DNA from: Escherichia coli
GTDB taxonomy: Bacteria > Pseudomonadota > Gammaproteobacteria > Enterobacterales > Enterobacteriaceae
DNA: 64,000 bases
Assembly: GCF_003334815.1 (NCBI RefSeq)
Contig: NZ_QOWO01000003.1
Strand: one strand, 5' to 3'
In this document: positions 1-64,000 of the stretch, piece by piece
How the letters are laid out: every line of letters starts with the position of its first letter
How positions within the stretch are numbered: position 1 is the first letter of the stretch
The notes under the pieces: generated by a model
Databases searched by the model: none
What the model saw: only the letters and a program-made list of their open reading frames with translations
What the model was told of the DNA's origin: nothing
Program-made: the position numbers and the translations under genes

Positions 1-10840: not shown

Positions 10841-11170
10841 TTATTTACGGTACAAAATGGCTTGTGAATACCACTGTCCTGTCACGATGGTTTCGTCCAC
10901 CATGACGACAACGTAATAATCAGCTTTTGCAGCGACAGCTTTCGCTTTGATTTCTGCTAATGCGTCATCCGGAGAACCCCGAACCATCGTGCTTACGCTA
11001 CCTATTCGCTGTAACCCTTGCGTCTGGTCGCGGCGAATCTCTTGCGGATGGTCCGTTACTGGCGGTGCTGGCTGTGGCGTACCTTGCAGTGCGCTACAGG
11101 CACTTAACATCAACACCAATAATAAACTGGCAAACCGGTAAATAACGCTATTACGTTTCCTGCTAACCAT
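10841..11170 (-). CDS. bsmA: biofilm/peroxide-resistance lipoprotein BsmA
   Basis: 109 aa from MVSRKRN...; lipobox LSAC; C-terminal ...QAILYRK. Confidence 0.8.
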   Translation of the reverse strand: MVSRKRNSVIYRFASLLLVLMLSACSALQGTPQPAPPVTDHPQEIRRDQTQGLQRIGSVSTMVRGSPDDALAEIKAKAVAAKADYYVVVMVDETIVTGQWYSQAILYRK

Positions 11171-11351
11171 AGTGTAGTGCCTTATTAATTTAACTTTGGG
11201 GGAATGTTCCCGAATTGTTACCTGGTACGCGATTTTCGAATGAAAACGTGACGAAAGCGTAACCCACATCTCAACATTATGAACTAATACCGCCAGCAGA
11301 AACTTGTGCTAAGGATTTCTTCATGTCATACCAGACAAAAAGGAGAGACAG

Positions 11352-12101
11352 ATGATTGAAATAGAATCACGCGAGCTGGCAGATATTCCCGTTCTTCATG
11401 CTTATCCTGTCGGACAAAAAGATACCCCGTTACCGTGCGCGATTTTTTATCACGGCTTTACTTCGTCCAGTCTGGTGTATAGCTATTTTGCCGTTGCGCT
11501 GGCGCAGGCTGGTTTGCGGGTGATCATGCCGGATGCGCCCGATCACGGTAGTCGTTTTAGTGGCGACGCAGCGCGGCGGTTAAATCAATTCTGGCAAATC
11601 TTGCTACAAAGTATGCAGGAATTCACTACTTTACGTGCGGCAATAGCCGAAGAAAAGTGGCTGCTTGATGACCGTCTGGCAGTCGGTGGTGCGTCGATGG
11701 GCGCGATGACGGCACTGGGGATTACCGCTCGCCACCCCACGGTGAGATGTACCGCCAGCATGATGGGATCGGGCTATTTTACATCGCTCGCCCGTTCACT
11801 GTTTCCACCGCTGATACCTGAAACGGCAGCACAACAGAATGAATTCAATAACATTGTCGCGCCGCTGGCAGAGTGGGAAGCGACAAACCACCTGGAACAA
11901 CTTGGTGACAGACCTCTACTGCTGTGGCATGGCCTCGACGATGACGTTGTGCCTGCCGATGAATCACTACGTTTGCAGCAGGCCTTAAGCGAGACGGGAC
12001 GGGATAAACTGCTAACCTGTTCATGGCAGCCAGGCGTGCGTCACCGCATTACGCCTGAGGCGTTAGATGCTGCAGTGACATTTTTCCGCCAGCATCTTTA
12101 A
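11352..12101 (+). CDS. yjfP: alpha/beta-hydrolase esterase YjfP
   Basis: 249 aa, GxSxG (GASMG) nucleophile elbow. Confidence 0.88.
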
Positions 12102-12853
12102 ACACGCAGAATGCTGACCCCTTGCGCTTCCAGTTGTTGCAGGATTTCCGGGTTAGCATTTTTGCCGGTGATCAGCATATCAATTTGATCGGCACGGCTA
12201 AAAAGCATTCCCGCGCGTTCGCCAATCTTACTGCTATCAACCAGTACCACCAGTTTCCCTACCACGCTCAGCATCTTCTGCTCTGCCATTGCCGTCAGCA
12301 TATCGGTTTTATACAACCCTTCTGCTGTCAGTCCTTTGCCGCTGGTAAACATCCAGTGCCCGGCATAGAGACTGTTTTCGCTGCCCTGCGGGCTTAAAGT
12401 GATGGACTGACTTTTGTTGTACTGTCCGCCCATAATGATCACGCTGTCATGTTCTTGATCGATCAGGTAATTTGCCAGCGGTAGATAATTAGTGATGATT
12501 TGCACTGGCTTGCCACACATTTCCCGCCCAAGCAGAAACGCGGTGGAGCCGCAGTTGATGACTACGCTTTCGCCCGGATTAACCAGCTGCGAGGCCGCTT
12601 TAGCGATACGTACTTTTTCATCGTGATTCTGCGCCTGATGCAGATTCATCGGCGTCCAGCGCGGGCGCTGTTGGGTAATAGCTTCTGCGCCATTGCGCAC
12701 TTTTTTCAGTTTGCCGCTTTCGTCAAGTTTATTGATATCGCGTCGCGCAGTGGCAGGCGAAATTCCCAGACGCTCAACGACTTTCTCAACGGTCACAAAG
12801 CCCAATTGTGCGAGCATTTCCAGGAGGATTTGATGTCTTTGTGCTTCAGTCAT
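12098..12853 (-). CDS. ulaR: DeoR-family repressor of the ascorbate (ula) regulon
   Basis: 251 aa, N-terminal HTH, DeoR C-terminal domain. Confidence 0.92.
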
Positions 12854-12960
12854 GAGCTATTCCGATAAAATTTGATTTTTTTAGATGATATTTGAAATAG
12901 CCAGGAAATACTACGCCGGATAGCGCGAACTACTCCACGCTATCCGGTATAAACGACAGA

Positions 12961-14025
12961 TTACAGGAATGACTTGAACGGCAGATCCGGTTCAATAGTG
13001 AAGCAATCATCGAAACCACGCGGATAGTGGTACTCGAAGTTGTCTTTATCCAACGGCCAGGTAAATTTGCCGCCAACCTGCCAGATAAACGGCTTGAAGC
13101 CATACTTCAGGCGATCTTTTTTCATCTCCCACAGCACGCGGATCTCTTGCGGATCGGCCTGGAAGTTTGACCAGATATCGTGGTGGAACGGGATAACCAC
13201 TTTCGCATTCAGGGCTTCACCCATACGCAGCATATCGGCGCTGGTCATTTTGTCGGTGATACCGCGCGGGTTTTCGCCGTATGAACCTAAAGCCACGTCG
13301 ATCTGATGTTCGTTACCGTGCTTCGCATAATAGTTAGAGTAGTGGGAGTCGCCGCTGTGATACAGGGAGCCGCCAGGCGTTTTGAACAGATAGTTCACCG
13401 CGCGATCGTCCATGCCGTCCGGCAGTACGCCAGCCGCTTTTTGATCGGCAGGCAGGGTGATCAGTGCAGTACGGTCGAAAGCGTCAAGCGCATGAATTTC
13501 AATGTCTTTCACTTTTACAACATCGCCCGGTTTGACCACGATGCAACGCTCTTTCGGTACGCCCCAGCCAATCCACAAATCCACACAGGTTTTCGGTCCA
13601 ATGAACGGTACGTCATCAGCACAGTTCTGCATCACAGCAGCAGCGACGTTGACGTCGATATGATCGTTGTGATCGTGAGTCGCCAGTACCGCGTCGACCT
13701 GGCGAATCGCAAACGGATCAAGAACAAACGGGGTGGTGCGCAGGTTTGGCTGCAGTTTTTTCACGCCAGCCATGCGCTGCATTTGGTGACCCTGTTTCAT
13801 TAACGGGTTACCGTGACTTTGTTTGCCAGTGCCGCACCAGAAATCAACGCAAACGTTGGTGCCACCTTCCGATTTTAACCAGATCCCGGTGCAGCCAAGC
13901 CACCACATCGCAAATGTGCCAGGAGCGACCTGTTCTTGTTCAATTTCTTCATTCAACCAGCTACCCCACTCCGGGAAAGTGCTCAGGATCCAGGATTCAC
14001 GGGTGATACTTTTCACTTTACTCAT
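12961..14025 (-). CDS. ulaG: L-ascorbate-6-phosphate lactonase (metallo-beta-lactamase fold)
   Basis: 354 aa from [12 protein letters not shown]...; HxHxDH metal motif. Confidence 0.92.
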
Positions 14026-15777
<1,752 letters not shown>

Positions 15778-15792
15778 TAAGGAGTTTTGATT

Positions 15793-16098
15793 ATGACCGT
15801 ACGTATTCTGGCTGTGTGTGGCAACGGACAAGGCAGTTCCATGATCATGAAGATGAAAGTGGACCAGTTTTTAACCCAATCAAACATTGACCACACGGTA
15901 AACAGCTGCGCGGTTGGCGAATACAAAAGCGAGTTGAGCGGCGCGGATATCATCATCGCTTCTACGCACATTGCGGGCGAAATCACCGTGACCGGCAACA
16001 AATACGTGGTTGGTGTGCGCAACATGCTCTCTCCTGCCGACTTTGGCCCGAAACTGCTGGAAGTGATCAAAGAGCATTTCCCGCAGGATGTGAAGTAA
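15793..16098 (+). CDS. ulaB: ascorbate PTS EIIB component
   Basis: 101 aa from [16 protein letters not shown]; catalytic Cys in CGNG. Confidence 0.92.
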
Positions 16099-16107
16099 GG
16101 ACGCGCC

Positions 16108-16572
16108 ATGAAATTACGTGATTCGCTGGCGGAGAATAAATCCATCCGCCTGCAGGCTGAAGCTGAGACATGGCAGGACGCAGTAAAAATCGGCGTTGAC
16201 CTGCTGGTGGCGGCGGATGTTGTCGAGCCGCGTTACTACCAGGCGATTCTGGATGCGGTTGAACAGCACGGTCCGTACTTTGTGCTCGCACCAGGCCTGG
16301 CAATGCCGCACGGTCGCCCGGAAGAGGGCGTTAAGAAAACCGGTTTTGCGCTGGTGACGCTGAAAAAGCCTCTGGAGTTCAACCACGAAGATAACGACCC
16401 GGTGGATATCCTCATCACCATGGCGGCGGTCGATGCCAACACGCACCAGGAAGTGGGCATCATGCAGATCGTCAACCTGTTTGAAGATGAAGAAAATTTC
16501 GACCGTTTACGTGCCTGCCGTACCGAGCAGGAAGTACTGGATCTCATTGACCGCACCAACGCGGCAGCTTAA
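16108..16572 (+). CDS. ulaC: ascorbate PTS EIIA component
   Basis: 154 aa, PTS EIIA type 2. Confidence 0.92.
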
Positions 16573-16585
16573 GAAGGAATTGAAG

Positions 16586-17236
16586 ATGTCATTACCGATG
16601 TTACAAGTCGCGCTGGACAACCAGACTATGGATAGCGCCTACGAAACCACTCGCCTGATTGCCGAAGAAGTCGACATTATCGAAGTGGGTACCATTCTGT
16701 GCGTGGGCGAAGGCGTGCGTGCGGTTCGCGATCTGAAAGCGCTTTACCCGCACAAAATCGTACTGGCAGACGCCAAAATTGCCGATGCGGGCAAAATCCT
16801 CTCTCGTATGTGCTTCGAAGCCAACGCTGACTGGGTGACGGTAATTTGCTGTGCGGATATCAACACCGCCAAAGGCGCGCTGGACGTAGCAAAAGAGTTT
16901 AACGGCGACGTGCAGATCGAACTGACCGGCTACTGGACCTGGGAACAGGCGCAGCAGTGGCGTGACGCAGGCATTCAGCAGGTGGTTTATCACCGCAGCC
17001 GTGACGCGCAGGCCGCAGGCGTAGCGTGGGGCGAAGCGGACATTACCGCGATCAAACGTCTTTCCGATATGGGCTTCAAAGTCACCGTCACCGGTGGCCT
17101 GGCGCTGGAAGATCTGCCGCTGTTCAAAGGTATTCCGATTCATGTGTTTATCGCTGGTCGCAGCATCCGTGATGCCGCTTCTCCGGTTGAAGCTGCACGT
17201 CAGTTCAAACGTTCCATCGCCGAACTGTGGGGCTAA
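16586..17236 (+). CDS. ulaD: 3-keto-L-gulonate-6-phosphate decarboxylase
   Basis: 216 aa from ATG at 16586 ([11 protein letters not shown]...); OMP-decarboxylase fold. Confidence 0.92.
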
Positions 17237-17245
17237 GGAGCGGAT

Positions 17246-18100
17246 ATGTTGTCCAAACAAATCCCGCTTGGCATCTATGAAAAAGCGCTCCCCGCCGGGG
17301 AGTGCTGGCTGGAACGCCTGCAACTGGCAAAAACGTTGGGCTTCGATTTTGTCGAGATGTCGGTAGATGAAACGGACGAGCGCCTGTCGCGCCTCGACTG
17401 GAGCCGCGAGCAGCGTCTGGCGCTGGTGAACGCGATTGTTGAAACCGGCGTGCGCGTGCCGTCCATGTGCCTTTCTGCTCATCGTCGTTTCCCGCTGGGC
17501 AGTGAAGATGACGCGGTGCGGGCGCAGGGGCTGGAGATTATGCGTAAAGCTATCCAGTTCGCCCAGGATGTCGGTATTCGCGTGATCCAACTGGCGGGCT
17601 ATGACGTTTACTATCAGGAAGCCAATAACGAAACGCGTCGTCGTTTCCGTGACGGCCTGAAAGAGAGCGTTGAGATGGCAAGCCGCGCGCAGGTGACGCT
17701 GGCGATGGAGATCATGGATTACCCATTGATGAACTCCATCAGCAAGGCGCTGGGCTACGCGCACTATCTCAACAACCCGTGGTTCCAGCTCTACCCGGAT
17801 ATCGGCAACCTCTCGGCGTGGGACAACGACGTGCAGATGGAGTTGCAGGCCGGAATCGGGCATATCGTCGCGGTACATGTGAAAGACACCAAACCGGGCG
17901 TCTTCAAAAACGTGCCGTTTGGCGAAGGCGTGGTGGATTTCGAACGTTGTTTCGAAACGCTCAAACAGAGTGGCTATTGCGGGCCGTACCTGATTGAGAT
18001 GTGGAGCGAAACGGCGGAAGACCCGGCGGCAGAAGTGGCGAAAGCGCGTGATTGGGTGAAAGCGCGCATGGCGAAAGCGGGCATGGTGGAGGCGGCATAA
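17246..18100 (+). CDS. ulaE: L-xylulose-5-phosphate 3-epimerase
   Basis: 284 aa, TIM barrel. Confidence 0.92.
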
Positions 18101-18786
18101 TGCAAAAGCTAAAACAGCAGGTATTTGAAGCCAACATGGAGCTGCCGCGCTACGGGCTGGTGACCTTTACCTGGGGCAACGTCAGCGCTATCGACCGCGA
18201 ACGCGGGCTGGTGGTGATCAAGCCCAGCGGCGTTGCCTACGAAACCATGAAAGCGGCCGATATGGTGGTGGTTGATATGAGCGGCAAGGTGGTGGAAGGG
18301 GAGTATCGCCCATCTTCCGACACCGCGACGCATCTCGAACTCTACCGTCGTTACCCGTCGCTTGGCGGCATTGTCCATACCCACTCCACTCATGCCACCG
18401 CATGGGCGCAGGCGGGGCTGGCGATCCCGGCGTTAGGCACCACGCACGCTGACTACTTCTTTGGTGATATCCCGTGCACGCGCGGATTAAGCGAAGAAGA
18501 GGTGCAGGGTGAGTACGAACTGAACACTGGCAAAGTGATTATCGAAACGCTGGGCAACGCCGAGCCGCTGCATACGCCGGGAATTGTGGTGTATCAGCAC
18601 GGACCGTTCGCCTGGGGGAAAGATGCCCACGACGCGGTGCATAACGCGGTAGTGATGGAAGAAGTGGCGAAAATGGCGTGGATTGCGCGCAGTATTAATC
18701 CACAACTCAATCACATCGACAGCTTCCTGATGAATAAACACTTCATGCGTAAACACGGTCCTAACGCTTATTACGGGCAGAAGTAG
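18100..18786 (+). CDS. ulaF: L-ribulose-5-phosphate 4-epimerase
   Basis: 228 aa from ATG overlapping ulaE stop (TAATG); class II aldolase fold. Confidence 0.92.
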
Positions 18787-18842
18787 AACACGCGCTGCGG
18801 AAATTTCCTTCCTCGGGAGATAACTGGTCTAATTCCGCAGCC

Positions 18843-18876
18843 GTTTTTCAAAAAAAGCCCCCTGAGAAGGGGGCAA
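18843..18876 (-). terminator. rho-independent terminator (yjfY; hairpin shared with ula operon end)
   Basis: gccccct-gaga-agggggc hairpin with T-run on minus strand. Confidence 0.55.
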
Positions 18877-18914
18877 AGCAAACTATGGCAATGTTTCTTT
18901 GGTTATACCTGGTG

Positions 18915-19190
18915 CTAGCGATAAATATCCGCGCTGGCGTGCATATTGCCGTTACTCCCCGGTTCCCGCATCAGAATCACGTGGTAGTACGTTGCGCCCT
19001 GCGCATCTGTCTCTTCATTTAATGCCTGACGCGCTTCGCTTTCAGTGGCGAAATTATGATTGATATAAATCACGCCTAAGCTTTGCACATCGTCCATATT
19101 TCTGGCCTGGTGGTTATTAATTTCAATGGCTGCCCATGTATTTGCACTTAGCAAAAGCACAGCCAGAAGGGCTAAAACACGGCTGAACAT
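18915..19190 (-). CDS. yjfY: DUF1471 secreted protein YjfY
   Basis: 91 aa with signal peptide; C-terminal ...ASADIYR. Confidence 0.85.
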   Translation of the reverse strand: MFSRVLALLAVLLLSANTWAAIEINNHQARNMDDVQSLGVIYINHNFATESEARQALNEETDAQGATYYHVILMREPGSNGNMHASADIYR

Positions 19191-19390
19191 AGATACCTCC
19201 TCGACGGCTGTTTTTGTGTGCTCTCCTCATGTGGTGATGGTCTGATTTAATTTTAATCACGGATGAAAAAGTTGATGGCGACCATTTCTGATGCAGTTGT
19301 TCAAAAAAACAGCATGATGAAGTGTGATGAACTTCAAATCAGCGGCTTAGTGGTTATTTGCGAAAGGGGAGATTTATTTCTGCTCTGCCC

Positions 19391-19419
19391 TTGAGTTTAG
19401 CAAGGTATGTCAGTACTAT
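19391..19419 (+). promoter_or_regulatory. candidate sigma70 promoter for rpsF operon
   Basis: TTGAGT, 17-nt spacer, TACTAT about 100 nt upstream of rpsF; motif match only. Confidence 0.3.
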
Positions 19420-19499
19420 AACGCGTCATTTTTCAGCCGACCTTTAACACGTTCCTTGCCTCCCCGGGATTCGGCTGACCCAGACAGGAGGCTGAATAA

Positions 19500-19913
<414 letters not shown>

Positions 19914-19919
19914 TTTCTG

Positions 19920-20466
<547 letters not shown>

Positions 20467-20495
20467 TCGGTCACGGTCCATTAATACGACTTTGA

Positions 20496-20957
<462 letters not shown>

Positions 20958-20977
20958 TTCGTTATTCAACGAGACGT

Positions 20978-21012
20978 AAAAACGCCGACCATTGGTCGGC
21001 GTTTTGCTTTTG
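20978..21012 (+). terminator. rho-independent terminator after rplI
   Basis: acgccgacc-attg-gtcggcgt hairpin followed by TTTTGCTTTT. Confidence 0.7.
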
Positions 21013-21068
21013 TAGCGAGCACTTGCAGATATCGATAAGGGCCACAATAAGCAGCCCTACGAAGATAA

Positions 21069-22040
21069 TTACTTAGCTGCCTGAATATCAGCCAGCATTG
21101 GGGCAAGGGCTGGGTTGTCCTTAGCGAAGTTTGCGTACATTGGCTGTACTTTCTCGATAAACGGAGCTTTATCTACCTGGTAGACTTTCACGCCCATTTT
21201 ATCCAGTTTTGCAAATTCTTGTTTCTCTTCCTCGCTCCACAAGTCTTTCATGTAGCTCATTGATTCTTTAGCTGCTTTTAATATAACTGCCTGATTTTCC
21301 TGGCTAAGTTTATCAAACGCAGCATTGCTCATCAGAACCACATCGGGAACCATAGTGTGTTCGTCAAGGCTGAAGGATTTTGCCACTTCACCGTGACGCA
21401 TGGTAGTCAGCGCCATCACGCTGTTTTCTGCCATATCGACCACACCCTGCTGTAAGGCTGTATACAACTCGCCGTAATCCAGTGGCGTCGGGTTACCGCC
21501 CATGACTTTGATCATTTCAACTGCGCCAGGGCTTGGCTGGACACGGACTTTCATGCCTTTCAGATCGTCTGGTTTCAGTACTGGTTTATTGCCATAGAAA
21601 CTGCGGGCGCCTCCATCATAAAAAGTCAGCCCGAAATAACCTTTGCTTTTCGTTGAGTCGAGGATTTTTCTCCCGATATCGCCCTGCATGACCTGATAAT
21701 AATGATCACGATCGCGGAACAAATAAGGCAGGCTAAATAATTTATAGGAATTTTCAAATGCTTCCATTTCTGCCGCATTGGTTTTTACCAGGGGAATAGC
21801 GCCAGAACGAATCAGCTCCATTGTTTCTCGTTGAGTACCCAATGTTCCATTTGGATAAATACGAATAGTAATATCACCGTTAGAGTACTCTTTGCTCTTT
21901 TTCGCAAAGAACTCCATCGCTTTATGAACAGGATGAGACTTATCCTGATTATGACTCAGTTTTAATGTCACTGCCCAGGACTGGCTTGCGGATAACATAA
22001 GAACAGCACCGATAATGCCAGCGGATACTTTTATTTTCAT
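21069..22040 (-). CDS. TRAP transporter substrate-binding protein (DctP family)
   Basis: 323 aa, signal peptide MKIKVSAGIIGAVLMLSASQSWA, DctP-like fold with conserved Arg in GGARSF. Confidence 0.8.
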   Translation of the reverse strand: MKIKVSAGIIGAVLMLSASQSWAVTLKLSHNQDKSHPVHKAMEFFAKKSKEYSNGDITIRIYPNGTLGTQRETMELIRSGAIPLVKTNAAEMEAFENSYKLFSLPYLFRDRDHYYQVMQGDIGRKILDSTKSKGYFGLTFYDGGARSFYGNKPVLKPDDLKGMKVRVQPSPGAVEMIKVMGGNPTPLDYGELYTALQQGVVDMAENSVMALTTMRHGEVAKSFSLDEHTMVPDVVLMSNAAFDKLSQENQAVILKAAKESMSYMKDLWSEEEKQEFAKLDKMGVKVYQVDKAPFIEKVQPMYANFAKDNPALAPMLADIQAAK

Positions 22041-22092
22041 AGATGTTCCTTTTCTAATAAATATGGCGGCAGGTGCCGCCAGTGAATGCGCA

Positions 22093-23394
22093 TCAGTAGC
22101 CCAGTGCTCTTGGCAATGCCATACTGATTTGCGGAATATAGGTCACCATTGCCAGCACCAATACCATCACGGCATAGAATGGCAGCATAGGTTTGATAAT
22201 TTTATTAATCGGTAATTTAGATACACTACAACCGACAAATAACACACTGCCTACAGGCGGAGTACAAATACCGATACACATGTTCAGTACCATGACAATA
22301 CCAAAGTGAATCGGGTCCATGCCCAGTTCGGTGACAACCGGTAAAAATATCGGCGTAAAAATCAGTACCGCCGGTGTCATATCCATAAAAGTGCCGATAA
22401 TCAACAGGATAATATTGATAATAAGCAGGATTATTATTGGGTTGTCAGAAATAGTGTTAAGCAAATCGAGAATCAGGAAGGGAACGTCAGCGTTTGACAT
22501 TGCCCATGACATACCCATCGAAGAACCAATTAATAACAAGACAATTGCAGTGGTAATAACGGATTCCAGAAATATTTTAGGTAAATCTTTAACTGAGATT
22601 TCACGATAAAGAACCAGTGCAAGGAAAAGGGTATAAATTACTGCAATTGCGGAGGCCTCTGTCGGGGTAAAAATACCACTTAATACACCCCCCATAATTA
22701 AAATAATCAGGAAAATACTGGGGATAGCCATCCATATCGCAACGCCAGCCTGGCGTAAAGTCGGGCGTTCTGGCTTTGGATAACCGCGACGTACCGCGAT
22801 AATACCGGCTATTACCATCAGTGCCAGACCCAGCAAAATTCCCGGAACATAACCCGCCAGGAACAGTGCGGCAATAGAAGTACCACCACTGACCAGTGAA
22901 TAGACGATTAACGTATTACTTGGTGGAATAAGCAAACCCGTCGGGGCAGAGGCAACGTTAACCGCAGTACTGAATGCCGGGTCGTAACCCTCTTTAACCT
23001 GTTGCGGATGCATGACGCCGCCCATCGCAGCCGCCGAAGCCACGGCTGAACCAGAAATTGCCCCGAACAGCATATTGGCGAGAATATTACAGTGGGCAAG
23101 TGAGCCTGGCAGACGACCGCCGAGAATACGGGCAAAGTTGATTAATCGTCGCGCTATTCCTCCATGGTTCATAATGTTGCCAGACAAGATAAAAAATGGG
23201 ATTGCCAACAACGTAAAACTATCTAACCCGGAGGCTAACTTTTGGGAAACCACACTCAATGCTGAGTTGAAATCGAGTTGTGTGGAAATTGATGCCAGTG
23301 TCGATAAACCAATGGCATAAACAATAGGTACACCTAATGCCAACATAAAAAAGAAGGCACCAAATAACACAATAATCGGTAACCAGTAATCCAT
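22093..23394 (-). CDS. TRAP transporter large permease (DctM family)
   Basis: 433 aa, highly hydrophobic multi-pass protein typical of DctM. Confidence 0.8.
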   Translation of the reverse strand: MDYWLPIIVLFGAFFFMLALGVPIVYAIGLSTLASISTQLDFNSALSVVSQKLASGLDSFTLLAIPFFILSGNIMNHGGIARRLINFARILGGRLPGSLAHCNILANMLFGAISGSAVASAAAMGGVMHPQQVKEGYDPAFSTAVNVASAPTGLLIPPSNTLIVYSLVSGGTSIAALFLAGYVPGILLGLALMVIAGIIAVRRGYPKPERPTLRQAGVAIWMAIPSIFLIILIMGGVLSGIFTPTEASAIAVIYTLFLALVLYREISVKDLPKIFLESVITTAIVLLLIGSSMGMSWAMSNADVPFLILDLLNTISDNPIIILLIINIILLIIGTFMDMTPAVLIFTPIFLPVVTELGMDPIHFGIVMVLNMCIGICTPPVGSVLFVGCSVSKLPINKIIKPMLPFYAVMVLVLAMVTYIPQISMALPRALGY

Positions 23395-23436
23395 AATTTC
23401 TCCATTCCTACTATGGTTGGTTGTTGTTTGTTATCT

Positions 23437-23937
23437 TTAGAGTGGTTGTTTAAGTTCGGTTAAAACCATATCTATGGTGTATATAATAATAAGTACACCA
23501 CTAATCGGGATGCTCATATAGATATATCCCATTTGCCAGCCTAAAGCGGGCGAGGTCTGACCTGAATCGAATGTATCCATCGTTAATAGCCCACCACCAT
23601 ATACCATAATGATGGTTGCGAAGATAATAACGATAATCTGAATACACAAAAATAAATGACGTCGGGCTTTTCCTTTCAGCATCATAGGTAGCAGGTCAAT
23701 CGCCAGATGCCGGTTTTGCCCTGCGGTGTATGCCCCACCAAAAAGTCCAAGACAAATAAAGAGCAAACGGCTGAGTTCATCTGTAAAAATACTGGGACTA
23801 GTAAATATAAATCGTGCAGCCACCTGCCACGTCACACATGCCACGATGATCGCCAAAATGGTAATGTTCAATGCTGCAAGCAGAGCATTAATAGATCTAA
23901 TTATATTTCGCATAGTGATTAACCTTTGCAATATCAT
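23437..23937 (-). CDS. TRAP transporter small permease (DctQ family)
   Basis: 166 aa, about four TM segments; start overlaps upstream stop (ATGA). Confidence 0.7.
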   Translation of the reverse strand: MILQRLITMRNIIRSINALLAALNITILAIIVACVTWQVAARFIFTSPSIFTDELSRLLFICLGLFGGAYTAGQNRHLAIDLLPMMLKGKARRHLFLCIQIIVIIFATIIMVYGGGLLTMDTFDSGQTSPALGWQMGYIYMSIPISGVLIIIYTIDMVLTELKQPL

Positions 23938-49788: not shown

Positions 49789-50130
49789 TGCGATGTATCT
49801 CGCGATTTTTTTTTGTAACTTTTCCATCTTTTGCTTTTCTCTCCGAGCCGCTTTCCATATCTGCAATCGCATAAAAAACTCTGCTGGCGTTCACAAATGT
49901 GCAGGGGTAAAACGGGGGCACGCTTTGAACGGTGAGTATGAGTGAGGTCGGCTAACTTCCAGCAAGTGGCTATGAACAGCAAAATGGTGGTCGGGTTTGC
50001 TTGTTCTTACCGTTCAAGCCTTGCAACCGCTGAGAATAATGATGGTGGAATAGAGAGTTTATTTATCGCGGGCATAAAAAAACCCTTACTAACCGAAGCC
50101 CGGCGTTCAGGGTTATTGCGCTAGAAGAAC

Positions 50131-50661
50131 TTATTTATTCTTTGCGCGCTCGAAGGAAGCAACGATTTCAGCTTTAGCGGCTTCTGCGTTTTCCCAACCT
50201 TCAACTTTCACCCACTTGCCTTTTTCGAGGTCTTTGTAGTGCTCGAAGAAGTGAGCGATCTGCGCTTTCAGCAGCTCTGGCAGATCGTTAACGTCTTTAA
50301 TGTGATCGTATTCTTTGCTCAGCTTTGTGTGCGGAACAGCAATCAGTTTCGCATCTTCACCGGCTTCGTCGGTCATTTTCAGAACGCCAACCGGACGGCA
50401 ACGGATCACAGAACCCGGCTGCAGCGGGTACGGAGTCGGGACCAGTACGTCAACCGGGTCACCGTCCAGAGACAGGGTGTGGTTGATGTAACCGTAGTTG
50501 CACGGATAGAACATCGCGGTGGACATGAAGCGGTCAACGAACAGTGCGCCGCTCTCTTTGTCGATTTCGTATTTGATCGGATCTGCGTTAGCCGGGATCT
50601 CAATAACAACGTAGATGTCTTCCGGCAGATCTTTACCCGCAGGGACGTTGAGTAAGCTCAT
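50131..50661 (-). CDS. ppa: inorganic pyrophosphatase
   Basis: 176 aa. Confidence 0.95.
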
Positions 50662-50970
50662 GTCTGTTTCCTTTAAAAATATGTGGCAAACAAGTGCCGA
50701 GTATTATAGCCAACTCGCGCCGAATGTCTTCGCTTGTTTTCGTCTTCATTTTCCTTTTTCGCCAATTTTAAGACGGTATACAGAGCAGGAAAATCCATAA
50801 CCGTAGCCGCATTTTTCATAGTGAGATGAAAGCGATTACAAACTTGTGATTAACGTTTTATTTACTTCTTTGAAGTGTGATGTAACGCAATCCGTTACAT
50901 AACGAATTGTCTATAGTTTTTTCGCGAACATCTTTTCACCAATAATAATTACCCCGACGAGGACAACCCT

Positions 50971-51927
50971 ATGTGGAAACGCTTACTTGTAGTCTCTGCA
51001 GTCTCGGCAGCCATGTCGTCTATGGCGTTGGCCGCTCCATTAACCGTAGGATTTTCGCAGGTCGGATCGGAATCTGGCTGGCGCGCCGCAGAAACCAATG
51101 TGGCGAAAAGTGAGGCCGAAAAACGCGGAATTACGCTGAAAATTGCCGATGGTCAGCAAAAGCAGGAAAACCAGATTAAAGCGGTACGTTCCTTCGTCGC
51201 GCAAGGGGTGGATGCGATCTTTATCGCTCCGGTGGTTGCGACTGGTTGGGAACCGGTATTAAAAGAGGCGAAAGATGCCGAAATCCCGGTCTTCTTGCTC
51301 GATCGTTCTATTGATGTGAAAGACAAATCTCTCTATATGACCACCGTCACTGCCGACAACATTCTCGAAGGCAAGTTGATTGGTGACTGGCTGGTAAAAG
51401 AAGTGAATGGCAAACCATGCAACGTGGTGGAGCTGCAGGGCACTGTTGGGGCCAGCGTCGCCATTGACCGTAAGAAAGGCTTTGCCGAAGCCATTAAGAA
51501 TGCGCCAAATATCAAAATTATCCGCTCGCAGTCAGGTGACTTCACCCGCAGTAAAGGCAAAGAAGTCATGGAGAGCTTTATCAAAGCGGAAAACAACGGC
51601 AAAAACATCTGCATGGTTTACGCCCATAACGACGACATGGTGATTGGTGCAATTCAGGCAATTAAAGAAGCGGGCCTGAAACCAGGCAAAGATATTCTGA
51701 CAGGTTCTATCGACGGCGTACCGGATATCTACAAAGCGATGATTGATGGCGAAGCGAACGCCAGTGTTGAACTGACGCCGAATATGGCAGGTCCCGCCTT
51801 CGACGCGCTGGAGAAATACAAAAAAGACGGCACCATGCCTGAAAAGCTGACGCTGACCAAATCCACCCTTTATCTGCCTGATACCGCAAAAGAAGAGTTA
51901 GAGAAGAAGAAAAATATGGGGTATTGA
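50971..51927 (+). CDS. ytfQ: periplasmic galactofuranose-binding protein (ABC transporter)
   Basis: 318 aa, signal peptide, periplasmic sugar-binding fold. Confidence 0.9.
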   Translation: MWKRLLVVSAVSAAMSSMALAAPLTVGFSQVGSESGWRAAETNVAKSEAEKRGITLKIADGQQKQENQIKAVRSFVAQGVDAIFIAPVVATGWEPVLKEAKDAEIPVFLLDRSIDVKDKSLYMTTVTADNILEGKLIGDWLVKEVNGKPCNVVELQGTVGASVAIDRKKGFAEAIKNAPNIKIIRSQSGDFTRSKGKEVMESFIKAENNGKNICMVYAHNDDMVIGAIQAIKEAGLKPGKDILTGSIDGVPDIYKAMIDGEANASVELTPNMAGPAFDALEKYKKDGTMPEKLTLTKSTLYLPDTAKEELEKKKNMGY

Positions 51928-51935
51928 GGGTTGCT

Positions 51936-52040
51936 ATGCCTGATGCCGATTCGTAGGCCGGATAAGGCGCTCGCGCCGCATCCGGCGGTGGTGCGCTGAA
52001 GCCTGATGCGACGCTTACCGCGTCTTATCATGCCTACTGG
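51936..52040. repeat. REP/BIME palindromic elements
   Basis: gcctgatgccgattcgtaggccggataaggcgctcgcgccgcatccggc ... gcctgatgcgacgcttaccgcgtcttatcatgcctac. Confidence 0.7.
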
Positions 52041-52066
52041 GAGCACGCTTTACACCGGGGGAAACC

Positions 52067-53569
52067 ATGACGACTAACCAACACCAGGAGATCCTCCGCA
52101 CCGAAGGATTAAGTAAATTTTTCCCCGGCGTCAAAGCGTTAGACAACGTTGATTTCAGCCTGCGCCGCGGCGAAATCATGGCGCTGCTCGGTGAAAACGG
52201 GGCAGGAAAATCAACGCTAATCAAAGCATTAACTGGTGTATACCACGCCGATCGCGGCACCATCTGGCTGGAAGGCCAGGCTATCTCACCGAAAAATACC
52301 GCCCATGCACAACAACTCGGTATCGGCACCGTCTATCAGGAAGTAAACCTGCTACCCAATATGTCGGTCGCTGATAATCTATTTATAGGCCGCGAACCCA
52401 AACGCTTCGGCCTTCTACGCCGCAAAGAGATGGAAAAGCGCGCCACCGAACTGATGGCATCTTACGGTTTCTCCCTCGACGTGCGCGAACCGCTCAACCG
52501 CTTTTCAGTCGCGATGCAGCAAATCGTCGCTATTTGCCGGGCTATCGATCTCTCTGCCAAAGTGCTGATCCTCGATGAACCCACCGCCAGTCTCGACACC
52601 CAGGAAGTGGAGTTACTGTTTGACCTGATGCGTCAGTTGCGCGATCGCGGCGTCAGCCTGATTTTTGTCACTCACTTTCTCGATCAGGTCTATCAGGTCA
52701 GCGATCGGATCACCGTCTTACGCAACGGCAGTTTCGTAGGCTGTCGGGAAACGTGCGAGCTACCGCAGATCGAACTGGTAAAAATGATGCTGGGGCGCGA
52801 GCTGGATACCCACGCGCTACAGCGTGCCGGGCGAACATTGTTGAGCGACAAACCCGTTGCCGCGTTCAAAAATTACGGCAAAAAAGGAACGATCGCACCG
52901 TTTGATCTCGAAGTACGCCCCGGCGAGATCGTCGGTCTGGCTGGATTGCTGGGATCAGGACGTACCGAAACCGCCGAAGTGATCTTCGGTATCAAACCTG
53001 CTGACAGCGGCACGGCGTTGATCAAAGGCAAACCGCAAAACCTGCGATCGCCACATCAGGCTTCGGTACTGGGCATTGGCTTCTGCCCGGAAGACAGGAA
53101 AACCGATGGCATCATCGCTGCCGCCTCGGTGCGGGAAAATATCATCCTCGCTCTCCAGGCCCAGCGCGGCTGGCTACGTCCCATTTCCCGCAAAGAACAG
53201 CAAGAGATTGCCGAACGCTTTATCCGCCAGCTTGGCATTCGCACACCTTCAACTGAACAACCGATTGAATTTCTCTCTGGCGGCAATCAGCAAAAAGTGT
53301 TGCTTTCACGTTGGCTACTGACCCGACCGCAATTTCTGATCCTTGATGAGCCAACTCGCGGCATTGATGTTGGTGCCCACGCCGAGATCATCCGCCTGAT
53401 TGAAACGCTATGCGCCGATGGTCTGGCGCTGCTGGTGATCTCCTCCGAACTGGAAGAACTGGTGGGCTATGCCGACCGGGTGATCATCATGCGCGATCGC
53501 AAACAGGTGGCGGAGATCCCGCTGGCAGAGCTTTCCGTTCCGGCGATCATGAACGCCATTGCGGCGTAA
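52067..53569 (+). CDS. ytfR: galactofuranose ABC transporter ATP-binding protein (duplicated ABC domains)
   Basis: 500 aa, two Walker A/signature/Walker B sets. Confidence 0.9.
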   Translation: MTTNQHQEILRTEGLSKFFPGVKALDNVDFSLRRGEIMALLGENGAGKSTLIKALTGVYHADRGTIWLEGQAISPKNTAHAQQLGIGTVYQEVNLLPNMSVADNLFIGREPKRFGLLRRKEMEKRATELMASYGFSLDVREPLNRFSVAMQQIVAICRAIDLSAKVLILDEPTASLDTQEVELLFDLMRQLRDRGVSLIFVTHFLDQVYQVSDRITVLRNGSFVGCRETCELPQIELVKMMLGRELDTHALQRAGRTLLSDKPVAAFKNYGKKGTIAPFDLEVRPGEIVGLAGLLGSGRTETAEVIFGIKPADSGTALIKGKPQNLRSPHQASVLGIGFCPEDRKTDGIIAAASVRENIILALQAQRGWLRPISRKEQQEIAERFIRQLGIRTPSTEQPIEFLSGGNQQKVLLSRWLLTRPQFLILDEPTRGIDVGAHAEIIRLIETLCADGLALLVISSELEELVGYADRVIIMRDRKQVAEIPLAELSVPAIMNAIAA

Positions 53570-53579
53570 GGAGAACAGT

Positions 53580-54605
53580 GTGATGCCTCAATCTCTCCCG
53601 GACACTACGCCGCCGAAAAGGCGCTTTCGCTGGCCAACGGGAATGCCGCAGCTGGCGGCACTGTTGCTGGTGCTGCTGGTCGATAGCCTGGTGGCCCCGC
53701 ATTTCTGGCAGGTGGTGCTCCAGGATGGGCGTTTATTCGGTAGCCCCATAGACATTCTTAACCGTGCGGCCCCCGTTGCGCTGTTGGCTATCGGAATGAC
53801 GCTGGTGATCGCAACAGGTGGGATTGATCTCTCCGTGGGGGCGGTGATGGCTATCGCCGGAGCCACAACGGCTGCGATGACGGTCGCGGGATTCAGCCTG
53901 CCGATTGTTTTGTTAAGCGCCCTGGGCACTGGCATCCTGGCGGGATTGTGGAACGGCATACTGGTAGCGATCCTCAAAATTCAGCCGTTTGTTGCCACCC
54001 TGATCCTGATGGTCGCCGGGCGCGGCGTGGCGCAACTGATCACCTCCGGACAGATCGTCACGTTTAACTCGCCGGATCTCTCATGGTTTGGCAGTGGATC
54101 GCTGTTGTTCCTGCCAACGCCGGTCATTATCGCGGTGCTGACGCTTATCCTGTTCTGGCTGTTGACCCGCAAAACGGCGCTGGGGATGTTTATCGAAGCC
54201 GTTGGTATCAACATTCGGGCGGCAAAAAATGCCGGGGTAAACACGCGGATCATCGTCATGCTTACCTACGTGTTGAGCGGGCTGTGTGCGGCGATTGCGG
54301 GCATTATCGTGGCGGCGGATATTCGCGGTGCCGATGCCAATAACGCCGGGTTATGGCTGGAGCTGGACGCCATTCTCGCGGTGGTTATTGGCGGCGGATC
54401 GCTGATGGGCGGACGTTTTAACCTACTGCTTTCGGTGGTGGGGGCGCTGATTATTCAGGGGATGAACACCGGAATTTTGCTTTCGGGCTTTCCGCCAGAG
54501 ATGAACCAGGTTGTAAAAGCGGTGGTGGTTCTTTGCGTGCTGATTGTCCAGTCGCAACGCTTTATCAGTCTGATTAAAGGAGTACGTAGCCGTGATAAAA
54601 CGTAA
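53580..54605 (+). CDS. ytfT: galactofuranose ABC transporter permease
   Basis: about 341 aa from GTG at 53580; exact start uncertain (ATG at 53583 possible). Confidence 0.85.
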   Translation: MMPQSLPDTTPPKRRFRWPTGMPQLAALLLVLLVDSLVAPHFWQVVLQDGRLFGSPIDILNRAAPVALLAIGMTLVIATGGIDLSVGAVMAIAGATTAAMTVAGFSLPIVLLSALGTGILAGLWNGILVAILKIQPFVATLILMVAGRGVAQLITSGQIVTFNSPDLSWFGSGSLLFLPTPVIIAVLTLILFWLLTRKTALGMFIEAVGINIRAAKNAGVNTRIIVMLTYVLSGLCAAIAGIIVAADIRGADANNAGLWLELDAILAVVIGGGSLMGGRFNLLLSVVGALIIQGMNTGILLSGFPPEMNQVVKAVVVLCVLIVQSQRFISLIKGVRSRDKT

Positions 54606-55587
54606 TTTGCCACTGATGATCACCATCGGCGTCTTTGTGTTGGGTTATCTTTACTGCCTGACCCAGTTTCCCGGTTTTGCTTCCACAAGAGTGATCTGCA
54701 ATATCCTGACCGATAACGCCTTTCTTGGGATCATTGCCGTTGGCATGACCTTTGTGATCCTCTCCGGTGGGATCGATCTCTCCGTCGGTTCGGTGATCGC
54801 CTTTACTGGCGTGTTTCTGGCAAAAGTGATTGGCGATTTCGGCCTCTCGCCGCTACTGGCGTTTCCGCTAGTGCTGGTGATGGGCTGTGCCTTCGGCGCA
54901 TTTATGGGGCTTTTGATCGACGCCCTGAAGATCCCGGCATTTATCATTACCCTGGCGGGGATGTTCTTTTTGCGCGGTGTCAGCTATCTCGTTTCGGAAG
55001 AGTCGATTCCGATAAACCATCCCATTTATGACACGCTCTCAAGCCTTGCGTGGAAAATCCCTGGCGGCGGTCGCTTAAGTGCGATGGGACTGCTGATGTT
55101 GGCGGTGGTGGTTATCGGTATTTTCCTCGCGCATCGTACCCGTTTTGGTAATCAGGTATACGCCATTGGCGGCAACGCAACGTCGGCGAACCTGATGGGG
55201 ATTTCCACTCGCAGCACCACTATTCGCATTTATATGCTCTCCACCGGACTGGCAACGCTGGCGGGGATTGTCTTCTCGATTTATACCCAGGCCGGATATG
55301 CGCTGGCGGGCGTAGGTGTGGAACTGGATGCTATCGCCTCAGTGGTAATTGGCGGTACGCTTCTGAGCGGTGGCGTTGGAACGGTATTAGGGACGCTTTT
55401 TGGCGTGGCGATTCAGGGGCTAATACAGACTTATATCAACTTTGATGGCACGCTGAGCTCATGGTGGACGAAAATCGCCATCGGTATTTTGTTATTTATT
55501 TTTATAGCATTACAGCGTGGATTAACGGTGCTGTGGGAGAATCGTCAGAGTTCGCCTGTGACAAGAGTCAACATTGCGCAGCGATAA
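54592..55587 (+). CDS. yjfF: galactofuranose ABC transporter permease
   Basis: 331 aa; start overlaps ytfT stop. Confidence 0.9.
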   Translation: MIKRNLPLMITIGVFVLGYLYCLTQFPGFASTRVICNILTDNAFLGIIAVGMTFVILSGGIDLSVGSVIAFTGVFLAKVIGDFGLSPLLAFPLVLVMGCAFGAFMGLLIDALKIPAFIITLAGMFFLRGVSYLVSEESIPINHPIYDTLSSLAWKIPGGGRLSAMGLLMLAVVVIGIFLAHRTRFGNQVYAIGGNATSANLMGISTRSTTIRIYMLSTGLATLAGIVFSIYTQAGYALAGVGVELDAIASVVIGGTLLSGGVGTVLGTLFGVAIQGLIQTYINFDGTLSSWWTKIAIGILLFIFIALQRGLTVLWENRQSSPVTRVNIAQR

Positions 55588-55612
55588 AAACGCCTCTCCG
55601 TGTGGAGAGGCG
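55586..55612 (-). terminator. rho-independent terminator after fbp (hairpin shared with yjfF 3' end)
   Basis: cgcctctcc-gtgt-ggagaggcg hairpin with T5 on minus strand. Confidence 0.55.
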
Positions 55613-55619
55613 CAGGAGA

Positions 55620-56618
55620 TTACGCGTCCGGGAACTCACGGATAAAGCGTTCGACATCTTCAACCATATGGTCGTTGCCGACAAAGAACGAACGGCGCTG
55701 GTGCAGAGTTTCCGGGATGATATCCAGAATACGCTCTTTGCCATCGCTCGCTTTACCGCCCGCTTGTTCCGCCAGGAATGCCATCGGGTTGCACTCATAC
55801 AGCAAACGCAGTTTGCCGTCCGGGTGGCTGGCGGTGCTTGGGTAGAGATAAATACCGCCTTTCAGCAGGTTACGGTGGAAATCCGCGACCAGTGAACCGA
55901 TATAACGTGAGGTATAAGGGCGGTTGGTGGACTTATCTTCTTCCTGGCAGAATTTAATGTACTTCTTCACCCCGTTCGGAAACTTAATGTAGTTTCCTTC
56001 GTTGATGGAGTAGGTTTTGCCTTTCTCCGGGAAGCGCATCCGTTCCTGGCACAGACAGAAAACGCCCAGCGAAGGATCGTAAGTAAAGGCGTGAACACCG
56101 CATCCGGTGGTGTAAACCAGCATGGTAGAGGAGCCGTATACCACGTAACCTGCCGCAACCTGTTTGTTACCAGGCTGGAGGAAATCTTCTTCCGTTACCG
56201 GCGTGCCAACAGGCGTAACGCGGCGGTAGATGGAGAAAATGGTACCGACAGAGACGTTAACATCGATGTTGGACGAGCCATCCAGTGGGTCCATCAGCAC
56301 CACGTATTTTGCGTGTTCACAGCCTTCAAAGACGACAATCTCATCTTCTTCTTCAGAGGCAATGCCCGCAACGATATCGCGTGCTTTCAGTGCGGCTTTC
56401 AGTTTTTCATTAGCGAACAAGTCGAGTTTCTGCTGAACCTCGCCCTGCACGTTCTCAGCACCGCTGGCACCCAGGATATCAACCAGTCCTGCTTTGTTGA
56501 TATCGCGATGGATAATCTTGGCGCCCAGTTTTATTGCCGACAGCAAAGCAGTGAGCTCACCGGTAGCATGAGAAAACTCGTGCTGCTTTTCGACAATAAA
56601 TTCACCTAACGTTTTCAT
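55620..56618 (-). CDS. fbp: fructose-1,6-bisphosphatase class I
   Basis: 332 aa from [12 protein letters not shown]...; track ORF extends about 60 codons upstream without support. Confidence 0.92.
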
Positions 56619-56793
56619 AAAACTTTCCCTGCAATGTTTATGGAGTAAAGCGACCGCAACAATCTTAACAAATAATCTCAATGTTGCGCTCAGGTGAATC
56701 GCGCCAGCAAATTGCGGATTATCCTGAAATGCGTTTCTCACTTGCCCGACATATGCGTAAAATGAGCGGCAGATTAAAAAAGGATAGTGACGT

Positions 56794-58167
56794 ATGCGCA
56801 TTCATATTTTAGGAATTTGTGGCACGTTTATGGGCGGTCTGGCGATGCTGGCGCGCCAGTTAGGCCATGAAGTAACGGGTTCGGACGCCAATGTGTATCC
56901 GCCGATGAGCACCTTACTTGAGAAGCAAGGCATTGAACTGATTCAGGGTTACGATGCCAGCCAGCTCGATCCGCAGCCGGATCTGGTGATTATTGGCAAC
57001 GCCATGACCCGTGGAAATCCGTGTGTGGAAGCGGTACTGGAAAAAAACATCCCTTATATGTCAGGTCCACAGTGGCTGCACGATTTTGTGCTGCGCGACC
57101 GCTGGGTGCTGGCCGTTGCCGGTACACATGGCAAAACCACCACCGCGGGAATGGCAACCTGGATTCTGGAACAGTGCGGTTACAAACCGGGATTTGTGAT
57201 CGGCGGTGTGCCGGGGAACTTTGAGGTTTCGGCGCGTCTGGGCGAAAGCGACTTCTTTGTTATCGAAGCGGATGAGTATGACTGCGCCTTCTTCGACAAA
57301 CGCTCTAAATTTGTCCATTACTGCCCACGTACGCTGATCCTCAACAACCTTGAGTTCGATCACGCCGATATCTTTGACGACCTGAAAGCGATCCAGAAAC
57401 AGTTCCACCATCTGGTGCGTATCGTTCCGGGGCAGGGCCGTATTATCTGGCCAGAAAACGACATCAACCTGAAACAGACCATGGCGATGGGCTGCTGGAG
57501 CGAGCAGGAGCTGGTGGGTGAGCAGGGGCACTGGCAGGCGAAAAAGCTGACCACCGATGCTTCCGAATGGGAAGTTTTGCTGGATGGCGAAAAAGTGGGC
57601 GAAGTGAAATGGTCGCTGGTAGGCGAACATAATATGCACAATGGCCTGATGGCGATTGCGGCGGCTCGCCATGTTGGTGTAGCGCCGGCAGATGCCGCTA
57701 ACGCGCTGGGTTCGTTTATTAACGCTCGTCGCCGTCTGGAGTTGCGTGGTGAAGCGAATGGCGTCACGGTATATGACGATTTTGCCCATCACCCAACGGC
57801 GATTCTGGCAACGCTTGCGGCGCTGCGTGGCAAAGTTGGCGGTACGGCGCGCATTATTGCCGTGCTGGAACCGCGCTCGAATACCATGAAAATGGGGATC
57901 TGCAAAGACGATCTGGCACCTTCATTAGGTCGTGCCGATGAAGTCTTCCTGCTGCAACCGGCGCATATTCCGTGGCAGGTGGCAGAAGTGGCAGAAGCCT
58001 GCGTTCAGCCTGCACACTGGAGTGGCGATGTGGATACGCTGGCAGATATGGTGGTGAAAACCGCTCAGCCTGGCGACCATATTCTGGTGATGAGCAACGG
58101 CGGTTTTGGTGGGATCCATCAGAAACTGCTGGATGGTCTGGCGAAGAAGGCGGAAGCCGCGCAGTAA
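56794..58167 (+). CDS. mpl: UDP-N-acetylmuramate:L-alanyl-gamma-D-glutamyl-meso-DAP ligase
   Basis: 457 aa, Mur ligase fold (GTHGKTTT). Confidence 0.92.
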
Positions 58168-58192
58168 TTCGGCCTTAGCCTGATATAGTGTG

Positions 58193-58300
58193 CGTAGGCC
58201 GGATAAGGCGTTCACGCCGCATCCGGCATTTGAGCATAGTGCCTGATGCGACGCTTGATGCGTCTTATCAGGCCTACAGGTGCACCGCATCCGGCAAACC
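58193..58300. repeat. REP/BIME palindromic elements
   Basis: gtaggccggataaggcgttcacgccgcatccggca ... gcctgatgcgacgcttgatgcgtcttatcaggcctac ... gcatccggca. Confidence 0.7.
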
Positions 58301-58322
58301 ATACTCACATCAACAACGAAAA

Positions 58323-58874
58323 TTACCCTTCATTCTCCGCCAGTTCGCGCAGATACTGGAAAATCTGGCGTGCGGATTTCGGCGGCTTATTCCCTTCTTT
58401 CTCTTTCTTCGCGTTGCGGATCAGAGTACGCAGTTGCTGACGATCGGCATCGGGCCACAGATTTAATACCTCAGCGATGGCGTCATCACCTTGATCGATC
58501 AGACGATCGCGCAGGTTTTCCAGTTTATGGAACAGCACCACCTGCTGGTTGTGACGGTTTTTCAGCTTATCCAGCGCCTGACGAATAGGCTCTACGTCGC
58601 GCTGGCGCAGCATCTTACCGATGAGCTGCAACTGGCGGCGGCGACCTTCCATCTTAATACGCTGGGCGAGCTCAATAGCCGCGCGCAGATCCGCATCTAA
58701 CGGGATCTTATCCAGCGCGTTTTTCCCCAGATCAACAATTTCCGCGCCAAGGCGTTTTAGCTCCTCGGCATCACGTTTAATTTCACTTTTACTGACCCAG
58801 ATAATTTCATCGTCTTCGTCTTCGATGTCATCACCGGGAACGTCGTCGAGCCAGTCTTCGGGCTGCTTAGTCAT
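58323..58874 (-). CDS. yjgA: ribosome-associated protein YjgA (DUF615)
   Basis: 183 aa, acidic N-terminus. Confidence 0.88.
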
Positions 58875-58968
58875 CTCAGGCTCCTTAAAAAAAAGAGGCT
58901 AATGTTACCAGTTAAGATGCGCACTGAAAAACGGTTCTCTGTTAGACTTCAGAGAAACTCTCTACATT

Positions 58969-60321
58969 ATGGCACTTGCAATGAAAGTAATCTCTCAAGT
59001 TGAAGCGCAGCGCAAGATTCTGGAAGAAGCAGTTTCCACTGCGCTGGAGTTGGCCTCAGGCAAATCGGACGGTGCGGAAGTTGCCGTCAGCAAGACCACC
59101 GGCATTAGCGTAAGCACGCGTTATGGTGAAGTGGAGAATGTTGAATTCAATAGCGATGGCGCGCTGGGGATCACTGTTTATCACCAGAACCGCAAAGGTA
59201 GCGCATCATCCACCGATTTAAGCCCGCAGGCCATTGCCCGTACTGTACAGGCGGCGCTGGATATTGCCCGTTATACCTCGCCAGATCCCTGTGCCGGCGT
59301 GGCAGACAAAGAGCTGCTGGCCTTTGACGCACCAGATCTCGACTTGTTCCACCCTGCGGAAGTTTCCCCGGATGAAGCCATTGAACTGGCGGCCCGCGCA
59401 GAACAGGCGGCATTGCAGGCGGACAAACGCATCACCAATACCGAAGGTGGCAGCTTTAACAGCCACTACGGTGTCAAAGTTTTTGGCAACAGCCACGGCA
59501 TGTTGCAGGGTTACTGCTCAACGCGTCATTCGCTCTCCAGCTGTGTAATTGCCGAAGAAAATGGCGATATGGAGCGTGATTACGCCTACACCATTGGTCG
59601 TGCGATGAGCGATCTGCAAACGCCAGAGTGGGTTGGGGCCGACTGTGCTCGCCGTACTTTATCGCGCCTGTCACCGCGTAAACTCTCCACCATGAAAGCG
59701 CCGGTCATTTTTGCCAATGAAGTGGCAACCGGGCTTTTTGGCCATCTGGTGGGGGCGATAGCGGGTGGATCGGTTTACCGTAAATCCACCTTCCTGCTGG
59801 ATTCGCTGGGTAAACAAATTCTGCCGGACTGGCTGACCATTGAAGAGCATCCGCATCTGCTGAAAGGGCTGGCATCGACGCCATTTGACAGCGAAGGTGT
59901 GCGCACCGAGCGTCGCGATATTATTAAAGATGGCATCCTGACTCAGTGGCTGCTGACCAGCTACTCGGCGCGGAAACTGGGGCTGAAAAGCACCGGACAT
60001 GCGGGCGGTATTCACAACTGGCGGATTGCCGGACAAGGGCTAAGCTTCGAACAAATGCTCAAAGAGATGGGTACCGGGCTGGTGGTGACGGAGCTGATGG
60101 GCCAGGGCGTGAGTGCCATTACCGGTGATTATTCCCGTGGTGCAGCGGGCTTCTGGGTAGAGAATGGCGAAATTCAGTATCCGGTTAGCGAAATCACCAT
60201 CGCAGGTAATTTAAAAGATATGTGGCGCAATATTGTCACCGTCGGTAACGATATTGAAACACGCAGTAATATACAGTGTGGTTCTGTGCTGTTGCCGGAG
60301 ATGAAAATCGCCGGGCAGTAA
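58969..60321 (+). CDS. pmbA: metalloprotease PmbA/TldE
   Basis: 450 aa (alternative start four codons downstream possible). Confidence 0.9.
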
Positions 60322-60500
60322 AAAACTGGCGCGACCTGCCGCGCTATAAACTAAAAAATTACACAAAATCATTCGCACTGCATCGAGACGGAAAGTGAAT
60401 GAGGGCCGGGGAGCGTACTCGCAGTACGTGACCCGGGCGAATGAGCGTAGCCGTCGATGAGGCAGTGTGAAGGATGAAGTGTAAATAAAAAAGGAAGTGA

Positions 60501-60890
<390 letters not shown>

Positions 60891-60934
60891 TTCCTCATTT
60901 CCCTGTTGCCTGCACTCAGGTAACAGGGAACTTA

Positions 60935-61399
60935 TCATCGCAAATGATGCACCACCTGATTGCTGCTGCCGCGCCAGATCAGGGAAGGGTCTTTTAAATC
61001 CTGCACAAATTTGCCGTCGACCAGTACGTTAATCAAATCAACAACCTGCATTTGCGCAGCGTTGAGATCGTCGAGTTTATAGCCTGTCCACACCCAGATG
61101 TCTTTATCCGGACACTCGGCGCGGATGCGTTTTACCAGTTTCAGAATATCCGGCACGTTTTGCGGATGCAGCGGATCGCCGCCGGAGAGGGAAATCCCCT
61201 GGCGTTTGATACGAGTGTCATTCAGATCGTTAATGATCTGGTCTTCCATTGCTTTGGTAAATGGCTGACCAGAATTTACCCGCCATGTGCTTTTGTTATA
61301 GCAACCGGGGCATTCATGAACACACCCGGAGACAAACAGGGTGCAGCGAGTGCCGGGGCCGTTGACGATGTCGACAGGATAGTACTGATGATAATTCAT
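60935..61399 (-). CDS. nrdG: anaerobic ribonucleotide reductase activating protein (radical SAM)
   Basis: 154 aa with CxxxCxxC radical SAM cluster motif. Confidence 0.92.
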   Translation of the reverse strand: MNYHQYYPVDIVNGPGTRCTLFVSGCVHECPGCYNKSTWRVNSGQPFTKAMEDQIINDLNDTRIKRQGISLSGGDPLHPQNVPDILKLVKRIRAECPDKDIWVWTGYKLDDLNAAQMQVVDLINVLVDGKFVQDLKDPSLIWRGSSNQVVHHLR

Positions 61400-61404
61400 T
61401 ATTT

Positions 61405-61540
<136 letters not shown>

Positions 61541-61556
61541 TAACGTAGAGTGAAGA

Positions 61557-64000: not shown

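Follow-up and report, generated by a model that had tools for sequence, protein, structure and literature searches.

Lawrence and Ochman are said to have described 'alien' AT-rich genes in Escherichia coli and to have put forward an amelioration model. The subject of the present analysis is an accessory operon of the E. coli chromosome, flanked by rplI and ytfB and contained in a window of 64,000 nucleotides, i.e. the whole stretch of DNA that was analysed (RefSeq assembly GCF_003334815.1, contig NZ_QOWO01000003.1). One segment of it resembles such alien DNA in being AT-rich with a low GC3 for the host, in varying between strains and in having relatives in other taxa. It differs in that no integrase, tRNA gene or direct repeat accompanies it, the AT-rich DNA makes up the distal third of an operon, the change is a homologous replacement rather than an insertion, and it is not recent.

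Sialic acid (nan) clusters pair with NanT (MFS), SiaPQM (TRAP), SSS or ABC transporters (Severi et al. 2021, PMC8461474). As in these clusters, a single catabolic enzyme set is combined at the present locus with uptake systems from unrelated families, and the transporter has a history of its own; unlike in the nan clusters, both forms are found in one species, at one site and behind near-identical enzymes, and the junction falls within the final gene of the enzyme set, with ~90 of its codons travelling with the transporter. Mutually exclusive sets have also been reported in the E. coli pangenome, with the MFS genes lgoT/mdtM in one and the TRAP genes siaP/siaT/dctM together with nhaK in the other (1,882 versus 213 genomes, with hardly any lacking both; Beavan et al. 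2023, PMC10769857). There, as here, MFS and TRAP exclude each other in E. coli genomes, but the gene names and counts differ, and that paper contains no junction or composition analysis. Because the names and counts do not fit a locus at which 46% of the genomes carry yjfZ, the pair of Beavan et al. is probably located at a different site.

A further link is to hexuronate uptake (ExuT-type MFS transporters of the ACS subfamily and uronate-binding TRAP transporters), in that the nearest non-island relatives of the transporters found here adjoin uxaC, uxuA and uxuB. Unlike the hexuronate clusters, the island has no Uxa or Uxu enzymes and instead encodes an SDR, a TIM-barrel isomerase-like protein, a crotonase, a CoA-transferase and a fumarate-reductase-like flavoprotein. 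No description of the rplI–ytfB operon locus was found in the literature on yjfZ/ytfA and TRAP contexts.

Layout of the operon

The segment for which the earlier note had proposed a compositional shift, 21069-23937, corresponds exactly to three minus-strand TRAP genes (Table 1). By the family membership of its DctP, DctM and DctQ subunits, dctPQM is classified as a TRAP transporter: DctP scores above the cut-offs of two family profiles (TIGR00787, 246.5 bits, cut-off 175; NF037995, 251 bits, cut-off 50) and has 52 DctP/SiaP matches in the PDB at E<=1e-30, DctM exceeds the cut-off of 268 bits for TIGR00786, and DctQ, annotated as the small permease in RefSeq, has only a weak NCBIfam match (YiaM, 36.5 bits), with PF04290 recorded on homologues 69–92% identical to it. 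The 52-bp dctM-dctP spacer contains a hairpin that could be an internal attenuator or an mRNA-stability element. Searches with the enzymes against NCBIfam and the PDB returned generic names only, and FADox had no PDB match at E<=1e-10. As part of the two-layer explanation developed below, which we hold to be probable as a whole, the genes would form a TetR-controlled catabolic operon with a putative organic acid as substrate.

No integrase or transposase appears in the RefSeq annotation of the window, no tRNA gene lies within 18000-33000, and no flanking direct repeats were found around the segment. It is a piece of chromosome replaceable by recombination and does not belong among the mobile islands. 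Two traits of mobile islands do hold: its base composition is atypical, and its presence varies from strain to strain. A plasmid vehicle was considered and rejected: every full-length plasmid match is a chromosome-sized record, i.e. a mislabelled piece of chromosome.

Table 1. Features of the operon and its surroundings, with base composition (GC/GC3) of complete genes and GC of the promoter region.
Feature	Coordinates	Strand	GC/GC3	Source
rplI terminator hairpin	20979-21005	+		terminator scan
dctP, TRAP substrate-binding protein	21069-22040	-	0.447/0.457	NCBIfam TIGR00787, 246 bits
GC-rich hairpin with T-rich tail, dctM-dctP spacer	22064-22081	-		
dctM, TRAP large permease	22093-23394	-	0.446/0.442	NCBIfam TIGR00786, 458 bits
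dctQ, TRAP small permease	23437-23913 (RefSeq start; longest ORF from 23937)	-	0.414/0.395	RefSeq
FADox codons ~601-693, extra C-terminal domain	23934-24215	-		
FADox codons ~341-600, transition zone	24216-24995	-		
FADox codons 1-340, conserved host-like enzyme core	24996-26015	-		
CoA-transferase (CoAT)	26012-27553	-	0.532/0.539	
Enoyl-CoA hydratase (ECH)	27563-28339	-	0.505/0.537	
Xylose-isomerase-like TIM-barrel protein	28349-29191	-	0.550/0.566	
SDR	29201-29992	-	0.534/0.534	
Divergent promoter region, SDR/tetR	29993-30204	.	0.373	
TetR-family regulator (tetR)	30205-30852	+	0.396/0.397	

Base composition along the operon

From inspection of the letters, the transporter genes had been described as AT-rich, the enzyme genes as host-like and the regulator gene as the most AT-rich of all, and each of these observations is borne out by the gene-by-gene values (Table 1). 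The TRAP genes fall within 0.41–0.45 GC and 0.40–0.46 GC3, the five enzyme genes within 0.51–0.55 and 0.50–0.57 (0.524 and 0.504 for FADox as a whole), and tetR has the lowest overall GC; the means for the remaining annotated genes of the window are 0.524 (sd 0.036) for GC and 0.576 (sd 0.065) for GC3. When GC3 is compared with the value expected from the amino acids of each gene and the codon usage of the host, the deficit corresponds to z = -4.9 for dctP, -8.3 for dctM (expected 0.626), -6.2 for dctQ (expected 0.622) and -5.4 for tetR.

Along the third positions from SDR to dctP, a single maximum-likelihood change-point reaches a log-likelihood ratio (LLR) of 22.0, compared with a maximum of 7.3 in permutations (n=300), and falls at 24606-24633, within the FADox gene. 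At 4-fold sites, the LLR is 30.1 (permutation maximum 8.6), and GC drops from 0.650 upstream to 0.443 downstream. The extent originally proposed matches the TRAP genes, but the AT-richness does not end at 23937: it continues for 300–700 bp into the 3' end of FADox, where codons 601-693 have a GC3 of 0.25–0.31.

An alternative raised at the outset is a membrane-protein constraint, whereby the T/A-rich codons of Ile, Leu and Phe, or special codon needs, make permease genes AT-rich. The AT-rich run originally singled out, located at 22396-22429 with one mismatch, is the antisense of, and so encodes, the DctM stretch IILLIINIILLIIG; over dctM, A is in excess by 0.18 on the plus strand, as fits a T-rich coding strand, and the GC1 of dctM is just 0.486. 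The composition did not become uniform once amino acids were accounted for, however; the correction enlarged the GC3 deficit. The amino acids of DctM and host codon usage predict a GC of 0.520 and the expected GC3 given above, essentially the host mean, so that the deficit of dctM is synonymous, and 4-fold sites show the same drop. Moreover, host genes for membrane proteins of similar length (ulaA, cycA, ytfF, ytfT, yjfF and paeA) have a GC3 of 0.60–0.69, and K-12 exuT has 0.61; DctP, which is periplasmic and soluble rather than hydrophobic (GRAVY -0.32), and the soluble C-terminal domain of FADox are AT-rich all the same; and an orthologous enzyme and TRAP cluster in a Rhodocyclaceae genome has a uniform GC3 of 0.77–0.83, with no offset between the two parts. 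The membrane-protein constraint is thereby refuted, and we assign it a very low probability.

Still less probable is ordinary gene-to-gene scatter, i.e. a chance run of genes with low GC3. Core genes with equally low values do exist (yjfI, 0.409; yjfL, 0.458; rplI, 0.426), but the permutation test refutes this reading, the LLR values of 22–30 exceeding those of all 300 permutations; in addition, the three strongly deviating TRAP genes are neighbours, and the compositional boundary lies inside a recombination junction zone that was defined independently.

The codon adaptation index (CAI), suggested as a check in the earlier note, does not separate the modules. The values are 0.366 for dctP, 0.254 for dctM, 0.182 for dctQ (the lowest in the window), 0.28–0.38 for the enzymes and 0.259 for tetR, with a host median of 0.347; they were calculated with the E. 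coli weights of Sharp and Li, which gave 0.66–0.72 for ribosomal proteins and ppa as a sanity check. Because the modules overlap, CAI is no useful discriminator here, and the mosaic concerns base composition, not codon adaptation.

A junction inside the last enzyme gene

Alignment with E. coli strains that carry an MFS transporter gene at the same site shows where the two forms diverge. Compared with strain FORC_031, the window is ~97–100% identical from 31100 to 25000, apart from a 150-bp bin of the SDR gene, where identity is 91%, and nt 1-1020 of FADox (codons 1-340) contain a single difference; divergence begins at codon 341 (~24995) and becomes strong at codon 461, the transporter genes show no homology, and identity returns at the rplI terminator. 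In the comparison with strain 4/4, identity is 91–99% up to nt 1800 of FADox (~24215) and 55–63% beyond. At the other end, homology stops at ~21010 with FORC_031, at 21011 with strain 4/4 and at 21010 with K-12, so that the shared left edge of the TRAP, MFS and yjfZ alleles is the downstream side of the rplI terminator hairpin (~21010/21011).

Overall, TRAP-type and MFS-type E. coli share ~97–100% identity over tetR and the enzymes; FADox codons ~601-693 are 55–65% identical between the types and 91–97% within the MFS type, and codons ~341-600 are a patchwork of recombinant segments. The homology break lies in the zone of the GC drop. The AT-rich transporter genes form a real cassette with an inheritance of its own, joined by recombination to the host-like enzyme genes inside FADox, the last of these.

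In the strains compared, the C-terminal domain of FADox is linked to the transporter type, a linkage that physical proximity alone would explain equally well. Across genera, this domain does not clearly group by transporter type. It was also considered as a marker of the donor and discarded: it is hypervariable in all lineages (34–67% identity) and indicates no donor.

Three alleles at one site

In a set of 5,426 complete E. coli genomes, the TRAP cassette is found in 1,445, yjfZ in 2,513 (46%) and, following the same enzymes, an unrelated MFS transporter in 1,671; the enzyme operon is present in ~57%. The gene order tetR-SDR-TIM-ECH-CoAT-FADox is identical and is followed by either dctQMP or the MFS gene. 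The suggestion that the modules are of different origin therefore stands for the transporter: depending on the E. coli strain or Escherichia species, the enzyme operon at this site is paired with TRAP or with MFS. Such joining of the same enzymes to transporters of unrelated families is a pattern of non-orthologous transporter displacement.

In E. whittamii, Escherichia sp. MOD1-EC7003 and Entomohabitans, an MFS gene comes after FADox at this same site; the other operon genes are visible only where the contig extends that far. The operon is also found in Klebsiella, and Salmonella encodes a close homologue of the CoA-transferase. Viewed across the genus, E. coli has both forms, E. whittamii the MFS form and a lineage ~8% diverged the TRAP form. 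An apparent decayed intermediate with yjfZ fragments in dctM (E. coli CP125919, L088) was discarded because its colinear short patches identical to K-12 suggest a chimeric or over-polished assembly.

For the regulator, a different origin is not borne out: in all enterobacterial loci examined, tetR adjoins the enzymes, its identity between the window and MFS-type E. coli (FORC_031 and strain 4/4) is ~97–100%, and it is inherited together with the enzyme core. Its AT-richness is common to all enterobacterial hosts examined, amino acid composition accounts for about half of its GC deficit, and no cassette junction coincides with its AT-richness in the strains compared. The three other regulators of the window are not AT-rich (ulaR, 0.556; ytfH, 0.632; nsrR, 0.507). 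The K-12 pseudogene ytfA corresponds to the 3' part of tetR.

A probable history of the locus

These observations are probably best explained by an operon of two layers, a conserved enzyme layer and an exchangeable AT-rich transporter cassette. The first layer would consist of tetR and the five enzyme genes, up to FADox codon ~340-600, residing at the rplI–ytfB site in several Enterobacteriaceae, with enzyme genes whose composition tracks each host. The second would comprise the last 90–350 codons of FADox and the uptake genes, swapped as a unit by homologous recombination with one crossover inside FADox and the other where the conserved rplI terminator ends. The cassette would be dctQMP in the window and MFS in other E. 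coli, and the AT-richness would be the composition of the cassette, most likely recruited from AT-rich Gammaproteobacteria with hexuronate clusters and retained since. In Klebsiella huaxiensis, the enzymes have a GC3 of 0.62–0.71, like the ula core genes, and the TRAP genes 0.44–0.52. The MFS cassette is likewise AT-rich compared with its own enzymes (GC3 of 0.37–0.50 for the MFS gene and 0.35–0.47 for the C-terminal part of FADox).

The arrival of the TRAP cassette is not recent: an Escherichia lineage (L005) ~8% diverged has it too, at an equally low GC3 and with a synonymous divergence like that of the flanks (pS of 0.27–0.36 for the cassette and 0.23–0.31 for the flanks). In neighbour-joining trees, the enzymes group K. 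huaxiensis with the genome L091 (99% bootstrap); the TRAP genes group K. huaxiensis with L089 (100%) and E. coli with L091 (89–98%). This conflict was downgraded as evidence that TRAP has its own history: the pS values reveal a recent exchange of ECH-CoAT-FADox between K. huaxiensis and L091 (0.32–0.40), to which the enzyme grouping and at least part of the conflict are due. The conflict is therefore not specific to TRAP: what it proves is that the island is mosaic, and not that TRAP itself has a separate origin.

The operon might instead have a single origin, or the history of the cassette might be irrelevant, with both operon ends, tetR and its promoter on one side and the C-terminal part of FADox and the transporter on the other, kept AT-rich in place. 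The possible causes, whether weak synonymous selection with AT-biased mutation, less GC-biased gene conversion in a cassette present in ~30% of strains, or H-NS-binding DNA, are included jointly when we judge such local maintenance unlikely. It too predicts that the AT offset of the transporter and tetR recurs, as it does in E. coli, K. huaxiensis, a Jejubacter-like genome, L091 and Entomohabitans, despite synonymous sites being saturated between genera. In the same direction point the MFS cassette, whose GC3 (0.50) is below expectation though it is apparently long resident in the genus, given that E. coli and E. whittamii share it at 94.7% nt identity; the AT-richness of tetR with no junction detected; and the faster evolution of the FADox C-terminal, DctQ, DctP and TetR proteins. 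However, purifying selection on dctM is strong (dN 0.033; 93–95% amino acid identity across genera), and the gene is as AT-rich as its neighbours, so that the effect is regional rather than one of relaxed selection. Local maintenance also fits poorly with a step inside a demonstrated recombination junction zone, with the ordinary composition of ulaR, ytfH and nsrR, and with the missing offset in Rhodocyclaceae.

We accordingly favour the two-layer operon, with a low GC that stems from donors and not from local maintenance; this donor-derived composition is something we infer rather than observe, because the nearest TRAP relatives outside the island-type clusters are only 55–61% identical. An improbable extension, rated lower than local maintenance, would make TRAP/MFS a long-lived trans-species polymorphism, possibly under balancing selection, in which the hypervariable C-terminus of FADox travels with the transporter because the two work together physically, for instance through docking of the enzyme to the transporter, and in which the ends stay AT-rich as control regions bound by H-NS.

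Relatives of the cassettes and possible substrate

DctP is 76–86% identical within the island-type clusters and at most 61% identical outside them. The outside matches are mostly from Vibrionaceae (61% for a Vibrio protein), and one outside relative sits in a UxaC/UxuA/KdgK/Eda cluster with a GC3 of 0.45–0.49. The E. coli island MFS protein is 84% and 81% identical to uxaC-uxuA-linked MFS proteins of Providencia (GC3 0.35) and Gilliamella (GC3 0.23), respectively, 77% identical to the island MFS proteins of MOD1 and Entomohabitans, and 48% identical to E. coli ExuT. By sequence, it is a relative of the ACS (D-galactonate/hexuronate transporter) subfamily, scoring below the curated threshold of that family (TIGR00893, 315 bits, cut-off 395).

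For both cassettes, the nearest non-island relatives adjoin uxaC, uxuA and uxuB in the hexuronate-utilisation clusters of AT-rich Gammaproteobacteria, and it is for this reason that such genomes are the likely source of the cassettes. The best solved-structure matches of DctP are the EFI TRAP binding proteins 4ovr, 4x8r, 4n8y and 4n15, which we take to be uronate complexes. TRAP and MFS presumably import the same substrate, for which the hexuronate setting of the outside relatives of both is indirect support.

Significance

The locus is a case of ordinary, if unusually clear, genome mosaicism, a new example of a known process that overturns nothing. A compositional step visible by eye can mark a recombination junction, here placed to within a few hundred bases and inside a gene. 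The site behind rplI is now documented as a three-allele site of E. coli, with TRAP, MFS or yjfZ. Strains that are natural 'swaps' allow the niche benefit of a high-affinity, binding-protein-dependent system to be compared with that of a proton symporter serving the same pathway, and the putative descent of both transporters from hexuronate clusters is a lead to the substrate of the operon. The K-12 pseudogene ytfA, finally, is explained as the stump of the regulator of this operon.

Locus and gene layout

The 13 kb surrounding the TRAP transporter genes (dctQ, dctM and dctP) are E. coli chromosome (100% identity), at least 80% covered in 1,450 of the 5,426 complete genomes. In the RefSeq annotation of an identical strain, which was mapped onto the window for the gene calls, the accessory operon sits between rplI and ytfB. 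The annotation and searches for tRNA genes, repeats and plasmids gave no sign of an integrase, a tRNA gene, flanking repeats or a carrier plasmid at the island. The mode of entry of the transporter segment is homologous replacement rather than mobile-element insertion. The 52-bp spacer between dctM and dctP contains a GC-rich hairpin with a T-rich tail (22064-22081, minus strand), which could attenuate or stabilise the transcript and hence give the binding-protein gene a different expression level.

Features of the rplI-ytfB site, with related features of comparison loci
Feature	Coordinates	Strand	Source
rplI	20508-20957	+	RefSeq, identical strain
dctP (eighth in transcription order)	21069-22040	-	RefSeq
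dctM (seventh)	22093-23394	-	RefSeq
dctQ (sixth)	23437-23913	-	RefSeq
FADox, 693-residue fumarate-reductase-like flavoprotein (fifth)	23934-26015	-	RefSeq
CoAT, fused family-I CoA-transferase (fourth)	26012-27553	-	RefSeq
ECH, enoyl-CoA hydratase (third)	27563-28339	-	RefSeq
Xylose-isomerase-like TIM-barrel protein (second)	28349-29191	-	RefSeq
SDR (first)	29201-29992	-	RefSeq
TetR-family gene, divergent from operon	30205-30852	+	RefSeq
ytfB	30836-31474	-	RefSeq, identical strain
MaoC-like dehydratase gene	L007 5373-5852; L009 13657-14136; L087 19694-20134
K-12 ytfA/SDR remnants	L004 3088-3596

A compositional step within the operon

The earlier note described the TRAP genes as AT-rich, the enzyme genes as host-like and the regulator as lowest in GC, and this pattern holds far beyond chance. 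The GC and GC3 values are 0.447 and 0.457 for dctP, 0.446 and 0.442 for dctM, 0.414 and 0.395 for dctQ, and 0.396 and 0.397 for tetR, compared with 0.505-0.550 and 0.504-0.566 for the five enzyme genes and means of 0.524 (sd 0.036) and 0.576 (sd 0.065) for the remaining annotated genes of the window. The AT-rich run quoted in that note lies at 22396-22429, with one mismatch. The stretch that it delimited, 21069-23937, corresponds exactly to the three TRAP genes; the true upstream edge of the AT-rich domain lies instead within the FADox gene. When one change-point is allowed along the operon, its best position is 24606 for third positions (LLR 22.0 vs a maximum of 7.3 in 300 permutations) and 24633 for 4-fold degenerate sites (LLR 30.1 vs 8.6), with 4-fold-site GC of 0.650 upstream and 0.443 downstream; in the final 93 codons of FADox, GC3 is just 0.25-0.31. 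Base composition alone tells the modules apart; by codon adaptation index they are not distinguished. Third positions are as AT-rich as in the TRAP genes in the core operon yjfI-yjfM (4533-7425; GC3 0.41-0.52; z-scores of -4.8 for yjfI and -4.0 for yjfL), so low GC3 alone is an unsafe marker of foreign DNA in this window.

The alternative that the composition reflects codon constraints on membrane proteins is refuted by several lines of evidence. When each gene's codons are replaced according to host synonymous usage, with the amino acids unchanged, the expected GC3 is 0.626 for dctM, 0.622 for dctQ, 0.581 for dctP and 0.567 for tetR, and the observed values are 4.9 to 8.3 binomial standard deviations lower; amino-acid content explains only 0.004 of the 0.078 GC deficit of dctM. 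Among the host genes for membrane proteins in the window, those of comparable length (ulaA, cycA, ytfF, ytfT, yjfF, paeA) have GC3 of 0.60-0.69, as does E. coli exuT (0.61); yjfL, which is short at 131 codons, has a lower value of 0.458. AT-richness extends to the gene of periplasmic DctP and to the soluble C-terminal part of FADox, and a homologous enzyme-plus-TRAP cluster in one Rhodocyclaceae genome is uniform in GC3 (0.77-0.83).

Junctions within FADox and at rplI

Compared with FORC_031, an E. coli strain with an MFS transporter at this site, the window is 100% identical in the right flank from 31550 outward and mostly 97-100% identical from 31100 to 25000, with one 91% bin in the SDR gene and just one difference across FADox nt 1-1,020. 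From FADox codon 341 (about 24,995) scattered differences set in, and divergence reaches 18-45% from codon 461 (about 24,635); the transporter genes show no homology in this alignment, and 100% identity resumes at the rplI terminator (about 21,010). Compared with a second MFS-type strain, 4/4, identity is 91-99% up to FADox nt 1800 (about 24,215) and 55-63% thereafter, and the two MFS-type strains are 71-79% alike in FADox nt 1441-1800 and 91-97% beyond. By these breakpoints, the minimal transporter-linked cassette spans 21,011-24,215, and 24,215-24,995 is a patchwork zone of additional recombination, inside which the compositional change-point falls.

The C-terminal 90-odd residues of FADox (about 600-693; window 23934-24215) lie beyond the span of the fumarate-reductase/aspartate-oxidase family models, and this extra domain has a conserved YFEK.WP.FL.G.IY motif yet is hypervariable among close relatives (34-67% identity). 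At the other end of the locus, a ytfB patch (~31250-31400) is 85-89% identical between the window and FORC_031, in surroundings of about 97-100%; between genera, ytfB is very divergent (55-83% amino-acid identity).

Three alleles at one site

Among the 5,426 complete E. coli genomes, the TRAP cassette was found in 1,445, the MFS cassette in 1,671 and the K-12 arrangement with yjfZ in 2,513; these counts sum to 5,629, which means that some 200 genomes have either a composite arrangement or two of these markers at once. The last 402 bp of the island tetR (window 30450-30852) survive in K-12 as the pseudogene ytfA, and K-12 retains a 102-bp relic of the SDR 5' end (window 29802-29903; 81% identical to the window, 85% to E. 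whittamii); the yjfZ arrangement is thus a derived state, with the bulk of the operon replaced. One candidate intermediate, E. coli CP125919.1 (locus L088, 2600-10600), combines many frameshifts with short colinear stretches (30-100 bp) that match the K-12 yjfZ region exactly and lie inside TRAP-type sequence; it was rejected as a probable chimera or product of over-polishing in the assembly.

When FADox relatives were scanned with one genome per species, E. whittamii, Escherichia sp. MOD1-EC7003, E. albertii and Entomohabitans proved to have the gene at this chromosomal position, accompanied by the tetR-to-CoAT genes wherever the contig reaches. In E. whittamii, MOD1-EC7003 and Entomohabitans, the gene after FADox encodes an MFS transporter of 425-426 residues, and dctQMP is not there; the E. 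albertii contig stops within FADox, with the transporter outside its reach. In MOD1-EC7003 and Entomohabitans the MFS gene has a MaoC-like dehydratase gene behind it, and the Rhodocyclaceae cluster has such a gene upstream of SDR; the E. coli forms lack it, so it is an optional pathway component. The rplI-proximal junction gathers additional insertions: in strain 4/4 the MFS gene and rplI are separated by a HipBA-like toxin-antitoxin pair whose hipA carries a frameshift (L094 3495-5256), and IS1 copies lie within MFS or TRAP genes in several strains (hits H17-H20, H28).

Provenance of the transporters

The transporter and enzyme modules belong to different phylogenetic neighbourhoods. DctP has relatives at 76-86% identity in island-type clusters only, and no donor of the cassette was identified, matches outside these clusters being at most 61% identical and overwhelmingly from Vibrionaceae, Psychromonas, Aeromonas and similar taxa. 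One such locus that was inspected is a UxaC/UxuB/UxuA/KdgK/Eda hexuronate cluster with GC3 of 0.45-0.49, matching the E. coli cassette in composition. For the MFS of the E. coli island, identity is 84% with the Providencia rettgeri MFS and 81% with the one from Gilliamella apis; the genomes of these two are AT-rich (GC3 0.35 and 0.23), and each has its MFS gene adjoining uxaC, uxuB and uxuA. Identity is also 84% with an Edwardsiella MFS, whose genome is GC-rich (GC3 0.83) and has no uxa/uxu genes near it, but only 77% with the same-position MFS of the MOD1 and Entomohabitans islands and 48% with E. coli ExuT. FADox relatives outside the island, at most 70% identical, come from Raoultella, Pantoea, Brenneria and Yersinia, then Rhizobiales, Planctomycetota and Lentisphaeria; none of these loci has a close relative of the island TRAP or MFS beside FADox, and about five have distant dctQMP homologues (26-55% identity) nearby. 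Both transporters appear to derive from systems for hexuronate uptake.

Composition across hosts and age of the cassette

Both cassettes are AT-rich in each enterobacterial host examined, with GC3 of 0.37-0.50 for the MFS gene and 0.35-0.47 for the C-terminal part of FADox. Klebsiella huaxiensis, a Jejubacter-like genome (L089) and a further enterobacterium (L091) also have the TRAP form at this chromosomal site; the CoA-transferase of L091 groups with proteins from Salmonella and Klebsiella. The enzyme genes track each host's composition and the transporter and regulator lag, as in K. huaxiensis, where the enzymes (GC3 0.62-0.71) match the adjacent ula genes and the TRAP genes (0.44-0.52) and tetR (0.46) are lower. 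A different origin of the modules, as proposed earlier, is supported for the transporter end, with its cassette and junction inside FADox, but not for the regulator: tetR, AT-rich in all enterobacterial hosts examined, is co-inherited with the enzymes, and no junction was detected in the strains compared. About half of its GC deficit is explained by amino-acid content, and none of the other three regulator genes in the window shows AT-richness; the tetR composition is only half explained.

The TRAP cassette is not recent: a divergent Escherichia lineage (L005, about 8% diverged) carries the same cassette with synonymous divergence equal to that of the flanks. The AT-rich composition may also have been kept in place, with weaker selection, reduced GC-biased conversion or selection connected with H-NS as candidate causes, and this explanation is tenable since the TRAP synonymous sites are saturated between genera yet the genes are still AT-rich; the strong conservation of DctM speaks against simple relaxation.

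Separate phylogenies of enzymes and TRAP conflict, at least partly from an exchange elsewhere in the operon. Between K. huaxiensis and L091, pS is 0.32-0.40 for ECH-CoAT-FADox and 0.62-0.82 for SDR, TIM-barrel, tetR, ytfB and the TRAP genes, which points to a recent intergeneric exchange of the operon middle between these lineages. The conflict shows an island that is mosaic at more than one place, not TRAP genes that are specifically foreign.

A literature search found no published description of this rplI-ytfB locus. Catabolic clusters paired with alternative, unrelated transporters are already known, e.g. the sialic-acid clusters (PMC8461474), and the E. coli operon resembles them in this respect. 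A catabolic operon with swapped unrelated transporters and a compositional scar is a known kind of phenomenon.

Follow-up and report, generated by a model that had tools for sequence, protein, structure and literature searches.

The short ytfP-ppa gap of an Escherichia coli strain is very probably an old scar of the chpS-chpB toxin-antitoxin operon

The ytfP-ppa gap holds no working toxin-antitoxin module

In the window analysed here, a 64-kb stretch (64,000 nucleotides) of the Escherichia coli contig NZ_QOWO01000003.1, the convergent genes ytfP and ppa are separated by 379 bp from stop codon to stop codon (49752-50130; Table 1). The corresponding gap of K-12 MG1655 measures 886 bp, with chpS and chpB both encoded within it on the plus strand, which confirms the statement of an earlier note on this DNA that the ChpS/ChpB pair sits between ytfP and ppa in K-12. 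The same note had counted a gap of about 380 bp from the ytfP terminator; this figure fits the stop-to-stop distance, but only ~345 bp remain when the count starts at the end of the terminator hairpin. The short gap is a true feature of the locus, since an identical 379-bp gap is found in many complete genomes. The GC content of positions 49789-50074 is 45.8%, compared with 51.5% for the 64-kb window.

Four open reading frames of at least 50 aa (56-82 aa), two per strand, lie in the gap, and not two on opposite strands as had been described; a scan of all four against NCBIfam matched no family. None of them is a conserved ORF; the 60-aa ORF at 49942-50124 is out of frame with chpB and is interrupted in the UTI89-type allele described below, which has 1 nt inserted. 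The gap contains no intact ORF for a PemK/MazF-family toxin of ~116 aa and no AbrB/MazE-type antitoxin gene placed upstream of, and overlapping, a toxin start. A tblastn search of the locus with ChpS and ChpB gave no match at E<=1e-3. When ChpS was searched against the entire 64-kb window, the best matches had E values of at least 0.18 with sensitive settings and at least 2 with default settings, and none fell within the gap. With no toxin or antitoxin ORF, no NCBIfam family and chpS deleted, the view that this strain has no functional ChpS/ChpB module stands: the locus is unable to work as a toxin-antitoxin system.

The segment that covers the ytfP terminator (49752-49815) folds with z=-4.9, and the terminator hairpin is kept in all genera examined. 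On the ppa side, the hairpin at ~50083-50115 is presumed from its U-run and its position to be the ppa terminator.

Table 1 Features of the ytfP-ppa locus in the 64-kb window
Feature	Position	Strand	Description
tamB	45628-49407		Upstream of ytfP
ytfP, left boundary gene	49410-49751	+	113-aa ORF; 100% identical to K-12 YtfP; annotated in matching genomes
ytfP intrinsic terminator hairpin	49762-49781	+, readable on both strands	Terminator scan
Second small hairpin with T-run	49789-49804		After the ytfP terminator hairpin
Distal ytfP-chpS spacer, retained	49789-49914	+	Homologous to K-12 L001:1275-1398
Left deletion junction	49915-49923		9 nt filler GGGGCACGC, source not assignable
chpB pseudogene remnant	49924-50048	+	chpB nt 19-145 (codons 7-49)
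Right deletion junction TGGTGG	50043-50048	+	From chpB sequence and alignment
Last 5 nt of chpB	50049-50053	+	AATAG here, AATAA in K-12; chpB nt 347-351
chpB-ppa spacer	50054-50130	-	93% identical to K-12 counterpart
Presumed ppa terminator	~50083-50115	- (reading)	Hairpin, then U7; z-score unremarkable
ppa, right boundary gene	50131-50661	-	176-aa ORF; annotated ppa in matching genomes
ytfQ	50971-51927		Beyond ppa

Part of chpB is retained between two deletion junctions

Comparison of the 379-bp gap with the K-12 gap by blastn with sensitive settings returned three collinear matches on the same strand. The first (query 11-163, 87%) corresponds to the spacer upstream of chpS and the second (query 292-379, 93%) to the spacer downstream of chpB. 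The third lies between them and aligns window positions 49958-50022 with chpB nt 54-119 (65 bp, 80%, E=5e-10). Against chpB of other Escherichia the match widens to 49924-50022 and chpB nt 19-119 (102 bp, 76-77%, best E=1.4e-12). At the protein level, the only tblastn match of ChpB below 0.01 in the whole 64-kb window falls at this same place; it covers residues 15-42 with E=0.002 and includes an internal stop. A second haplotype of the locus, which we call UTI89-type and which is present in UTI89, ATCC 25922 and strains bearing esiB, has one extra base and keeps the reading frame. Its translation, PASGYEQQNGGRV*LVLTVQAFQLLKIIIV, is 60% identical to ChpB 19-48 (E=2e-5). This match shows that the homology extends to chpB nt 145.

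The remnant has the position and orientation of the intact gene, on the plus strand between ytfP and ppa, and both spacers that flank it are homologous to those of K-12. Its lesions comprise two large deletions, substitutions, frameshifts and an in-frame stop. The earlier note had left open that the residual sequence could hold a scar, which is what we find, as about a third of the toxin gene survives in degraded form, comprising chpB nt 19-145 and the stop region; its other suggestion, that the strain never acquired the module, is refuted by the degraded chpB at 49924-50048. Aligning the interval to K-12 and searching it with ChpB and ChpS thus upheld the expectation of a longer K-12 gap and overturned the expectation that no degraded chpSB sequence would be found.

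In a global alignment, the left deletion removes 312 bp of the K-12 sequence (L001:1399-1710), comprising the palindrome GAGTTATACTTTGTATAACT, the Shine-Dalgarno sequence, the entire chpS gene and chpB nt 1-18 (codons 1-6). We searched this junction by eye for microhomology, and none of the candidates (GGTAAA, CCGTGAG/CGGGGAG) reproduces the observed junction. The 20-nt palindrome lies just upstream of the chpS ribosome-binding site (K-12 L001:1414-1433) and is invariant in all 11 aligned chpSB-bearing loci, which represent six genera; the remainder of the spacer shows no such conservation. Neither the window nor the E. albertii rows of the alignment contain the palindrome. Given its position and invariance, we presume that it serves as the operator of ChpS/ChpB and overlaps the -10 element. 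The spacer that survives to the left of the junction (49789-49914) is 87% identical to K-12 and, up to 49914, 100% identical to the chpSB-positive strain 2000-3039; its conservation is confined to Escherichia.

The right junction consists of a single TGGTGG. In intact chpB this hexamer is a direct repeat (nt 140-145 and 341-346), and the 201 bp (67 codons) between the copies are missing in the window. The presence of TGGTGG at both ends of the missing segment in the intact gene indicates that the 201 bp were lost at the direct repeat, and we infer that slippage or recombination between the two copies produced the deletion.

Intact chpS-chpB occupies the same site in other species and genera

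A scan for YtfP in one genome per species yielded 80 loci. Besides E. coli, chpS-chpB fills the ytfP-ppa gap in four more Escherichia species and in five other enterobacterial genera (a Lelliottia, Enterobacter asburiae, isolate RIT691, two Pseudocitrobacter and a Kluyvera); in the loci that carry the module chpS starts 210-215 bp past the ytfP stop. Within Escherichia the identity of chpS/chpB to K-12 is 90.6-94.6%, close to that of tamB (91.8-94.7%); in comparisons with Enterobacter and Kluyvera the values are 69-77% for chpS/chpB and 81% for tamB. The divergence of chpSB tracks that of tamB and ytfQ, as vertical inheritance predicts.

Degraded copies were also seen elsewhere. Citrobacter sedlakii (L027:4430-4562) retains an independent remnant that corresponds to ChpB residues 63-107 (E ~2e-5), and in Enterobacter cloacae DSM 26481 (L032:6100-6168) a fragment matching ChpS residues 9-31 adjoins ppa (E ~2e-5), which points to separate decay events in other genera. 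These sequence comparisons are most simply read as showing that chpSB has long resided at the site, has been inherited vertically and has been lost repeatedly.

These data bear on the possibility that the site was ancestrally empty, that the lineage of the window never had chpSB and that K-12-like strains gained the module by insertion. Such a history would suit the many enterobacterial species in which ytfP and ppa are only 100-170 bp apart with no chpSB, and the general observation that toxin-antitoxin modules are often horizontally acquired (reviewed in PMC7167474). It is refuted by the chpB-derived sequence in the window; moreover, the spacer upstream of chpS has been kept and matches a chpSB-positive strain perfectly up to the breakpoint, and across species and genera the divergence of intact chpSB keeps pace with that of its flanking genes. 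We therefore consider an ancestrally empty site highly improbable.

Other genes were observed in the ytfP-ppa gap of several relatives: a TonB-dependent receptor with a YncE-like propeller protein in several Citrobacter, Hcp-domain fusion proteins in Citrobacter youngae and Salmonella arizonae, a methyl-accepting chemotaxis protein in Silvania and three ORFs without a family in Enterobacter cloacae (gap cargo at L010:4510-7675, L015:4603-5730, L016:4734-6227, L040:4382-5965 and L032:4389-5711). The site looks like an integration hotspot. Separately, some 10 kb upstream, the K-12 annotation places ytfI between cysQ and ytfJ (L092:1708-2646); in ST131 and UTI89 (L090, L091) cysQ abuts ytfJ and no ytfI is annotated.

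The scar and the intact operon are alternative alleles in E. coli

We surveyed 5426 complete E. coli genomes, in all of which the flanks were matched. The short allele was present over at least 80% of its length in 2321 genomes, and the 141-bp core of the scar (49915-50055) in 2322 (~43%). Genomes with intact chpSB, defined by a match to K-12 chpS-chpB DNA, numbered 3100 (57%). Core and chpSB occurred together in one genome only, HH45, and five genomes had neither, so that the scar and intact states are essentially mutually exclusive. The scar falls into two main haplotypes: in 1634 genomes the core shares at least 95% identity with the window, and in 687 the value is 90-95%. The 2322 scar-bearing genomes come from animals, humans and the environment.

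Among named strains, the scar is carried by BL21(DE3), UTI89, ATCC 25922, CFT073, Nissle 1917 and an O121 strain, and intact chpSB by K-12, O157:H7, an O111 strain and an ST131 strain. We take K-12 and BL21(DE3) to belong to phylogroup A, and ST131 and UTI89 to phylogroup B2. With regard to the survey across phylogroups proposed earlier, both alleles occur within the presumed groups A and B2, and absence of the module is not phylogroup-specific, as judged from a few named strains. In ST131, chpSB is 99.8% identical to K-12; paeA, msrA, tamA and the last third of tamB are likewise nearer to K-12 than to UTI89, and ytfJ is nearer to UTI89. A K-12-like chpSB with K-12-like flanks next to a UTI89-like ytfJ suggests an imported tract.

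The exceptional genome HH45 (NZ_CP116411.1) has flanks and a right junction of the window type, together with a chpB nt 19-119 segment that is 100% K-12-like; in place of the 9-nt filler it has ~135 bp of G/C-rich, junk-like sequence (L089:1870-2005, 2010-2110). PGAP annotates a partial PemK/MazF pseudogene at this locus. Either an intact allele has converted the scar in HH45, or its sequence carries an assembly or polishing artefact. In plasmid records, K-12-type chpS-chpB DNA matches three places, and a query with the gap sequence also finds three plasmid places.

A further gene, esiB, which encodes a secretory-IgA-binding protein (c5321 of CFT073) and is present in CFT073, Nissle 1917 and ATCC 25922, occupies the locus in 188 of the 5426 genomes (3.5%), leaving ~39% with the scar and neither esiB nor chpSB. 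In GN02323 (L088:9252-10724), esiB begins just past the ytfP terminator; a second terminator-like copy and the UTI89-type scar come after it, in that order. As the same chpB remnant is found in alleles with esiB and in alleles with neither gene, the scar predates the insertion of esiB, and the locus would never have been empty in Escherichia.

The scar is probably old and diverges faster than its neighbours

The same two junctions were found in every short allele that we aligned, namely the window, three other E. coli allele types, the GTDB species representative SCPM-O-B-8794 and the E. albertii type strain. Two identical junctions in all of these indicate a single origin of the scar. Its identity between the window and E. 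albertii is 88%, compared with 96% for ytfP and ppa, 90.6% for tamB and 89.1% for ytfQ. Differences among E. coli amount to 7% in the scar and 0-4.7% in neighbouring genes, with only 0-2% in ytfP, in ppa and in the ppa-ytfQ spacer. The scar therefore diverges faster than its neighbours and is under relaxed constraint, and the 88% identity to E. albertii fits vertical descent since the species split combined with a lack of constraint.

Over nt 19-119 the remnant differs by 20-24% from each of the intact Escherichia chpB genes, and over its whole modelled length by ~30%. The scars of E. coli and E. albertii are 12% apart, less than the remnant is from intact chpB. This excess means that any dating would have to accommodate either a very old split or a burst of change at the time of the deletions.

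The perfect identity of the left flank to a chpSB-positive strain up to the breakpoint is what a recent deletion would leave, private to this strain or clone and arising as a laboratory or lineage-specific loss from a K-12-like locus. To such an origin we give virtually no credence: it is refuted by the occurrence of the same architecture in 2322 genomes and in E. albertii, with haplogroups ~7% apart, and the remnant differs by 20-24% from the intact gene.

The scar hairpin resembles inherited baggage

In every intact Escherichia chpB, nt 19-116 (K-12 L001:1711-1808) fold into a hairpin of ~100 nt (z -3.3 to -5.3), which is absent in Lelliottia, Enterobacter, Kluyvera, Pseudocitrobacter and RIT691 (z +1.0 to -2.1). 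We know of no description of a hairpin in the 5' third of chpB; as a model, it might tune translation of the toxin in Escherichia. The window retains this structure on the plus strand at 49924-50019, with a predicted energy of -46.4 kcal/mol and z=-3.6; none of 200 shuffled sequences was as stable. It contains many G-U pairs, and its minus-strand counterpart is far less stable. Elsewhere the scar hairpin has z=-2.2 in the UTI89-type allele and z=-0.5 in E. albertii, where the basal stem has two uncompensated changes.

These features raise the alternative that the fragment was kept by selection, with the ~100-nt plus-strand hairpin RNA acting, for example, as a small RNA or a stabiliser, or insulating the convergent ytfP and ppa transcripts from each other. 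Besides the stability, G-U content and strand bias of the window allele and the restriction of the hairpin to intact chpB of Escherichia, two observations favour it: the left deletion ends exactly at the base of the hairpin, and ~250 bp of apparently useless DNA have persisted since before the E. albertii split. The coincidence of the left remnant edge with the hairpin base could be a hint of selection or of a structure-dependent mechanism. A broader coincidence, of the entire remnant with the hairpin, was dropped, as the UTI89-type allele extends the homology up to chpB nt 145, where it stops at a TGGTGG repeat; the remnant thus extends 28 nt beyond the hairpin, to a plain direct-repeat junction.

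Neutral decay was simulated by introducing into the K-12 hairpin as many changes as were observed, namely 21 substitutions and 4 indel positions. The mutated hairpin equalled or bettered the observed energy in 6% of trials, and in 11-15% when the changed positions were fixed, so that selection on the scar hairpin was not significant in any of three simulations (p=0.06-0.15). The structure has also decayed in E. albertii, and the scar as a whole diverges faster than its neighbours. A scan of 49300-51100 against Rfam 15 at a permissive E gave no match in the gap; the one hit in this segment, a chance S15-leader match scoring 16.8 bits where the gathering threshold is 39.5 (E=0.61), falls within the 3' end of ppa. 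A promoter scan of the gap found no promoter-like site. The possibility raised in the earlier note that the residual sequence holds a small RNA is thus not borne out, and we regard preservation of the fragment by selection as improbable. From the simulations and the stem changes in E. albertii, we take the scar hairpin to be inherited baggage.

Discussion

The interval between ytfP and ppa is very probably a non-functional scar of a former chpS-chpB operon, an old allele that was shortened by deletions, has drifted and segregates against the intact allele. In the history that we favour, two deletions in an ancestral Escherichia lineage would have destroyed the module. One of ~312 bp would have taken the operator/promoter palindrome, all of chpS and codons 1-6 of chpB, and one of 201 bp between the TGGTGG repeats would have left chpB nt 19-145 and the stop region. 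Having neither promoter nor start codon, and bearing frameshifts and a stop codon, the leftover fragment would then have drifted as neutral DNA. The scar allele probably predates the split of E. coli and E. albertii; in E. coli it segregates against the intact allele (~43% and 57% of complete genomes) and may be carried from lineage to lineage when the core genes on either side undergo homologous recombination.

A more elaborate possibility is that the chpSB/scar polymorphism is trans-species, predates the split of E. coli and E. albertii and is maintained at 57:43 by balancing or frequency-dependent selection and not by drift and recombination, and/or that the Escherichia-specific hairpin is a functional RNA element. 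We consider this rather unlikely; if it were true, such selection might, for instance, act because ChpB is advantageous in some niches but costly to keep.

Absence of chpSB is an ordinary and largely known polymorphism, whose presence/absence pattern was already published in 2013. According to Pastorello et al. 2013 (mBio, PMC3735183), the ytfP-ppa locus exists in three states, with chpBS (53%), with esiB (15%) or with neither (32%) among 47 complete genomes, and esiB is flanked by direct repeats; our counts agree with theirs. Variable presence of chpB/chpS has also been recorded in pan-genome studies (PMC6096937, PMC5422975), in one of which it is linked with healthcare-associated bacteraemia (PMC6096937). 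In the literature we reached, we found no description of the anatomy of the scar or of the chpB pseudogene.

The 'absence' of chpSB in ~43% of E. coli is thus a fixed old allele and no peculiarity of a strain, and it gives no sign of a recent arrival of the module. Scoring the presence or absence of chpB/chpS amounts to scoring two old haplotypes of one locus. As these haplotypes travel with flanking core genes by recombination, associations with chpB/chpS may reflect linkage and not the function of ChpB. The picture fits the view of toxin-antitoxin modules as slowly eroding selfish passengers, and the decay of chromosomal toxin-antitoxin systems at conserved sites is an established idea (PMC7167474).

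Three known systems place the locus in context. The type II ChpS-ChpB (ChpBI-ChpBK) module of K-12, a member of the MazEF/PemIK family, represents the ancestor of the window sequence: the remnant shares its position, strand and downstream spacer, but has neither antitoxin gene, operator nor start codon, and 219 of the 351 nt of the toxin gene are missing. The three-state locus of Pastorello et al. is the same locus with the same polymorphism, and the window corresponds to its 'neither' state; in the accessible text of that paper this third state is given as the absence of both genes, whereas here a chpB remnant is present. Finally, ccdO157, whose decay in E. coli was described by Mine et al. 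2009 (Genetics), is, in the account available to us through PMC7167474, like chpSB a chromosomal type II module at a fixed intergenic site that is intact or degraded depending on the strain. Its lesions are deletions or nonsense mutations and have been read, in that account, as the slow neutral loss of a selfish module. The ccdO157 cases as so described represent many independent lesions, whereas chpSB in E. coli presents one old scar allele, held in common with E. albertii.

Follow-up and report, generated by a model that had tools for sequence, protein, structure and literature searches.

The structured element that lies between pmbA (tldE) and cybC in the window (the whole stretch of 64,000 nt, or 64 kb, of Escherichia coli DNA that we analysed) is very probably explained as a copy of the ERIC repeat at positions 60358–60485, the orthologue of the K-12 copy eco:18_ERIC, with a role in mRNA stability or processing that we infer. 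Judged by its sequence, the ERIC copy at this locus is one already known, having been catalogued in 2008 (PMC2267715); it carries no RefSeq annotation here. [quoted passage not shown]

The pmbA–cybC spacer spans 182 nt (60322–60503) and holds two structures, a short GC hairpin and the ERIC element, the latter starting 36 nt past the pmbA stop codon. The features of the region are:

58969–60321, + strand: pmbA (tldE), which precedes cybC on this strand (open reading frame and RefSeq annotation)

60327–60346, + strand: separate GC hairpin directly after the pmbA stop codon, outside ERIC (from the fold of the spacer)

60358–60485, + strand: ERIC (IRU/RU-1) element, 128 nt, in the Wilson & Sharp consensus orientation (nhmmer and published orthologue)

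60359–60410, + strand: left hairpin arm (fold of the element alone and inverted repeats)

60413–60429, + strand: apical stem-loop GCGTACT-CGC-AGTACGT (fold and consensus alignment)

60432–60484, + strand: right hairpin arm, terminating in GAAGGATGAAGTGTAA (fold and alignment)

60486–60503, + strand: cybC leader with the Shine-Dalgarno region, unpaired in the minimum-energy fold, with AAGGAAG at 60491–60497

60504–60890, + strand: cybC, intact, 128 aa, encoding cytochrome b562 with a signal peptide (RefSeq annotation of identical DNA)

The left arm opens with a degenerate terminal inverted repeat (TTACAC, against TATAC in the family) followed by AAAATCATTCGCACTGCATCGAGACGG, and the apical stem-loop aligns with the centre of the ERIC consensus, GAGCTTAC-ATAA-GTAAGT. 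The cybC leader starts right after the base of the hairpin, its AAGGAAG begins five unpaired bases further on, and its AATAAAAAAGGAAGTGAGCAATG is conserved across genera. The separate GC hairpin is kept in Escherichia and some Citrobacter. The original prediction, made from the window alone, had correctly described cybC as intact with its signal peptide, and had located the palindrome GTACT-CGC-AGTAC exactly, at 60415–60427 within the apical stem-loop. The palindrome is real; the range given for the whole structure, 60340–60470, needed correction, as the true span is 60358–60485. The proposed end omits the last 15 nt of the right arm, and the proposed range also takes in part of the separate GC hairpin at 60327–60346.

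The assignment to ERIC comes from two sets of published sequences. An nhmmer profile built from the published 127-nt E. coli ERIC consensus and the Salmonella SeRU-1 (Delihas 2007, PMC2759123 Table 1a) matched 60360–60483 over model positions 3–125 of 127 (envelope 60358–60485, E = 9.8e-13), and this was its sole match in the 64-kb window. Petrillo et al. (2008; PMC2267715, Additional file 1) list 19 E. coli K-12 ERIC members as FASTA, and a second profile built from 18 of these, with the orthologue eco:18_ERIC left out, matched 60359–60485 over model positions 2–127 (E = 1.2e-20). In a global alignment the element is colinear with the 127-nt consensus with one 1-nt gap, at 66% identity (z = 10.3 against shuffles), compared with 50% identity to the reverse complement of the consensus. 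The left-out member eco:18_ERIC is itself an exact match to MG1655 between tldE and the cybC pseudogene (position 3850 of our MG1655 locus, L001); 2 of 128 bases separate it from the window copy.

This copy is among the two most diverged of the 19 K-12 members, its mean identity of 63% being tied with that of eco:14. Its termini are degenerate, reading ATTACAC...GTGTAAA in place of TATAC...GTATA, such that the repeat is still recognisable and the terminal TA has become AT at one end and AA at the other. The core has been rewritten (GAGGGCCGGGGAGCGTAC...GTACGTGACCCGGGCGAATGAG) yet its pairing is kept. Because the copy is so strongly diverged, several common searches passed over it: the ERIC1R and ERIC2 primers matched nowhere in the window even when 3 mismatches were allowed, blastn at word size 7 with the published ERIC consensus missed the element, and Rfam cmscan of 60000–61000 at E up to 10, a search that the original prediction had proposed, returned four chance-level matches and no ERIC. 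The only Rfam match that overlaps the element, sR30, scored 10.8 bits against a gathering score of 38. The primer mismatch, which taken by itself speaks against ERIC, reflects the divergence of this copy in its core.

ERIC is a dispersed family, and the element behaves as a member of one. Using its 126-nt core as a blastn query, we found full-length relatives in all 5,426 of 5,426 complete E. coli genomes, at a median of 3 places in each; since these matches fall at several unrelated sites per genome, the element is a dispersed repeat. Paralogues lie at hsdM–hsdR (78–80% identical) and at puuR–puuC and rhlB–gppA (about 70–73%), and the puu, rhlB–gppA and hsd copies correspond to eco:9, eco:15 and eco:19 of PMC2267715. 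A four-copy consensus of the window element and these paralogues resembled ERIC. The original prediction had suggested a locus-specific attenuator, protein-binding site or small RNA; this suggestion gives way to a copy of a known, dispersed repeat family, ERIC/IRU, with the K-12 orthologue eco:18_ERIC and a profile match at the E-value given above.

A repeat search recovered three nested inverted repeats in the element. The outermost pairs 60359–60384 with 60459–60484 (26 nt, 77% complementary), the second pairs 60406–60419 with 60423–60436 (14 nt, 79% complementary), and the third is the perfect 8-nt pair of TCATTCGC (60369–60376) and GCGAATGA (60437–60444). The last two blocks had been singled out from the start and are indeed 100% complementary, but they are unused in the minimum-energy fold, where the left arm pairs instead with 60467–60475. 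Another proposed complementary pair, gaatgagggccggg / cccgggcgaatgag, stands only in its CCGGG/CCCGG cores, and GAATGAG (60398–60404 and 60439–60445) is a direct repeat, not an inverted one. The broader expectation of an extended stem-loop was borne out, with folding well beyond chance in an element that adjoins the cybC ribosome-binding site on its upstream side. Folded as + strand RNA, the whole spacer (60322–60503) reaches −74.9 kcal/mol (z = −8.2, with none of 200 shuffles as good), compared with −53.4 kcal/mol (z = −4.4) for the − strand. The element alone (60358–60485) gives −63.8 kcal/mol (z = −9.0) on the + strand and −44.7 kcal/mol (z = −5.3) on the − strand. The folded ERIC consensus shows the same asymmetry (−61.8 against −45.2 kcal/mol) and has a bracket layout of stems and bulges identical to that of the window copy. 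The Wilson & Sharp orientation is 17–19 kcal/mol the more stable because many of its pairs are G-U. A shared stem-loop has previously been predicted for the E. coli ERIC family (PMC2267715).

The hairpin is also supported by covariation. We aligned 12 independent ERIC copies, including the window copy; they come from Escherichia, Citrobacter, Salmonella, Yersinia and Morganella. Paired cells make up 96.5% of the total, compared with 34–42% in slid controls, and both sides have changed in 12 of the 33 pairs; none of 500 shuffles came as high. In a palindromic mobile element, such covariation could reflect a need at the DNA level, for example transposase recognition, and not one of the RNA.

We scanned one genome per species for CybC and obtained 57 loci. 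All six Escherichia species representatives share the element, with neither its site nor its orientation differing among them; they are the E. coli-named strains SCPM-O-B-8794 and E69, two further Escherichia species, E. whittamii and E. albertii. As the element is common to all six, the insertion is older than the radiation of the genus. On this comparison of sequences, ERIC entered the pmbA–cybC spacer ahead of the split of the Escherichia species and has been passed down there since. Divergence in the element is 3.1–8.6%, against 11–26% at third codon positions of pmbA and cybC, such that the element evolves 2–7 times more slowly than third positions (Fisher p = 0.05 for one species and between 1e-6 and 2e-5 for the other five). 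The right arm is near-invariant among the species, with alignment columns 101–140 nearly all invariant. Where a single-base transition has hit a pair among the orthologues, the pair is retained on the + strand through G-U in eight of eight cases, and the three broken pairs are all transversions. The low divergence and the kept pairs point to purifying selection on the + strand RNA, in a sample that is small. The + strand is the one that would be transcribed together with pmbA and cybC.

Beyond Escherichia, most enterobacterial genera have an intact cybC behind a spacer of 30–86 nt that lacks the element and contains the conserved AATAATAAAAAGGAAGTGAGCAATG. Independent ERIC insertions occupy the same spacer in Citrobacter sp. 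Res13-Sevr-PEB04-36, Citrobacter sp. MGH106 and S. enterica subsp. diarizonae. These are oriented opposite to the Escherichia copy and overlap the pmbA stop codon (TAA|TACCC...):

L020:1033–1158, − strand: opposite-orientation ERIC insertion

L022:1039–1164, − strand: opposite-orientation ERIC insertion

L025:1042–1166, − strand: opposite-orientation ERIC insertion

Several other Citrobacter (L016, L018, L019, L023, L029 and L032) have an ERIC remnant of ~45 nt with an internal deletion, and ERIC copies are also present in the Citrobacter, Salmonella, Yersinia and Morganella loci. Two further loci deserve mention in their own right. Citrobacter amalonaticus S646 (L014:1016–1200) has a 185-nt spacer without a full ERIC, in which a short piece resembling an ERIC end (TACCCGCTATACTTCGAAC...ATTATTCAGGGTAT) is followed by a different palindrome (AGAGCCCGGCCATCAGGC...GCCTGATGGCCTGGCTCT) that may belong to another repeat family. 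The 396-bp contig NZ_AEJF01000297.1 (L064), from an assembly of Caballeronia mineralivorans, holds an E. coli-type pmbA end, this same ERIC copy and a cybC start (98% protein identity); E. coli DNA has almost certainly contaminated the assembly.

Within E. coli, the site is polymorphic. About 1,550–1,650 of the 5,426 genomes (about 29–30%) are without the element and have a 54-nt spacer and an intact cybC. The length difference between the filled and the empty allele is exactly 128 bp, as would be expected for 126 + TA; the 13 nt left of the element match at 6 of 13 positions between the two, and no clean TA duplication can be read. For this comparison, window positions 60345–60357 and 60486–60503 were set against L005:523–576, L006:523–576 and L007:523–577, and the empty-allele sequence that corresponds to 60345–60485 is CAAATCTTCATAA. 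Aligned with the empty site of some Citrobacter, it agrees at 20 of 24 positions. From this Citrobacter-like sequence and the mismatch in the left flank, the empty allele looks ancestral in type and not like an excision product. An origin by deletion between two direct repeats, TAAAAAA at 60352 and at 60486, was also considered and rejected, as it would leave 48 nt of other sequence against the 54 nt observed. The notion that the two alleles sit on deeply diverged haplotypes is ruled out by near-identical flanks, the window and the empty strain UK_Dog_Liverpool differing at 6 of 490 and 0 of 360 bases (MAFFT). We regard as improbable, and offer as speculation, the thought that the filled and empty states do not reflect a simple gain or loss but a regulatory polymorphism of long standing; if so, very short recombination tracts would have kept the empty allele or brought it back in, and the two alleles might give the pmbA and cybC mRNA different fates.

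In K-12, cybC is a pseudogene owing to a 26-bp deletion (GTGAGCAATGCGTAAAAGCCTGTTAG) that takes the ATG, the codons right behind it and the last part of the Shine-Dalgarno region, as seen in MG1655 (L001:3989–4356) against window positions 60498–60523. K-12 retains the upstream ERIC copy, with 2 substitutions, despite its dead cybC. Taken together, the 29–30% of genomes with an empty site and an intact cybC and the dead cybC of K-12 indicate that any function of the element is dispensable or is not tied to cybC.

The alternative that survives best, although we consider it the less probable reading, is that this ERIC copy is a functionless relic, a selfish element sitting in a tolerant spacer with no effect on the expression of pmbA or cybC. 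The E. coli genomes with the empty 54-nt spacer and an intact cybC fit this well, as do the absence of the element from most other genera, its persistence beside the dead cybC of K-12, and its degenerate termini, which probably leave it immobile now. However, a neutral element as old as the genus should decay at the silent-site rate, and the orthologues in six Escherichia species diverge 2–7 times more slowly than third codon positions, with every transition at a paired position keeping the + strand RNA pair.

Scans of 60000–61000 detected neither a sigma-70-like promoter nor a + strand terminator, and the ideas that the element supplies a cybC promoter or terminates pmbA were dropped on these grounds. 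Given a spacer in which no promoter was found, and spacers of 30–86 nt in the other genera, too short to accommodate one, cybC is probably transcribed through the end of pmbA. In the mechanism that we propose, transcription of cybC would come from upstream through the pmbA end and the element would lie inside that transcript, which would fold into a 128-nt hairpin whose end falls just short of the cybC Shine-Dalgarno sequence, by a few bases, with the latter left free. The hairpin may then alter the stability or processing of the flanking mRNA, at the pmbA 3′ end or the cybC 5′ end, in an orientation-dependent manner, and could do so by blocking exonucleases or 5′-end-dependent decay. ERIC is reported to be co-transcribed with flanking genes and to shift, in an orientation-dependent way and via an RNase E site, how stable the upstream and downstream mRNA segments are relative to each other; that site has been reported in the right-hand repeat of ERIC, the experimental work being in Yersinia (PMC2229807, PMC10969869, PMC3184786). 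By this analogy, the element is likely an RNA hairpin in a pmbA–cybC transcript that would affect mRNA stability or processing. Since many E. coli lack the element, cybC is probably affected only modestly.

An action at the level of DNA, as a cruciform or a protein-binding palindrome rather than as RNA, appears improbable to us. A transposase site, a nucleoid-protein site or a barrier to transcription or replication would be the candidates, and terminal repeats are typical of the MITE ends that transposases recognise; both strands fold better than shuffles, and covariation is equally expected if DNA palindromy is what matters. The + strand RNA is ~19 kcal/mol more stable because many of its pairs are G-U, each of which would turn into an A-C mismatch in a cruciform or on the opposite strand, and the substitutions among orthologues preserve G-U pairs on that strand only. 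Apart from the terminal repeats, moreover, no DNA motif has been reported for ERIC (PMC2229807).

Still less probable is an intrinsic terminator, whether of pmbA or, on the − strand, one that shields pmbA from antisense transcription. The − strand does have a TTTTTT after the hairpin (the complement of 60353–60358), and the neighbouring GC hairpin at 60327–60346 is likewise followed by T6 on that strand, where alone the promoter and terminator scan called it terminator-like; Atlantibacter and Kluyvera have a genuine hairpin and T-run after pmbA at the equivalent place. However, the GC hairpin has no T-run on the + strand, the ERIC hairpin continues there with AATAAAAAAGG and no U tract, and the scan of 60000–61000 gave no terminator on that strand. 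Nor does a − strand gene enter the region; the hairpin at ~60900–60930 between cybC and nrdG already separates nrdDG from cybC. The latter hairpin (CCCTGTTGCC...GGTAACAGGG, 60895–60933) lies between the convergent cybC and nrdG and is probably a bidirectional terminator; it is also the source of a spurious weak Rfam match to mir-51.

Least credible of all is a cis-regulatory RNA specific to cybC (an attenuator or riboswitch-like leader) or a small RNA gene, although a highly stable structure, conserved in Escherichia, does directly precede the ribosome-binding site of cybC. The element is a dispersed repeat that also sits beside unrelated genes (hsd, puu, rhlB–gppA), has no Rfam match, lacks both a promoter-like site and a + strand terminator, leaves the Shine-Dalgarno sequence unsequestered in its fold, and is dispensed with in most genera and ~30% of E. 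coli, which have the same conserved Shine-Dalgarno sequence without it.

For annotation, the correct label stops an unannotated ERIC copy from being taken for a new riboswitch, attenuator or small RNA; beyond annotation, the finding matters little. The constraint across Escherichia nevertheless speaks against neutrality for at least some ERIC copies, and independent insertions facing the other way struck the same 30–80 nt spacer in Citrobacter and Salmonella. The filled and empty alleles that occur in nature provide a ready, isogenic-like pair for testing the effect of an ERIC hairpin on flanking mRNAs. A literature search for cybC together with ERIC, or for the pmbA–cybC intergenic region, found nothing relevant.

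Compared with the ERIC/IRU/RU-1 family at large, the window copy shows no categorical difference. It is 127–128 nt long, colinear with the consensus and folded as a single long imperfect hairpin with the same strand asymmetry; it is intergenic between two same-strand genes and has several dispersed copies per genome. It differs in degree, being diverged (66% to the consensus) with degenerate termini and a rewritten core, and the ERIC-PCR primers would not anneal to it. The family is reportedly treated in Sharples & Lloyd 1990, Hulton et al. 1991 and Wilson & Sharp 2006. The ERIC copies of Yersinia enterocolitica belong to the same family and are likewise co-oriented with their flanking genes, in a probable co-transcript and as an RNA hairpin; the RNase E-dependent effect on mRNA was shown there (De Gregorio et al. 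2005, summarised in PMC2229807, PMC10969869 and PMC3184786), whereas for pmbA–cybC we infer it. Correia/NEMIS of Neisseria, RUP and YPAL/RU-2 are also MITEs, of 100–170 bp, with terminal inverted repeats and TA termini (PMC2229807), and are co-transcribed as RNA hairpins that RNases cleave (PMC2229807 Table 1, PMC10969869). They are unrelated in sequence, and Correia can carry promoters and IHF sites and is cut by RNase III; such motifs are not known for ERIC, and our scan found none at the window element. REP/PU/BIME units share with the element an intergenic position, a palindromic nature and transcription, and are able to stabilise upstream mRNA. They are, however, GC-rich palindromes of 35–40 nt that are usually clustered, whereas the window element is single, 128 nt long, AT-rich at its termini and of another consensus. 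The original prediction was thus right to set it apart from REP/BIME, as its ERIC profile match also indicates. Elsewhere in the window, small-ORF translations (for example CRPDKTHQASH and MPDATLSRLIRPG) in the mpl–yjgA (58170–58320) and nrdG–nrdD (61400–61556) spacers look REP/BIME-type, which agrees with the mention of REP units elsewhere in the window in the original prediction. The published catalogue draws the same division, listing the pmbA–cybC locus in the ERIC file of PMC2267715 and keeping PU-BIME in a separate file.
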